Below, piece after piece: positions 1-64,000 of a stretch of DNA of 64,000 nt. Source of the stretch: Sulfolobales archaeon (GTDB taxonomy: Archaea > Thermoproteota > Thermoprotei_A > Sulfolobales > AG1); assembly GCA_038867615.1 (NCBI GenBank), contig JAWBYA010000001.1, positions 160,001-224,000 of the forward strand, given 5' to 3'. Position 1 is the first letter of the stretch; the number at the start of each line of letters is the position of its first letter. The position numbers and the translations under genes were made by a program. The notes beneath the pieces are model-generated. The model was not told the DNA's origin and ran no database searches. It saw nothing but the letters and a program-made list of their open reading frames with translations.

Positions 1-282
1 CAAGAGCCTTAAAGCTTGAAAAGTATTACCCATAGATCTTGGACCAAGAGCTAGGAAGCTAAATACTCCATGGTCTGAACTGTATCACTGTAATATTGAT
101 ATTATAGTTTTAGAGGCCATTGCCGAGTGATAGTGCCTGCTCCTAGAAAAATATACTCTAGGCTTAGAGATCCTCTGAACAATAGTATTGCAAAAATCGT
201 TTACGAGTAAGAGCATGTCTTGCAGTTCCGAAAATATGATTCCCAATCACGACAATACAATCGTCACTAAACATTGTCTTAA

Positions 283-1395
283 TTATAAGATCCCCTTAGC
301 GATAGTTTTTCTCCTCGCTGTTTCATATGCTTCCCTATCTATTCTTCTCTCGATCATCCATTCTCTTAGGGGTCCTGTTATTACTACTGGTTTTTCTCTC
401 AGCTCGTCTATGCTTCTAGACCCTGTGAGGAAGATCGCTGCTTTTATTCCATGTATAAGGCTTTTCAGGTAGAGTTTTAATTTTCCCGAGTAGTAGGCTT
501 CGAGGGCTGGTTTTGCTATCCCAACCAGATCCGCTCCGAGGGCTAGGGTTTTTGCAGCATCTAGTGATGTTCTTACACCGCCGCTCCCTATTAATGTGGC
601 GTCTGGTGCGGCGTATCTAGCCTCTATGATTGAGGCTGCTGTTGGTATCCCCCATAGTGATAGGTCCTCTGCTATGGCTGCCTTGAGCTCCTCACCCTTC
701 CTAATAGCCCTGTATTTCTCCACTAGAACCCAGTTGGTGCCTCCGTAGCCCGATACATCGAAGATCTTTATACCTATTCTTCTAAGCTCATCCACAGCCT
801 CCATTGATAATCCGCAGCCTGTCTCTTTAATGATCACTGGTTTATCTATTGCTGAGGCTATATGTTCTATCCTCTCCACAACTTTTCTAAACGTCGGCTC
901 ACCCTCGGGCTGGATTACCTCCTGTGCTGCGTTGAGATGTATAGCTATGGCGTCAGCGTCTATCATCTCTATAGCTCTCCTAACCTCGCCAACACCGTAG
1001 CCCTTCACTAGCTGTGGAGCACCGAGATTGGCTATGATAACAGCGTTTGGAGCGACTCTCCTGGCTATTGAGAAAGACTCAACCCTGGAAGGATCCTCTA
1101 GAGCTGCTCTCTGAGAACCTACGCCCATAGCTATGCCAAGCTCCTCTGCAGCCTCTGCTATAGCCTTGTTAACATGGGCAACATCAGCATGACCCCCAGT
1201 CATGCCAGTGATCACTATAGGCGCTTTTAGCTTCTTGCCTAGGAAAGAGACCTCGATCCTCACCTCATCGAAATCTATTTCGGGAACGGCTCTGTGGATC
1301 AGGTGGACATGCTCAAACCACGTAGATCCAGGGCCCTCAACGCTTTCAGTAAGAACGATATCTATATGCTCGAGCTTTCTAGAGGGTGTGCTCAA
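283..1395 (-). CDS. fni: Type 2 isopentenyl-diphosphate delta-isomerase (FMN-dependent)
   Basis: N-terminal RKLEHI, ITGMTGG, MGVGSQR, HLNAAQEVIQPEG, IKETGCG, SGYGGTNW motifs of IDI-2. Confidence 0.96.
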   Translation of the reverse strand: MSTPSRKLEHIDIVLTESVEGPGSTWFEHVHLIHRAVPEIDFDEVRIEVSFLGKKLKAPIVITGMTGGHADVAHVNKAIAEAAEELGIAMGVGSQRAALEDPSRVESFSIARRVAPNAVIIANLGAPQLVKGYGVGEVRRAIEMIDADAIAIHLNAAQEVIQPEGEPTFRKVVERIEHIASAIDKPVIIKETGCGLSMEAVDELRRIGIKIFDVSGYGGTNWVLVEKYRAIRKGEELKAAIAEDLSLWGIPTAASIIEARYAAPDATLIGSGGVRTSLDAAKTLALGADLVGIAKPALEAYYSGKLKLYLKSLIHGIKAAIFLTGSRSIDELREKPVVITGPLREWMIERRIDREAYETARRKTIAKGIL

Positions 1396-2177
1396 TAGAT
1401 TACCACCGTCCCAACATCCTCGTATCCCTTCAAAGCTCTATATATATTTCCCTTCTTTCTACCATTGAATATCAAGGCCCTCACACCCCTCCTCAGAGGC
1501 TCCAAACCCTCCAGGATCTTCTTCCTCATACCCCCGGTGACATCGTATTTAGAGGAGCTATCATCTAGAGACACTATATCGCTTGAAATCCTGAGCTCTT
1601 TGAGAAGCCTAGCCCCCGGTTTCGAGGGATCCATATCAAAAACACCATCCACATTGGTTGCGAAGAGGACTCTTTTGCACCCAAGCTCTAGAGAGAGTCT
1701 CCATGCTATCGTGTCACCGGATAGTATGCTATAACGAGTCTTCCCAGAAACTATGGCGTCCCCGTATAATACCGGGATCAGCTCCCTCTCTAGCATCATT
1801 ACAATCGGTTCGAGGTGATAGCCCAACGAGCCGTCGGATCTCTCATAGAATATAGAGTGGGTTGAGATAGAGACAGCGGGGAGCCCTCTACCCCTAAGCC
1901 TCATAACAAGCTCTCTGTTGAGCTCGCCCATCCACCAAGTCACATCAGAGAATCCCTCTTCATCGATTTCTCCTCTAGAGCTGATGAGGTTCCTAACCAC
2001 ATAGTGCCCATAGCTCCCCCCGCCATGGATTAGGATTATCTTTCTGAGACCCTCTCTATAAGCCTCACCGAGTTCTTGGGCTATAGCTTCTATCGATTCT
2101 CTATCTATTGTTAACGGTCTCTCTTTATCGGTGATCACGGAGCCCCCTATCTTTAGGATCAATGGTTCTCGTTGCAA
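1392..2177 (-). CDS. ipk: Isopentenyl phosphate kinase (amino-acid kinase family)
   Basis: LKIGGSVITDK, IHGGGSYGH, SGD, DVTGGMRKK; overlaps fni as in archaeal mevalonate clusters. Confidence 0.92.
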   Translation of the reverse strand: MQREPLILKIGGSVITDKERPLTIDRESIEAIAQELGEAYREGLRKIILIHGGGSYGHYVVRNLISSRGEIDEEGFSDVTWWMGELNRELVMRLRGRGLPAVSISTHSIFYERSDGSLGYHLEPIVMMLERELIPVLYGDAIVSGKTRYSILSGDTIAWRLSLELGCKRVLFATNVDGVFDMDPSKPGARLLKELRISSDIVSLDDSSSKYDVTGGMRKKILEGLEPLRRGVRALIFNGRKKGNIYRALKGYEDVGTVVIY

Positions 2178-2238
2178 AACCCATCCTAGGAATTTAAGTT
2201 CCGAAGATAATTATTAATTGCGACGAGAGAGGATGAGG

Positions 2239-2622
2239 ATGAGCGCCGAGAAGATCCACGTTAGGTTCTCAACACCACCCGATGTTGCGGAGAAAGTATA
2301 CCAGCTGGTGAGCACAGCAGCTAAAACAGGTAAGATTAAGAAGGGGACTAACGAGACCACAAAGGCTGTTGAGAGAAACCAGGCAAAGCTAGTGGTTATA
2401 GCAGAGGATGTCCAGCCTCCTGAGGTTGTGCTCCACCTACCATTCCTATGCGATGAGAAGAAAGTACCCTATATCTATGTGCCAAGCAAGAAGAGGCTTG
2501 GAGAAGCTGCTGGGATAGCTGTTGCAGCTGCAAGCGTGGCTATACTAGATCCTGGTGAGGCTAAGCAGCTCTACGAAGAGATAGCCAGGGCAGCCAATGA
2601 GCTTAAAACCAAGGGCAAATAG
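2239..2622 (+). CDS. rpl7ae: 50S ribosomal protein L7Ae
   Basis: [31 protein letters not shown]; start trimmed to ATG 2239. Confidence 0.97.
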
Positions 2623-2660
2623 TCCTAATATATCTACAAATATCTGCCACAACTCATTAA

Positions 2661-3140
2661 CTATTTTTTCCTCTTCTCCCCGGGTTTTCCACCGGTCTTG
2701 CTACCTACCTGCTGCCTCTTGATCGAGACTCCTTTTGCAAAGATAGCGTACCCGACTGAGAGCCCTATAAGGATCCCTGTGATAACACCGCCCGAAATCC
2801 AGCTCGCGATCTCCGTACTACTAGGAGGCCTCGTTACCGGAGGGAGGGTTATATATGATACTACTGTCACAGTGGTTATGTTGCTTATAACCTCCTCTAC
2901 TAGGGGTTCTGTGGCCTCGGTAGTAGTATCGGTAACGTTGGTTGTTATAGCTGTCGCGTTATTTGCTGTATCATTAGATGCTACACTTGTATTCTGATCC
3001 CCAGCTTGTTGGGCATTGATAGTGAGTGGGGCATTGACATACCAAACCGGGCTTGGTAATAGGGAGAGTACTGCTATAATAAAAACGACTAGTACTACGC
3101 CGAAAGATCTAGTGTTCCTCACCACGATTCCCCATCCCAT
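2661..3140 (-). CDS. Hypothetical membrane protein with Thr/Asn-rich extracellular linker
   Basis: N-terminal hydrophobic segment, several N-x-T/S sequons, C-terminal TM helix and Lys-rich tail. Confidence 0.7.
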   Translation of the reverse strand: MGWGIVVRNTRSFGVVLVVFIIAVLSLLPSPVWYVNAPLTINAQQAGDQNTSVASNDTANNATAITTNVTDTTTEATEPLVEEVISNITTVTVVSYITLPPVTRPPSSTEIASWISGGVITGILIGLSVGYAIFAKGVSIKRQQVGSKTGGKPGEKRKK

Positions 3141-3301
3141 GAGTAAATTTCTTATATGCTTTTAAGCGGTTTCAGTAGTTCCAGGGCGGTTGAAATGATA
3201 GGCATTGTTTTACTATACCGATCGATAAGCTGTGAAGAAGACCCAATCTGCAGCTTTTAGTACTCTCCATGCATCAAAGCCTAGAAACCTTTTAGAACAA
3301 T

Positions 3302-3599
3302 GCCGTAGCTAACTGTTTCAGATTTCATGATGGTTTATAGGGGTTGATATTAAACTCGAGGTTCTGCAGTAATGGAACATAGTATAAGCTCTATGTAGTT
3401 TACAGTAGATCCGGGATGTGGGGGTTTCCCCACAGCAATGAGCCAGAGCAAAGCTATGAAGGGGAGCTGTGGATCGGGGTCACCTCGAACGGGTGGAGGC
3501 CGAGGATATGGGCCCCAATGATAGGGGCCCTGAGGCCTATGAAGCCATGGGAAGAGCGGTTGGTATAAAAATCAACTGCTATGAAGCCCGAACCCCTGG
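3302..3599 (+). mobile_element. Non-autonomous IS607/TnpB-derived mini-element, subfamily A copy 1 (putative omegaRNA cassette)
   Basis: Homologous to 62332-62679: same left end GCCGTAGC...TTTCATGATGGTTTATAGGGGTTGATAT, and 3408-3596 aligns without gaps to 62488-62676; hairpins at 3417-3434 and 3510-3530; family assignment is inference. Confidence 0.7.
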
Positions 3600-4207
3600 A
3601 GTGATAACCTATACCCACCGATATTAAGTTTTATTGTAGGAGGTGTGGTTGTAGTATCAATGATAGCTAGGAGATCGTCGAAAGGATTGATCCTAATGGA
3701 GATCCAGCGGTTAACAATAACCCCGCTGGGTTGGGAGACCCCGTACGAGATGTAGAGAACACCCTCCCTAGCTCTGACCGTGGAGTAGAGGTCCGGGCCT
3801 TCCAGATCCTCGGGCTCTGGATCCTCTGAGAAGAGAAGGGTTAACACGCCTTCTCGCCTAAACAGCATACTGCTCCATGGTTTCTCACCCCTCTCTAGGC
3901 AGTAGATCTCTATACAGTCATGGACAGCGGATCTTCTGCATATGTTGTAGCCGTGTTTCCTCATATTCACGTATACAGCTACATCATCGTAGGATGATGG
4001 GATTACCAACGAGTAGCCGCATTTATCGTAAACCTCTTTGAGCATGTTCTCATATAGTAGGAAGATCTTTGAGAGGGGCCCGACTATGAAGAGGATATCA
4101 GATCTGCAGTTCGTCTCGCTAATAGTCCTCAGGGCCTTCTCACCCCTAGCGATCATGATTCTCACTCCTTGTTTCCTGCATCTGCAACCTCTATGTTCGC
4201 TCTCCAT
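3572..4207 (-). CDS. Hypothetical protein; last codons and stop lie inside the mini-element
   Basis: 211-aa ORF overlapping the upstream DUF447 gene; no recognisable motif. Confidence 0.55.
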   Translation of the reverse strand: MESEHRGCRCRKQGVRIMIARGEKALRTISETNCRSDILFIVGPLSKIFLLYENMLKEVYDKCGYSLVIPSSYDDVAVYVNMRKHGYNICRRSAVHDCIEIYCLERGEKPWSSMLFRREGVLTLLFSEDPEPEDLEGPDLYSTVRAREGVLYISYGVSQPSGVIVNRWISIRINPFDDLLAIIDTTTTPPTIKLNIGGYRLSLQGFGLHSS

Positions 4208-4805
4208 AGCACGGATCCCTCGATATGTTTAGGATAGCTTTTCTAAGCTCCTCCCTCGACGATAATCTCCGGCTGTTCTCAACAAAATACCTATGTTCTA
4301 AGCAATACTTCTCGATAATATTGGAGGGGCCTCTGACTATGAGTGGTATTCTTGTGTCTAGGATCACAGCCTCTAGGAGGAGATTCTCAGACCTGCATAT
4401 CCTCGCAACAAGCCCGGGTTCTTTCGGCTCGACTCTATGGTAGGAGAGCACGTTAATAATATAGTCGTCGAAATCCACATCGTATCTATATATATTTACA
4501 TGGATCTCGGCTATAACGCCGCAAAATCCCCATAATTCTCTATCATGATCGCTTACCACGTGTCCCTCGTATAGGAGTTTATAGAATATCATTGGATCTC
4601 TACATATATAGATCACACCGTTATTCCTACTCTCAAGAAACCTCCCTATAGAGGAGCCTCTATAAACCCTTATAATGAGCTTCCAATCCTCTCTTCTAAG
4701 CCCTAGAGGTGAGCAGTAGCTATAACCACTATTCCCGAGCCTGAGACAGAGTATTGCCTCCACAACTCTGCAGCCCTGCCAGAAGAGATCGCTGTTAAGA
4801 ACCAA
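4191..4805 (-). CDS. DUF447-family protein
   Basis: EAIL...SPLG...RVYRGS and C-terminal RSENLLLEAVILDTR resemble the DUF447 pattern. Confidence 0.6.
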   Translation of the reverse strand: MVLNSDLFWQGCRVVEAILCLRLGNSGYSYCSPLGLRREDWKLIIRVYRGSSIGRFLESRNNGVIYICRDPMIFYKLLYEGHVVSDHDRELWGFCGVIAEIHVNIYRYDVDFDDYIINVLSYHRVEPKEPGLVARICRSENLLLEAVILDTRIPLIVRGPSNIIEKYCLEHRYFVENSRRLSSREELRKAILNISRDPCYGERT

Positions 4806-4867
4806 GGGGCCTCAAGATCTACTAGGAGTGGTGATATTTTAGCACATGGCAATATATTCTTAGGAGT

Positions 4868-5881
4868 ATGTTTTTGGAAGACACATATGTGGAGATGTTC
4901 TCGAGGCAGATCCTTGTTGAGGGTATAGGGATAAGAGGGCAGAGGATACTGAGGGGGTCTAGGGTTGCTGTAGTTGGTGCTGGAGCCATAGGATCCAGCG
5001 TGGCTGAGCTTCTAGCCAGGGTTGGCGTGGGTTTCATAAGGATTATTGATAGAGATATAGTTGATCTATCTAATATTGCTAGATGCCACCTGCTAGACTA
5101 TAGCGATTATGTGGAGAAAAAGCCCAAATCACTAGCGGTTGCTGAGAAGCTCTCCAAGATCAATCCCCACATATCTCTAGACCCAGTGATCGATAATATA
5201 GATTCTAGGAACGTTGTTAAATACCTAGGGGATGTAGATCTAGTGATAGACGGTCTAGATAACATGGAATCCAAGCAGCTTTTAAATGAGGCAGCAGTGA
5301 TGCTGGGAAAACCCTATATCTATGTGGGCATCGAGGGTACATACGGCATGGTGATCCCAGTGATCCCCCGCACTACAGCATGCCTTAGATGTGTGGTGAG
5401 AGATATTATGGAGAGTGATAGAGGCTGCGGAGTTATTGGAACACATATCGTTGCTGTATCAATGGTATCCTCGCTAGCAGTATCTATAGCCATCAAGATC
5501 CTTTTGGGAAGACCTGTGGAGAGCAATATATATTATATAGACTCCTCTAAACCCGAGATCTCTGCTTTAAAGGCTATGAAGAGCCCTACATGCCCGGTAT
5601 GCTCGCTAGGAAAATTCGAACTAGTATCGCTCTCACCTGTTACCACAGGATTGCGGGAGATCTGTGGGACTCCTGGGGCTTATATTGCGGAACCCTCGAT
5701 CACAGAGGCGATAGATCCTAGTGAGTGGCATTACGAGGATCTGGGTTATGTGAAGCTATATAAAAACGACAAGAACTCAATAGAGATCTACGTGTTCAAG
5801 AACCACGCTATAGTGCTTAACAGAGGCGGTAAGGATCTTAAAGAAATATTTAAGACGAACATCGCAGGCAGAGGCGTTTGA
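4868..5881 (+). CDS. ThiF/MoeB/HesA E1-like adenylyltransferase
   Basis: FSRQIL, VVGAGAIGS, IIDRDIVDLSN, DGLDN, CLRC and CPVC Zn pairs. Confidence 0.92.
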   Translation: MFLEDTYVEMFSRQILVEGIGIRGQRILRGSRVAVVGAGAIGSSVAELLARVGVGFIRIIDRDIVDLSNIARCHLLDYSDYVEKKPKSLAVAEKLSKINPHISLDPVIDNIDSRNVVKYLGDVDLVIDGLDNMESKQLLNEAAVMLGKPYIYVGIEGTYGMVIPVIPRTTACLRCVVRDIMESDRGCGVIGTHIVAVSMVSSLAVSIAIKILLGRPVESNIYYIDSSKPEISALKAMKSPTCPVCSLGKFELVSLSPVTTGLREICGTPGAYIAEPSITEAIDPSEWHYEDLGYVKLYKNDKNSIEIYVFKNHAIVLNRGGKDLKEIFKTNIAGRGV

Positions 5882-6134
5882 AAAAGAATAGCTAGTATCT
5901 ACCGCTTGTTGCTAGAGATAATAAGTATCGGAGAGCATTAACTCGGTATGCCGTCTAGGCATGGTGATCCCGCTATTACTGATGGTTCGTGTGTGAGCTT
6001 AGCGGTGTCTCTTATCACTATCCAGGGTTGGTATTGAAAGTGACTTGTAACAAAAATATCAAAGCTTATAAACCCTTCTTGATGTGTATCAAAAAGAAAT
6101 AACCCCATTGGTCTAATATCTAGGGGTATAGTAA

Positions 6135-6935
6135 ATGAATATAGCGGTTTTGGTAAAGCTATCTGTAGACACTTCATATATAAGGCTTGATCAGAGCAAC
6201 AGGGTGCTTTTCAGCGAAATACCTCTTAAGGTGAGCGATATAGATAGAAATGCTGTTGAGGAGGCATTGAGGATCAAGCAACAGGGTCTTGCCAATAAGA
6301 TTAGCTCTTTCTCGGTGCTAACGTGGGGGTCTAGTGATAAGAGGGTTGGCGAGGCTCAGAATTTGTTGAGAGAGGTTCTGGCTATGGGTGTTGATGAGTC
6401 GTATCTCTACGTAGATCCAGGGTTTGTGTATAGCCACCTCTACACAGCAAAGATTCTTGCAAGGATGATCAGAAAAGCCGGTGACTATGGCTTGATCCTA
6501 GCGGGCGAGGCAAGCATAGATGGCTATTCATCCCAGGTTCCCTGCAGAGTTGCTGAAGAGCTCGGTATCGCGTGTGTATCATATGCTAGAAGGATCGAGG
6601 TTAAGGAGGGTAGAGTGATCGTTGAGAGAGATCTTGAGGATTTCGTAGAAGTAGTGGGGGTAAAGCTCCCAGCGGTGGTTTCTGTGACGAGGGAGATAAA
6701 CACACCGAGACTCCCAACACTGCTCCAGATAAGGGCTGCGATGAGGAAGCCTGTGAACATTATAAAGGCGAGCGATATAGGGTTAGATCCTATGAAGAAG
6801 ATCCATGAGTTTGTTGCTGAGGGAGTGAAGATCCAGAGGAAGGGCGTTATCATAGAGGGTAAGACTGTTGATGAAAAGATAGAGAAGCTGTTAGAAGCAC
6901 TTGCGAAAGAGGGTATCACACTCTATAGGGGGTGA
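6135..6935 (+). CDS. etfB: Electron transfer flavoprotein beta subunit
   Basis: DRNAVEEAL, LAMGVDE, LAGEASIDGYSSQV, INTPRLP. Confidence 0.93.
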   Translation: MNIAVLVKLSVDTSYIRLDQSNRVLFSEIPLKVSDIDRNAVEEALRIKQQGLANKISSFSVLTWGSSDKRVGEAQNLLREVLAMGVDESYLYVDPGFVYSHLYTAKILARMIRKAGDYGLILAGEASIDGYSSQVPCRVAEELGIACVSYARRIEVKEGRVIVERDLEDFVEVVGVKLPAVVSVTREINTPRLPTLLQIRAAMRKPVNIIKASDIGLDPMKKIHEFVAEGVKIQRKGVIIEGKTVDEKIEKLLEALAKEGITLYRG

Positions 6936-7867
6936 GGGTGTTGAAGATCCTCTTGGCTGGGAGAATAGCGGAGGTTGCAGAGCTAACAGGGTTTATAGCA
7001 CCGATTTCTAGTACTGCTGATATAAATGCACTGATCTTTGGAAAGCCTGGCGAGGATGAGATCCGCTCGCTAAGCGTCTCTAAAGCAATTGTAGCCGAGA
7101 ACGCTGATCCTAGCTATGCAGACGACGTGGTAGAGGCTCTCAAAACAGTTCTTGGCAAGGAGGTCTATGACTATATAGTGCTTATAGCCACAAGGATCAA
7201 TAAAGAAGCAGGAGCTAGAGTGGCGCAAACCGTAGGGGCGCCTGCTATAACAGAAGCTATAGGAGTGAGGCTAGAGGATGGAAGCCCTGTCTTTATAAGG
7301 AGCGTAATGGCTGGCAAGGCTGTTTCAAAAGAAACGTTATCGAGTCCTGCAGTGATCATGGTGGCGCCTGGGAGGAATAAGCCAGCCGATACTGGGAAGA
7401 GAGTGGGCGAGATCCAGAGGATCAGCATCTCTGGCAAGAGGTCTGTGGAGGTTATCGAGAGAAAGGGTAAAGAGAGAAAAGGGGTAAGGGTTGAGGACGC
7501 TGAGATCATAGTATCTGTTGGGAGGGGTTTTAAATCGAAAGAGGATCTATCTATGGCTTTCAAGCTAGCGGAGCTTATAGGAGCACAGGTTGGGTGTTCC
7601 AGACCAATAGCGGCTGATCTTAAGTGGCTCTCGGAGGAGCACTGGATAGGGTTATCGGGTAAGAAGGTCAGGCCAAAGCTATATATGGCGATAGGTATAT
7701 CGGGGCAGCCGCAGCATCTTGCGGGGATAATGGACTCCAAGATCATTGTGGCTGTTAATAAAGATCCTGGGGCGCCTATATTTAAATACTCCGACTACGG
7801 TGTAGTAGAGGATCTATATGTATTTATACCAAAGCTGATGGAGAAGCTCTCCACGCAACAAAAGTGA
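6932..7867 (+). CDS. etfA: Electron transfer flavoprotein alpha subunit
   Basis: IIVSVGRG, VGCSRP, IGLSGKKVRPKLYMAIGISGQPQHLAG, AVNKDPGAPIF. Confidence 0.95.
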   Translation: MRVLKILLAGRIAEVAELTGFIAPISSTADINALIFGKPGEDEIRSLSVSKAIVAENADPSYADDVVEALKTVLGKEVYDYIVLIATRINKEAGARVAQTVGAPAITEAIGVRLEDGSPVFIRSVMAGKAVSKETLSSPAVIMVAPGRNKPADTGKRVGEIQRISISGKRSVEVIERKGKERKGVRVEDAEIIVSVGRGFKSKEDLSMAFKLAELIGAQVGCSRPIAADLKWLSEEHWIGLSGKKVRPKLYMAIGISGQPQHLAGIMDSKIIVAVNKDPGAPIFKYSDYGVVEDLYVFIPKLMEKLSTQQK

Positions 7868-7905
7868 GTTATTTCTAGATATTTTTTCTATAGCGCGTTT
7901 TTGTT

Positions 7906-8352
7906 CTACATAGTTATTGATGGCGGTGGTGTTCTCCTCTCTCTCCCAACATCCTCAGAGGCTCCTGACCTAGCCATTGTGAGCATTGTCAGAGGATTCA
8001 CTTTACCCTCTCTAAGCATCTTATCAGCATACTCCCTGAACATCGATGTGTGCTTTATATCAAGCTCCAAGAGTGCTTGTAGCATGTTGAACGTAGCATT
8101 CCATACCTCCAGCAGGCTCTGCTTATCCAGGTTGGCTAGTATTAATGGGTCTTGTAGCCATTGATCAAAGGCTTTTATAGTTCTACTCATATGCTGGAAA
8201 GCCGCCCTTGTGGCTAGGATGAGCTCAAGTCTATCGAGCGCGTCTCCTTTCCTCTTTATCTCCTGATCAATGCTCTTGAACAGCTCCGCTGTTCTCTTCT
8301 GCATGTTTACCCATTCGTCTAGGTTGCTTAGGAAGTACTGAGCCATACGCAT
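7906..8352 (-). CDS. DUF2153-family crenarchaeal protein
   Basis: LDEWVNMQK, DRLELILATRAAFQHMSRTIKAFDQWLQDP. Confidence 0.85.
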   Translation of the reverse strand: MRMAQYFLSNLDEWVNMQKRTAELFKSIDQEIKRKGDALDRLELILATRAAFQHMSRTIKAFDQWLQDPLILANLDKQSLLEVWNATFNMLQALLELDIKHTSMFREYADKMLREGKVNPLTMLTMARSGASEDVGRERRTPPPSITM

Positions 8353-8526
8353 CTCCTCCCTCTAGTGAGAATTATCTTAGAAAAGTTATAAGCCATAATG
8401 ATACAATGGATCGTTACTGGATCATTGATACTACACTTGTGAAACAAAAGACCAACGGCGAAACAGATAGTTATAAAATCATCAGCCATTTAGTCTTGTT
8501 ATGTTGTTTATTAGGGGATCCACTCT

Positions 8527-8964
8527 CTATTCAACTATAATATCGGCTATCATTGCGTAGTGCCCTATTCCGCACAGCTCTGCACATACAACAGTGTATT
8601 TACCAGGCTTGTCAACCTTAACCCAGAGGGTGTTTATATAGCCGGGTATGGCGTCTATTTTTAAGCCTAGCTCGGGAACAAAGAATGCATGGGCAACATC
8701 TCTGCTGGTTATATCAAGCCTATAGAGCTTACCCTTCTCCAGATAGAGTGTTGATGACGAGCTTCCATTGGGGTATATGAATCTCCATCCGAATTGGTAG
8801 CTCTCAACCTTTATTACGGTATATGGCTCGCTAACCTGGGTACTCGGTGCCCAGAGTACTTGAAGTCCTTCTATGGATATGATTGCGAGGTATGCTAGTA
8901 TGAGTGATGTGGCCACTATTGTTGCTATCTCGAGAACCTTGAAGATCTTGCTATGCTCGGTCAT
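8527..8964 (-). CDS. Heme-copper oxidase subunit II, C-terminal part (one TM helix plus CuA cupredoxin domain)
   Basis: YQFGWRFIY, SRDVAHAFFVPELGLKIDAIPG, CAELCGIGHYAM CuA ligands; ATG 8964 preceded by GGTGAGGAGG. Confidence 0.9.
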   Translation of the reverse strand: MTEHSKIFKVLEIATIVATSLILAYLAIISIEGLQVLWAPSTQVSEPYTVIKVESYQFGWRFIYPNGSSSSTLYLEKGKLYRLDITSRDVAHAFFVPELGLKIDAIPGYINTLWVKVDKPGKYTVVCAELCGIGHYAMIADIIVE

Positions 8965-8965
8965 G

Positions 8966-9229
8966 CTAGAGCTCAGCCTCCTCACCCCTAGCCCTAAACC
9001 TTATTACGAAAAATATAAGTGTTCCGGCGAATATGCTGAAGACGGTCATAGCTAGTAGGAATGTTATCTGGTGGGCTGCATTGATGATCCTGGTTTGAGG
9101 TGAGAGATCAGGATCTCTAAACAGCCCCCAAGATCCTATATACATGCTTACTACGAATACAAACAAGATAGTCATAACCCATGCTAGGTAGTCCTTCGCG
9201 CTAAGGATCTTTCGCTGTTCCTGCAACAA
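8966..9229 (-). CDS. Small two-TM membrane protein, probable N-terminal part of oxidase subunit II
   Basis: Second helix ends ...LIFFVIRFRAR, like the end of TM1 of subunit II; stop is 1 nt before the CuA ORF start. Confidence 0.65.
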   Translation of the reverse strand: MLQEQRKILSAKDYLAWVMTILFVFVVSMYIGSWGLFRDPDLSPQTRIINAAHQITFLLAMTVFSIFAGTLIFFVIRFRARGEEAEL

Positions 9230-9360
9230 AACCCCTGGTATGATAAGTTCTCCAAAAATATAAAACTATATAATAGGATCGGTAGGGAGGCTCTGGATAC
9301 ACCGTCTTCTTTATCATGTTTCCGGGATCCCGTTAGCTCAGGCTCTCCTTCGCTCTTTGG

Positions 9361-9660
9361 GCTAGCTTTTTGATATATATGGGGTTGATAGGTTTGGGGA
9401 ATATTAGTGAGTACCCATCGATGTCTAGGGGTATTTATTGAGCTTTAGTTTTGAGGCGGATTGTTCTAGGTGTGGGTTTCTCCATACACGCCCTGGGTGG
9501 TGATTGGGGCTTGTTCCAAGCCGCCAGGTGATGATCTCTTAAACCTAGATGGAATCAACTACCTACTCCGTAGGGGCAGAGACACTGTGCCGGTAAAGTG
9601 GAAGTCCCTGGATAAAATCATGAATAAAAACAATCGGAATGAACATCCAGGGATAAACGG
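9361..9660 (+). mobile_element. Non-autonomous IS607-like mini-element, subfamily B copy 1
   Basis: 300 bp from GG|GCT to AAACGG; shares TTTTGATATATAT, AGGGGTATTTAT and right end CCCTGGAT..CATGAATAAAA..GGAATGA.CATCC.GGGA.AAACGG with 53453-53752. Confidence 0.65.
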
Positions 9661-9870
9661 GTAATTATGGGGTTTGCTTTTTTATAAAAATAGGTGTCTC
9701 TTTACTGTGGTATTTGCAAGGGGCGGTCTCCTTTCGAGATTTAGGCATCTCTCGAAGAACTTCTCTTAGTCAATGCCTCTAGCTTTATACATTAGTATAG
9801 ATTTTTATAGAGAGATATATTGAAATATTTAAGTTTCTGTGAGGCTGTTATAATAAAGGTGGGTGTACCA

Positions 9871-12255
9871 ATGCATAGTGAGCACCATGGTGCAGAGGCG
9901 CATCACGAGCATGAGGAGCCTTTCTATAGGAGTATAAGGGGTATTTTGACCACAACGAATCATGCCAACATAGGGGTTATGTATATTGCTGTTGCGCTAA
10001 TAAACCTGCTCCTTGCCGGTATCTCGGCATTCTTTATAAGGATGCAGCTAGCGGGAGTAGGTGTTGTGGATCCTGGGAGGTATTTGGCGGTAGTAACGTT
10101 GCATGGGACGCTTATGATCTTCTTTGTAGTGATGCCCTTCTTTGCTGGGATAGGTAACTATCTTATCCCCAAGATGGTTGGTGCGCCTGATCTCTACTGG
10201 CCTAAGATAAATGCTCTAGGGTTCTGGATGTTCGCGTCGAGCTCTATACTGATATGGCTAACCCTTCTGGATGCAGGGAACCTCCAGATAGGCTGGACAG
10301 GCTATGCCCCGCTATCTGTGAGGCTTCCAGGATTTTCAGTGGATCTCTGGGCCCTCAGCCTCTTCCTCGCGGGGATCTCGTCTATACTTGGTGCTGTTAA
10401 CTTCTTCCTAACTGTTATGAGGCTTAGAAACCCAAGCCTAAAGATCTCGAGACTCCCGCTCTTCGTATGGTCATTCCTGGGCGCACAGCTAATAATACTC
10501 TACGCGCTACCTCCCTTCGGTATGGTGCTAGCGATGATCTTTCTCGAGAGGAATCTCGGACTCCCATTCTTCGATCCTAAGTATGGTGGTGATGCGATTC
10601 TCTACCAACACATATTCTGGTTCATGGGGCATCCAGAGGTATATGTTCTAGTCCTCCCAGCTATGGGGCTTGTTTCAGAGATCCTGCCGAGGATGGCTAG
10701 GAGACCGATATATGGTTATAAGGCAATAGCTGTGTCATCTATAATGATCGTGACAATGAGTTTCTTCGTATGGGCTCACCACATGTTCACAACGGGGCTG
10801 GGTTTACTGGTCCTAACACCATTCATGATAGCAACAATGGCTGTAGCCATACCGTCGGGGATCAAGGTCTTTAACTGGATAGCAACCCTCTATAACTCGA
10901 GGATATGGCTTAGGACACCCATGCTCTACGTACTCGGCTTCCTAGCGTTCTTCATAATAGGGGGTATAACAGGTGTGTTCTTCCCCGTGATCCCGGTCAA
11001 TATACCATACCAGGATACATACTTTGTTCTAGGTCACTTCCACTATGTGGTCAATGCTATATTCATGGCAATAGCAGCGGCTCTATTCTACTACTTCCCA
11101 CACATGACGGGTAAGATGTATAGCGAGACTCTGGGTAGGCTGAGCGCTATTCTATACACAATAGGTGGTGCTATAACCTATACAGCAATGCTCTCCCTAG
11201 GCTATCTAGGAATGCCTAGAAGATACTACCAACCCCCACCGATCCCTGGGATGGAGTTCTACCATCAGCTAGCCACCGCAGGCTCGATTATACTCGCAAT
11301 AGGTACTCTTCTAATATACGTAGCCATTATTCATGGTCTTATATGGGGTAGGCCTGTTAAGAATAGAAACGATCCATGGGCGGCTGCCAAAATAGGCCAG
11401 CCAGACTTCCACCCAGCTGCACATACAGACGGCTCCGGGCTGCTCCACTACAGCCCCCACCCATGGATGTCTATCACAGGGATAGCGTCAGCATTACCTC
11501 TGGTGGGTGTTATGTTCATTATAAAGTGGGGCGACTGGATCGTAGGGTCGCTAATGCTTGCCATATTCATAGGTATAGTTCTTGCGTGGGCTTATTCAGA
11601 GTATTTTGCAAGGCCTAGAAGTGCTAATGGAGCCCTAGCAGGGCTTCTAGATCTTAGGCCCTGGAGCTCGAGGCTGGGGGCATTGGGACATGATCCAATG
11701 CTTGCAGTGGCTCTAATCATATTCTCTGAGGTATTCCTCTTCGGGACATTGATAGCTTCTTACTTCTACTACTGGTTTAGAAACCCATCATGGCCTCCCC
11801 CCGGGACGCCTCATCTAGATACCTTGGTGCCCATCATAAACACGGTGATCCTGCTGAGCAGCGGTGCAGTGATGCATCTTGGATATAGTTACTTCAAGAG
11901 GGGAGATATTGAGAGCTTTAGAAGCCTCGCCGTGGTAACGATAATCCTGGGGTCTGTATTCCTCGCTGGACAGGTAGTAGAGTATGTGAGATCAGGGATG
12001 TCCCCATGGCTTAACCCATTCGCAGCAACGTTCTATAGCCTTACAAGCACCCACGGACTCCACGTGATCATGGGCTTGATAGCCATATCCCTCCTAATAG
12101 TGAGATCCTATAACGGTACGCTTCCAACCAACGAGAGAGGGAATTCGGTGGTAGAGGCTGTAACCGTATATTGGCACTTCGTAGACCTGATATGGATTGT
12201 GCTTGTAACCATACTCTACCTACTCCCATTCGGACTACCAGTACTTGGAGCATAG
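9871..12255 (+). CDS. A1-type heme-copper terminal oxidase, fused subunit I + subunit III (SoxM-like)
   Basis: TLHGTLM, GAPD, WFMGHPEVY, WAHHMF, GIKVFNW, GHFHY; C-terminal subunit III motifs FSEVFLF, LLSSG, HGLHV, YWHFVD; start trimmed to ATG 9871. Confidence 0.95.
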   Translation: MHSEHHGAEAHHEHEEPFYRSIRGILTTTNHANIGVMYIAVALINLLLAGISAFFIRMQLAGVGVVDPGRYLAVVTLHGTLMIFFVVMPFFAGIGNYLIPKMVGAPDLYWPKINALGFWMFASSSILIWLTLLDAGNLQIGWTGYAPLSVRLPGFSVDLWALSLFLAGISSILGAVNFFLTVMRLRNPSLKISRLPLFVWSFLGAQLIILYALPPFGMVLAMIFLERNLGLPFFDPKYGGDAILYQHIFWFMGHPEVYVLVLPAMGLVSEILPRMARRPIYGYKAIAVSSIMIVTMSFFVWAHHMFTTGLGLLVLTPFMIATMAVAIPSGIKVFNWIATLYNSRIWLRTPMLYVLGFLAFFIIGGITGVFFPVIPVNIPYQDTYFVLGHFHYVVNAIFMAIAAALFYYFPHMTGKMYSETLGRLSAILYTIGGAITYTAMLSLGYLGMPRRYYQPPPIPGMEFYHQLATAGSIILAIGTLLIYVAIIHGLIWGRPVKNRNDPWAAAKIGQPDFHPAAHTDGSGLLHYSPHPWMSITGIASALPLVGVMFIIKWGDWIVGSLMLAIFIGIVLAWAYSEYFARPRSANGALAGLLDLRPWSSRLGALGHDPMLAVALIIFSEVFLFGTLIASYFYYWFRNPSWPPPGTPHLDTLVPIINTVILLSSGAVMHLGYSYFKRGDIESFRSLAVVTIILGSVFLAGQVVEYVRSGMSPWLNPFAATFYSLTSTHGLHVIMGLIAISLLIVRSYNGTLPTNERGNSVVEAVTVYWHFVDLIWIVLVTILYLLPFGLPVLGA

Positions 12256-12302
12256 TTTTAGCATTATGCGGTGTTTTTATCCTACTGAGCATAGCTATTT
12301 TG

Positions 12303-14291
12303 GTGCCTGGTATTTCTGGGAAGAGGATAATATTCCACGAGCTATTAACACCTGAGGAGGCTCTTGAGAGGATATATAGATATGTTGGCCTAGAGCCCCT
12401 AGGCGTTGAGGAGGTGTCGATAGATGAGAGTTATGGTAGGGTTCTTGCTGAGGATATATATTCAGCTATAGATGTCCCGCCGTTTGACAGATCCACCATG
12501 GATGGGTATGCAGTGAGATCCGAGGATCTATTTGGCGTTAATGAAACAAACCCTGCGAGATTGAGGGTTGTGGGGAGAATAGATCCTGGAGAGCCTCCAT
12601 CACGAGCTATAGGGCCTGGAGAGGCTATCGAGATCTCAACGGGAGCACCAATACCACCTGGAGCCGATGCTGTCCTCATGGTGGAATATACTAAAAGAGC
12701 TGGCGACTGGGTTGAAGCATACAGATCGGTAACCCCTGGAGAGAATATAATGTCAGCTGGAGCTGACATATCTCTAGGCGAGCTCTCTCTCAGAAAATGC
12801 ACCATGATAGGTGCTAGAGAGGTAGGGGTTCTTGCAGCCATGGGGATCTCGAGGGTTAAGGTCTATAAGAAGCCCAGGGTAGCTGTGATCTCCACGGGCT
12901 ACGAGCTAGCTCCTCCAGGGGTTCCGCTAAGGCTGGGAGAGATCTATGATGTTAACTCCTACACTATAAGCCATGCATTAAGAGAAATAGGGGCTGAGCC
13001 TGTGAGGCTCGGCATAGTGAGAGACGATCCCGAGGAGATCGCTGCGATGGTGTTAAGTGGTCTCGCCCATCATGATATGGTGATCCTTTCTGGAGGTACA
13101 TCGGCCGGGCTATCTGATATAACATATAGGGTTCTCTCCGAGATCGGGCCCCCTGGGATCATAGTCCACGGGCTTAAGGTTAAGCCGGGGAAGCCTACTG
13201 TTATAGCTATTTCTAGGGAGGGTAAGCTCGTTATAGGGCTTCCTGGGTATCCGAGTTCCGCCCTCATGATCTTTGATCTTATAGTGAGGCCTCTGCTATG
13301 TAGAATGCTCTGCATCTCGATCGAGAAACCTAGTGTGAGGGCCAGGCTTGCTATGAGGGTTGAGGGGGCTAGGGGTAGGAGGCATCTTCTCCCTGTAGGT
13401 CTTATCGATACGGGAAGCTATATTGCTGCATACCCGCTTCCATCGGAATCTGGCGCTATAACCACGCTGGCATATGCCGATGGATATATAGTGATCCCCG
13501 AGAACATGGAGTTCGCTGTAGAGGGTGAGGAGTTCGATGTCCACCTCTTCTCCCACAGATATAGACCCGCGGATCTCTATATAGTTGGGAGCCACGATCT
13601 AGGCCTCGATAGACTGATCCCAATGCTAGGCGGAGTAAGGGTTAAGGCTATAAATGCCGGCTCTATAGGCGGTGTGATCGCTGTATCTAAGGGGGAAGCC
13701 GATATAGCCGGAATCCATATTATAGATGAGAATACAGCCGAGTATAACATACCATTCCTAGAGAGATACGGCGTGAGGAACGCTATCCTCTTCAGGGGCT
13801 ATATGAGGGAGCAGGGTCTAATAGTTCCTAAGGGAAACCCGCACGGCGTTAGGGGTGTTGAGGATATAATAGATAAGGGTCTCAGGATGGTTAACAGGCC
13901 GAGGAATACTGGGACACGTGTCCTCCTAGACCTAGTGCTCAAGAGAATAGCAGCTAGCAGGGGTGTTGGTTTTGACAAGCTGGTCTCGTCTATAAAGGGT
14001 TATTATTATGAGGTGAGAACCCACACAGCTGTTGCTGCTGCAGTAGCCCAGGGTAGGGCTGATGTGGGTGTAGGGATCAGGGCTGCTGCTGAGATGTATG
14101 GGTTGGATTTTATAGGGCTGGGTTGGGAGAACTACGACTTCCTTGTATCGTCTAAGAGGCTTGAGAAAAAAGCGGTCAGGATATTCCTTGATACGCTTAG
14201 GAGTGATGGGTTTAAAAAACAGGTCTCATCGATCCCTGGCTATATGGTTCCAAAAGATCTAGGCGAGGCTGTGTGGAGCTCTCTGGGATAG
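12303..14291 (+). CDS. moeA: Molybdopterin molybdotransferase MoeA fused to a C-terminal periplasmic-binding-protein-like domain
   Basis: PPFDRSTMDGYAV, TGAPIPPGADAV, SGGTSAG, KPGKP, GLPGYP; GSHD...REQGL...NR...GTR C-terminal domain; start trimmed to about 12303. Confidence 0.92.
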   Translation: MPGISGKRIIFHELLTPEEALERIYRYVGLEPLGVEEVSIDESYGRVLAEDIYSAIDVPPFDRSTMDGYAVRSEDLFGVNETNPARLRVVGRIDPGEPPSRAIGPGEAIEISTGAPIPPGADAVLMVEYTKRAGDWVEAYRSVTPGENIMSAGADISLGELSLRKCTMIGAREVGVLAAMGISRVKVYKKPRVAVISTGYELAPPGVPLRLGEIYDVNSYTISHALREIGAEPVRLGIVRDDPEEIAAMVLSGLAHHDMVILSGGTSAGLSDITYRVLSEIGPPGIIVHGLKVKPGKPTVIAISREGKLVIGLPGYPSSALMIFDLIVRPLLCRMLCISIEKPSVRARLAMRVEGARGRRHLLPVGLIDTGSYIAAYPLPSESGAITTLAYADGYIVIPENMEFAVEGEEFDVHLFSHRYRPADLYIVGSHDLGLDRLIPMLGGVRVKAINAGSIGGVIAVSKGEADIAGIHIIDENTAEYNIPFLERYGVRNAILFRGYMREQGLIVPKGNPHGVRGVEDIIDKGLRMVNRPRNTGTRVLLDLVLKRIAASRGVGFDKLVSSIKGYYYEVRTHTAVAAAVAQGRADVGVGIRAAAEMYGLDFIGLGWENYDFLVSSKRLEKKAVRIFLDTLRSDGFKKQVSSIPGYMVPKDLGEAVWSSLG

Positions 14292-15037
14292 CCTCGTATT
14301 CTCTTAACATGTGTTAGCGGGATAAGACCCCTGATCTTCTCACCCCTCCTGAGGTTAACAACAAGAGTGACTCCCAGGATTATCGCTGCCGCTACTCCGC
14401 TGTATAGAGGCCCCCTCATTGATACTGCTATGGGTATGCCGGGCCTTGCTAGGGCCACCACCATGTCTGAGGAAGCCCTCCCGGTTGTTATTGCGACAGA
14501 TCTATCTAGGTTGAGGGTGTGCTTGATCCCGGCTCCTATTATTTTTAATATCGATGAATGCCTGCTGCTATCGTGGGCTATGATAGCCTTCCCCGATTCT
14601 AGGTCGTATAGCCCGCTTGTATGAGACGCTATCCCCATGGTAACCGAGGTTGTCTTAGCATTGAAGTCTGAGAATATCTCTACCAGGTTTTTCCAATCTA
14701 TGGTGAAGTTCGAGGATACATAGACTCCTTGCTTCACTAGTATTGAGCAATCCTCTATATAGATCTTATTCACCTCAACATCTTTGGCAAGCCTGACATA
14801 GATCCTTTTTCTCTTCAGATCTATATCTATATCCTCTATATCGTCAATAGATCCTATTAATCCGTCCCTCACAAGACTCCCTATAACTGTATACTCGATG
14901 CCGGAGGGCATTGTAAATAGCGTTGTGTATTGTTTATCGTTAACATATACGTCGAACCTCTCATCTACTGCTATTGGTATCTCCATATAGCTATCAACAC
15001 TAGCCTCGATCTCTATGTAGTGGAACAAAAAGATCAC
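14240..15037 (-). CDS. fdhD: Formate dehydrogenase accessory sulfurtransferase FdhD
   Basis: HTSGL, HDSSRHSSILKIIG, TTGRASSDMV; last gene of the fdh operon. Confidence 0.85.
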   Translation of the reverse strand: MIFLFHYIEIEASVDSYMEIPIAVDERFDVYVNDKQYTTLFTMPSGIEYTVIGSLVRDGLIGSIDDIEDIDIDLKRKRIYVRLAKDVEVNKIYIEDCSILVKQGVYVSSNFTIDWKNLVEIFSDFNAKTTSVTMGIASHTSGLYDLESGKAIIAHDSSRHSSILKIIGAGIKHTLNLDRSVAITTGRASSDMVVALARPGIPIAVSMRGPLYSGVAAAIILGVTLVVNLRRGEKIRGLIPLTHVKRIRGYPRELHTASPRSFGTI

Positions 15038-15060
15038 CTGGAATGAGGGGGTTTTAAAAA

Positions 15061-15813
15061 TTACTCTCCCGGTATCTCTTTTCTACCCAGGATCTTTCTT
15101 ATATATAGGGGCATGTGCTTCTCAGCCCACTCTATAGGAATCATCCCGTTGGTGAACATAGCCTTGAGCAGAGGTATATTGGTTGGGTGTATAACGGCAA
15201 ATATATGGGCTAGTGTGAATAGCACGCTCAGGTAGAAGCCTATGTCGTGGATTAGAAGCATTATTCTATGCTGGTCAGGGGTTAGGTTTAGATATATTAT
15301 TGCTGCACCGCTACCCCCCACCATGATGAAGGCTATCACAAGCACTATTGTTAAGTAGGAGACGAGCACGTTATGTCTATCTAGGTTCTCCTCTATATCC
15401 TCTGGCAATGGCTTGCCGAAGGCGTAGTGGTTAGTGAGGGCCACAGCCTCTCTGATCTGCTGTTTTATAGGTTTTCTAAGGGGGTCGAAGACCCTTATCT
15501 TCCTAGCAGCCACCAGGTAGACCCCATATGTTATTAATAGGGCTCCCCATAGAGGGCCTATAAACCTATGTATTGCCCTAGCAACCTGGGCTCCAACCGT
15601 TATCGCCCCGGTATCCTGGCTAAGGCCTAGGAGGGGTGCTAGTGGAGCACCTATTGGGTATATTATCCATGCGAATGTCTCTATAGATAGCAATACTATC
15701 CCTGTCAGGACTAGGAGTGTGAAGAACACGAGGTTTAGTGTGTGGGATATTCTAGCACCCATGCTCAGTATCTCTATCTCATCCTTCTTCTCCTTCTCTT
15801 CCAATGGAACCAC
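15061..15813 (-). CDS. Formate dehydrogenase cytochrome b (gamma) subunit
   Basis: Four TM helices with heme-ligand His (RISH, IHR, IHD, AHI) and LKAMFTNG...WAEKH. Confidence 0.88.
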   Translation of the reverse strand: MVPLEEKEKKDEIEILSMGARISHTLNLVFFTLLVLTGIVLLSIETFAWIIYPIGAPLAPLLGLSQDTGAITVGAQVARAIHRFIGPLWGALLITYGVYLVAARKIRVFDPLRKPIKQQIREAVALTNHYAFGKPLPEDIEENLDRHNVLVSYLTIVLVIAFIMVGGSGAAIIYLNLTPDQHRIMLLIHDIGFYLSVLFTLAHIFAVIHPTNIPLLKAMFTNGMIPIEWAEKHMPLYIRKILGRKEIPGE

Positions 15814-16701
15814 CTACTCGCCCCCAGACCCCTTGTCCTGCTTCTTCTCCTTCGTCTTTTTAGATCCTGTCTTTTTCATCCTATCCCTACGCCATGCTGC
15901 AACGCCTAGCGCGAACACAGCAGCCGCTATGATCCCTACCCCTGGTATGCTTATTGATTTCAGAGACTCTCTAAGGGATTCTGCGTTCACTACAGCTTTT
16001 TCTGGGAATTGCTTCTTGAAGGCCTGGGATGCCTTGTCGCTCGATAGAGCGAAGACCCATCTAACCCTGCCTCCAACATAGCTATCAACATCAAGTCCAT
16101 AGACCTCTTTACCCTTAGCCTTCATATCGTTGGCAAGCTTAACAACGTTATCCATAGATGTGAAGGTGAAAACATTAGCAGGGCATACCTCAACACATGC
16201 TGGAGCCTTGCCATTCTGAACCCTGTCTACACAGAAGGTGCATTTATAGTACTTACCATCAGAACCCCTCTTGGGGACATCGTAGGGGCATGCGTCTGCA
16301 CAATACCCGCAGCCAATACACTCACTAGCCTCGATAACAACAGCCCCCTCCGGGCTCACCTTTATAGCCCCTACGGGGCACGCCCTGGCACACGGTGCTG
16401 TCGCGCAGTGGAGACAGTTATATGGTATTGGAACCATCTCTACGGCATCGCTTATCTTCACTGTAGCTCCTTCAAAGCTCAGGATCTTCTCCCTTGTTAT
16501 TTCGTGGAACATAACGACCTTCCAGGCATTTGCCATAAGCGTTGGTGGGTTAGTGAACGTGGGGCTGAAGCTCGTCTTAGGAGGTGCTCTCCCATTCCAC
16601 TCCTGACAAGCGACCTGGCATGCTCTGCAGCCTATGCAGTTATCCACGTTAACCAGAACCGCTATACCGCTATCCTTGCTTGGGAAATCCATCTTAACCA
16701 T
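15814..16701 (-). CDS. Formate dehydrogenase iron-sulfur (beta) subunit with C-terminal TM anchor
   Basis: CIGCRACQVAC, CLHCATAPCARACP, CIGCGYCADACP, KCTFC...PACVEVCP. Confidence 0.93.
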   Translation of the reverse strand: MVKMDFPSKDSGIAVLVNVDNCIGCRACQVACQEWNGRAPPKTSFSPTFTNPPTLMANAWKVVMFHEITREKILSFEGATVKISDAVEMVPIPYNCLHCATAPCARACPVGAIKVSPEGAVVIEASECIGCGYCADACPYDVPKRGSDGKYYKCTFCVDRVQNGKAPACVEVCPANVFTFTSMDNVVKLANDMKAKGKEVYGLDVDSYVGGRVRWVFALSSDKASQAFKKQFPEKAVVNAESLRESLKSISIPGVGIIAAAVFALGVAAWRRDRMKKTGSKKTKEKKQDKGSGGE

Positions 16702-16707
16702 GGATCA

Positions 16708-19700
16708 TCACCCCACCCTCCTGACAAAACCTATCCAAGCCTTAGACTCCTGGATCGTTGTAACCACATCACCAACATCAGGGTTGAGGAAGTTGCTCTG
16801 CGGACCCGTAGTCCTTCCCTGGAAGCTGAACGACCATATCAGGTTAACAACAGGGAGATCTTTGTTATTAACCCTTAGATAAGCCTCGCCCCTGGTAACA
16901 TAAGCCCTAAGCCTCACAGTACCTCTAGCAGTGACTATCTCAACATATTCTCCAGGCCTTATCCCCAGCTTTGATGCGAGCTTCTCTGGGATGTAGGCGA
17001 AGGGCTCTGGTACTAGTTGTGATAGCAATGGTACGTTTCTAGTCATAGCCCCGCTGTGGAACATCTCTGTAAGCCTGTTAGTCGTGATCACCACAAGCTC
17101 TCCACTCTCTCCCTTAAGCTCGCTTGGAATGAGAGCCAGCCCAACCGGTTTTCCAGCCACGATGCTCGGCTGATCCTTAAGAACCTTGACATTGTGCGGG
17201 TTAAGCCAGGCGAGTGTTGGGTATTTTATAGCAAGCTCGGGGTCTGGCGATTCAGCAGGTTCTGTGTGTATTGGGTACTGGAAGTTATAGCCAGGATACC
17301 AACCCTTCATCTCATCGATCACCTTTAAAGTGGCCTCTTTCAAGCTCCCAGTCTGCTGGTAGTAAGCCTGGAGCTTCTGTCTGAACTCCTCGTATTTAGG
17401 CTTATATTTAGCCCAACCATCTCCTGGGAAGAACGGTCTCTTTACGAGAGCCTTCATACTAGCGGTCTGCTCATCCCAGTATAGGGTATCGTTAGCCCAG
17501 AGGTATCGCATCCCTGTAAGGGATGCGAACTCACTGTATGAAACAACCCTTACACTCCCTGCATCCTGGATTGCGAAGCTTTTATCAGGGAATTCGAGAG
17601 TACCTGTTCTTATAAACTTCATTATGTCCGCACCTCCCCATAGATCTGAGATGCCGCTAAGCCTCCTCTTAAAGGCCCTTGGCTCCCAGAAGTTATGTCC
17701 TGGTATGAATGCAGGTCTATACTCACCGGTATACTCATCTATCCACTCACCAGTCTCTCCAGTAGCAACCCATTCTTTGCCAGCTGCTGTGAACCTATAG
17801 CTGGTTCCCAGGACCGCTACTAACGAGTCGTAGTTATAGAGATACCTCACATTCTGAGGCCATGACCATCCCCAGTTCTTATATACTTCAAAGGCTTTGC
17901 TAAAGAGTCCATCGATTTCGCCTTCCTTCCTTAAAGTCGAGATTCTCCTCATAGTTGTAAACTCATCCTTAACAGGGTTATAGATCCCATCGTAGATCAT
18001 GACTGAGTAGTTTATCTCCTTAGTAATGATCCTCGGATTAGCCTCAGCCTCTATAGGGCCTATCGGTGTAGCGTTCCCAACACCTCCAGTACAGTCCCAT
18101 GAGGCGCTTGGATCGAGACTCCTCTCGTAGAGGTCAATAACCCTGCTCCCAGCCTTAAGCTTTACCCTCTCAACCCTCTTACCATAAGCCTGGCTTGGAA
18201 TAACTATCACGCCAGCTCTCTCGAGATATCTATACAGCTTCGGAATAATCCAGTACTCCGGACGTGAGAGACCCTTAGGCTCAAGCGCCTTGAAGCTCCA
18301 CTGAATAACCCTATTACCATCTGTCCTAGTACCCTCTTTCTCGGCGAAAGCAGCAGCCGGGAGGAGCACGTCTGCGAACCATGCGGTCTCTGTTTCGAAT
18401 ATATCGCTGACTACCAAGAGATCTAGTGATGCAAGGGCAGCCCAGATGATCTTAGCGTTGGGGTTGGTTACAGCAGGGTTCTCGCCAAATATAAATGCAG
18501 CCCTTATCTCCTTATCAAGAACCCTTCTGGGGAACACTACCTCTGTGCTTCCAGTTCCAAAGTGGAAGTCACATATAACAACACCGTTAACAGGATCATC
18601 CTCGGGATCTGTTCCACAGAACATACCCCAGAGTAGCTCAAACCTCCTCCACCCATAGAACTTGAATACCTGAAGCACCTTGTTAAGATCGGCTGATCCT
18701 TTCTTAGCACTCGCCTGGAGGGCTGGGAACGATTTTAAGGCCCACTCAGGAACCTCCCAGCTCCAAGCATCAGGCATCCCCTGGAGTTTCCAGTCTTGGT
18801 AGAGCCTAACCTCTGCAACATTCACCGGGTGCCCGTGATACCCAGGCAAAGCCTCTATACCAGAGCCTTGGACATCGTTAGCCCCTTGGACGTTGCTGTG
18901 TCCTCTGAATGGGTGTGTTCCTCCTCCTGGGAAGCCTACGTTTCCTAGTAGTAGTTGGACTATAGCCGCTGATCTAATAATATTTATTGTTGCGTTTGTA
19001 TGTTGTGTGAAGCCCATAGCCCACTGTATGATCCCGTGCTTCCTATGGTTTGTAGCAACACCACTCCTCTCAACAAAGATCCTAGCAACACTCCTCAAAA
19101 GATCAACAGGAACGCCAGAGATCCTCGAAACCTCCTCAGCATTATACTGCGAGACCAGATCTTTTAGCTCATTAAGATCATCTTGATTAATATTCCATCT
19201 ATTCATGAGCCTCTTGAACTCATCAAGCTGATCTATAGGCGGGTTCCTCTCGAAGAACGCATAGTAGAGGATATAGAGCAGGATCGCGGCATCGCTGCCA
19301 GACCTGAATGGAACCCATATATCAGAGACCATCGCGGTCCTAGATAGCCTAGGATCGAATGTTATGAATACAGTCCCCCTCTCCCTCTTACCCTTCCAGA
19401 AGTACCAGAACGATAGGGGATGATTCTCCGCAGGGCTTGAGAAGAAGAGAACAACATCCGCCGAGGCCACATCCTCTATACTTGCTGTCTCAGCACCCCA
19501 GCCGTAGGTTACGGCCAGGGAGGTTACGGTCGAGCTGTGGCATTTCCTAAACTGCGAATCCATATTAGCAGTGCCAAGAAATACCGCTAGCTTCTTACTT
19601 AGAAACGCCTCCTCGTTGAGGAGTATCGAGGATCCTATAACCTGTACAGGAACCTGGGATCCCAGGTAGTAGTAACCATCCTTCTGCTTTGGTGCTCCTG

Positions 19701-20247
19701 TGCTAGCCCTCCATTCGCTAAGGATTCTTGAGAGCTTCTCAGCTATATATCTGAACGCCTCATCCCATGATACAACCCTCCATCTAGGTGGGTATTTCTT
19801 TACTATGGCTACAAGCTCATCCCAATTCTTAGCACTAAGGATCTCCTCAACAGGCGGTTTCGGCCCCGTCCTGATCATTGGGTAGAGAACCCTGAGATCG
19901 TTCTCAACAAGCTGGAACGCTGCTTCTCCCTTGGGGCATAAAGCCCCCCAGTTTATGTAGGAGTCAGGCGAGCCGGCTGTCCAGATAACCTTATCGCCTA
20001 CTGTGTAGAAGTCAATGCTACAACCCATGGAGCAGTATGGGCATATGACTGGGGTCACCTTAGCCTTTATAACATCGGTCTTACCACCGATTTCGCCGAG
20101 AACCCATCTTGTTTTCCATGACTTATACGGGACGGGCGACTCGGCCTCTGCTAAAGCTGCTGCTGAGAGGGCGAGGGCTGTGGAGGCTATTGATGCTAGT
20201 TTTAAGAAGGCTCTTCTAGATCTATCAACTCCCGAGCCATTGCTCAC
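16708..20247 (-). CDS. Formate dehydrogenase alpha subunit (Mo/W-bisPGD, Tat-exported, Cys ligand)
   Basis: Tat motif SRRAFLK after GTG 20247; CPYCSMGC...LCPKG Fe-S; RKCHSST active site; PFRGHSNVQG. Confidence 0.92.
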   Translation of the reverse strand: MSNGSGVDRSRRAFLKLASIASTALALSAAALAEAESPVPYKSWKTRWVLGEIGGKTDVIKAKVTPVICPYCSMGCSIDFYTVGDKVIWTAGSPDSYINWGALCPKGEAAFQLVENDLRVLYPMIRTGPKPPVEEILSAKNWDELVAIVKKYPPRWRVVSWDEAFRYIAEKLSRILSEWRASTGAPKQKDGYYYLGSQVPVQVIGSSILLNEEAFLSKKLAVFLGTANMDSQFRKCHSSTVTSLAVTYGWGAETASIEDVASADVVLFFSSPAENHPLSFWYFWKGKRERGTVFITFDPRLSRTAMVSDIWVPFRSGSDAAILLYILYYAFFERNPPIDQLDEFKRLMNRWNINQDDLNELKDLVSQYNAEEVSRISGVPVDLLRSVARIFVERSGVATNHRKHGIIQWAMGFTQHTNATINIIRSAAIVQLLLGNVGFPGGGTHPFRGHSNVQGANDVQGSGIEALPGYHGHPVNVAEVRLYQDWKLQGMPDAWSWEVPEWALKSFPALQASAKKGSADLNKVLQVFKFYGWRRFELLWGMFCGTDPEDDPVNGVVICDFHFGTGSTEVVFPRRVLDKEIRAAFIFGENPAVTNPNAKIIWAALASLDLLVVSDIFETETAWFADVLLPAAAFAEKEGTRTDGNRVIQWSFKALEPKGLSRPEYWIIPKLYRYLERAGVIVIPSQAYGKRVERVKLKAGSRVIDLYERSLDPSASWDCTGGVGNATPIGPIEAEANPRIITKEINYSVMIYDGIYNPVKDEFTTMRRISTLRKEGEIDGLFSKAFEVYKNWGWSWPQNVRYLYNYDSLVAVLGTSYRFTAAGKEWVATGETGEWIDEYTGEYRPAFIPGHNFWEPRAFKRRLSGISDLWGGADIMKFIRTGTLEFPDKSFAIQDAGSVRVVSYSEFASLTGMRYLWANDTLYWDEQTASMKALVKRPFFPGDGWAKYKPKYEEFRQKLQAYYQQTGSLKEATLKVIDEMKGWYPGYNFQYPIHTEPAESPDPELAIKYPTLAWLNPHNVKVLKDQPSIVAGKPVGLALIPSELKGESGELVVITTNRLTEMFHSGAMTRNVPLLSQLVPEPFAYIPEKLASKLGIRPGEYVEIVTARGTVRLRAYVTRGEAYLRVNNKDLPVVNLIWSFSFQGRTTGPQSNFLNPDVGDVVTTIQESKAWIGFVRRVG

Positions 20248-20251
20248 CCTA

Positions 20252-20497
20252 TCACCCCGGCGGGCATGAGGAGCAATCCTCCTTAGCCTTATCATCTTGT
20301 GAGAGAATGATCGCTGCTGGCTTTCCCTTCTCCCTCTTACCCATGAGCTTCTTAAGTGTGAGGCATGTGTAATCCTCTGTCTCTTCATGTATGCTTGTAA
20401 GCCCGTCGATGAATTCTGGGAGTAAGGAGTATTCGTTCATTAGATGCTTCTTAAGCTCTTCAACTCTTTTCTCATAACTATCACTCATTTTGGTCAC
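20252..20497 (-). CDS. Small hypothetical protein, first gene of the fdh operon
   Basis: 81-aa ORF ending 4 nt before the fdh alpha start; C-terminal CSSC. Confidence 0.6.
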   Translation of the reverse strand: MTKMSDSYEKRVEELKKHLMNEYSLLPEFIDGLTSIHEETEDYTCLTLKKLMGKREKGKPAAIILSQDDKAKEDCSSCPPG

Positions 20498-20596
20498 CCT
20501 GTGTTATCCTTTTTTATTACCTACAGGGGTTTATAAATTTATATGCTCTATTATAAATGTGTATCTATTCTATGCGTTTTAATACACTATTTTAAC

Positions 20597-21472
20597 CTAG
20601 ATGTTAATGTCTCTGTATATCATATCAAGCAGTGCCTCTGCTATATATTTCTCAAATATATTGCTTGAGTCTTGAAGAGCATATGCGGCCAGCATGTAAG
20701 CACCCTTACTTAGATAGATCTTGAGCTCTTCATAGGGATCCCCTGTCTCTATAGTCCACCACAGACTCCCCCTAAGCCTCTCTCTAGGGATCCCTGATAG
20801 ATCCTTCACATCGAAGTCCCGAATAATCTCGATGTCACCATTAATAGGTCCCTCCGGGTAAGAGGCTGCTTTACCAATATCGCTCCTCCTATTTATATTA
20901 ATAATAACCATTGGATCGTAGCCGTGTTTCTTTATATCTATAAGCTGCACCTTTGGAGCCCCTCTATGGAGATCCGCGATCCTCGCCCTCCCAAGACCCC
21001 TCAGCCTCTCAAGAACAGCTATAGCGCTATCCCTCACAACAGCAATAACAGCTGTCTCAACAAGACCGTTTGGGAGTACTGGTGACACTACGTCGAAACC
21101 CCCTGTCCGTCTGATCATATGTCTGAGAAGATCTGCAGAGATATACGGCATATCAACTGGGACAGCTACAGCTATATCGCTTTGACAAGCATATAGAGCC
21201 GAGAGCAGCCCGGAGAGAGGGCCCACGAGGCCTTCTGTATCCTTCACAAAGACAGCATCCCCGACAACATCTCTATAAACCCTAGCCCTATCAAGAGAGC
21301 CTGATGCTATTATCACGTGGTTCGAGATCTTCCTCAACTCCCTATAGATCCTTAGGATCATGGGGATCCCGTCTATGGGGAAGAGAGCCTTATCAACCCA
21401 CGCCTCCCCAGGGCTCTGGAATCTCCTAGACATACCGCCACTCAGGATTATCCCGCAGACCATATAGCCCAC
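20597..21472 (-). CDS. mobA: Molybdenum cofactor guanylyltransferase
   Basis: ILSGGMSRRF, DKAL, GPLSG, VPVDMPY, NINRRSD. Confidence 0.9.
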   Translation of the reverse strand: MGYMVCGIILSGGMSRRFQSPGEAWVDKALFPIDGIPMILRIYRELRKISNHVIIASGSLDRARVYRDVVGDAVFVKDTEGLVGPLSGLLSALYACQSDIAVAVPVDMPYISADLLRHMIRRTGGFDVVSPVLPNGLVETAVIAVVRDSAIAVLERLRGLGRARIADLHRGAPKVQLIDIKKHGYDPMVIININRRSDIGKAASYPEGPINGDIEIIRDFDVKDLSGIPRERLRGSLWWTIETGDPYEELKIYLSKGAYMLAAYALQDSSNIFEKYIAEALLDMIYRDINI

Positions 21473-21556
21473 GATAAATGCTCCTCCCAGGTGATAAGCA
21501 TTGGGCTTGAAAGCTCAATAAGCCTCTATGCTATACATATCTGAAAGGGGATCTCT

Positions 21557-22819
21557 ATTAAGGGCTTTAAGCAGCTCGCACAACTCGACGAGGCTATAAA
21601 GGGCGCCCTTAGTAGTATAAGCCATAAGCCAGGGATCATCGAGGTAGGATTATCCGAAGCCCTGGGGAAACACCTAGCCGAGGATATAGTAGCAGAGATC
21701 GATGTTCCCCCCTTCGATAGAGCTGTTGTTGACGGATATGCTGTGAGAAGTAGGGATACGTTTGGAGCCTCTCCGAGAAACCCAGCTATCCTCAGGCTGA
21801 AGGGTATTGTGAGCATCGGCTCAAGGGTTGGTGAGCACGAGGTGTTTGAGGGAGAAGCCTTCGAGATCCAGACGGGGGCTCCTCTACCGAGGGGGGCTGA
21901 TGCCATTGTGATGTATGAGAATACAAGGAGGGTTGGTGATCAGTATGTCGAGATCTATGCACCAGTCCCCCCTATGGGGAACGTTTCTAGAAGGGGTGAG
22001 GATGTAAAGGCTGGTGATAAGATCTTTTCAAGGGGGCGTAGGCTCCAGCCATGGGATCTTGGTGTGATAGCCTCTCTAGGGATATCGAGGGTAAAGATCT
22101 ACAGGCTTGTCGTGTCAATAATATGCACTGGCAACGAGCTTATCGAGGTTGAGGATTTCGATAGGAGGGGCTATGAAGAGAGAGGGACTATTGTGAACAG
22201 CACGAGGCATGCTATAGAGGGGCTTGTGAGGAGCATGGGCTTCGAGGCAGTATATATGGGGGTTGTTAGGGATAATGAGGAGGAGATATACACATCGATC
22301 CTCAAGGCGCTTGAGAAAAGCGACGCGGTTATAACAACAGGAGGAATCTCAGTCGGCTCTTCCGATAACACTATAAAGGCTGTTATGAGGCTTGAACCGG
22401 AATATATGGTGCACGGCATAGCTATAAGGCCTGGGAGACCCACAAGCATAGCTGTGGTGAGGGGCAAGCCGATCATAATGCTAAGCGGCTTCCCAGTAGC
22501 AGCCATAACCGGGTTCGAGGCTCTAGCCAGGCCTATTCTACTAAACATGGTGGGGGCCGAGGATGAGCCGAGACCTGTGGTGAGAGGGATCCTTACCAGG
22601 AGGGTCTCTACCCCCATTAACACCAGATCCTTCGTCAGAGTGAGGATCTATAGGGGTGGTGATGGGAAGATATATATAGAGCCTCTAGCGCTCACGGGAA
22701 GCGGTATTCTGAGCACTCTCGTGAGGGGTAATGGGATACTGGTTGTTCCAGAGAATAGGGAGGGTTATGACGAGGGTGAAGAGGTTGAGGCGATACTGCT
22801 TAGAGGTATAGAGGAATAA
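21557..22819 (+). CDS. moeA: Molybdopterin molybdotransferase MoeA (probable non-canonical ATT start)
   Basis: Frame is open from TGA 21542-21544 and encodes IKGFKQL...PPFDRAVVDGYAV upstream of the track's GTG 21743; TGAPLPRGADA, TGGISVG, RPGRP. Confidence 0.9.
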   Translation: MKGFKQLAQLDEAIKGALSSISHKPGIIEVGLSEALGKHLAEDIVAEIDVPPFDRAVVDGYAVRSRDTFGASPRNPAILRLKGIVSIGSRVGEHEVFEGEAFEIQTGAPLPRGADAIVMYENTRRVGDQYVEIYAPVPPMGNVSRRGEDVKAGDKIFSRGRRLQPWDLGVIASLGISRVKIYRLVVSIICTGNELIEVEDFDRRGYEERGTIVNSTRHAIEGLVRSMGFEAVYMGVVRDNEEEIYTSILKALEKSDAVITTGGISVGSSDNTIKAVMRLEPEYMVHGIAIRPGRPTSIAVVRGKPIIMLSGFPVAAITGFEALARPILLNMVGAEDEPRPVVRGILTRRVSTPINTRSFVRVRIYRGGDGKIYIEPLALTGSGILSTLVRGNGILVVPENREGYDEGEEVEAILLRGIEE

Positions 22820-22832
22820 GAGGATCTCTATT

Positions 22833-24752
22833 CTACTCAGCCTTGATCGATGAGAGCTTTCTCCTCACAATCTCGGAGACGATCTTACCATCAACCCTGC
22901 CCCTCAGGATCTCCATAACCCTTCCCATCACATAGCCATAAGCCTTATCACCCCTCTTAGCCACTTCTTGTCTGTTCTTCTCTATAAAGTCCTCCACGAT
23001 CCTCTCAACCTCTTCGCTAGATAGCTTCCTAATACCTAGATCCTCTATAGCTTTGGAGGGCCTCACCCTCTTCTCACACACATACCTAATAATATCGGGG
23101 ATAGCTTCCTTGGAGAACATGTCTTTGGATAGGAGTTCAAAGATCTCTCCGAGGGTTTCTTCTGAGAGGGAATCTGTATCGACACCCTCAGCCCTTAGGG
23201 ATTTTAATGTGTTGATAAGTGTGGAGGCTATTAGGGAGGGCTGGACATTACCCCTATATTTTGAGACAAGCTCTTCATATAGGGGTAGGTATCTCGATCT
23301 TATAACCTGCTCGGCGAGCTCCCTACTAAGCCCGTGATCCTCTATGAATCTCTTCATCTTGGCCTCAAGAGGTTCTGGGACATATTTATCAGCCTCTCTT
23401 AAGAGCTCATCCGTGATCCTTAGTGGAGGTATGTCTGTCTCTGGATACATCCTCGCAGACCCTGGCTGTGGCCTCATATAATGCGTAGTCCCATCCTCAT
23501 TAGCAGCCCTGGTCTCTCTGGGGACGCCTTCGAAGGCCATTTTGATCCTCTCTATAACCATCTTGAAGGCTTTTAGAACCTTCTCCTTCTGATCAGCTAT
23601 AATTATGAAGGCGTCTTTCTCCATATCGAGGCTGAGGGATCCGTAGATCTTCTTGAGGAGAGCCTCATCGATACCGTATCCAGGGAGCTCGTCGCTGTGT
23701 ATTAAACCCCTAACCCCTCCCCACTGTCTGGCATAGTCGGCTAGCTCTGTGCCAAACCTCCTCCCAGGCCCTAGATCCCAGCCTAAGAGGCCCTTAAACC
23801 CTCTGAGTGGTAGGAGCATGGCAACGCCTCCTCTCTCTATAACGGATCTTAAGAGTTTGCTCCCACTTTCTCTAAGCATGCTGCTTACATCTACCAACAT
23901 CTCCTCAGAGATCCCGTTCTTATCGAGACCTCTTCTCATGATCTCGCTTCTCAGCTGGAGGAGTCTGTACTGCCTATAGGCTTCATACTCAACCACTTTT
24001 GATATTAGTTCGAGCCTCTGGACGCCTTTGATCTCTATTTTAGAGCCACCCTTTATAGAGATATTTAGATCCTGTCTAATCGTTCCAAGCCCTCTCTTAA
24101 CCTTGCCAGTGAGCCTCAGGATCATACCGATCTTGTAGGCAACCCTCTCAGCCTGCTCAGGGCTATGTATGTCAGGACCTGTCGAGATCTCTATCAAGGG
24201 GATTCCGAGTCTGTCGAGGCAGTAGATAACAGTACCATCTTCTTCCCCAAGCTTTCTAGCAGAGTCCTCCTCGAGCGTTACACTCTGGATCCTGACAACC
24301 CCTTCCTCATCATCAATATACCCCCCGAGGGCTATGACAGCTGTTCTCTGGAAACCACTGGTATTGGAGCCATCGACAACTATTTTTCTCATCACATGGA
24401 TCTCGTCTACGTGTGATGCGTGGAGGGCTTTGGCTATTGCTAGGGCTATGATCACGGCCTCCCTATTGATCGGGTGGGGAGGTTCTTCGTCAAGCTCGAC
24501 AAGGCATGTCACCTCGGGGGGAGCGAGGTATTTGAATAGCCTTCCCCTCTGGTACTCGAATAGAGCCGCGGGATCTATCTCTCCAAGCTCGCTCCTACTA
24601 GCCCTAAGCCTCCTAATAATAACAGGAGATCCTTCAGGGTTATCTACAATCCTTGCTGGGCAGTTGCAGAAAAGCTTGGTTTCTGTATCAAGCTGCTGGT
24701 GTATCTCGAGACCCACTATTAAGCCGAGCTCCTTATAGTCAAGCCTATACAT
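22833..24752 (-). CDS. gatE: Glu-tRNA(Gln) amidotransferase subunit E
   Basis: GLEIHQQLDTETKLFC, VELDEEPPH, RKIVVDGSNTSGFQRT, RGLGTIRQDLN, ARMYPETDIP. Confidence 0.97.
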   Translation of the reverse strand: MYRLDYKELGLIVGLEIHQQLDTETKLFCNCPARIVDNPEGSPVIIRRLRASRSELGEIDPAALFEYQRGRLFKYLAPPEVTCLVELDEEPPHPINREAVIIALAIAKALHASHVDEIHVMRKIVVDGSNTSGFQRTAVIALGGYIDDEEGVVRIQSVTLEEDSARKLGEEDGTVIYCLDRLGIPLIEISTGPDIHSPEQAERVAYKIGMILRLTGKVKRGLGTIRQDLNISIKGGSKIEIKGVQRLELISKVVEYEAYRQYRLLQLRSEIMRRGLDKNGISEEMLVDVSSMLRESGSKLLRSVIERGGVAMLLPLRGFKGLLGWDLGPGRRFGTELADYARQWGGVRGLIHSDELPGYGIDEALLKKIYGSLSLDMEKDAFIIIADQKEKVLKAFKMVIERIKMAFEGVPRETRAANEDGTTHYMRPQPGSARMYPETDIPPLRITDELLREADKYVPEPLEAKMKRFIEDHGLSRELAEQVIRSRYLPLYEELVSKYRGNVQPSLIASTLINTLKSLRAEGVDTDSLSEETLGEIFELLSKDMFSKEAIPDIIRYVCEKRVRPSKAIEDLGIRKLSSEEVERIVEDFIEKNRQEVAKRGDKAYGYVMGRVMEILRGRVDGKIVSEIVRRKLSSIKAE

Positions 24753-24829
24753 AATCCTCCTCCCAATCTATCTCTCTACTAGTGCTTATTTACTAGACCA
24801 TAGCTATGTATCCAGGCTAATCATAGCTA

Positions 24830-25621
24830 TTAGGCTCTCCCCAATGTTAAGTATAGCTTTGAGAGCATCTCCGCTCGATCGCTTCTTCTAACAAGACCAG
24901 TGCCTATTAGGCAGGCGTCGGCGCCCGACTCTCTAGCCATCCATATATCATCTAGATCCTTCATACCGCTCTCGGCAACTATTAATAGGTCTGGATATTC
25001 CTTCTTAGCGTATTTAATGATTCCCAGCATGTTATTCACACTCACCTCCAATGTCTCTAGATCCCTTGAATTCACACCAACAATCCTTGGTGATAGTGTT
25101 CTCATAACAGTGTCTAGGGTATCTATGCTGCCCACCTCGACCAGGGGTTCTAAACCTAGTGATTCTGAATAGGTATAAAGATCTCTGAGCTCTACGGGAT
25201 CGAGCGCCTCGGCTATTAGAAGCGCTGAGGAGGCACCGGCATTCTTGTAAATATCGATCTGATCTTTATAGAACACGAAACCCTTAGCAAGGATAGGACC
25301 GCTCCACCCAAGACGCCTCAGCATGCCGATATATTCTGGAGATCCTGAGAACCACTCCCTCTCAACTATGACCGAGAAGCCGGCTACATAGCTCTGGAGC
25401 TGGTAGTAGTAATCCCTTATATCGATGCCTAGATCTATTATGCCTGTTGGCGATGCCCTCTTATACTCAGCTATAATAGCTATCCCCCTCTCCCTCCTCC
25501 ACCTAGCCACCTCGCTAGAGAGGCTGGCTGTATAGGCTTTGATTGGCTCGTCATCATTAGCTGCTAGGGAGAAGATCCCTATTCTTCTCCACCTATCCCT
25601 CACATCACTCAGAAAACCCAT
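24830..25621 (-). CDS. trpC: Indole-3-glycerol phosphate synthase
   Basis: IIAEYKRASPTG, LVEV, GVNSRDLETL, VAESG; trp operon. Confidence 0.92.
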   Translation of the reverse strand: MGFLSDVRDRWRRIGIFSLAANDDEPIKAYTASLSSEVARWRRERGIAIIAEYKRASPTGIIDLGIDIRDYYYQLQSYVAGFSVIVEREWFSGSPEYIGMLRRLGWSGPILAKGFVFYKDQIDIYKNAGASSALLIAEALDPVELRDLYTYSESLGLEPLVEVGSIDTLDTVMRTLSPRIVGVNSRDLETLEVSVNNMLGIIKYAKKEYPDLLIVAESGMKDLDDIWMARESGADACLIGTGLVRRSDRAEMLSKLYLTLGRA

Positions 25622-25627
25622 AATACT

Positions 25628-26209
25628 CTACCTCCTAGCTATGTCGAGGAAAGCACCAAGGATCTTTCTACCCACCTGTGTCCCAACGCTCTCAGGATGG
25701 AACTGAACTCCGAAGAGTGGGTATGTGGTGTGATGGATCCCCATGATCTCGTTATCATCGAGGCTTATAGAATCGATAACAAGGGTTGGGGGAGGGTTGT
25801 CGATAACATAGCTATGATACCTCATGGCTTCGAAAACCTCTGGCAGATCTCTGTAGAGCTGTCCTCCGAAATGCCTGATCCTGCTTGTCTTTCCATGATA
25901 GATCTTCCTTGCCTTCCTGATCGTCGCGCCCATCGCGAGGCCTATGATCTGGTGTCCCAGACATACACCCAGTATTGGTTTCTCTTTATAGAATTTCTCG
26001 ACAACGATCCTGCTATACCCGATATCCTCAGCCTTCCTAGGATCTCCGGGGCCTGGTGATATTATTATTGCCTCGGGATCTAGTTTTAAGATCTTCTCTG
26101 GGTCTGCTTGATCATTCCTGAGTATATGTATCTCCTTGCTAGAGATACTCCTTATGATCTGGTAGATGTTATATACAAAGCTATCATAGTTATCTATTAT
26201 GATGATCAT
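25628..26209 (-). CDS. trpG: Anthranilate synthase component II
   Basis: IDNYDSFVYN, ISPGPG, GVCLGHQ, RYHS, QFHPES. Confidence 0.95.
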   Translation of the reverse strand: MIIIIDNYDSFVYNIYQIIRSISSKEIHILRNDQADPEKILKLDPEAIIISPGPGDPRKAEDIGYSRIVVEKFYKEKPILGVCLGHQIIGLAMGATIRKARKIYHGKTSRIRHFGGQLYRDLPEVFEAMRYHSYVIDNPPPTLVIDSISLDDNEIMGIHHTTYPLFGVQFHPESVGTQVGRKILGAFLDIARR

Positions 26210-27519
26210 CGATCTCCCCCTAGGAGCCTCTCTATTATCGACATCTTATTCTCTGTCTCAATATACTCATCACGGGGCTTAGAATCTATAACGATCCCCG
26301 CTCCTGCTTGGAGCCTTAAGCGTTCCCTGTGGAAAACAGCAGTCCTGATCGTTATTGCGAAGTTCATATAGAGATCCTCTATATAGCCGATAGCACCAGC
26401 ATAGATCCCCCTGGGTGTTCCCTCGAAAGCAGATATCAACCACATAGCCCTATGCTTAGGAGCACCGGTTACTGTTCCAGCTGGGAAGAGGGATCTGAAC
26501 GCCTCGAAGGATTCATCAAAGCTTCTCAGAGACCCCCTAACCCTGCTCACGAGATGGATAACGTTGGGGAGGATCTGGGGGAACATGAGTCTCGAGACTT
26601 TTACAGATCCTGGGATACAGATCCTTCCGAGATCGTTTCTAGCAAGATCAACAAGCATCATATGCTCAGCCCTCTCCTTAGCGTTTGACAAGAGCCTCAT
26701 ATAGATCTCTCTATCCATACCCCTAACCCTCCTCCTAGTACCGGCTACTGGGAACGTATCCACTGTATTGCCTCTAGCCACTATAAGGGGCTCCGGGCTT
26801 GCACCAACAACCCAGAGATCCCCGGATCTGATGACATATAGATAGGGATTCCCCTCAACATTCGCCGAGAGTTTCTTATAGAGGTGGAGAGGATCCCCAG
26901 AATACCTATAGATCTTATACCTAGAGAGCACTATCTGGAACACCTCGCCATCGTGTATCCTTTCCTTAGCCCTCTCAACAAGATCCATGAATGCTCTCTC
27001 ATCATGAGAGACCAGCTCTAACTCCGCCTCGAGAGCCCTGCTTTTATTCCCATATATTTTCGAATAACTCGATCCCCAGGGAGAGGCTAGCTCCGCATAG
27101 CCACTGCATAGATCTATAGAGACATAGGTCTCCGGGACCATGAATAGCGCGAGGGGATAGCGGTCATCAATATTAATCGAGCCTAGGCTTTTCTCGACAT
27201 ATACTAATGACTCGTAGGATACGAGGCCGAGGATCGGTATGCCTCTCCTAACCCTCCTCACATACCTGCTAATAGCAGCGAGATCTGCAAATGGATCTCC
27301 CGTGATAGCTATCTCTCCAGACCCTCTCCCCTCAATAATAGCCCCGGTTCTCCTAAGCTCATACAAGATCCTGGGTTTCAGCACTGCTATAAGCCTCCCA
27401 CACCCCCTCTCGTAAGCTCCAGAGTAGTAGAATACACCGAAGCTATCCCCGCCCAAGAGACCCTCGATCTTCTGGGCGCTCTCGGCAAGACTATATCTAG
27501 GTATTACACCCAAACCCAT
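26206..27519 (-). CDS. trpE: Anthranilate synthase component I
   Basis: GEVFQIVLS, GASPE, AGTR, KERAEHMMLVDLARNDL, FPAGTVTGAPK, AGAGIV. Confidence 0.95.
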   Translation of the reverse strand: MGLGVIPRYSLAESAQKIEGLLGGDSFGVFYYSGAYERGCGRLIAVLKPRILYELRRTGAIIEGRGSGEIAITGDPFADLAAISRYVRRVRRGIPILGLVSYESLVYVEKSLGSINIDDRYPLALFMVPETYVSIDLCSGYAELASPWGSSYSKIYGNKSRALEAELELVSHDERAFMDLVERAKERIHDGEVFQIVLSRYKIYRYSGDPLHLYKKLSANVEGNPYLYVIRSGDLWVVGASPEPLIVARGNTVDTFPVAGTRRRVRGMDREIYMRLLSNAKERAEHMMLVDLARNDLGRICIPGSVKVSRLMFPQILPNVIHLVSRVRGSLRSFDESFEAFRSLFPAGTVTGAPKHRAMWLISAFEGTPRGIYAGAIGYIEDLYMNFAITIRTAVFHRERLRLQAGAGIVIDSKPRDEYIETENKMSIIERLLGGDR

Positions 27520-27521
27520 GG

Positions 27522-28169
27522 CTATATAACCCCCGCAGCTTCTATGAGCTTTCTAACAAGCATGGGATCCTTCTTTCCGAAAGAGGTCTCAACACCGCTG
27601 CTCACATCTATCACATCAGGCCTCACAGGCTTGAGGTTAGAGATATTGTTGGGCGTTATGCCGCCAGCTACGCCGCAGGGTCTATAGGATCTACATGCTG
27701 CTGTGTAAACACTTATTGGGAGCTTTAGCCCCGAGGCTTCGGCAGGTGCAGTGTCTTTTGGAGCATCGAATAATACATACTCAATAGCGTTGCTAAAGAT
27801 CGTGAGGTGTTTTGTGGTGCTCTCCATATCGGGGTTGGTATTATTCTTAATAATGATTACTGGTATTACTCTGTAACCCATTGTCGACAGGATCTCTATA
27901 TCCTTAGGGCTATAACTATAGTGGAGCTGGAGGGTCTCGATGGGATCGAGCCTCTCTATATATTTATCCAGGACATCTCTACCGGTGATCACGGCAACGA
28001 CTCTGGATTTCGATAGCGTTCTGCTTGCATCTATAATCATATCAATCCCCACAGCCCTTCTAGAACCCTCGAGGATCATCCCGACATATCGGGCTCCAGC
28101 AGCCTCTACTGCTATAGCATCCTCTATGGACATGACACCGCAGATCTTAACCGCTGCCAAGGCCAGCAA
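27522..28169 (-). CDS. trpF: Phosphoribosylanthranilate isomerase
   Basis: VKICG, QLH, AGGITP, DVSSGVE. Confidence 0.92.
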   Translation of the reverse strand: MLALAAVKICGVMSIEDAIAVEAAGARYVGMILEGSRRAVGIDMIIDASRTLSKSRVVAVITGRDVLDKYIERLDPIETLQLHYSYSPKDIEILSTMGYRVIPVIIIKNNTNPDMESTTKHLTIFSNAIEYVLFDAPKDTAPAEASGLKLPISVYTAACRSYRPCGVAGGITPNNISNLKPVRPDVIDVSSGVETSFGKKDPMLVRKLIEAAGVI

Positions 28170-29166
28170 GCCTCCTAGCAGTAGCTACGATCCTGCCGAG
28201 CTTCCTCCACGCCGAACCACTAACTATTTCTCTATAGGCTTTCTCATACCCCTCCTCTATGGAGCCGGCTTCGCCAGCAACGTAGAGGGCTAGTCCAGCG
28301 TTGATCGCTATGAAGGATGTTAAGCCCTTATCCTCGCCCCTCAGGCCCCGCACCCCCTTTTCAATGATCTCCTCCCTGGTTTGTCCAGATATGTGGTTGA
28401 TCGGGATCTCCTCTAAGCCAAGGGTCTTTGGAGATATTGTTATCTCCTCCACAGATCCCCTCTTGATAATAGCAATGCTAGGCCCGCTTGGTGAGAGCTC
28501 ATCCATACCTGGATGGCCTGTTATAACAGCGAATCTGCGTAGATCTATCTCCTCCACAGCTCTATAGATCAGTTTAACCATGTTTGGGCTGGGTACACCT
28601 ATAACCTGGATCTTTGGGTTGGCTGGGTTGGCTAGAGGCGCTGCTAGGTTGAATATTGTTCTTATCCCAAGCCTCTTCCTTACAGGTGCTACCGCCTTCA
28701 AAGCTTGGTGATACTTAGGTGCGTAGAGATAGGCATACCCCTCAAGCCTGAGAAGCTCTTCAGCAACATCTGCTCCATGCTCTATCGGGTATCCGAGAGC
28801 CTCCATAAAGTCGGCCGATCCAACGAGGCTGGAGAAGCCTCTGTTACCGTGCTTTGCAACGGGAACCCCTATGGATGCCACTACTATTGATGCTAGCGTT
28901 GATGCATTGATAGTGTTTAGACCATCGCCCCCGGTTCCAACAATATCCATGGCATCCCCAACCCTTACTTTTACAGCATTGTCTCTCAGTGCTCTCACAA
29001 AACCCCTGATCTCCTGGGGCTCCTCGCCCTTCACCCTCAGCCCCATAAGTATTGCTGAGATCTCTATCGGATCCACAGCTCCTCTGAGCATATCTACGCA
29101 TAGATTGTAGGCCTCATCCTCTCTGAGCCCTTGTCTCTCAGCTATTCTAGCTATATAGCTAGCCAT
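28147..29166 (-). CDS. trpD: Anthranilate phosphoribosyltransferase
   Basis: DIVGTGGDG, NAST, KHGNR, GSAD, RTIFN. Confidence 0.95.
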   Translation of the reverse strand: MASYIARIAERQGLREDEAYNLCVDMLRGAVDPIEISAILMGLRVKGEEPQEIRGFVRALRDNAVKVRVGDAMDIVGTGGDGLNTINASTLASIVVASIGVPVAKHGNRGFSSLVGSADFMEALGYPIEHGADVAEELLRLEGYAYLYAPKYHQALKAVAPVRKRLGIRTIFNLAAPLANPANPKIQVIGVPSPNMVKLIYRAVEEIDLRRFAVITGHPGMDELSPSGPSIAIIKRGSVEEITISPKTLGLEEIPINHISGQTREEIIEKGVRGLRGEDKGLTSFIAINAGLALYVAGEAGSIEEGYEKAYREIVSGSAWRKLGRIVATARRLAGLGSG

Positions 29167-29168
29167 AT

Positions 29169-30428
29169 CTACACCCCGTAGAAGTCCTGGTCATAGAGTC
29201 CATGTCCACTCAGGTTCACTAGAATCGTTATCTCCCTATCACCAGCCTTCTTAGCCTCCTCTATAGCGGCTGCTATTGCGTGGGCACTCTCGGGTGCCGG
29301 TAATATCCCTTCGGATCTGTAGAATAGTAGTCCAGCCTCCCTAGCCTGGTCGGGTGTATAGGCTCTGGGTTCTACAAACCCCTCCATAATCAGTATTGAG
29401 AGGCTTGGAGCGACGCCATGGTATCTCAGCCCTGCTGCCCTTATAGATGGGGGGATGAAGTTCCTGCCAAGCGTGAGCATCTTTATCATTGGGAGGGCTC
29501 CGCCTGTGTCGGGGTGTTCATACATATAGGCTCCTTTGGTCATCTTTGGAACCAGGCTGCTCTCTGCACCAACTATTCTGGGGGGCTTCTCTCCCCTCCT
29601 AATAGCCTCGCCGTAGAATGGGTAGGAGATCCCGGCTAGGTTTGACCCGCCGCCTACACAGCCTATTATTACGGAGGGCTCTTCACCCTCTCTCCTCATC
29701 TGCTCCATAGCCTCAAGGCCTATCACGCTCTGGTGGATCAATACGTATTCCATAACACTCCCAGGGATATACCTCTTAGACCAAGGATCCTTGAGGACTG
29801 TCTCAACAGCCTCGCTGATCGCTATACCAAGACTGCCTGGATGGTTTGGGTCTTGTTTTAGGAAACCCCTGCCAGTCTCTGTTAGATCCGAGGGGCTTGG
29901 ATAAACCTCAGCCCCGTTCTCCATCATGAGCTTTACTCTCTTACTCTTAGACAGATAGCTAGATCTGGTCATAAAGATCTGTGACTTCAGTCCCAGCATA
30001 TTTGAGGCTATAGATACAGCCAGTCCCCACTGCCCCGCACCAGTCTCGGTAACTACAACGCCATAGCCTTCTTTATATGTGTAGTATGCCTGGGCGACAG
30101 CGGTGTTGAGTTTATGGCTCCCGCTTGGTAGGGAGCCTTCGTATTTATAATAGATCTTTGCCCGTGTGTTGAGGAGCTTCTCAAGCCCTCTAGCCCTTAG
30201 GAGTGGTGTTGGTCTCCCTATCTCTCTATATATGTTTCTAACATCTGCTGGGATCTCTATATATCGTTCGAAGGAGAACTCCTGGTCTATTAGGTGGTGT
30301 GGGAGGATCTCTTTAAGCCTGTCTACGAGCGATGACTCAGAGTCTAGAGGATCTATAGGGGGTGGGACTGGTCTTGGTAGGTCTGGTGCTATGTTATACC
30401 AATACCTCGGGATCAGATCCTCGCCCAT
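29169..30428 (-). CDS. trpB: Tryptophan synthase beta chain, TrpB2 type
   Basis: PRYWYNIAPDLP, GSHKLNTAVAQAYY, TETGAGQWG, GCVGGGSN, APESAHA, NLSGHG. Confidence 0.95.
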   Translation of the reverse strand: MGEDLIPRYWYNIAPDLPRPVPPPIDPLDSESSLVDRLKEILPHHLIDQEFSFERYIEIPADVRNIYREIGRPTPLLRARGLEKLLNTRAKIYYKYEGSLPSGSHKLNTAVAQAYYTYKEGYGVVVTETGAGQWGLAVSIASNMLGLKSQIFMTRSSYLSKSKRVKLMMENGAEVYPSPSDLTETGRGFLKQDPNHPGSLGIAISEAVETVLKDPWSKRYIPGSVMEYVLIHQSVIGLEAMEQMRREGEEPSVIIGCVGGGSNLAGISYPFYGEAIRRGEKPPRIVGAESSLVPKMTKGAYMYEHPDTGGALPMIKMLTLGRNFIPPSIRAAGLRYHGVAPSLSILIMEGFVEPRAYTPDQAREAGLLFYRSEGILPAPESAHAIAAAIEEAKKAGDREITILVNLSGHGLYDQDFYGV

Positions 30429-30434
30429 CGCTCC

Positions 30435-31178
30435 TCAACCCCTTATCGCGTTCGAGAGGCTTCTAACGAAATCCACAGCATTGCTGGGATCTCTACCAAG
30501 TCTCCTGATCACCTCGCTCCCCACCACAGCTATATCAGCACCCCCTCTGAGTATCGCTATAAGCCTGTCGGCGCTGTTTATGCCGAAGCCAACTGCTAGT
30601 GGGGCTCTGCCTTTTATTAGCTCCCTAGCTATCGATATGTTTCTCAGAACCTGTATTGGAAGGCTAGTCCCTGTTGATGCCTGGAGTCCGAGATAGATCA
30701 TGTATGGCTCTAGCTCTGAGATCTTCTCTACAAGCTTGTAGGGGGTTTTTGATGATATAAAGAAGCACGGCTCGAGACCATAATCTCTCGAAGCCTTTGT
30801 ATATAGATCAAGCTTCTCTGGGTACTCTATCAGGAGGTCTGGTGTTAGGAGACATTTGAAACCGAGATCCGCTATAGATCCTAGGATCTTGCTGAGATCC
30901 GCGCCTATCTCTGAATAGTACGCTAGGGCTACTAGATCGCATTTAAGCTTTGACAGTTCCGAGTAGCTCTTTATATGCTGGGGCAGAACACCTTTTCCAA
31001 GGATCTCCCTATGGGCTTTCCGTATAACGGGGCCATCGTATATGGGGCTGCGTGTCGGTATTCCTATTTCTAGCATATCTATAAGGTTGCTGATCAAGCC
31101 GATATATTCGAGGAACGTTTTGGGTTCAGGATATCCTAGGGGTATGTATATACCTAACCTCTTACCATTTAGATCCAT
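30435..31178 (-). CDS. trpA: Tryptophan synthase alpha chain
   Basis: LEIGIP...DGPVI, PDLL, VGFGI, VVGS. Confidence 0.93.
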   Translation of the reverse strand: MDLNGKRLGIYIPLGYPEPKTFLEYIGLISNLIDMLEIGIPTRSPIYDGPVIRKAHREILGKGVLPQHIKSYSELSKLKCDLVALAYYSEIGADLSKILGSIADLGFKCLLTPDLLIEYPEKLDLYTKASRDYGLEPCFFISSKTPYKLVEKISELEPYMIYLGLQASTGTSLPIQVLRNISIARELIKGRAPLAVGFGINSADRLIAILRGGADIAVVGSEVIRRLGRDPSNAVDFVRSLSNAIRG

Positions 31179-31320
31179 TGGCGCATCTCAAAACCCTCGG
31201 AGGTAACTTTATTAAGAATGCTTATAAGTTTATCACTGCTTATGATTAGAGCGTGTTACGCAGAGATCTCTGTTCCAAGCATCTATATATGCTTCGAATG
31301 ATAATGGATCGTGTGGGAGT

Positions 31321-32352
31321 ATGAGGGCGGTTTTTCTAACCGGACTCGGCGGTTATGAGGTGCTTGTGGAGAAAGAGACCGATGTCCCCAAGATCTCTGG
31401 CAATGAGGTGCTGATAAGGGTTAGGGGTTGTGGTGTTTGTTATAGAGATACTCTTGTCAGGAGGGGTTTTATGAGGGCAAGGATCCCAGTGATACTTGGT
31501 CACGAGGTTTCTGGAGAGATCGTCGAGGTTGGGGATAGTGTTGAGGGTTTCTCTAAGGGTGATCTTGTTGCGTCTCTCATTTACTCATACGATCCTCGTG
31601 ATAAGAGCTGTGCCGGTGGGAGAGAGAATATATGTAGATCCAGGATCTCGATTGGCGAGGATAGGGATGGGTGCTACGCCGAATATATAGCTCTACCATA
31701 CTGGGTTCTTGAGAATATAGGAAGCCCGGGTAACGCGCCGCCAGAGAGTTATAGCATAGCGGCATGTGTTGTCGGAACAGCTGTGAGGGCGGTTAAAACC
31801 ATAGGCAGGATCTCGCAGGGAGAGAGCGTCCTGGTAACAGGTGCAGGGGGAGGGGTGGGGATACACGCGATCCAGGTTGCCAAGGCCCTCGGAGCCAGGG
31901 TTATAGCTGCTACGAGGAGTCCTGAGAAGGCCGAGGTTATTAGAAAGGCCGGGGCTGATGATCTCATAATATATAGAGAGGGGTTCTCTGAGGAGGTTAG
32001 AAAGTTAACAGACGGGGAAGGGGTAGACCTTATCGTCGAAACAGTTGGGGGTCCAACGCTGGAGCAGTCGCTGAGATCTGCTAAGAGGGGTGGCAGGATC
32101 GTTGTTATAGGTAATGTTGATCCAAAACCGCAGGGAGTACTTCTAGGTCTAATTATATTGAGAGAGATACACATACACGGGGTGTTGAACTCAACACACA
32201 CGGAGCTGAGAGAAGCAATAGACATGATCAAGAGGGGCCTTGTGAAACCCGTTATAAATACGATAGATCTCAGCGAGGAGAGTGTTAGGAAGAGTCACCA
32301 AGATCTAGAGAGAGGAGGCTCTATAGGCAGGTATGTGATCACACCTAAATAG
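31321..32352 (+). CDS. Zn-dependent MDR oxidoreductase, acryloyl-CoA reductase-like
   Basis: CYRD, GHE, TGAGGGVG; CYRD and SLIY..D resemble Sulfolobales acryloyl-CoA reductase. Confidence 0.8.
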   Translation: MRAVFLTGLGGYEVLVEKETDVPKISGNEVLIRVRGCGVCYRDTLVRRGFMRARIPVILGHEVSGEIVEVGDSVEGFSKGDLVASLIYSYDPRDKSCAGGRENICRSRISIGEDRDGCYAEYIALPYWVLENIGSPGNAPPESYSIAACVVGTAVRAVKTIGRISQGESVLVTGAGGGVGIHAIQVAKALGARVIAATRSPEKAEVIRKAGADDLIIYREGFSEEVRKLTDGEGVDLIVETVGGPTLEQSLRSAKRGGRIVVIGNVDPKPQGVLLGLIILREIHIHGVLNSTHTELREAIDMIKRGLVKPVINTIDLSEESVRKSHQDLERGGSIGRYVITPK

Positions 32353-32450
32353 ATGTTTAGATGTAATTCATTTATCGCTCACAGCAAAGCCATGTCCTAC
32401 TTATCTGGCAGTGGTAAAGCATATAGGCTGAAAACAATCTATATTTTGGA

Positions 32451-32550
<100 letters not shown>

Positions 32551-32654
32551 CTATCAAAAACCCTATCTTTAGTTACATGGTATCCTCTCTAATCTAACCG
32601 ATCAAATTGAAGTGCTACGAGTTATAAACCCTAGCTGTTATGTCTAGCCGTGTT

Positions 32655-33716
32655 TTAGGTAGAGGCGGTTCCAGGGTCTCTGGTGCCTGGTTTAAAGATC
32701 TTCTCTCTTCCTTCTACAATGCCCATCCATCTCCATATGATCCTCACTACTATTGATGGTGGTTCTGGGGATCGTTTCTCGATATCATGTATCTTCATGT
32801 TGAGGGGAACCCTGACTATGCCTCTTTTGCTGGGCTTCTCAACAGCTCTCCCAATCACTGTTCCTCTCCAGATTGCTACTATGTTTAGTTCTTTGGCCTC
32901 AAAATCTCCTTTATTCTCGAACCCTACTAGTAGTTCCCGTCCTTCTTGTGATAGCTCTATATCTCCTATAATATATTCTGGGGATTTCTTGTTACTTGTA
33001 CCTATGAAAACCCACGGGATCTTTATCGTGCACTCGCTTTCAGGGCAGTTGCTTTCAAGCTCTAGCTCTTCTTTGCCATCGGCAATGGTTCCATATAGTC
33101 TTAGAGATAGCTCTGTGGGTGAGTTGAGGGAGAGTCTCCTCACAGTTTTGTTCATGGATAGGCTGAGTTTTATGTCAGCCCTTTTGCTGGGGATCACTAT
33201 ACCGCCTATCGTGAGATCGCCTCCGCTGAAGCTCCTAGCGTTCAGATAGATCCTTTCCCCTCCTCGGAGTAGGTAGGGGCCTATATACACCTTATTCTGG
33301 CTCTCAACATGTCCCGCATCCATGTTGGGGGGATATATTGTTATCAAAGATATCCCATCGATCAGTATGTCGAGGTCCCTTGATTCTATATCTATCTCGG
33401 CTCTATCCTGGAGCTTGCTCTTTATGGGTGTGAGATCATAAACGAATATTGAGTGAAATGTGTTTTGCAGCTGGAGCTCGTTAACAGGCCTGGCTATTCT
33501 CGATATGCTGAAACCATTTATAGCGATTTTAAGCCTGGAGTTATATATGCTTCTACTAGTCTTCATAGATACTAGAAGGATAGCCCCGACTATATCTCCC
33601 CCAACATCTCTCTCTACCTCCAGGGTTGTAGAAAAGGGTTTCGAGACTGTTACTCTCTCCTCTACATCGTGGTTGGATATAGAGCCAAACCCTGGCCCTA
33701 GATCTATCTCGGCCAA
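32655..33716 (-). CDS. Hypothetical beta-rich protein
   Basis: 353-aa ORF, no recognised motif. Confidence 0.7.
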   Translation of the reverse strand: MAEIDLGPGFGSISNHDVEERVTVSKPFSTTLEVERDVGGDIVGAILLVSMKTSRSIYNSRLKIAINGFSISRIARPVNELQLQNTFHSIFVYDLTPIKSKLQDRAEIDIESRDLDILIDGISLITIYPPNMDAGHVESQNKVYIGPYLLRGGERIYLNARSFSGGDLTIGGIVIPSKRADIKLSLSMNKTVRRLSLNSPTELSLRLYGTIADGKEELELESNCPESECTIKIPWVFIGTSNKKSPEYIIGDIELSQEGRELLVGFENKGDFEAKELNIVAIWRGTVIGRAVEKPSKRGIVRVPLNMKIHDIEKRSPEPPSIVVRIIWRWMGIVEGREKIFKPGTRDPGTAST

Positions 33717-34146
33717 TTGTGTGCACTTCCAATCACTAGTAGTTTAGCGCAATTTTTATTTAAGTGCTCTAGTAGACAGGATCTCTGTGGCGAGCTGTCT
33801 CGTTTCTAATAATCTTTCTAGTGATACCCTAGATATTATTATAATCTTTAGTGTTCATAACTATGATGCTCTTCATAGTCCTAGATGCTGGAGGGCCCGG
33901 GTTTCCTCATAACCAAGAGAGTGATTCGCGACTTTGATATCTTGGTGGTGAGTTTGTTTCTATACGATGTTGGATCTCGTGGGGATTTGCCCTAAACATT
34001 TCGAGGTTTATCTTAGCATCCTTAATTGATCCCTGTGCAGGTGAGGATACGATCCTCGGATATGGGTGAATACCAGTTACCTGGGTTTACGGAAATCCGG
34101 TAAGTTGTTACGACATCGATCTCTATGGTCTCCTAGATCATACCGT

Positions 34147-35115
34147 CTATTCCGTCACATCAGTTACTCCGGTTTCGGTTATCATGAAGATAGCCTCTCC
34201 CTCAGGTAGGTGGGGTGCATCTATGACTCTTGCTATCCTCTTATTCCCTCTACTCTTTCTAAGCTGAACCCTGACTCCGGGGGCGTGTCCAAGTATATGG
34301 CCTCCGACAGCTACTGTGGGGTCTCCGTAGAATACGTCTGGCCTAGCCATAACCTGGTTTGTGACGACAGCGGCTATGTTGAAGACCTCTGCCAGGTTTT
34401 GTAGCTGGTGTAGGTGTTTATTGAGCTTCTGCTGCCTCACAGCTAGGTTCTCTCTACCGGGGTATTCTGCTCTGAAATGCCCTGTTACTGAGTCGATTAT
34501 AACTAGCTTTATATTCTTCTCTGGTATGAGTTCTTTGAGTTCTTCGACTATGGCCATTTGGTGATCGCTGCTAACAGCCCTTATGAAGTAGATCTTATCC
34601 ATGACCTCGTCAGGGTCTAGACCTTTCCCTCTAGCCATAGCCTCGATCCTCTCCCACCTGAAAGTCCCCTCGGTATCTATATACACGGCCGTCCCTCCAA
34701 GACCGCCTTTCTCGACGGGGAGCTGGACGTTTACTGCTAGCTGGTGGCAGAGCTGTGTCTTCCCAGTACCGAACTCTCCGAAGAATTCTGTGATTGTTTT
34801 TGTCTCCACACCTCCTCCTAGGAGCTGGTCAAGGGCTTTACTCCCAGTGGTTATCCTACCTATATTCATTCTCTCTAGCTTGACCTCCTTGGCTGTTTTG
34901 AATCTTATATCCAGGGCCTCTCTAGCAGCGTTTATGATCTTCATCGCCGTTGGGAGGGGTATTCCTAGCGTTACACTAAGATCCTGAGCGCTGGCTGTCA
35001 CGAGAGATTCGAGGCTCGTGTAGCCGGAATCCTTGAGCTTAGCGACAATGCTTGGCGATATATCGAGATCATCGATGCTCTTTATCTTTTTACCAGCTTT
35101 CTCCTCACCCTGCAC
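34147..35115 (-). CDS. radA: DNA repair and recombination protein RadA
   Basis: [53 protein letters not shown]. Confidence 0.98.
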
Positions 35116-35258
35116 TCCTAATCCCCAAATAATATTTGGGAATACTAAATATTAACGTTAGCCGTGATGATTTTCCCAGGCTGGTGAGTAGGATTCGTGG
35201 TTCTCTAGATATTAGGTAGTAGCTAAATAGCTCTAAGCGTATATAGGAATGGATATCC

Positions 35259-35525
35259 ATGGATACATGGCTAGCAGCCCTTGTAATGGCTCTGGTTGGT
35301 ATATTATTAATAGGACTCGGGGTCTTCATAACCCTCTACCAGAGATCTAGATATGGTGCTCCCGAGAGCGAGGGTAGAGCGTATGGTGTTGTACTCATAG
35401 GACCTTTACCGATAATTATTAAGGGGAAGGGGTCTGCTGCGTGGTTCATGTTGGTGGTATTTCTAACTATAATCCTGGTCATGGTTATCGCTGTGCTGAT
35501 CAATATACTCGGTGTACTACGCTGA
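35259..35525 (+). CDS. DUF131 (TIGR00304) small membrane protein
   Basis: GVVLIGPLPII between two TM helices. Confidence 0.8.
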   Translation: MDTWLAALVMALVGILLIGLGVFITLYQRSRYGAPESEGRAYGVVLIGPLPIIIKGKGSAAWFMLVVFLTIILVMVIAVLINILGVLR

Positions 35526-35610
35526 TTAGCATGCAGCAATACTCATAATACTCAGCTCTAGAGGATATGGTTGTTTATTAATCCTGCTGTTAAGGCTTAT
35601 GTGAGGAGCT

Positions 35611-36444
35611 ATGGTTATAGGCTTCGCATACAGCGTTAACGATATAGCTGGAAGGGGTATTGCTGAGAAGCTCGTTGAGATCCTGGGTCTCAAATGCTCA
35701 GAGAATCTTCAGGGAAGGGCTAGAAGGGTTTGTGGGGAGCCTCTCAGAGTAGCAGGGTTTATAGATGATGTGATATATCTAGAATATCTCGACTCCTATT
35801 TTAATGGATACTCAGGGGTTGTTGTGCTCTCAAGACACAGAGCATCGTCAGGAACACCTAGTCTCACGGTACACCATACCGGGAACCCCGGGGATAGTGC
35901 TCTATATGGCGGCAGACCTTGGAAGCTTGGTGTCAGCTTCCCCAGCCTTGGATCCTCTCTCCTCTATATGGTAAACCTGGAGGCTGGTTCCAGAGGGTCT
36001 GGTTTCTTCAGCATATCTTACGAGGCTACGCATCACGGGCCCACGGATAACGCTATCCCGGTGGTTTTCGCCGAGATAGGATCTTCTGAGAAGGAGTGGG
36101 GTTTGGAGGAGGCGCACGAGACATGGGCTAGAGCAATTGCTAGGGTTCTTGATAGTAGGATTGGGTGCTCATCAATATCGATCGGTCTTGGAGGTAACCA
36201 CTACCCTGCGAGATTTACAGAGCTTACTCTGCGTAAGAACGTGTGTTTCGGTCACATAATACCAAGATATGCTCTTAAAAATCTGAGCGAGAATGCCGTG
36301 GGTAGCCTGGTTGAACAGGCTATTCTAGCCAGTGCTGAGAAGATTGAGAAGATATATATGGAGGAGAAAGCTGCCCAAGCAAGCAAGGTGAGGGTCATAG
36401 AGAGTGTTGCTGAGAAGCTCAACATAGATCTTGAGATCCTCTGA
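35611..36444 (+). CDS. dtdA: D-aminoacyl-tRNA deacylase (DTD2)
   Basis: SRHRASSG, SLTVHHTGN, EATHHGPT, FAEIGS, GGNHY, FGHIIPRY. Confidence 0.93.
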   Translation: MVIGFAYSVNDIAGRGIAEKLVEILGLKCSENLQGRARRVCGEPLRVAGFIDDVIYLEYLDSYFNGYSGVVVLSRHRASSGTPSLTVHHTGNPGDSALYGGRPWKLGVSFPSLGSSLLYMVNLEAGSRGSGFFSISYEATHHGPTDNAIPVVFAEIGSSEKEWGLEEAHETWARAIARVLDSRIGCSSISIGLGGNHYPARFTELTLRKNVCFGHIIPRYALKNLSENAVGSLVEQAILASAEKIEKIYMEEKAAQASKVRVIESVAEKLNIDLEIL

Positions 36445-36459
36445 GGGTTTAGTAGCACT

Positions 36460-37215
36460 ATGTTGAAACTCTACTTCCTAGGGACAGGGGCTGGAGCGCC
36501 AACAACCAGGAGATGGGCTTCTTCAACAGCGCTCTCTGTCTCTTCGTCATACTATCTACTCGACTGCGGAGAGGGATGCCAGCTCAGGATGTCCTCGCTC
36601 GGTATCTCCCCTCTGAAGATAGCTGCTATATTTATTACCCACGCACACGGGGATCACGTGCTCGGCCTCGCCCCCTTGGTGGAGAGCATGTCACACCATG
36701 GAAGGAGGGATCCTCTATATTTAGTAGCACCACAAGGCGTGGATCGTTTGATTGAGGAGACAATAAGGATCACGGGTGGAGGTATGGATTTCGACCTTAT
36801 TGTTAAGAGCCCAAGTGATGGTTATGATGATAGAAATATCTCTGTGAAGGGCTATAGGGTGTGTCATAGCACTGATAGCTGGGGCTATAGGATGTCGATC
36901 AAGAAGAAGAAGCTTGATATATGCTATACGGGAGATACTATGGCGTGTGAGGAGGTTATTGAGGCTTGTAGGGGTGTGGATATACTGATCCACGAGGCCA
37001 CCTTTATCCAGGAGAACGAGGCTGAGGCGAGATCCTATATGCACTCAACAGCCAGAGATGCTGCTAGAGTAGCGTTAGAGGTTGGTGCTAGGTATCTCTA
37101 CCTAACACATATAAGCTCTCGTATCAAGGATCCAGAGGATCTTATTAGGGAGGCTAGAGAGGTTTTCAAAAACACGAGGGTTGCTAGCGATATGATGGTA
37201 ACATATATATTATAA
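36460..37215 (+). CDS. rnz: Ribonuclease Z
   Basis: FLGTGAGAP, LDCGEG, THAHGDH, YTGDT, IHEATF, HST, LTHISSR. Confidence 0.92.
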   Translation: MLKLYFLGTGAGAPTTRRWASSTALSVSSSYYLLDCGEGCQLRMSSLGISPLKIAAIFITHAHGDHVLGLAPLVESMSHHGRRDPLYLVAPQGVDRLIEETIRITGGGMDFDLIVKSPSDGYDDRNISVKGYRVCHSTDSWGYRMSIKKKKLDICYTGDTMACEEVIEACRGVDILIHEATFIQENEAEARSYMHSTARDAARVALEVGARYLYLTHISSRIKDPEDLIREAREVFKNTRVASDMMVTYIL

Positions 37216-37295
37216 CCTTCAAACCACTATACTTGATCCTTCATATAGGGTTTAATAGATTATATAGCTGATACTAGTTTACTCACTCTATCTTA

Positions 37296-37330
37296 TATAC
37301 ATATATGTATAAATACATATGCTTATATAC
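37296..37330 (+). promoter_or_regulatory. Palindromic putative operator plus TATA box upstream of coxS
   Basis: Perfect 16-bp palindrome TATACATATATGTATA (37296-37311), overlapping near-palindrome ATATGTATAAATACATAT (37303-37320), then CTTATATA. Confidence 0.5.
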
Positions 37331-37359
37331 CCCTTAATACATGAATACGGGGTGAGGCT

Positions 37360-37857
37360 TTGGAAGCCCTTGAGAGGGTTAGAATTACTGTTAAGGTTAA
37401 CGGCAAGATCTACACACACGATGTAGACCCCAGGCTCTTGCTAGTGCATTACATAAGAGACTATCTAGGGCTCACTGGAACACATGTCGGGTGCGACACG
37501 TCTAACTGCGGAGCATGCACCGTGATACTAAATGGCAAGGCTGTCAAATCATGCACGCTATACGCCTTCATGGCTGATGGTGGGGAGATATTAACGGTAG
37601 AGGGGTTGGAGAAGGATGGCAAGCTCCACCCGATCCAGGAGGCTTTCTGGGAGAACCATGCTCTCCAATGCGGCTTCTGCACTCCTGGGATGATAATGGC
37701 TCTCTATGACTTCCTCGGCAGGAACCCGAGGCCTACTGAGGAGGAGGTTAGAAGGGCTATTGAGGGTAACCTGTGCAGGTGCACAGGTTATCAAAACATA
37801 GTTAAGGCGGCTCTCTGGGCTGCCGAGAGGATGAGGGGTGGGGGTGGGGATGAGTGA
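37360..37857 (+). CDS. coxS: Molybdenum hydroxylase small [2Fe-2S] subunit (CoxS/CutS)
   Basis: [33 protein letters not shown]. Confidence 0.93.
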
Positions 37858-40223
37858 GTTTCATACATAGGGCTAGGGAAGCCCGTCATATCGGGAAGCC
37901 TGTTAAGAGGAAAGAGGATCCGAGGCTCATAACTGGTAGAGGATTATATGTTGATGATATAAAGCTTCCCGGCATGCTCTATGCAGCATTTGTGAGATCC
38001 CCGTATGCTCATGCAAAGATAAGAAGCATTGATGCTTCGAAGGCCCAGAAGATCCCTGGCGTTGTTGGTGTGTTCACGGGCAACGATCTTAGGGGGAAGA
38101 TCGGTCCTATACCTACGGGCTGGATGCTAACGGGAGCAGATCTCAAGGTTCCTGAATGGCCTGCTGTTGCGTATGATAGGGTTAGATTTGTTGGAGAAAT
38201 AGTTGCTGTGGTTGTTGCACAGGATCCATATGTTGCTAGAGACGCTGCAGACGCTGTAGAGGTTGATTACGAGCCTCTCCCTGCTGTTGTGAGATCCGAG
38301 GACGCTATAAAACCCGGTGCTCCGCAGCTCCACGAGGGTGTTCCTAACAACGTGGCTTTTAGGTGGAGGATGAGGGGTGGGGATGATTTCGACGAGGTTG
38401 CTAGAAAGGCTGGGAGGGTTATTAGGCGGAGGATGATCAATCAAAGGCTAATCCCATCCGCGATGGAGCCCAGGGGGGCTGTTGCTGAGTATAATAGATA
38501 TACTGGGGAGCTTACAATGTGGATCACTACCCAGAACCCCCATGTCCATAGGCTCTTCCTCTCAGGGATCCTAGGTATCCCTGAGAACAAGATCAGGGTT
38601 ATAGCACCGGATGTGGGCGGGGGTTTTGGGAGCAAGATCCCCGTATACCCCCTCGAGGCGATTGTTGGGAGAATGGCGATAGAGCTTGGGAGACCTGTTA
38701 AGTATGTCGAGACCAGGAGGGAGAACTTTGTGGGGACAATACATGGGAGAGATCATGTTGAGGATGTAGAGGTTGCGGTAGATGGTGAGGGGCATATCCA
38801 CGGAATCAGGGTCAAGACGCTGGCCAACATGGGGGCTTATCTAAGCACAGCTGCACCAGGGGTTCCGACAATACTGTTTGGAACAATGCTCTCTGGACCC
38901 TATAATATAAGATCTGTTGATGTCGATGTGATAGGCGTGTTTACAAACACAACACCTGTAGACGCCTATAGGGGTGCTGGGAGGCCTGAGGCAACATATA
39001 TCCTCGAGAGAGTCATGGATCTTGTGGCTAGGGAGCTTAAGCTAGACCCAGCCGAGGTTAGGAGAAGAAACATGATTCCTGAGGCACCCTATACAGCTGT
39101 GACAGGGCTTGTCTATGATAGTGGTAAGTATCTCGAGGTGTTTGAGAAAGCCCTCAAAATAGCTGACTACGAGGGTTGGAGGAGAAGACAGGAGGAGGCT
39201 AGAAGGGAGGGGAGGCTGATCGGGATAGGGATAGCATCATATATAGAGATGTGCGGCATCGCCCCCTCAAGAATAGCTAGAGCAACCGGGTTTGGTATGG
39301 GGCTGTGGGAAAGCGCTATAGTGAGGATACATCCAAGCGGTAAGGTTACAGTATTCACAGGTACAAGCCCTCACGGTCAGGGTGAGGATATAGCATTTGC
39401 ACAGATCGTTGCCGAGGAGCTCGGGATCTCTCCCGAAGATGTCGAGGTGGTGCATGGAGACACAGCCTCGGTTCAGTTCGGTCTAGGCACATATGGGAGC
39501 AGAACAACCCCTGTTGGCGGGGGTGCTATAGCGCTCGCGGCTAGGAGGGTTAGGGAGAAGGCGCGCAGGATAGCCGCAGCCCTTCTTGAGGCTAGGGAGG
39601 AGGATGTCATGGTTGAGGGTTCTAAGTTCTATGTCAAAGGCGCTCCCGAGAAGTTCGTCACACTACAGCAGGTTGCTCTTGAAGCATATACCGCTGATAA
39701 GCTACCACCAGGTGTTGAGCCCGGGCTTGAGGCTACAGTATTCTATGATCCTGAGAACTTCACCTTCCCCTATGGGACGCATATAGCTGTTGTCGAGGTT
39801 GATAGAGAAACCAAGGCTGTTAAGATCCTTAGGTATGTTGCTGTAGACGATGCTGGCGTGATCGTGAACCCAATGCTAGCAGAGGGACAGGTTATAGGAG
39901 GAGCTCTTCAGGGGATAGCTCAGGCTCTGTATGAGGAGGCTGTATATGATGATAGTGGTAACCTGCTAACAGCTGGTTTCAACGACTATCTAATACCAAC
40001 TGCTAAGGAGGCTCCCAAGATCGAGTCCTACTTCTACGAGACACCATCGCCCCACAACCCGCTTGGTGTGAAGGGTATTGGAGAGACAAGCACTATAGCG
40101 TCAACACCAGCAATAGTTAACGCTGTTCTTGACGCACTTGCTCATCTAGATATTAGGCATATAGATATGCCATTACTTCCAAGCAAGATATATTCAGCAT
40201 TGAGGGAGAAGGGGGTGGTGTGA
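37854..40223 (+). CDS. coxL: Molybdenum hydroxylase large subunit (form II CoxL-like)
   Basis: [31 protein letters not shown] (form II motif, not AYxCSFR), HGQG, GVKGIGE. Confidence 0.9.
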
Positions 40224-41107
40224 CGATGTACCCGCCCAGGTTCTCACTCATAGTCCCCTCAACCCTCGACGAGGCTCTCGAGATCCTGAGCAAGTATGGG
40301 GAGAACGCAAAGGTTCTCGCCGGCGGGCATAGCCTAATACCGCTGATGAAGCTGAGGCTAGCATCGCCGAAGTATATAGTATATATTGGGAAGTTACAGG
40401 GGCTATCCTATATAAGGGAGGAGGCTGGGAGGATACATATAGGTGCTCTCACAACCCACGCGGCAATAGAATCCTCAGACCTTCTGGCAAAGAGAAACCC
40501 ACTCCTATCCGAGACAGCTTCGAAGATAGGGGATCTCCAGGTTAGGAACATGGGCACCATAGGTGGTAGCCTAGCCCATGCAGACCCGGCTGCAGACTAT
40601 CCAGCGGCTATGATAGCCCTCGATGCGGAGATCGTTGCTAAGAGCGTGCGGGGCGAGAGGGTTATCAAAGCAAGCGACTTCTTCAAGGGACCATTCACTA
40701 CAGCGCTAAGGAGTGACGAGCTATTAGTGGAGGTCAGGATACCTGTTCTCAATGGGTTCTTTGGAACAGCGTATGAGAAGCTGGTGTTCAGAGCAATGGA
40801 TTTCGCTATAGTGGGTGTTGCTGCTATGTTAGAGATAGATAAGACCGGAACCATTGTGAAGGCTGGTGTGGGGCTCACAGGTGTTGGGAGCACTGCTGTG
40901 AGGGCCAAGGGGGTTGAGGAGGAGCTTGTTGGAAAACCGGCTAGCATTGATACTATAGCCAAGGCCTCGGCAAGGGCTTCAGAGAATCTCAATCCGCCGA
41001 GCGATATAAGGGCCTCTTCGGAGTATAGGAGAGCGATGGCTGTTGTGATGGCCAAGAGGGCTCTCTCAAGAGCTCTCGAGGCTGCCAAGGCCAGGATGAA
41101 GGGTTAA
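40220..41107 (+). CDS. coxM: Molybdenum hydroxylase FAD subunit (CoxM/CutM)
   Basis: LAGGHSLIPLMKLR, VRNMGTIGGSLAHADPAAD, DIRASSEYR. Confidence 0.93.
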   Translation: MTMYPPRFSLIVPSTLDEALEILSKYGENAKVLAGGHSLIPLMKLRLASPKYIVYIGKLQGLSYIREEAGRIHIGALTTHAAIESSDLLAKRNPLLSETASKIGDLQVRNMGTIGGSLAHADPAADYPAAMIALDAEIVAKSVRGERVIKASDFFKGPFTTALRSDELLVEVRIPVLNGFFGTAYEKLVFRAMDFAIVGVAAMLEIDKTGTIVKAGVGLTGVGSTAVRAKGVEEELVGKPASIDTIAKASARASENLNPPSDIRASSEYRRAMAVVMAKRALSRALEAAKARMKG

Positions 41108-41155
41108 GGATAACCTGACCTTTAGCACTTTTTAAACACCGAGTCTCTTCTTATT

Positions 41156-42061
41156 TTGGCGATATGTGGGTTGGGTATCGATCTGAATAGCATTACTGTT
41201 GAGGATGTTGCTAGGATCCTTTCGAGTGTTGGTTATGTTGCTGACAAGAGGATCGCTACTGCTGTTTTCCTGGCAATAAGGCTTGAAAAACCCCTACTAG
41301 TTGAGGGCGAGCCTGGCTGTGGTAAGACAGAGCTTGCTAAGGCGTTGGCAGAGGGGCTTGGGACAGAGCTTATAAGGCTCCAGTGCTATGAGGGGCTTGA
41401 CGCCTCTAAGGCTCTCTATGAGTGGGACTATCCGAGGCAGCTGATAGCTATAAGGCTTCTTGAGAGGTTTGCCAAGCCCGAGGAGATAGAGAGGGAGATC
41501 TATAGTGAGAAGTACCTACTTAAAAGACCCCTTCTAAGAGCAGCTACTAGTGATAGCGAAAAACCACCTGTTCTCTTGATAGACGAGGTTGATAGGGCTG
41601 ATGAGGAGTTCGAGGCGCTCTTGCTGGAATTCCTCTCAGAGTTCCAGATAACGGTGCCCGAGATAGGTACTATAAAGGCTTCTAAGAAACCCATAGTTAT
41701 ACTCACATCAAACAGGACTAGGGAGGTTGGCGACGGGCTTAGGAGGAGATGCCTCTACCTCTACCTATCATACCCAGAGAGGGAGAGGGAGCTCGAGATC
41801 CTGAGGAGAAAAGTCCCAGGGATCTCTGAGAAGCTTGCCAACGAGGTTGTCGATGCGGTGAGACTGATAAGATCTATAGATGGTGTGGTGAAGAAGCCAG
41901 GGATCTCTGAGACTATAGAGTGGGCTAGGGCTCTCAAGGAGATGGGCTTTACAGAACTCTCTATAGAGGCTGTGAGAAACACACTTTCTGTGGTTCTAAA
42001 GCTTCCAGAGGATATAGAGAAGGTTGATATAGAGGGCTTGGTTTCGAAGGTGAAGAGGTAG
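41156..42061 (+). CDS. coxD: MoxR-family AAA+ ATPase (CoxD-like)
   Basis: EGEPGCGKT, RLQCYEGLD, LIDEVDRAD, LTSNRTRE. Confidence 0.9.
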   Translation: MAICGLGIDLNSITVEDVARILSSVGYVADKRIATAVFLAIRLEKPLLVEGEPGCGKTELAKALAEGLGTELIRLQCYEGLDASKALYEWDYPRQLIAIRLLERFAKPEEIEREIYSEKYLLKRPLLRAATSDSEKPPVLLIDEVDRADEEFEALLLEFLSEFQITVPEIGTIKASKKPIVILTSNRTREVGDGLRRRCLYLYLSYPERERELEILRRKVPGISEKLANEVVDAVRLIRSIDGVVKKPGISETIEWARALKEMGFTELSIEAVRNTLSVVLKLPEDIEKVDIEGLVSKVKR

Positions 42062-42068
42062 CCCTCTT

Positions 42069-43172
42069 TTGAGGAGAGTTACCCTGGATAACCTGGTTGG
42101 CTTCGTAAGAATCCTTAGGGAGAGCGGGTTTAGGTTAGGCTTGTCAGAGGATATGGATGCTCTTAATGGTTTGATGGCGGCAGGCATGTTTGGCGAGCTA
42201 CCCCGTGATATGGATCTCTTTAGAGAGGTTCTGAGAGTATCTCTTGTTAAGGATCCAGAGCAGTATGGGGTGTTTGACAAGCTTTTCGAGAGCTACTGGG
42301 TATATGGGGAGGAGCGGGAGAAGATCGTGAGGAGGGTTGAGGTTAGGGTTTATAGCGAGGGGAACATGCCGGAGGCTGTGGCGAGGTTTATCTCGATCTA
42401 TAGTCCTCTGGATGTTAGGGGTAGGGTTCCGAGAGAGGCTAGGGCGGATCCTAGGGAGAGGATAACTATGAGGAGGATCTTCAAGCTGATCAGGAGAGCG
42501 GTTCCCACAGAGCCAGGGGTTAGGAGGAGGATCTCTCATAAAGGAGAGCTTGATTTCCCCAGAAGCTATAGAGATGCCTTATCAACGCTGGGCGATCTTG
42601 TGAGGCTTAGGAGGAGTGTGAGGAAGAGGGTGAGAACACATTTTGTAATAGCCATAGATGTTAGCGGATCTATGGAGGATAGCTGGGAATCGATCCTGAG
42701 GCTCATAAGATCCCTGAGGGGGTTTTCGACAAATAGATATGAGGTGTTTCTCTTCAGCACCGATATACTTAGGATCACAAATGCTATAGCCTATAGCGAT
42801 GAGAAGCTCAAGCAGCTTATCATCAAAAGCGGTTTATGGGGTAGCGGTACCAAGATAGGGGAGTCGCTCTATAGGCTTATAACCGATTATAAGGGGTATG
42901 TTAGAGATACCAGTGTTGTGATCATAATAAGCGATGGATGGGATCTAGGGGATCTGGGATTGCTTGAGAAGAGCCTTGCGTTGATGAGAAAAACCGTGAG
43001 GAAGATCCTGTGGTTATCGCCCCACGCCGGTAAAAGCGGGTTCTCACCAGAGACGGCATGCTTGAGGATAGCGACCAGATATGTTGATGCAATACTACCA
43101 CTAGAGATCCTCTATGATATGGGGGTGCTGCGGAAACATATTAGAATGAACAGGCGCGTGTTCTCGAGATAG
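42069..43172 (+). CDS. coxE: VWA-domain protein (CoxE-like)
   Basis: DVSGSM MIDAS, WGSGTKIG, ISDGWD, WLSPH. Confidence 0.88.
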   Translation: MRRVTLDNLVGFVRILRESGFRLGLSEDMDALNGLMAAGMFGELPRDMDLFREVLRVSLVKDPEQYGVFDKLFESYWVYGEEREKIVRRVEVRVYSEGNMPEAVARFISIYSPLDVRGRVPREARADPRERITMRRIFKLIRRAVPTEPGVRRRISHKGELDFPRSYRDALSTLGDLVRLRRSVRKRVRTHFVIAIDVSGSMEDSWESILRLIRSLRGFSTNRYEVFLFSTDILRITNAIAYSDEKLKQLIIKSGLWGSGTKIGESLYRLITDYKGYVRDTSVVIIISDGWDLGDLGLLEKSLALMRKTVRKILWLSPHAGKSGFSPETACLRIATRYVDAILPLEILYDMGVLRKHIRMNRRVFSR

Positions 43173-43292
43173 TGTGGAGAGTTATAGCTACTAACCACTA
43201 GAGGTGTTATTGCCATAATTATAACAATTATTGCCTATGACCATATATTGTTTATTAATACGCTATAGTTAAGTATTATTGGGTATTATCCG

Positions 43293-44261
43293 GTGGAGAC
43301 ATCGATTAGGAAGGTAATAAAGATTGGTGAGAAAAGCTATGGGATAACTATACCTAAGGAGTGGTTAGATAAACTCAAGATAAGAGTAGGCTCTACAGTA
43401 GAGACTGTAATGGTGGGTGATCATATAACGATAAGACCAGTAACACCAGGGGGTCTTGAGAGGATGATAATCCTTGATGAGGATGATGAGAGCATGCTTG
43501 CTAAGCTGGTTATAGCCTCTTACATCGAGGGGAAAGATCTGATAGCGCTGAGGGGCGATAGAGGCTCGGTGAGGAGGGCTTTTAATAGTATTAAGGATAA
43601 GCTCCCAGGGATGATCTTCGTTGAGAGGGGAGAGCTCCCGGAGATCAGGATAACAGCCGATGAGAGGATGGTTAACATTATAGAGATTATAAAAACCATG
43701 AAAGGGGCTGTTCAGGCCATGATAGATCAGATGGTTAAGTATCTAGATAACAAGGATCCAGGTCATTTGAAAGAGATCCTGATAATCGATGATGAGCTAG
43801 ACTCGCTATACTTCATAGGGCTTAGAAGCATTAAGAGGATGTCTGCCAAGATGCCTGAGGAGTCTATAGACCTAACAATAGTTGTAAAAGCCCTCGAGCA
43901 TATGGGCGACGCTCTGGATAGATCCTCTAACTATCTTATGAGCGCACAGATCTCTGAGAAGTGTGCTGATGCGTATAAGGAGATGATTCGCCTCGCCGCT
44001 GATTACTTCTCTGAGTCCTTCGAGGCATTCCTCTCAGGGAACTATAGGGTTTCTCTAGAGAACCTGAACCAGCGTCCCGTTAAGGTTAGCAATGTCTTCG
44101 ATATCTCGAAGAAGAGTGCCTGCTTCGAAGAGCTATCAGCATTAATACATGAGACGCTGATCTTGGTGGCATCATCAGCAGAGATCTCTGAGGCCTCGGT
44201 TAGCAGGTATATAAGAAATATCCAGCAACAAAAGGCTAGCACGATAGCTCAGAAAGAGTAG
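43293..44261 (+). CDS. AbrB-domain/PhoU-family phosphate uptake regulator
   Basis: RKVIKIGEKSYGITIPKEW AbrB domain; DDELDSLYF and LEHMGD PhoU-like motifs. Confidence 0.85.
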   Translation: METSIRKVIKIGEKSYGITIPKEWLDKLKIRVGSTVETVMVGDHITIRPVTPGGLERMIILDEDDESMLAKLVIASYIEGKDLIALRGDRGSVRRAFNSIKDKLPGMIFVERGELPEIRITADERMVNIIEIIKTMKGAVQAMIDQMVKYLDNKDPGHLKEILIIDDELDSLYFIGLRSIKRMSAKMPEESIDLTIVVKALEHMGDALDRSSNYLMSAQISEKCADAYKEMIRLAADYFSESFEAFLSGNYRVSLENLNQRPVKVSNVFDISKKSACFEELSALIHETLILVASSAEISEASVSRYIRNIQQQKASTIAQKE

Positions 44262-44355
44262 TAGGTTGAGGTTTAGAGAAGACACAGTGATAGTGGAACT
44301 CTTATGGAAAAGGCTTGAAAAGCAAGAGCGTAATAAACAACACATGGAATAAATC

Positions 44356-45054
44356 TTAGAAGAGCCTGTTTTTGTCAAATATTCTTGTAAGGGATAGTTT
44401 GGAGCTTATTATCTCGATCACCTCTCTCCTGAGGTTGGGATCCTCCTCGAAGGCTCCTCTAACAGCTCTGGTAACCATCTTGATGGGCTCTTTGACCCCT
44501 CTGTGGAGGGCGCAGAGATGCATAGCCTCTATAACTACCATGACTCCCTTAGCCTCTAGATAGCTTGATATGAAGTCGGCTATCTGGTTAGTGAGTCTCT
44601 CCTGGACTTGAAGCCTTCTTGAGAAGGCGTCAACTATTCTGGCGAATTTTGAGAAGCCCAGAACCTTATTACTCGGTATATATGCTATTGCTGCTGTCCC
44701 TACTATTGGTAAGAGGTGGTGCTCGCACATGCTTCTCACGGGTATGTCATATACTATCACGATGTTATTCCACATCTCTACAGTCTCTTCGCCATTGTCG
44801 CCCTCGTAGTTGAAGATCTTTACATGTTCGTCAGGGTTTATTAAATACCCCTTGGCTAGCTCGTCGAGCCACATTCTAGCGACTCTTTCGGGTGTTTCCC
44901 TCAAACCCTCCCTCTCAGGATCCTCGCCTATGATTTCTAGTAGCTTTCTAATGATCTCTGTTAGTTCCTTATATAGCTTCTCCCTAGATCTTGAGTTCGG
45001 ACTAGCTTCACCCTCTAGGGATACCATTAGAATCGCCTTTAAGACAAGCTCCAT
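44356..45054 (-). CDS. folE: GTP cyclohydrolase I (FolE type)
   Basis: [40 protein letters not shown]...RG; true start may be a few codons downstream. Confidence 0.94.
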
Positions 45055-45113
45055 GTATTAGCTTAGCCTCAATGCTTAAAAGATTTATTGCGTAGCTCTT
45101 AATGGTCTGAGAC

Positions 45114-45494
45114 ATGCCTGTATACCAGGGGAACGATCTTAAGAAAATAACGGGCGGTAAAAAGAGAGCCTATAGAAAGCCCAGGAGGAGGGAGGTAGGC
45201 AGCTTTCCTACCGATACTATAGTTTCTGAGATTGAAGAGAGGGTTGTGTCGAGAGCCTATGGTGGGAATTCCAAGATCAGGGTTAGGAAGGCTCTTTACG
45301 CTAATGTCCAGATCCCTGGTGGTGAGAGTAAGAAGGCAAAGATCCTGAGGGTTGTTGAAGCCCCCATGAATCCTGACTATGTTAGGAGGGGGATCATTGT
45401 GAAGGGGGTTGTTATAGAGACAGAGCTTGGGAGGGCTGTAGTAACCTCGAGACCTGGGCAGGATGGTGTTGTCAACGCCATCTTGATCAAGTGA
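45114..45494 (+). CDS. rps8e: 30S ribosomal protein S8e
   Basis: YQGNDLKKITGG, VTSRPGQDGVVNA. Confidence 0.97.
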   Translation: MPVYQGNDLKKITGGKKRAYRKPRRREVGSFPTDTIVSEIEERVVSRAYGGNSKIRVRKALYANVQIPGGESKKAKILRVVEAPMNPDYVRRGIIVKGVVIETELGRAVVTSRPGQDGVVNAILIK

Positions 45495-45503
45495 CGTGGT
45501 AGG

Positions 45504-45782
45504 ATGGCAAGGAGGATCATTGTCTGGCTATCATATCTAGACCCAAGCATTCCCAGGAGACTTGGGAGGAGGATAGCAAGGAATCTGCTTCCTAGCAAGA
45601 TCACGCTAAACGATCTTTTAGAAGCCTGTAGATCCCTAGGCTTAAAATGCGAGGCTCTAGAGGATAAGAAATACCCCAGGACATGGTATATGGGTCACAA
45701 TGCTGTTGCGATAGAATATGAGGGGAAGAAGTCACAGCTATTGAGAGAAATAGCAAAGGCGCTTTCAAGCAGGGTTTCTTAA
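45504..45782 (+). CDS. srp19: Signal recognition particle 19 kDa protein
   Basis: IVWLSYLD...RRLGRR, KKYPRTW, KSQLLREIA. Confidence 0.9.
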   Translation: MARRIIVWLSYLDPSIPRRLGRRIARNLLPSKITLNDLLEACRSLGLKCEALEDKKYPRTWYMGHNAVAIEYEGKKSQLLREIAKALSSRVS

Positions 45783-45803
45783 GCACCTAACCTCTGCTCC
45801 ATA

Positions 45804-45858
45804 TAAGCTTATATACGTATTAACCCATATATACAGTTAGGAGGAAGTGTAAATATGA
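45804..45858 (+). promoter_or_regulatory. Promoter/leader module of sufC (copy 1)
   Basis: 43/55 identical, gap-free, to 46603-46657: TATA, CCCATATATACAG, GAGG, TGTAAATATG. Confidence 0.75.
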
Positions 45859-46598
45859 CCTCTGAGGGTCTTGTGGTAAGAAATGTTAAAGCCGCTATTG
45901 AGGGGAAGGTTGTGCTAAGAGGAGTGAATCTTGTAGTAAAGCCTGGAGAGATCCACGCCCTTATGGGTCCTAATGGTAGCGGTAAGAGCAGTCTTGCGTA
46001 TGTAATAATGGGTCATCCGAAATACGAGATCCTAGAAGGAAGCATAGTTGTCGATGGAGAGGATATAGTATCTCTACCCCCTGAGGAGAGGGCTAAAAAG
46101 GGAGTGTTTCTAGCATTCCAAGCACCACCGGAGACTATGGTGAAGACTAGGAACCTCTTGATCCATATATCTAAGATCAGGGGTGTTCCTTTCTCTAGAG
46201 CTCTGGAGGCTATGAAGAGGGTTGGTTTGCAGCAAGATCTTCTCGATAGATATCTTAACAAAGGATTCTCTGGAGGCGAGATGAAGAGATCAGAAATAAT
46301 CCAACTCTACCTATCAAGCCCGAAATACCCCATATTGGATGAGCCTGATAGCGGTATGGATGTAGAGGGTCTTCTAGCAATCGGTAGCCTTGTTAAGGAG
46401 CTTAAACAGAATGGCTCAGGTATTCTTGTGATAACACATGTTGCCAGGCTTTTCAGAGATTTTAGCCCCGACTACGTGCATGTCATGATCGATGGAAGAA
46501 TCGTTCTCACGGGCGGGCATGAAATAGTGAAGCTTGTGGATGAGAAGGGCTACGAGTATATAAAAACTAACTATGCTCCCAAGGAGGATACGGGTTGA
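45855..46598 (+). CDS. sufC: Fe-S cluster assembly ATPase SufC
   Basis: HALMGPNGSGKS, FLAFQAP, GFSGGEMKR, LDEPDSG. Confidence 0.95.
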   Translation: MTSEGLVVRNVKAAIEGKVVLRGVNLVVKPGEIHALMGPNGSGKSSLAYVIMGHPKYEILEGSIVVDGEDIVSLPPEERAKKGVFLAFQAPPETMVKTRNLLIHISKIRGVPFSRALEAMKRVGLQQDLLDRYLNKGFSGGEMKRSEIIQLYLSSPKYPILDEPDSGMDVEGLLAIGSLVKELKQNGSGILVITHVARLFRDFSPDYVHVMIDGRIVLTGGHEIVKLVDEKGYEYIKTNYAPKEDTG

Positions 46599-46602
46599 GG
46601 GG

Positions 46603-46657
46603 TAAGTTTATAACCCTTGTAGCCCATATATACAGGTAAGAGGTGTTGTAAATATGA
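46603..46657 (+). promoter_or_regulatory. Promoter/leader module of sufB (copy 2)
   Basis: Second copy of the module at 45804-45858. Confidence 0.75.
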
Positions 46658-48075
46658 GTTCAAAAGAGGTTCTTCTGAAGCACTTCTACAAAGATCCTGC
46701 TGAAGAGGCTTTGGGACATATAGAGGTTGGCGGTGCAGAGCTAGTACTTAAAGGGAGGATCTCGAGGGATCTCGTTGAGGAGATCTCGAGGATCAAGAAG
46801 GAGCCTGAGTGGATGAGGCTATGGAGGCTTAGAAATCTAGAGCTCTTTGAAAAGCTCCCATCGCCCAAATGGCTTCCAGGTGTTGAGGAGCTCGATCTTG
46901 ATGAGCTGAGCCACTATATAAAGCCAGACGTACCAAAAGCATCATCTTGGGAGGAGCTGCCTAAAGAGATTGTCGAGGCTTACGAGAGACTTGGGATAAA
47001 GCAGGCTGAGGTAAAATTCCTAGCCGGGTTGAACGCACAGCTCGACTCAGAGACCGTATTCCTCAGGGTTAAGGAGTACGTTGCTAAGAAAGGAGTTATA
47101 GTAACAGATCTAGATACTGCGGTGCAGAAATACCCAGATCTTGTTAAAAAGTACTTCATGAGGATCTTCCCGCCTGAGCATAAGTTCGCAGCACTGCACG
47201 GCGCCCTATGGAGTGGGGGCCTCTTCGTCTACGTACCACCGGGGGTTAGTATAGAGTACCCCATAGAGGCTTTCTTCCTAATTGGAAAAGCTGGTGAGGG
47301 TAATTTCGAACATAGTCTCATAATAGCCGATAAGAATAGCTATGCACACGTGATAGAGGGGTGTGCTGCTCCAAGGCTAAGCAAGGCGAGCTTCCACGAC
47401 GGTATGGTTGAGATCTATGTTCACGAGGGTGCGAGGCTTCACTTCACCACTCTGCAGAACTGGTCCTCCCAGGTGATCAACTTCAATAACAAGAGAGCTA
47501 TTGTTGAGAAGAACGGCTATATAGAGTGGATAGAGGGATCGATAGGGGCTAAAGTGAGCGCTGTGTATCCATCAGCCTTCCTGAAGGGTGAGGGAGCATC
47601 TATGGAGAGCTATGTTATAACATTCGCCAGGGATGGGCATATAAAGGACGGCGGTTCTAAGGCTTACCACCTAGCACCAAATACCAGGAGCAGGATTGTG
47701 TCTAAGAGCATATCGATGACAGGAGGGATTAATATATACAGGGGTCTCGTGAGGATCATGAAAGGAGCTAAGGGTTCGAAGAGCTATACATCGTGCGACT
47801 CACTGCTCCTCGACGAGAAGAGCAAAACATACACGTATCCACATATACAGAACGACGAGCCAACAGCAGTGATAGGGCATGAGGCTAGCGTTGGCAAGCT
47901 GAGCGACCAGCTCATGTTCTACCTAAGGAGCAGAGGGTTCAGGGAGAACGAGGCGCTCAGCCTAATAATAGGAGGCTTTCTGAGCGATGTCCTAGCAAGA
48001 CTCCCATTCGAGCAGGCGGCATTGGTGAAAGCAGCCCTAGATCTGGAGTTCTCGAAGATAGGTTCTGTTGGCTAG
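46654..48075 (+). CDS. sufB: Fe-S cluster assembly protein SufB
   Basis: KKEPEWM, KFAALHGALWSGG, FEHSLI, IEGC, CDSLL, GHEA, FYLRSRG. Confidence 0.96.
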   Translation: MSSKEVLLKHFYKDPAEEALGHIEVGGAELVLKGRISRDLVEEISRIKKEPEWMRLWRLRNLELFEKLPSPKWLPGVEELDLDELSHYIKPDVPKASSWEELPKEIVEAYERLGIKQAEVKFLAGLNAQLDSETVFLRVKEYVAKKGVIVTDLDTAVQKYPDLVKKYFMRIFPPEHKFAALHGALWSGGLFVYVPPGVSIEYPIEAFFLIGKAGEGNFEHSLIIADKNSYAHVIEGCAAPRLSKASFHDGMVEIYVHEGARLHFTTLQNWSSQVINFNNKRAIVEKNGYIEWIEGSIGAKVSAVYPSAFLKGEGASMESYVITFARDGHIKDGGSKAYHLAPNTRSRIVSKSISMTGGINIYRGLVRIMKGAKGSKSYTSCDSLLLDEKSKTYTYPHIQNDEPTAVIGHEASVGKLSDQLMFYLRSRGFRENEALSLIIGGFLSDVLARLPFEQAALVKAALDLEFSKIGSVG

Positions 48076-48089
48076 AGAAGGGAGCCAGG

Positions 48090-49295
48090 TTGGTAGTGAG
48101 ATATTCAGAGATCCTAGGCAAGGCTTTAAAACTATATGGTGAGATACCATACCAATATATGGCCGATTCACCAACGATCAGGTTCTACACAGACTGGAGT
48201 GTTTTTGACAAATACAGGGTTTCCGAGGCTCAGTATCCGTGTGAGGATACTGCTGAGGGGGAATACGATCTAGTTATATCTGGCGGTTGTGTCAGATCTA
48301 GGGGGAGAAGCGGTGTTAGAGTTAAACCAGTTGTGAGAAGCGACCTAGATTCCCTGGATCCCGATTCTCCTCTCTTTAAACTCGTGAGAATCGAGGATTC
48401 AAAGATCTATGCTATGCATGTAGCAGGCTACTCAGCAGGAGCTATAGTATATGTAGACAAGGATCTCGACGAACCATTGAGAATAAGGATCGCCGGCGGC
48501 TCTCTCCATGGCCACTTAGCACAGCATGTATCCATAGTGGTTGGTGAGGGCGTATACGCAAAGATCCAGATTACCACGGAGCCTGCGGAGAATGCGTTGA
48601 GAACAACGGTCGAGGAGGTCACTCTAATGCCGGGAGCAAGGCTAGAGATATCCAACATACTGAGGAACTCACCAAGGGCTCCCAGCTTCCACGCATCCCA
48701 CTACCTATTGCTAGAAGGCTCTGAGGTTATGTCGGGATTATCAGCGATCGCTGGCAATATGTCGAGGATACAGCAGAGAGCAGTGGTTGAGGGAAGAGGT
48801 GCTAGGCACATGGCCTTCGGCGCTGCAATGGGTGGTGGCGAGAACAGGGTGCACTATATAGAGAACGCAGTAGTTAGGGGGAGGGATTCCAGGGCAGTGC
48901 TTAATGTGAGGGGTATTGCTGCAGATTCTGCTAGAACGGTTGTTCAGGCCTTCGCTATACAGGAGGAGGAGTCCTTCGGCTCTGGAACGAATGTCGAGGC
49001 AGCAACACTCACTATAGGTAGAGGAGCGCTTGCGGTAACCCTACCAATGCTTGAGGTAAGATGTGGCGATGTTGTTGAGGCTAGACATGCTGCTTCTCAG
49101 GCTATCCTGGATGTTGATGTTATGACCTATCTTAGATCCAGGGGTCTGTCTATCTATGAGGCTGTTAAGCTGATGACCTATGACTATATAGTCGAGCCGT
49201 TCCAAGACCTGCCTGAATGGATGGTACCGGATCTGGTGAACAATATCTATAACGAGCTTGATAAGATAGACTTCGAATCGCTGAAAATACTATAA
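48090..49295 (+). CDS. sufD: SufD/SufB2-like protein
   Basis: PMLEV...DVVEARHAA, YLRSRG; follows sufB. Confidence 0.85.
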   Translation: MVVRYSEILGKALKLYGEIPYQYMADSPTIRFYTDWSVFDKYRVSEAQYPCEDTAEGEYDLVISGGCVRSRGRSGVRVKPVVRSDLDSLDPDSPLFKLVRIEDSKIYAMHVAGYSAGAIVYVDKDLDEPLRIRIAGGSLHGHLAQHVSIVVGEGVYAKIQITTEPAENALRTTVEEVTLMPGARLEISNILRNSPRAPSFHASHYLLLEGSEVMSGLSAIAGNMSRIQQRAVVEGRGARHMAFGAAMGGGENRVHYIENAVVRGRDSRAVLNVRGIAADSARTVVQAFAIQEEESFGSGTNVEAATLTIGRGALAVTLPMLEVRCGDVVEARHAASQAILDVDVMTYLRSRGLSIYEAVKLMTYDYIVEPFQDLPEWMVPDLVNNIYNELDKIDFESLKIL

Positions 49296-49339
49296 AAACA
49301 CCCAAAGAGATCTTTTAGACCGAGCTTTTACCTCAACAG

Positions 49340-50017
49340 TTACTCATATGTTATCAATGTCCCTACATCTCCCGTTTTAACGGCTCTCAGAATAGTATCC
49401 GGTTCTCTTCCATCAATCACTATAGTTCTAATCCTACTCCTCTCAAGGATCGAGAGTGCTAAGGGGTCTATGAGCTCATACCTCCCCGCAGCAACACTCT
49501 GACCGGATAGTATTTTCCTCAGCTCGCTTACAGATACTCTTTTCAGAAGCCTCGCACTGGGATCCTTAAGGGGGTCTTTATCATATATACCGCTAACCAC
49601 CGTGGCATAGATCAGCAGATCGGCTGATATGGTCTCCGCTATTATTGCTGAAACAGCCACTGTTGACTGACCCGGCTGGAAACCGCCGGCAGTGATTACA
49701 AGCCCCGTACCCCACGCTTGTAAGAGCTCGTCAACATTTCTAACAACCCTTCTATAAGCCCTATCGCCTAGCGATGTTATGAGGAGCATTGCATTAAGCC
49801 TCGAAGCCTCTATCCCAACAAGGTCACATATACTCTCATTACCCCCGAGGGCTCTGCAAGCACTTATATATCTCCTCGCGATATCGCCTCCACCGGTGAC
49901 AATAACCACCCTATGTCCTTCTTTAAGGAGACTATCTATCACGCTTGTTACTCTCGATATATATCCTGGATCCTCTGGCGAGACTAGCTTCCCGCTGATC
50001 TTCAAGACGATCTTCAT
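49340..50017 (-). CDS. pyrH: Uridylate kinase
   Basis: LKISGK, VTGGGDIARRYI, SRLNA, GGFQPGQST, IYDKDP. Confidence 0.95.
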   Translation of the reverse strand: MKIVLKISGKLVSPEDPGYISRVTSVIDSLLKEGHRVVIVTGGGDIARRYISACRALGGNESICDLVGIEASRLNAMLLITSLGDRAYRRVVRNVDELLQAWGTGLVITAGGFQPGQSTVAVSAIIAETISADLLIYATVVSGIYDKDPLKDPSARLLKRVSVSELRKILSGQSVAAGRYELIDPLALSILERSRIRTIVIDGREPDTILRAVKTGDVGTLITYE

Positions 50018-50090
50018 TCACTCCACATCCAATAAATCTCAACAACGATGGGGAAATATATTTTGAAAGACCTTTAACTGGATGCTGAGG

Positions 50091-50191
50091 TGGGCCCGCG
50101 GGGATTTGAACCCCGGACCACGGGAGTTCTCGCCTGGGTCCCGAGTCGGGCTTTACGTGTCCCGCATCCTACCAAGCTAGACCACGGGCCC
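50091..50191 (-). tRNA. tRNA-Pro(CGG) with two introns: 32/33 (50145-50158) and 37/38 (50127-50139)
   Basis: Acceptor GGGCCCG/CGGGCCC plus A; Pro-like D arm GTCTAGCTTGGTAGGAT; stem CGGGA/TCCCG; both introns form perfect BHB central helices (CGGG/CCCG and CUCG/CGAG); spliced loop CU-CGG-GC. Confidence 0.88.
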
Positions 50192-50242
50192 CGATATTTA
50201 AATAATAGTAAGAGGTTAATGAGGGTTTCTAGGAAGCCTTAG

Positions 50243-51301
50243 CTAGGTCGCAGGTCTTACTCTCAGTGTGAAGGGCTTATTCATGCTCCCCTCATACTCT
50301 ATAGAGACGCCGCTGACTAGTTTCTTCGAAATCTCTATTATTGTGTATGCGTGAAGGGTTAGGGAGGCGCAGGTAACCTCGCTGGGGCCTCTTGCTAGGA
50401 GGAGGTATGGTACTATCATATCCGACATATGGGTGTCTAGCGATGCTCCCGTCAATAGATCGTTGGCTAGTCTTGACGCAGCCTCGATCCCCACATCCTC
50501 AGCCCTCTTATCCCTAGCACCGATGCTGTCAGCACCAAGCCTTGTGTTCTGTGAATCCGCCCATATAGCTATCCCTGATCCCTGCCCTATATGTGGATCC
50601 CTATCTGGCGGGTAGCTCTCAATCTCAATCTCTATGGGGACATTTATCCCCAGGGTTGCTAACCTCTCCTTAGCAGCTCTAGCTTGTCTCTCGGCAACAT
50701 GGCGTGGGAGTCTCACGGCATGGCTGATACCCCTTATAGATACTATGCCTCCTCTCTCGCTTAGAGAGAGGGGTTTGAAACCCTTTGGGGGATCGTTTAT
50801 CCTGGCAATAACCTCTCCCCCTCCTCTCGGGTAATGTCCTCTCCTCACAAGCTCCAGCTCAACCTTGTAGCCTATTTTCGAGAGGTGGTATAGGAAGACG
50901 TTTTTGAAGTAATCATAGGTAGGGCTCCAGGGGACATCGGTACCCCCTCTGATCCTTAGCTCAACCTGCCTTTCAGAGAATGCTGCTACAAGCAATAGGC
51001 TTTGGAGAACCAGGGTTACAGATCCTGCTGTTCCTATGTCGAAGAAAAAGGATCCCCCTGTTACGCCTTGCGGCTCGAACTCCACTTCTGTGGATCCTAG
51101 GACAGCACCTCTAACCCTCGCCCTAGAGATCTCTGCAAGCGCCTTCACCACTGTTAAATGCTGTCTCTGGAGTCCTGGGTTCTCCCTCCTAGCCCTTATA
51201 TTGACAATCCTTACAGGCTTTCTAAGGACGGCTGCTAGTGCGAGGGTGTATCTCAGTATCTGGCCTCCGCCCTCCCCAAAGCTACCATCTATAAGGATCA
51301 T
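50243..51301 (-). CDS. rtcA: RNA 3'-terminal phosphate cyclase
   Basis: IDGSFGEGGGQILR, PGLQRQH, GGTDVPWSP, RGHYPRGGG, DTHMSD. Confidence 0.96.
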   Translation of the reverse strand: MILIDGSFGEGGGQILRYTLALAAVLRKPVRIVNIRARRENPGLQRQHLTVVKALAEISRARVRGAVLGSTEVEFEPQGVTGGSFFFDIGTAGSVTLVLQSLLLVAAFSERQVELRIRGGTDVPWSPTYDYFKNVFLYHLSKIGYKVELELVRRGHYPRGGGEVIARINDPPKGFKPLSLSERGGIVSIRGISHAVRLPRHVAERQARAAKERLATLGINVPIEIEIESYPPDRDPHIGQGSGIAIWADSQNTRLGADSIGARDKRAEDVGIEAASRLANDLLTGASLDTHMSDMIVPYLLLARGPSEVTCASLTLHAYTIIEISKKLVSGVSIEYEGSMNKPFTLRVRPAT

Positions 51302-51303
51302 GG

Positions 51304-51837
51304 TTAGTCACCGCCGAGGAGGCTTCTTATCCTCTCAACACCGTCTATAGAGTCTATTATCTCGGCAACTACGGGGGGTACGAGTTTCCTCCAATTCTCA
51401 TCACCGCTCATGATCATCTTCCTGATCTTGGTGGAGCTATAAACCCCCCTCTCGAAGGCAGGGGGTATGAGAACACCGAACCCTGCTTCCTTGAAGAGTC
51501 TCACCACCAGAGGGTTTCTAGAGACTCCTGCCTCGAAGGGTGGTGTGAATAGCTTTAGGTAGTGGGGCCAGACAGAGTTCATGAGAATATCTGGTACAGG
51601 TATTATATATATTTTCTCCATGTCCACCTTACCCCATCTTAGTGCCTCCTTTATCATCAAGATCCTCTCCCCCGCTGTGAAGGGATTCACTATGGTATGG
51701 CTCTCCTGGGCTGTGCCTATAACTATTATTAGCTCCTCAACGTGCTCCAAAGCCCACTTAACAACCTCTAGATGCCCGGTATGGAATGGCTGGAATCTCC
51801 CGGGGAACACTGCTCTCTTATAGTTCCTTATCGTCAT
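51304..51837 (-). CDS. nadM: Nicotinamide-nucleotide adenylyltransferase
   Basis: [31 protein letters not shown]. Confidence 0.94.
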
Positions 51838-52664
51838 ACTATCGCCTCTATGGTTAGCTCATCACCCCTCTTAAGCCCTGTAAGCCTTGATAGAGACCCC
51901 ATGTAGACACCGACCTCGAGGAAACCAAGGCTGCCTCTATAGACAACCATCTCTCCTGGTCTTGCAAGGCTAAAGCTCTCCTTATATATAGCCCTATAGC
52001 TCTCGCCAGACCTAGCCCTTATAGTAACCCTAGACCCCATGGCAATTCCCGCTGCTTTCTCAAACTCCTCATAGGTGCAGCTGGTTATAAGGTTGCCGAA
52101 TCTATCCACATGTATAACCCTAGTCTTAACCCTCCCCTTATCCTTGATACATACAAACTCTATCGGTGATCCTACGAGCTCCTCAACACTGATCGGTGTT
52201 CCAAGCCTCTCTAGAGGAGTACCCCTCGCTATGTGTGCAGCTATGGGGGCGAATATATCTCTTCCATGGAAGGTACCCGATACTGGTTTTCTATAATAAT
52301 ACTCCTCCCTATCGAGGTTGACCACAAGCTCTATACCATCCCTCTTAGCTGCTGGTAGGAGAACCCCATTATCAGGTCCGACGAAGTAGTAGTTCCTCGT
52401 GGCTATTGCTATGGGTTTTCTTGAAGAACCAACGCCTGGGTCTACTACTGCTACGTGGACAGCACCTTCTGGGAATTCTTTGTAGGATGCTGCTAGTATA
52501 TAGGATGCTCCTGCTATGTCGAAAGGCTCTATCTCGTGAACAAGGTCGATAACTATTGCTGATGGGGCTATGGTGCTGATAACCCCTTTCAAGATCCCTA
52601 CATAGGGATCTCTAATTCCATAGTCTGTCGTTAGTGTTATATACCCACTAGGTTTCCTCACCAC
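51834..52664 (-). CDS. SAM hydroxide adenosyltransferase (DUF62)
   Basis: [36 protein letters not shown]. Confidence 0.93.
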
Positions 52665-53202
52665 CCCTCCCCTCGAGCCAGAGTTCTAGGTATGATTTAA
52701 CAATATGGTTCCCAGTGATCCCTATGAGGCTCTTAAACTTCTTAATCCTCTCGAGAAACTCTTCGGGGGAGCTTACACCCTCAACCTCGATCTCGACGAA
52801 CCTTCCTACGGCTTCAACATCGTCCAGGAAGATCTTGTACACGCCGAGCCTATAGATCTTTCTCCTCTTTCTAATAATATGGCTCTTGAACCCGAGTCTT
52901 CTAAAGATCTCGACAAGCCCTCTTGGATCCCTCACCTCGACTGTGATCTCATCCCTGGCCTTGAGATCCCTCCTGATCTTCGGGCCTTTATATGTTATCT
53001 CACCCCTCCTGCTCCTGCTACCCTCAGAGATCCTCACCCTCAGAGCCTCATCCCTCTCTCTAAGCTTGATACACGGATAGAGATCTATATAGTGATCCTC
53101 CTCAAATACCTCCTCCTCATAAACAGCGCCTAGTGATCTAAGAGCCCTCTCTATATCGCTGTGATCCTTGACCTCAAACTTAGCCTCATACTCCATAACC
53201 AT
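52648..53202 (-). CDS. cyaB: CYTH-domain protein (class IV adenylate cyclase-like)
   Basis: EYEAKF, DEALRVR, TYKGPK, FVEIE, SYLEL; start trimmed to ATG 53202. Confidence 0.9.
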   Translation of the reverse strand: MVMEYEAKFEVKDHSDIERALRSLGAVYEEEVFEEDHYIDLYPCIKLRERDEALRVRISEGSRSRRGEITYKGPKIRRDLKARDEITVEVRDPRGLVEIFRRLGFKSHIIRKRRKIYRLGVYKIFLDDVEAVGRFVEIEVEGVSSPEEFLERIKKFKSLIGITGNHIVKSYLELWLEGRGGEET

Positions 53203-53452
53203 CTCTCCAGCCCCAGGATTCAATAGATAATCTAGAGTAATAACCAAAACACTGTATAAACATAACCAAAACTGTTCTGCCACTATTTAGGATTTCACAT
53301 AGGTTTAAGGATTGATATTAGTTCTTAGGATCTAGCTCACTATATCGCGTGCTCTGAAATACAAGCTATAGGGATCGCCTATCCATAACATATTTCATAA
53401 AAACCCAAGCAGTCAGATCGAGAGCCGGGATTAGAAGGCTTCCTCATAGTGG

Positions 53453-53752
53453 GCTGTTTTCTTTTGATATATATAAGGAGGATTAGTAGGTTTTGGAAAT
53501 TTTCATGGATATAGGGGCAATGCCTGTGGGCTGCTTTCCTGCTAACACCCAGGGGTATTTATAGTCCTTGAAATGTATTGCCCCCAGTGTGGATCTTTCC
53601 CCACAAGCCCTAGATGGGAGCCGCGGCCGTTTGGCTCGACGGTCGCCCATGACCCCGCAGGATTAGAGATCCGAGATCCTGAGGGTGGAGGCGAAAACCC
53701 CTGGATGTGACCATGAATAAAATGAGTGGAATGAGCATCCGGGGACAAACGG
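53453..53752 (+). mobile_element. Non-autonomous IS607-like mini-element, subfamily B copy 2
   Basis: 300 bp, GG|GCT...AAACGG; ends homologous to 9361-9660; TGTGG..CCACA hairpin and GGGTGGAGGC shared with subfamily A. Confidence 0.65.
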
Positions 53753-53919
53753 TTATCATGAAGAGGTTGGTGTCCATGAAGCTAAGGACTGGATAGCTAG
53801 TATAGGTGATATCAATCTCTATGAGGTTCGAACCTCGATACATAAGCCAGTTCCTCTGGTCATGCTTGGTTGCTGGAGATAAGCTCTTCAGCGCTTAGTA
53901 GTAGTGATAGTGGGTATAG

Positions 53920-54996
53920 ATGCATATCGAGGCTGTGGATGAGGATAAGGGGTATCTGAGGGTTAAGGTTGAGAGTGAGGATGATCTGTGGCTCTTATCC
54001 CTCTTGGTTGAGGAGGGGGATGTTGTAGCTTCGAGAACGTCGAGGGATGTTAGGATCGAGGGGTCGGAGAAGAGAAGGATCCCTATGACTCTTGCTGTGA
54101 GGGTTCAGGGTATAGAGTTCCAGCCATTCTCGGGAAGGCTTAGGATCAAGGGTGTCATTGTTGAGGGGCCCGAGGAGTATGGATTGAGGGGGTCTCACCA
54201 TACACTCTCTATAGATGTTGGCATGAGTGTGGATATTATTAAGAAGGAGGGGAGGGTGGATCTGAAGCTTGTTGAGAAGATCCTGAAGCTTTCTAGAAGG
54301 GGTAGGGGGTTGATAGTAGCGGTGGATCATGATGAGTATGCTGTCGCCCTTCTACAGAGCCAGGGGCTGAGATATATTAGGGAGGGCTATATGCAGCCTC
54401 CCAGTAAGAGGGATCCCAGGGCTTATGATGCGTATGAGAAGAGCTTATCAGAGCTTGTAGAAACTATCAAGAGGATCCTAGAGGAATACGGGGTATCGAT
54501 AGTAGCCATAGGATCCCCTGGCGCCATAGCGGAGGAGATAGCTAGGCTGATAAGAAACGCAATGCCGAGGGTTAAGGTTATCACCGACAGTGTGTCTATG
54601 GGGGGTAGGGCTGGTGTTGAGGAGATGCTTAGGAGGGGCACCATATCCAAGATCCTCAGTGAGCAAGCCGCTATAGAGGCTGAGGAGATCCTTAGAAACT
54701 ATATCGAGACCCTTAGCAGAGAGCCTGAGAGGGTTGTTGTTGGTTTGGAGATGATACACAAGGCTGCTGGAATGAATGCTGTTAAGAAAGCCGCTATACT
54801 TGAGAGCCTGTTAAAAGGGGATAGAGCTACGAGGGAGATTGTTAACGAGATCCTCGCACTCTCTATAGAGAAAGGCTATGACGTGATAATAGTCCCCACA
54901 GAGAGCCCGGCTGGGGAGAGGCTTAGAATGATGGGGGGTGCGATAGCTATTCTCAGATACAGCCTACCCTCATCATTTATAGAGAATAACAACTAA
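53920..54996 (+). CDS. pelA: mRNA surveillance protein pelota
   Basis: ESEDDLWLL, FQPFSGRLRIKG, GSHHTL, GGAIAILRY. Confidence 0.95.
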   Translation: MHIEAVDEDKGYLRVKVESEDDLWLLSLLVEEGDVVASRTSRDVRIEGSEKRRIPMTLAVRVQGIEFQPFSGRLRIKGVIVEGPEEYGLRGSHHTLSIDVGMSVDIIKKEGRVDLKLVEKILKLSRRGRGLIVAVDHDEYAVALLQSQGLRYIREGYMQPPSKRDPRAYDAYEKSLSELVETIKRILEEYGVSIVAIGSPGAIAEEIARLIRNAMPRVKVITDSVSMGGRAGVEEMLRRGTISKILSEQAAIEAEEILRNYIETLSREPERVVVGLEMIHKAAGMNAVKKAAILESLLKGDRATREIVNEILALSIEKGYDVIIVPTESPAGERLRMMGGAIAILRYSLPSSFIENNN

Positions 54997-55246
54997 TCCT
55001 CTCTATATGCGATACTAATAGGCTTTGGTTTGGTTGTTGTTTACTTAAAAAAGATCCATAGATCCGGTCTTATAGCTATGGTTTGCACCACTTGAAAGGC
55101 TATAGGAAATCCACAGTCCTGCAATGATAAGGATCACGTGTTCCCCGACTTCGGTAAAAGCCCGCAAAACCCCCAAGATAGAGAAACTTAAAGAAAATTT
55201 GGGACAAACAGTAAAGGGTATAAGTCTTGGTAAAATACTTTAATGG

Positions 55247-56410
55247 TTGGACGAATTGTCGAAAATAGCCTTAGTCGGGATGGGTTATACCGGCTTTACA
55301 AGATCTAGCGAGCATCTATCCTTCAGGGAGATGGTTTACCAAGCGGCTGTTAAGGCTTACAACGACGCTGGAGGGATCGATCCCAGAAGGGATGTTGACG
55401 CATTCATATCATGCCAAGAGGACTTCTGGGAAGGGGTCTCGATCGCGGATGAATTCGCACCCGACCAGCTCGGAGGGGTTTTAAAACCCGTATATACCGT
55501 TACTGGAGACGGTCTCCACTGTGTGGCTAACGCTTACATGATGATAAGATCCGGGGTTGCTGATATAGTGGTTGTTGAATCCCATGGAAAGCCTAGCGAG
55601 ATAATAAGTATGAGCGATATAGTATGGTTCTCTACAGATCCCATCTATGTCAGACCACTCAAGATACCCAACCCCCACGCGCTCCAAGCCCTTGAGGCGA
55701 GGGTCTATATGAGGTCTAGGGGGCTTAGAAGGGAGGATCTAGGGTTATATGTTGTTCAAAGCCTTGGCAACGCGTTGCTAAGCGATAGGGCTCCTTATGC
55801 TGCTAAGCTGGATCTTGATGGGTATCTTGAAGCAGAATATGTGGTGGATCCTCTTACAGCATATGATATAGCTGGGTATAGCGATGCAGCCATAGTTGCT
55901 GTGGTGGCTAGCGAGGAGATTGCTAGGAAGCTCACAGACCAGCCGCTGTGGATCGATGGTGTTGGGTGGGCAACAGAGATCTCAACGATATCTATGAGAT
56001 CCATGGAGGAGGATATTGCAACAAAGCTCGCAGCAAGAATGGCTTATGACCAGGCTAATATTAAGGATCCCGGGAGGGAGTTCGACTTCGCAGAGGTTGA
56101 TGAGAGATATAGTTATAAAGCTATTCAGGCTATCGAGGCTCTAGGGCTGGCTAGGATGGATACAATCGCATCTGACCTCAGAGGCGGTTCTTTCTCAAGA
56201 TCTGGAAGCCTTCCAGTAAACCCATCAGGAGGAGCTCTAGGCGAGGGGGTTCCTCTAGAGGCACACGGTCTTGCGAGACTGTTATCGGCTTATGAACAGC
56301 TTAGGGGAAGAGCTGGGAGGGCACAGCTGAGCGGTGCTGAGAAAGCCGTTGTCCATGGATGGAGGGGTTTGGGGACGTCTAGCTCTATTGTTCTCGTCCT
56401 ATCGAGGTGA
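55247..56410 (+). CDS. Thiolase-fold (SCP2-thiolase-like) protein 1
   Basis: VGMGYT, DAA..V, FDFAEV, VNPSGG, QLRGRAGRAQ. Confidence 0.88.
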   Translation: MDELSKIALVGMGYTGFTRSSEHLSFREMVYQAAVKAYNDAGGIDPRRDVDAFISCQEDFWEGVSIADEFAPDQLGGVLKPVYTVTGDGLHCVANAYMMIRSGVADIVVVESHGKPSEIISMSDIVWFSTDPIYVRPLKIPNPHALQALEARVYMRSRGLRREDLGLYVVQSLGNALLSDRAPYAAKLDLDGYLEAEYVVDPLTAYDIAGYSDAAIVAVVASEEIARKLTDQPLWIDGVGWATEISTISMRSMEEDIATKLAARMAYDQANIKDPGREFDFAEVDERYSYKAIQAIEALGLARMDTIASDLRGGSFSRSGSLPVNPSGGALGEGVPLEAHGLARLLSAYEQLRGRAGRAQLSGAEKAVVHGWRGLGTSSSIVLVLSR

Positions 56411-57597
56411 TCGGGATGAAGACGAACGTGTATGTTAAGAAAAGAGTCGCAGTGGTTGGTGCAGGGCTAACCCTGTTTAGGAGGAGGATGCTCGAGACCC
56501 CGCAGGAGCTGGCATGGATAGCCGCTAAAAGAGCCCTTGACCAGGCTGGGCTAGAGCTAAAAGATATAGATTGCATTGTGAGCGGGAGTGCTCCAGACGC
56601 TTTCGATGGTGTGCATCTAAAGGGAGAGTATTACTCCGAAGGGGCTGGGGCTATTGGGAAGCCCCATCTCAGGGTCTATGTTGGCGGGGGAACCGGGGTT
56701 TTCGTACCAATAGCAGCTTGGTGGCATGTTGCTTCCGGTCTCTGTAGAAGGGTTCTTGTGGTTGCTGAGGAGAAGATGAGCAGTGCTGCAGATCCCCATC
56801 CACAGGCTGTTTTCAGACATATATGGGATCCTATTACTGAGAAGCCCCTTAACCCCAACCTCATCTGGATCTTCGCTTTAGAGATGCATAGGTATATGCA
56901 TAAATGCAGGGTCTCCAAGGAGGATATAGCCCTAGTATCTGTGAAGAATAAGAGAAACGCTCTCGACAACCCATACGCACAGGCGGCTGCTAACATAACT
57001 GTTGAGGATGTCCTTAAGAGCGAGCTCCTCGTATACCCCGTCAACAGGCTCGATATCTCCCCCGTAAGTGATGGTGCAGCCGCACTCGTAATGGTTTCCG
57101 AGGAGTGGGCTAGAAGGCTTACGGACACACCTATATGGGTTGATGGGATAGGCTATACGCTTGACACATCTTACTGGACAAATAGAGAGCTCTCCTTCCC
57201 TGTATATCTGAAGAACGCGGCTGAGATGGCGTATAAGATGGCTGGTATTGAGAGGCCTATGAAGGAGATAGATGTTGCAGAGCCCTACGATCCCTTCGAC
57301 TATAAGGAGCTCCACCACCTAGAAGGGCTCGGACTAGCCCCTAGATGTGGTGCTGCTGAAATGACCAGAGAGGGCGTTACACAGAGGGATGGGGATCTGC
57401 CTGTATGCCCGAGCGGTGGTCTCTTAGGTGTTGGGAACCCCATAGCTGCTGCAGGGCTTATGAAGACTGCTGAGATATTCTGGCAGCTGAGGGGCGAGGC
57501 TGGGAAGAGGCAGGTTAGGAAAGACGCTGTTACAGGATTAGCACAGGCTTGGGGTGATCTAATGCAGGTTGGTACCGTGGTTATAATGAGGAGGTGA
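56407..57597 (+). CDS. Thiolase-fold (SCP2-thiolase-like) protein 2
   Basis: VVGAG, EEKMS, KN..NA..NPYA, SPVSDGAAA, PSGGLL, QLRGEAGKRQ. Confidence 0.9.
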   Translation: MIGMKTNVYVKKRVAVVGAGLTLFRRRMLETPQELAWIAAKRALDQAGLELKDIDCIVSGSAPDAFDGVHLKGEYYSEGAGAIGKPHLRVYVGGGTGVFVPIAAWWHVASGLCRRVLVVAEEKMSSAADPHPQAVFRHIWDPITEKPLNPNLIWIFALEMHRYMHKCRVSKEDIALVSVKNKRNALDNPYAQAAANITVEDVLKSELLVYPVNRLDISPVSDGAAALVMVSEEWARRLTDTPIWVDGIGYTLDTSYWTNRELSFPVYLKNAAEMAYKMAGIERPMKEIDVAEPYDPFDYKELHHLEGLGLAPRCGAAEMTREGVTQRDGDLPVCPSGGLLGVGNPIAAAGLMKTAEIFWQLRGEAGKRQVRKDAVTGLAQAWGDLMQVGTVVIMRR

Positions 57598-58133
57598 TCA
57601 CCATGGGGGTCAGCATAAGGGGCGGGACACCGCTTAGAGATGAGGAGTTCAGGGCTGTGATAAAGGAGATAGACTCGCCGAGGGCTAGGTATAGCATGGC
57701 TGCTGGTATAGCATATAGCAGGTTTCTCGAGGGGCTTAAGAGGGGCGAGATCCTTGGGACATATTGTCCAAGCTGTAGGCTTGTCCACATACCCCCAAAG
57801 ATCTACTGTCCATATTGCTTCAAACACCTAACAAGATGGGTCAGGGCTAGTGATGAGGGTAGGGTTGTCACGGCAGTGGTCAGCTATCTCTCGGCCACGC
57901 TTGAGACTCTCGAGAAACCAGAGATCGTCGGGATCATTAGGCTCGATGTGCCTGGGCATAGGTTCTCAAGCTATAGGTTCCCGGGGATCCTTCACAGGAT
58001 CTGTGGGGCTAGTGAGGATGATGTTAAGACCCAGAGGATCTTTGATGCAAGGGTTAAGGCTAGATGGCTACCGGAGGATAAGAGGACAGGGTCTATGAAT
58101 GATATAGAGTGCTTCGAGGTGATCTGGGGTTGA
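57594..58133 (+). CDS. DUF35 Zn-ribbon/OB-fold protein
   Basis: CPSC...PPKIYCPYC followed by OB fold. Confidence 0.9.
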   Translation: MITMGVSIRGGTPLRDEEFRAVIKEIDSPRARYSMAAGIAYSRFLEGLKRGEILGTYCPSCRLVHIPPKIYCPYCFKHLTRWVRASDEGRVVTAVVSYLSATLETLEKPEIVGIIRLDVPGHRFSSYRFPGILHRICGASEDDVKTQRIFDARVKARWLPEDKRTGSMNDIECFEVIWG

Positions 58134-58573
58134 GGGATGTGAAGCCACAGATTAGAGAGATAGAGATGGAGATAAAAGCTTACCACTACACACCAGGGCC
58201 TCTTGGGTTGAGATGGCTTGAGGGTCTTAAGAAGGGAATCATAATGGCTGCTAAGTGTAAGAAGTGTGGTTATGTATTTATACCCCCAAAGATCTATTGC
58301 CCCAAATGCTTCTCAGAAGTAGAGGATCTAGTCGAGCTTAGAGAAAAGCCGTATCTAGCAAGCTATACAATAATATATAGGGACTTTAACGGAGAGAGGC
58401 TAAGCACCCCAGTGATAGTCGGTCTGGTCAGGTTCAAAGGAGTTGATGGGGGATTGATACACTATATAGAAGGATCTGTGGAGAGGCTGGCTATAGGGGC
58501 TTCTTTAGAGCCTGTTTTCAGGAGTGAGAGGAGAGGCTCTATAACAGATATAGAGCATTTCAGACTCGTATAG
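58109..58573 (+). CDS. DUF35 Zn-ribbon/OB-fold protein
   Basis: CKKC...PPKIYCPKC, RRGSITDI. Confidence 0.9.
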   Translation: MLRGDLGLRDVKPQIREIEMEIKAYHYTPGPLGLRWLEGLKKGIIMAAKCKKCGYVFIPPKIYCPKCFSEVEDLVELREKPYLASYTIIYRDFNGERLSTPVIVGLVRFKGVDGGLIHYIEGSVERLAIGASLEPVFRSERRGSITDIEHFRLV

Positions 58574-58841
58574 CTGTATAGCTAGGAGGGTCTTTTTGGC
58601 GTCTCAATTTGCTTCTCCATTATTGAGACTTTTTACATTAATAACTAGCCGCATTCCCTTCTGAAGAACCATTGTTGGATCGCGATTCTTTCTTGCTGTG
58701 ATGCGTGTTTGTAATCCTGTGGTGGAGAGGCCTTAATATTGGGTATAGAGTTGTATGCTGGATTCTTCATGCCCGGTAGGGGGTCTGAGTTCCGCTGTCT
58801 TGGGATTTAAGATTTAATGTACAGCGCTATAATGATCTCTC

Positions 58842-59633
58842 TCAGAGTGCCTGTATGGTTATTGCCAGGCCCATGATGATTGTGAAAATCCCCATGGCTA
58901 GTGTGAACATAGATCTGTATTTTGAGGCTAGCCTCAGAAGGATCCCTATGGATATATAGCCAACGAGTGCTGATACTGCGAGAGCCTGTATAACGCCTCC
59001 AGGCGAGATAATATTGATTGTTTCTCTATCGAGCACGGCTACAGTTGCGAGAGCCCCTAGACTAGCTGGGATTGATGCTATGAAGCTCAGTCTGAGGGCG
59101 TCGTCAACCCTGTATCCTAGATATAGTAGGGCTGTTATTGTGATTCCGGATCTACTTACGCCGGGTAGGCTTGCGATTCCTTGGAATACACCGAATATAA
59201 TGGAATCTCTGAGACCGATTTCGCTCGCCCTCTTACTAGTGTTGCTGATCTTGCTGGGTTTTCTTGATAGCAGGGCTTGTGCTATGAGGGCAAGCCCTAT
59301 GATCAGCATTGGTATCCCCGGATCTATAGATCCCTCAAGCAGCTTTCTAGCAGCGAGATAGAGGGGAACGCCTACGAGACCTGTAACTATGGTTGATATT
59401 AATAAGAACCTGAGAAGCCATTTATCTCTAAAAACCCTTACAAGAGATCTCCAGAAATACAGGGTTGACGATGCCACAGTACCGCCTTGGAGTGCTAAGC
59501 CTATATCATATGATGCTGCTAACGAGTATCCAAAAACATATGCTGATAGTAATAGAAGCACTGTCTTACTCGATATAGGAAGCCACTCGGTTATCCCCTG
59601 CACGATGCCTAGTAAGATATATTGAAGATCCAT
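58842..59633 (-). CDS. uppP: Undecaprenyl-diphosphate phosphatase (UppP/BacA family)
   Basis: GIVQGITEWLPISS, LPGVSRSG; start trimmed to ATG 59633. Confidence 0.92.
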   Translation of the reverse strand: MDLQYILLGIVQGITEWLPISSKTVLLLLSAYVFGYSLAASYDIGLALQGGTVASSTLYFWRSLVRVFRDKWLLRFLLISTIVTGLVGVPLYLAARKLLEGSIDPGIPMLIIGLALIAQALLSRKPSKISNTSKRASEIGLRDSIIFGVFQGIASLPGVSRSGITITALLYLGYRVDDALRLSFIASIPASLGALATVAVLDRETINIISPGGVIQALAVSALVGYISIGILLRLASKYRSMFTLAMGIFTIIMGLAITIQAL

Positions 59634-60226
59634 TTGACAGCCACCTAATCCATGTATGCCTTGAGTAGATAGGAAGCCGGAATATATATGCAATAGACCG
59701 TCTAGGTAACTAATATCCAGCATAAATGCTATACTGGAGATCAACCTGGATAGGAGCAGGCTGGTACTATTCCAAAGAGCCTAGGAGCGATGAATGATGG
59801 TAATATAAGGGAAAAATAGAGAAGATGTATTATGACGGGTTTTTGCATAGGTGATGGTAATTCTAGGTGGTTTCAGAATAGATATATTTATAGGGTTTAT
59901 AACAGTTGATGGGAAGGTTATACTATGATGAGATAGTAATAGATAGGTATGGTGGGAAAAGCTACCCACAAAGAGTCCTAGCATGTGTTTAGCGGGGGAG
60001 ACCATAAACATTATCGCCCGAGATTGCGTAGCTGTTTGAAAGACCGGGCTATGACTCCATATAGCGGGAAGGGGTAGTGTGGTTCTCGATACTTCTTCAC
60101 AGTCTCTGCAGTTTTGCTAGGCTTTCGCGATATAGTGCTTAGTAGTAAGTAATATTGTGGTATTAAAGGTAGTATTTATAAGATTTGTGAAATTAGATGA
60201 TATAGTAGATGTAGAAATGCTAGGGG

Positions 60227-62305
60227 GTGTTAATGTTTCTCCGAACACTCAACCTGGATGGCTACATGCACCGGATCGAGGCCTATGAGATCTTCATCAG
60301 ATCCCTTGCACACATCCTGTTGGTAAAAGGGATTAAGGTGAATACAAACAATGTAAAGGCTCTCCTGAAGAGCCTCGGGATCGGGTTAGGAGGGGCGGCG
60401 TTAAGCCTGTTGGTATCGGATCTGAAGAACTATAACAAGGGATTCTCAAGGCGGGAGATAGAGGATCTACAATACCGGTTCCCGAGGCTCATGTACAGGG
60501 ATTATAGAAGGGTTACTGCATCATATTATTCATCGCCCCTAGCTGTTGAGCTTCTTGCTAGGCTGGCGAGGGACTATATAAGTTCTAGGGAGGGTAAAGT
60601 GGTTATAGCGGATCCTTTCATGGGCTCAGGAATCCTGCTAAGGGGTGTTGTAAAGAGGGTTGGTGTGGACAATATAGCTAGAATCTGGGGCATGGAGTTC
60701 GATCATGTTGCATGCGTCTTTGGCTATGCATCTCTATTGGATGCCGTGGGCGGCGATATAGATATTAGGATCATATGTGGAGACTCCTTCAAGATCCTCT
60801 GGAGATCTAGGGAACAAACCCCCGGGAATAAGGATGACTGGGAAACTGACGTCATACTAACCAACCCCCCGTTCACCAGATGGGAGAGTCTTGAGAAGAA
60901 CTATAGGAAATATCTTTTAAGGCTCATAAGAGCTTTAGGGTATTCAAAATACATCGTTAGAAACCAGGTTAATCTCCAGGCGATATCCCTCTTTCTTATA
61001 GACTCTATCCTCAGGGAGAGAGGTCTTCTTCTAAGCATCATCCCGGCATCAACGTTTTACACAATATATGGGCGTGGCGTTAAGGCTATGCTTAGAGAGA
61101 AATACAGGGTTCTCGGGCTCTTTAAAGGCTGGAAACCTTCATTCTCACTCGACAGTGGGTTTATGGAGCTAGTAATGGCAGCGATCAAGGGGGAGCGGGG
61201 GGAGGCGGCTTTTGTAACGCTGAGCGATAATTGTATCGAAAGCATAGGGTTCAGCGGGTCTATTGTTAAGGGGGAGTGCTCTTCTACCTACACGGATCTG
61301 GGGAGAGGATCCGGGGTTCTTGATATGAACTGGCTTCTCTATTTTGAGGAGTCTAGCCTTAGACCCCTGCTAAGAGTTATCGAGGATCTTTTGGAAAAAG
61401 ACATCCTATTATCAATGAGAGAGGCACATGGAAAGGATCTTATAATGAGGGGTGTCGAGATCTATGGTCCCAACTTCTTCACAATACCCAACAGATTCTG
61501 GAGGATCGTTAGTCGTGGTAGTGATGCTATCGCTATAGAGAAGATCGATTCTGGCGAGCAGCTCTCAATACCCAGGGATTACTTGGTCGAGGCTCTCAGA
61601 AGGCCGGGACTATATGTTGATAAGATCCTCGTTGAAGATCCAGAGCACTATATAGTATCGATACCGCCGAAAGATCCAAAGAAACTCCCCCAGGATGTTA
61701 GGAAATATATAGAGTGGGGCTCTAGATCTAGAGTTGCTACCACAGCTAGAAGGACTTTTGGGAGGAAGTGGTATAGCCATGTGCATAGGCAGATAGCGTC
61801 TAAAAACCCCTTTGGAAAACTCTTCCTCCCCGATAAAGTTGATGTTAGGCTGAAGGGTAGGGGTGTGTTTGCAATAGCATCAACAAGACCTATATCGGCT
61901 ACGAAGAACTTCTATATATTGGTGCTGAGCGACCGCATAGCACCTCTCCTAACTCTGTGGTTCAACAGCTCTGTTTTCCTAACACTGCTGATCCATGGGG
62001 GTAGAAGGATTAGTGAGACCTGGACAAGGCTTCTTATAGAGGACTATCTAGAGCTCCCAGTACCCAACCCCAAGATCTGTGAGGATCACTATGAAGAAGC
62101 TGAGGATCTTCTGAGAAGCATAGGTAGAAAACCCCTACCCCCGATCCCGAACCAGATAGGTGGGAAACAGCGTGTAAGTATAGATACACTGGTATTGGAA
62201 GCCCTGGGAGTAAAAGGCGGTGAAGAGCTTAGAAACCATATATATAATATCCTGAGCAGGTTTTTAGAGGCATCATCGGCAAACAAGCGTTACCATGGAG
62301 CCTAA
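60227..62305 (+). CDS. N6-adenine (amino) DNA methyltransferase, gamma motif order
   Basis: SYYSS (X), ADPFMGSG (I), TNPPF (IV), long C-terminal putative target-recognition region. Confidence 0.88.
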   Translation: MLMFLRTLNLDGYMHRIEAYEIFIRSLAHILLVKGIKVNTNNVKALLKSLGIGLGGAALSLLVSDLKNYNKGFSRREIEDLQYRFPRLMYRDYRRVTASYYSSPLAVELLARLARDYISSREGKVVIADPFMGSGILLRGVVKRVGVDNIARIWGMEFDHVACVFGYASLLDAVGGDIDIRIICGDSFKILWRSREQTPGNKDDWETDVILTNPPFTRWESLEKNYRKYLLRLIRALGYSKYIVRNQVNLQAISLFLIDSILRERGLLLSIIPASTFYTIYGRGVKAMLREKYRVLGLFKGWKPSFSLDSGFMELVMAAIKGERGEAAFVTLSDNCIESIGFSGSIVKGECSSTYTDLGRGSGVLDMNWLLYFEESSLRPLLRVIEDLLEKDILLSMREAHGKDLIMRGVEIYGPNFFTIPNRFWRIVSRGSDAIAIEKIDSGEQLSIPRDYLVEALRRPGLYVDKILVEDPEHYIVSIPPKDPKKLPQDVRKYIEWGSRSRVATTARRTFGRKWYSHVHRQIASKNPFGKLFLPDKVDVRLKGRGVFAIASTRPISATKNFYILVLSDRIAPLLTLWFNSSVFLTLLIHGGRRISETWTRLLIEDYLELPVPNPKICEDHYEEAEDLLRSIGRKPLPPIPNQIGGKQRVSIDTLVLEALGVKGGEELRNHIYNILSRFLEASSANKRYHGA

Positions 62306-62331
62306 GCAGTATCAAAGGGTGAGGCAGTGGA

Positions 62332-62679
62332 GCCGTAGCCAGCTGCTTCGAGTTTCATGATGGTTTATAGGGGTTGATATCGAATTTATCTCTGTGAAAC
62401 ATTATATAAGCTCTTATATTTCACTGGGATGCCCGCCCAACAATGAGGGTGGGATAGAGATCCAAGTGGGCGGGGTAAATGCAGAGAGATCCAGGATGTG
62501 GGGGTTTCCCCACAGCAATGAACCAGAGAAAATCTATGAGGGGGAGCTGTGGGTTGGGGTCACCTCGAACGGGTGGAGGCCAAGGATATGGGCTCCAATG
62601 AAAGGAGCCCTGAGGCCAATGAAGCCAAGGGCTGAGCGGTTGATATCAATATCAACCACAATGAAGCCCGAACCCCGGG
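62332..62679 (+). mobile_element. Non-autonomous IS607/TnpB-derived mini-element, subfamily A copy 2
   Basis: Homologous to 3302-3599; 50 bp longer, with an extra hairpin CCCGCCCA...TGGGCGGG (62432-62474). Confidence 0.7.
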
Positions 62680-63058
62680 CTATTAGATCTTAAGCATGGA
62701 AAAACACTATAATCACGTCAGAGCGATATCTATACACTCCACCAACATGCTATGGTGTGGTTAAAGATCTCTCTATGGAAGATCTCCTAGCGTTGCTGGG
62801 ACCCTCGTGTAGCGAGTACTAATTAGTAAGAGGCATTCTGTGCAATGGTTCGTGGATATATTTTGAAACAGGGTTTGCATGGAAGCAAACTCATAGCCAG
62901 GTCGTATTAATAAAGCTCCTATAGATCTTTCTTCACAGCATTGGTGGAAAAACGATTCTCTCTAAGGCAATTCCACTCTATAGATAATTGCATTGATTTC
63001 TCATTCTTATTCAATATATTTATAAAGCCAGAGAAATTATTGTTCTGAGGCGACCTTT

Positions 63059-64000
63059 ATGGTGGGATTCGCGTATAGGTTGTTAATAATAGCTATGCTC
63101 GTGATAATTCTATCAACAGTGGCTGGGGCTCTAGGCATCTATGCCTATCCACAGGATAGCTATGGCTTGGGCTCTAAGGTAGATCCTGATGTTCTGAGAG
63201 AGCTCTCGAGATCGGGGAGTGCTAGGGTTCTCATAATGCTTGAGGATAGCTCTGCGCAGAGAATGATCTCTGACACGGGGATCAAAGGTCCAGGCCTTGT
63301 AAAAACGCTTATGGAGAGTGCATACGATTCCCAGAGAAGCATTATTGCTAGCATTGAGGCTTCGGGGGCTGTTATCGAGGATAGGCTATGGCTTGTCAAC
63401 GCGATAGTAGCTACTGTGGATCCCAACTCGCTGAGGATTATAGCTGGTCTCGATGGTGTTAAAGGTATTATCCTTGATAGGGTTTACAAGCTTGTAGATC
63501 CTGTGGAGAAGATCTATGACGTTATCTCTATAACGCCCCAGGATAGTGTGAGTAGACGTATAGTCCAGGCGGATCTCCTCGAATCTATGGGGATCACTGG
63601 CAGAGGGGTTAGGGTTGCGGTTATAGATACAGGGATCCAGGTTAACCACCCATGGCTGATCAGAAACGGAACCAGTGTTGTCACAGCAGAGTATGACGCC
63701 ACAAGAACAGGGGTTATTAATGTATGCACCTATCTAGGAATCCCAGCCGAGCATGGAACCCATGTTGCCGGGATAATAGCGAGCCAGGATACCACCCATA
63801 GGGGGGTTGCTCCCGGCGTTGATATATATAACGTGATCGTGTTCAGCAACATCACACAGTGCGAAGGAGCCTTTAGCTCGTGGATCATAAGGGGTATTGA
63901 GTGGTCCCTCCTAGGCCCTGATGGTAGGCCTGGTACAGGTGATGAGGCCAATATAATTAGCATGAGCCTCGGCGCCCTCGCGCCTCCGTGGTTTATGCAT
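63059..64000 (+). CDS. Secreted S8 subtilisin-like protease (partial, runs off the window; absent from the ORF track)
   Basis: Hand translation from ATG 63059: signal peptide, prodomain, GITGRGVRVAVIDTG (Asp) and HGTHVAGIIA (His). Confidence 0.93.
   Translation, partial: MVGFAYRLLIIAMLVIILSTVAGALGIYAYPQDSYGLGSKVDPDVLRELSRSGSARVLIMLEDSSAQRMISDTGIKGPGLVKTLMESAYDSQRSIIASIEASGAVIEDRLWLVNAIVATVDPNSLRIIAGLDGVKGIILDRVYKLVDPVEKIYDVISITPQDSVSRRIVQADLLESMGITGRGVRVAVIDTGIQVNHPWLIRNGTSVVTAEYDATRTGVINVCTYLGIPAEHGTHVAGIIASQDTTHRGVAPGVDIYNVIVFSNITQCEGAFSSWIIRGIEWSLLGPDGRPGTGDEANIISMSLGALAPPWFMH

Follow-up and report, generated by a model that had tools for sequence, protein, structure and literature searches.

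Protein-free mini-elements of an archaeal IS607 family with a putative guide-RNA scaffold behind a TATA box

Two protein-free copies in the window

The window analyzed here, a stretch of 64,000 nucleotides from a Sulfolobales archaeon, carries two plus-strand copies of a repeat that has no transposase gene of its own and no open reading frame longer than 54 codons. Both loci are very probably non-autonomous derivatives of an archaeal IS607-family element, similar to MITEs and PATEs without inverted repeats, and can be described as guide-scaffold mini-elements. Copy 1 (3303..3596, 294 bp) is a short form and copy 2 (62333..62676, 344 bp) is the canonical long form, both lengths including the two CC junction dinucleotides. 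As a preliminary description of this DNA had reported, the two copies share a left end of about 50 bp, a TATA-like box, and a core of about 186-190 bp that aligns without gaps at an offset of 59080. The hairpin TGTGGGG/CCCCACA reported there is also present, and the core contains five to six occurrences of the ATGA motif.

The left end (LE) of copy 1 (3303..3351) is common to tnpB-bearing elements and contains a first TATA-like box, TTTATA, at 3334-3339. A second TATA-like box, TAGTATAA, is read from the sequence at 3380-3387 as a putative promoter, with a predicted transcript start near 3409-3410; this second box is conserved across the 17 complete copies of the family. The core (3411..3596) is homologous to an omegaRNA scaffold and corresponds to a tnpB 3' end plus the transposon right end (RE). 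If the RNA acts as an omegaRNA, the right boundary places the putative guide in the 3' flank at 3597..3616. A 58-bp internal hairpin (P0), which copy 2 has, is absent from copy 1.

In copy 2, the left end (62333..62381) carries TTTATA at 62364-62369, the same position that directly precedes tnpA in complete relatives. The second TATA box, TTATATAA (62402-62409), again a putative promoter, lies 22-23 nt before the P0 hairpin (62431..62475), which encloses a K-turn-like loop. The core (62491..62676) comprises helices P1' (GGGG/CCCC), P2, P3, P4, P5, and P7, followed by a 3' tail ending in ACCCC, and the 3' flank at 62677..62696, as set by the right boundary, would be the guide of an omegaRNA. 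P0 shows a weak match to the tnpB zinc-finger coding region (75.5%, E 0.012), and its sequence also occurs within the tnpB coding sequence of locus L040 and in the mini-elements of other genera. These matches point to the zinc-finger coding region of tnpB as the source of the P0 hairpin.

A dispersed family with an IS607-type parent

A 201-nt core query yields 47 matches in the genome, far beyond chance, and clustering gives 81 related loci genome-wide, 17 of which are complete. The element, protein-free and 300-350 bp in length, is therefore present in dozens of copies in this hot-spring archaeon, and the copies are 82-95% alike in sequence. We aligned the 17 complete copies with their flanks and compared 34 left and 26 right junctions. 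The results show sharp ends, unrelated flanks, and a different 3' flank at each copy, while neither terminal inverted repeats nor a target-site duplication was found among these copies and junctions. At least 80% of the core is kept at only 29 of the 81 loci. The other 52 are fragmentary or carry deletions, and two or more deletion subfamilies, each of 4-5 copies, are missing 80-90 nt of the scaffold. Because these subfamilies have multiplied, an intact scaffold is not required for spread. The differing 3' flanks agree with the earlier proposal of dispersed guide genes; the many deletion variants and fragments are a correction to it.

Empty-site alleles, for which the preliminary description had suggested a search, were found in two sister species (genomes G002 and G003). 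Exact empty sites exist in G003 for both the C1:449143 and the C2:315550 locus, and in G002 for C1:449143 as well. At these three sites, the empty allele reads flank, CC, flank, and the occupied allele reads flank, CC, element, CC, flank. The element is inserted at a CC dinucleotide, which is left at both junctions, without target duplication. The empty-site alleles fix the ends to the base at 3303-3596 and 62333-62676. Homology had been described as stopping abruptly, which is correct; the placement of the ends at 3302-3599 and 62332-62679 with a terminal GG is not, since the empty sites show that this GG belongs to the flank and is a coincidence.

The two window copies and another two loci are empty at the orthologous sites in G003 and/or G002; the window copies are missing from G003 and have lengths that fit the CC model. 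A metagenome contig from a population of about 10% divergence skips 62309-62754, a divergence too high to fix the junction. Contigs of four DNA runs on 61800-63200 show a depth of about 7-45 in the flanks and 100-2100 inside the element, a peak that arises because all copies are summed there. The 24 sequencing runs listed include none of RNA. Empty-site alleles of the C6:62257 and C4:19707 loci were sought as well and gave no usable junction. When the flanks of six G002/G003 copies were compared by BLAST with the present assembly (G000), three shared insertions and one empty site too divergent to read were found. Adjacent to the left end, G at +1 occurs in 31/33, followed by C in 29/33 and C in 30/33, with A at -1 in 19/33 and A at -2 in 18/33. 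The motif is weak outside GCC, and one copy reads ACC; (A)(A)GCC is accordingly only a candidate TAM, if the CC core is counted as target.

The core had been suspected to derive from a tnpB 3' end and the adjoining right end, and identities of 89% and 85% to two tnpB loci in this genome bear this out. An intact tnpB (C1:11373-12743, in the frame C1:11364-12743) reads through the core in the sense orientation, and a second tnpB with the core (C1:50423-51744) is broken. The core overlaps the last 60-70 or so tnpB codons and terminates exactly at the transposon boundary, with the same ACCCC terminus in the mini-element cores and the right ends of the tnpB loci. A tnpB frame of 427-442 codons enters the core at 5 of 19 related loci. 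In addition, four related genomes contain complete LE-tnpA_S-tnpB-RE elements (L061-L064), in which both the LE (positions 13-50) and the core match, and whose TnpA has an HTH_17/MerR domain at residues 8-55 followed by a Resolvase domain at residues 63-193. Because the same ends flank a serine-recombinase tnpA and tnpB in four relatives, the family is IS607 and not IS200/IS605, the type assumed in the preliminary description. A second tnpB family, 39% identical, is located on contig C6.

An IS607-type tnpA was not found in the present assembly, which is 94.4% complete; its single resolvase, on contig C23, has an N-terminal catalytic domain and no adjoining tnpB. Excision, and hence homing, may therefore not occur at present. 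Mini-elements of the same design (a left end with TATA, followed after 21-27 nt by P0 and the core, and no tnpB) occur at five loci in four other genomes, where they keep P0 and the whole core, about 240 nt, right behind the TATA box. This repeat family is not described in the IS607 and MITE literature that we searched.

A conserved fold with K-turn-like motifs

The structure test covered 43 copies and 38 proposed pairs, with slid partners and 500 shuffles as controls. The proposed helices are paired in 93.8% of cells, compared with 38-56% when the partners are slid, and 75 double-change cells are observed versus 1-14 in the slid controls, a count reached by none of the 500 shuffles. The stem that reads GGGCCCC/GGGGCCC in copy 1 and GGGCTCC/GGAGCCC in copy 2, where it falls within 62571..62626, had been put forward as compensatory; it is a true double change, and in the larger set of copies such changes are found beyond this one stem. 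Pairs changed on both sides number 11/38 versus 9.3 in shuffles, and 93/500 shuffles are as high, which is not significant alone. Overall, no shuffle is as high as the data on three of five covariation measures, and the remaining two are not significant. The majority of double changes fall between lineages of genus rank, where the region also codes for protein, and compensatory changes are found among the mini-element copies themselves as well, e.g., at columns 119/132, 25/34, and 26/33. The core folds into conserved helices with compensatory changes. Two outcomes that the preliminary description had named as refuting its view, a core unlike any tnpB 3' region and a lack of covariation in a larger set of copies, were thus checked and did not occur.

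Both strands fold well, with folding-energy z values of -2.9 for the plus strand and -4.4 for the minus strand, and G.U exceeds A.C by only 103 to 70. Folding energy does not discriminate the strands; the strand was assigned mainly from the sense of tnpB and the position of the TATA box. The long-range RNAalifold pairs 24-27/205-208 and 95-99/198-202 were dropped in favor of the local P1' hairpin and the helix 97-99/150-152, because sequences changed at 25/26 break the former and keep the local pairs. An alternative hairpin, 86-90/96-100, was also rejected, its pair 87/99 holding in only 34/43 copies. The putative scaffold is about 240-320 nt long. The element has no Rfam family match at the gathering threshold and only two chance matches at E up to 10, which means only that the RNA is not in a curated family. 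At the gathering threshold, the sole Rfam match in the whole window is a tRNA at 32451-32550, and ARAGORN reports zero tRNAs in the window.

A K-turn consists of a Watson-Crick C-helix, a 3-nt bulge, tandem sheared G.A/A.G pairs, and an NC-helix (PMC5435971). The family consensus contains three motifs with a C-stem of at least 4 bp and at least two NC pairs, and a fourth with one NC pair; the G.A/A.G positions of all four are kept in 40-43 of the 43 copies. In copy 2, motif a (62513..62549) pairs the bulged strand CAGC-AAU-GA-ACC (GA at 62520-62521) with GGG-GA-GCUG (GA at 62544-62545); its C-stem is 8 bp, and its G.A/A.G pairs are kept in 42/43 copies. Motifs b and c (62571..62626) lie back to back on the shared 4-bp GGCC/GGCC helix P4, around hairpin P5, with GA dinucleotides at 62576-77, 62585-86, 62612-13, and 62621-22. 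Motif d lies in hairpin P7 (GCGGTTGAT/ATCAACCAC; 62629..62669), with GA at 62634-35 and 62663-64. The motif GTTGATAT is found in both P7 arms and again in the left end.

In copy 2 alone, the K-turn pattern occurs three times versus a mean of 0.79 in dinucleotide shuffles, 106/2000 of which are as high, so that the count is not significant; 215/3000 random genome windows are as high. Mini-elements of other genera do not preserve the K-turn of P0, and the tnpB family on contig C6 does not preserve K-turn d. The ATGA motifs had been interpreted as possible K-loops for L7Ae, a reading that we replace: they fit internal K-turns instead. An L7Ae gene is located inside the window at 2218-2622 (Pfam E 8.8e-33), and the four K-turn-like motifs of the scaffold may recruit its product.

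Proposed function, alternatives, and relation to known systems

A protein-free cassette with a promoter directly before the scaffold had been proposed for these copies. The short open reading frames and the TATA box at promoter distance agree with this proposal, and we now attribute the arrangement to internal deletions, which would have brought the left end with the tnpA promoter, plus a further TATA box in the present genus, next to the RNA region. With the left-end promoter joined to the RNA region, each copy would be a small promoter-driven omegaRNA gene. Transcription would begin about 23 nt past the TATA box and continue across the scaffold into the 3' flank, whose unique sequence would serve as the guide; the only intact cognate TnpB (C1:11373-12743) could take up the RNA in trans. 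A serine TnpA would excise the element; the RNP would then recognize the rejoined empty site, which presents the candidate TAM followed by flank, and would promote re-copying from the sister chromosome. This last step is modeled on the homing shown for bacterial IS605 and IS607; TnpB-driven retention has been reported for IS607 too (10.1101/2023.11.20.567912). Taken as a whole, from IS607-derived mini-elements and promoter-driven omegaRNA genes to trans loading, homing, and possible L7Ae recruitment, we consider this account probable, with moderate confidence. For a present-day function in trans of the mini-element RNA, our assessment falls slightly short of an even balance.

The nuclease activity of the partner protein is not assured, since the RuvC-III position of the cognate TnpB clade carries Gln (112/121) or His (9/121) instead of the canonical aspartate. 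The RuvC-I Asp and the RuvC-II Glu are kept in 121/121 members, and the C-terminal tail, which is encoded within the RNA region, has a conserved acidic motif. Single RuvC changes often reflect a relocated residue (PMC10705468), and conserved RuvC-III rearrangements, some nearly archaea-only, were judged probably active by Altae-Tran et al. (2023), whose clade tables may already include this TnpB branch.

The K-turn-like motifs suggest an extension, which we offer tentatively and regard as somewhat unlikely: the guide RNA of this order's IS607 TnpB would be built on four conserved K-turns and need host L7Ae to fold, so that TnpB, omegaRNA, and L7Ae would form a three-part RNP with guides from dozens of mini-elements. 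If this reading of the K-turns is right, an RNA-guided transposon nuclease would have host L7Ae among its partners. L7Ae would then be the first RNP-assembly factor of a host to be found in an effector of the TnpB/Cas12 type, and transposon guide RNAs would be tied to the archaeal sRNP machinery. The literature searched contains no report of a natural K-turn in an omegaRNA or of TnpB with L7Ae.

The most serious alternative is that the copies are relics only, decaying IS607 derivatives whose right 190 bp or so persists owing to the recombinase-binding sites there and to the young age of the copies, with an inherited fold and no present function. The missing IS607 tnpA of this assembly, the 52/81 variant or fragmentary loci, and the two deletion subfamilies that spread without the whole scaffold all agree with this view, and the 82-95% likeness among copies leaves little time for decay. 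The recurrence of GTTGATAT in the left end and both P7 arms fits the protein-binding repeats of IS607 ends (PMC6188088), and the double changes that divide genus-level lineages come from a region that also codes. Against this view, conservation in the 17 complete copies is highest in the columns of the TATA box and the stems and lowest in the loops; the GA dinucleotides, like that box and those stems, are also clearly better preserved than loops and linkers. The independent mini-elements of four other genomes retain P0 and the whole core behind the TATA box, and the compensatory changes inside mini-element copies also argue against a purely inherited fold. In the only footprinted IS607-family right end, as described in PMC6188088, TnpA occupies only a pair of motifs, both in the last 30 bp or so, compared with the roughly 240 nt kept in those mini-elements. 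We consider a relic unlikely, though not by a wide measure.

Alternatively, the copies could be exapted regulators, in which a non-cutting TnpB is guided to the DNA beside the insertions and tunes neighbor genes in the manner of TldRs, dead TnpBs that act as RNA-guided repressors (PMC10705468). The Gln or His in place of the canonical Asp throughout the clade and the dozens of guides with different flanks would suit such a role. Yet the catalytic triad differs at a single residue, a change of the kind that, in the studies cited above, often reflects relocation or is judged probably compatible with activity, and the acidic motif of the C-terminal tail is conserved. The tnpB genes still lie between transposon ends, beside tnpA in relatives, unlike TldR, and at an occupied site the guide match is preceded by the element end and not by the flank motif. 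A TldR-type guide RNA was thus rejected, the partner having only its third RuvC residue changed and its genes lying between LE and RE, and we regard this reading as improbable.

A PATE of the IS200/IS605 type, mobilized through its single-stranded hairpin ends by a Y1 (HUH) transposase, would share the lack of inverted repeats and target duplication, the hairpins near the right end, and the orientation bias on the largest contig (15 plus versus 4 minus). The 2-bp core at both junctions is, however, that described for IS607 (PMC6188088), and no conserved 4-5-nt target lies directly 5' of a left-end hairpin in 33 copies. The Y1 transposase (PF01797) was not found in G000, G002, G003, G038, or G030, and the single one in G037 is on a different contig, whereas a serine recombinase lies directly upstream of tnpB in the complete relatives. 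This identity is contradicted, and we give it very little credence. Host small-RNA genes unrelated to TnpB, such as L7Ae-bound box C/D sRNPs riding on the repeat, are equally improbable: several K-turn-like motifs are present, one with an AAUGAUA ... CUGA that we take to resemble boxes C and D, but there is no Rfam snoRNA or sRNA match even at E up to 10, no C'/D' pair at guide spacing, and the sequence is a tnpB 3' end.

Under the favored account of promoter-driven omegaRNA genes on IS607 mini-elements, all that is left of a transposon of an archaeal IS607 family would be a promoter and a guide-RNA gene between two recombination ends. This design has arisen repeatedly, in several genera, and its recurrence is an argument that such passengers persist with the help of the guide RNA; the scaffold-deleted variants that spread set a limit to this argument. 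Because guide-only passengers have already been described in bacteria, the elements are a new example and not a new principle. What is now available for testing is a minimal scaffold, together with a candidate TAM and a TnpB from a thermophile whose RuvC-III residue is non-canonical.

Like the omegaRNA/reRNA of ISDra2 and of Sulfolobus SisTnpB1 (10.1101/2023.03.06.531077), the putative RNA is in the sense orientation, lies at the tnpB 3' end, has a scaffold that ends at the transposon boundary, and has a putative guide in the flank. It differs in having no sequence or Rfam match to described omegaRNAs and in its scaffold of the length given above. Archaeal L7Ae-bound K-turn RNAs, which include box C/D and H/ACA sRNAs, share the helix, the 3-nt bulge, the tandem G.A/A.G, and the second helix, and the double K-turn module of RNase P RNA likewise has two motifs back to back on a short helix (PMC5499556, PMC4382518); in contrast to those RNAs, the motifs here are pattern matches only, in numbers not significantly above shuffles. 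TldR systems (PMC10705468) likewise combine a guide RNA with a TnpB-like protein whose RuvC site departs from D-E-D. The TldR loci described there have no transposon ends or tnpA and carry at least two catalytic changes or truncations, whereas here the ends are intact and one residue differs.

Protein-free, omegaRNA-encoding, PATE-like IS200/IS605 elements were described in Geobacillus stearothermophilus by Meers et al. (PMC10055086). The present elements resemble these PATEs in having no protein gene, left and right ends in common with tnpB elements, a retained omegaRNA region, and multiple copies, and for both, TnpB and TnpA are proposed to come in trans. They differ in being archaeal and of the IS607 type with a serine recombinase, in the CC core, and in having no palindromic single-strand ends; moreover, they have a putative TATA promoter fused before the scaffold, a deletion between P0 and the core, and K-turn-like motifs. 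The present element also resembles IS607 transposons with TnpB and omegaRNA, from which it differs by the loss of both genes and by a cognate TnpB with a changed RuvC-III and a conserved C-terminal tail. As described for IS607 transposons (PMC6188088; 10.1101/2023.11.20.567912), there are no inverted repeats and no target duplication, exchange takes place over a 2-bp core shared by the termini and the target, the regions near the ends hold short repeats and an imperfect inverted repeat, and the putative omegaRNA overlaps the right end. The core dinucleotide is CC on the RNA strand and GG on the opposite one, which matches the dinucleotide reported for IS607.

Copies, boundaries and insertion site

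The preliminary description had placed two related copies at 3302-3599 (copy 1) and 62332-62679 (copy 2), with a left end of ~50 bp and a TATA-like box in common, and both were recovered here, with a core of ~186-190 bp that aligns without gaps at an offset of 59080. The hairpin TGTGGGG/CCCCACA was also seen, as was the stem that reads GGGCCCC/GGGGCCC in one copy and GGGCTCC/GGAGCCC in the other. Copy 2 is the canonical form of the mini-element; copy 1 is shorter by 58 bp in the stretch from the TATA box to the core. A 201-nt core query gives 47 matches in the source assembly (G000; 2.22 Mb, 28 contigs), and clustering of all BLAST pieces resolves 81 loci, among which 17 are complete long-form copies, 29 keep at least 80% of the core and 10 are variants with the left end, the P0 hairpin and a partial core, the remaining loci being fragments. 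The 17 complete copies align with copy 2 from end to end at 82-90% identity and have unrelated flanks; no inverted repeats and no target duplication were found in these copies and their junctions, and no ORF longer than 54 codons was found within the element. G000 also contains two or more deletion subfamilies, ~255-275 bp long and with 4-5 copies each, which lack element positions ~192-279 or ~173-252 (for example C1:20278-20540, C2:259512-259774, C4:77462-77724 and C5:28443-28699), indicating that they transposed after part of the scaffold was lost.

Both window copies are absent at the orthologous sites of the sister species G003. At the C1:449143 locus, G003 and a second sister species, G002, read left flank, CC, right flank, while G000 reads left flank, CC, GTAGCC...GAACC, CC, right flank, and the C2:315550 locus shows the same junction pattern relative to G003. 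These exact empty-site junctions at two loci show that the element inserts at a CC dinucleotide, which is then present at both junctions without further duplication. The empty sites of both window copies fit this model in length with no indels, and the copy ends under it are 3303-3596 and 62333-62676. Exchange over a 2-bp identical sequence, GG, has been described for IS607 (PMC6188088), and the CC used here is GG on the other strand. Because the CC is target-derived, the motif preceding the element reads (A)(A)GCC, with G in 31, C in 29 and C in 30 of 33 cases, A at -1 in 19/33 and A at -2 in 18/33; one copy carries ACC. This motif lies directly 5' of the right flank in the empty site and is thus a candidate transposon-adjacent motif, whereas at the occupied site the right flank would be preceded by ACCCC instead.

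Several observations concern individual sites. G002 carries a long-form copy in the same intergenic region as copy 1 (C43:15534-15883, orthologous to window ~3190-3600), but inverted with respect to the flanks, which points to separate insertions into a preferred target region. A minus-strand ORF of 211 codons without a Pfam match (3572-4207) ends within copy 1; the element right end (3572-3596) provides the final nine codons and the stop of this ORF, and the site is empty in G003, indicating that the insertion replaced the C-terminus of the gene. A 2301-bp stretch that includes an element copy (G000 C7:26800-29100) is 100% identical to its counterpart in G003 (L058), with other orthologous flanks at 88-96%; the identity may be due to a recent transfer between these populations or to assembly material common to both. 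An intron-containing tRNA gene on the plus strand (32451-32550; Rfam, 64.2 bits; missed by ARAGORN) begins GCCGCC-GTAGCTCAGCTGG, and the element left end (3302-3320 and 62332-62350) begins GCC-GTAGC(C/T)-A(G/A)CTG. The first ~15 nt past the CC crossover thereby resemble the 5' acceptor and D-arm sequence of this tRNA, which may be chance or a trace of a tRNA-gene target.

The tnpB linkage and the parent family

The TnpB zinc-ribbon domain has five matches in G000, two of which directly precede a core copy. At C1:11373-12743 an intact tnpB frame of 457 codons runs through the core, and its protein matches Pfam PF07282 (E 7.9e-14) and, in the PDB, TnpB, Cas12f and Fanzor2; at C1:50423-51744 the tnpB frame is in three broken pieces. 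These two loci match element positions 161-346 at 89% and 85% identity and share the ACCCC end, and positions 1-51 of the element match ~240 bp upstream of the tnpB start. The core is thus homologous to the tnpB 3' region at two loci of G000, which bears out the proposed kinship. In relatives, a tnpB frame of 427-442 codons enters the core in 5 of 19 core-bearing loci.

Membership of the IS200/IS605 family was rejected, since no Y1 transposase domain was found in five genomes (G000, G002, G003 and the related G038 and G030) and a Resolvase-domain tnpA adjoins the cognate tnpB. The single Y1 transposase match in G037 is on a contig other than that of the element. Resolvase-domain genes lie immediately upstream of the cognate tnpB in G038, G037, G030 and G027, and these four regions share the order left end, tnpA (204-207 codons), tnpB (434-442 codons), core. 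The one TnpA scanned carries HTH_17/MerR at residues 8-55 and Resolvase at 63-193; this N-terminal placement of the DNA-binding domain is as reported for IS607 TnpA (Chen et al. 2018, PMC6188088). The parent family is IS607. The sole resolvase of G000, on contig C23, has an N-terminal catalytic domain and no tnpB alongside, so no cognate IS607 tnpA was found in this assembly (94.4% complete). On C1, the largest contig, 15 core matches are in plus and 4 in minus orientation, a bias contrary to expectation for a double-strand IS607 intermediate.

The intact TnpB has 245 database relatives at E up to 1e-5, and the best 120 of 245 are at least 54% identical; those named among these 120 are Ignisphaera, Zestosphaera, Desulfurococcaceae, Sulfolobales, Fervidicoccaceae and a few other archaea. 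In the alignment of this TnpB with the best 120 (121 sequences), the RuvC-I Asp and RuvC-II Glu are invariant, and Gln (112 sequences) or His (9 sequences) occupies the position aligned to the catalytic RuvC-III Asp of Cas12f and Fanzor2. The core encodes a conserved C-terminal tail of ~60 residues, M-[RW]-G-F-P-H-S-x-[DE]-P-[ED] ... E-L-W-V-G-V-T, whose acidic [DE]-P-[ED], encoded within the RNA scaffold, may be a relocated catalytic residue. Single catalytic changes have been described as often reflecting a relocated residue (PMC10705468), and conserved RuvC-III rearrangements have been reported, some almost restricted to archaea and to branches associated with serine recombinases (PMC10691335). 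A second tnpB outside the window (C6:23980-25287; 39% identical) also reads D-R-Q in RuvC-III, and its right end carries a similar terminal hairpin and finishes in the same ...CCCAAACCCC; no further copies of this element were found in G000.

Scaffold structure, K-turn-like motifs and candidate promoter

Pair counts were made for a hand-built structure of eight helices on 43 distinct cores (mini-elements of G000, G002 and G003, two tnpB-linked G000 copies and copies from other genera), with 3' partners slid by 1-3 columns and 500 shuffles as controls. Standard pairs fill 93.8% of 1622 cells, compared with 37.9-55.6% in the slid controls, and both-side changes occur in 75 cells, compared with 1-14. 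The observed paired fraction, double-change cells and covariation score are each reached by 0 of 500 shuffles, while the number of pairs with a double change (11 versus 9.3 in shuffles; 93/500 as high) and the extra pair types (61/500 as high) are not significant. Double changes fall in two pairs of P1', in P4 (11 sequences with GC changed to CG), in three pairs of P5 (each in 8-14 sequences), in one pair of the three-pair helix 155-157/199-201 and in four pairs of P7 (in as many as 14 sequences); P2 shows no variation across the aligned cores. The helices are supported by covariation across related sequences in counts that ignore phylogeny, and much of the core variation separates genera in which the region is also coding. 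Because the plus and minus strands both fold well below shuffles and G.U cells stand to A.C cells as 103 to 70, the RNA strand was assigned mainly by tnpB sense and TATA box position. Small matches to a motif, G(G)TTGATAT, occur in the left end (element positions 39-51; window 62371-62381) and, direct and inverted, in both P7 arms (62638-62646 and 62650-62657). Binding repeats for the serine TnpA have been described at IS607 ends (PMC6188088), and this motif is a candidate for such a repeat; P7 may thus have both DNA and RNA roles.

The recurrent ATGA is part of a pattern in which a helix is followed by three unpaired bases and GA, and the opposite strand reads GA and then the same helix. In the family consensus, three motifs, one at P2, one at the outer side of P4 and one at P7, match a strict K-turn pattern that requires two or more NC pairs and a C-helix of 4 bp or more, and the inner side of P4, AAUGAUA...CUGA, which we take to resemble the boxes C and D consensus, matches with one NC pair. 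Of the 43 sequences, 40-43 retain the eight G.A/A.G positions. At the NC pair 99/150, 28 sequences have U.G, 7 have U-A and 5 have C-G, and 3b.3n of motif a is A.G; for a K-turn with 3n = G, folding in metal ions alone has been described as possible (PMC4382518). Four observations speak against the K-turn reading: copy 2 does not have significantly more pattern matches than shuffles, other genera have lost or lack the P0 motif, motif d is not retained in the second tnpB family (39% protein identity), and these bases form conserved codons where the core is linked to tnpB. Our boldest hypothesis for the scaffold is that L7Ae would bind it. Searches on TnpB with L7Ae and with kink-turn found no literature on natural K-turns in omegaRNAs. 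An L7Ae gene at 2218-2622 (+; Pfam PF01248, E 8.8e-33), ~680 bp upstream of copy 1, shows that this genome encodes a K-turn-binding protein; its closeness to copy 1 is probably coincidence. Together with the intron-containing tRNA, this gene marks the window as archaeal.

The box TTATATAAGCTC is among the best-kept stretches in the 17 complete copies, where adjacent spacers and loops vary, and lies 22-23 nt upstream of the P0 hairpin (long form) or of the core (copy 1), the usual archaeal TATA-to-start distance. The left end holds an additional TTTATA, which in complete relatives lies directly before tnpA. P0 derives from the tnpB zinc-finger coding region rather than from a foreign source: it matches this region weakly in G000 (75.5%, E 0.012) and is recognisable in a tnpB remnant of another genome (L040, G001). 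The ancestral RNA probably starts at P0, and ~85 nt between P0 and the core have been lost from the mini-element by internal deletion. Four further genomes carry mini-elements of this design that lack a tnpB frame, at five loci in all (L035 and L052 in G008, L037 in G037, L049 in G038 and L054 in G028), indicating that the promoter-plus-scaffold arrangement arose repeatedly by internal deletion. In L035, L052 and L037 the left-end TATA box lies 21-27 nt before P0, and L049 retains the first bases of the tnpA region from the complete element of the same genome.

Proposed mechanism and comparison with known systems

The analysis shows the ancestry of the element, its ends, insertion site, past mobility, conserved structure and conserved promoter-like box. 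The element is best read as a minigene for a guide RNA that acts selfishly. It would be moved by a serine TnpA provided in trans, its own TATA box would drive a scaffold-plus-flank RNA, and the single intact TnpB would load this RNA; after excision, the RNP would recognise the rejoined site, leading to recopying of the element. We infer transcription, loading, cleavage and L7Ae involvement. Recopying driven by a TnpB RNP after excision has been described for bacterial IS605 (PMC10055086) and IS607 (10.1101/2023.11.20.567912). Against present function in G000 stand the failure to find an IS607 tnpA and the spread of two deletion subfamilies without the whole scaffold.

Meers et al. (PMC10055086) describe PATE elements, a class of protein-free mini-elements, as often encoding omegaRNAs that need trans use by the TnpB of other elements, so the principle is already known. 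What the present mini-element adds to this precedent is its occurrence in archaea and in the IS607 family, boundaries fixed to the base, the repeated joining of left-end promoter and scaffold, and a putative fold rich in K-turn-like motifs.
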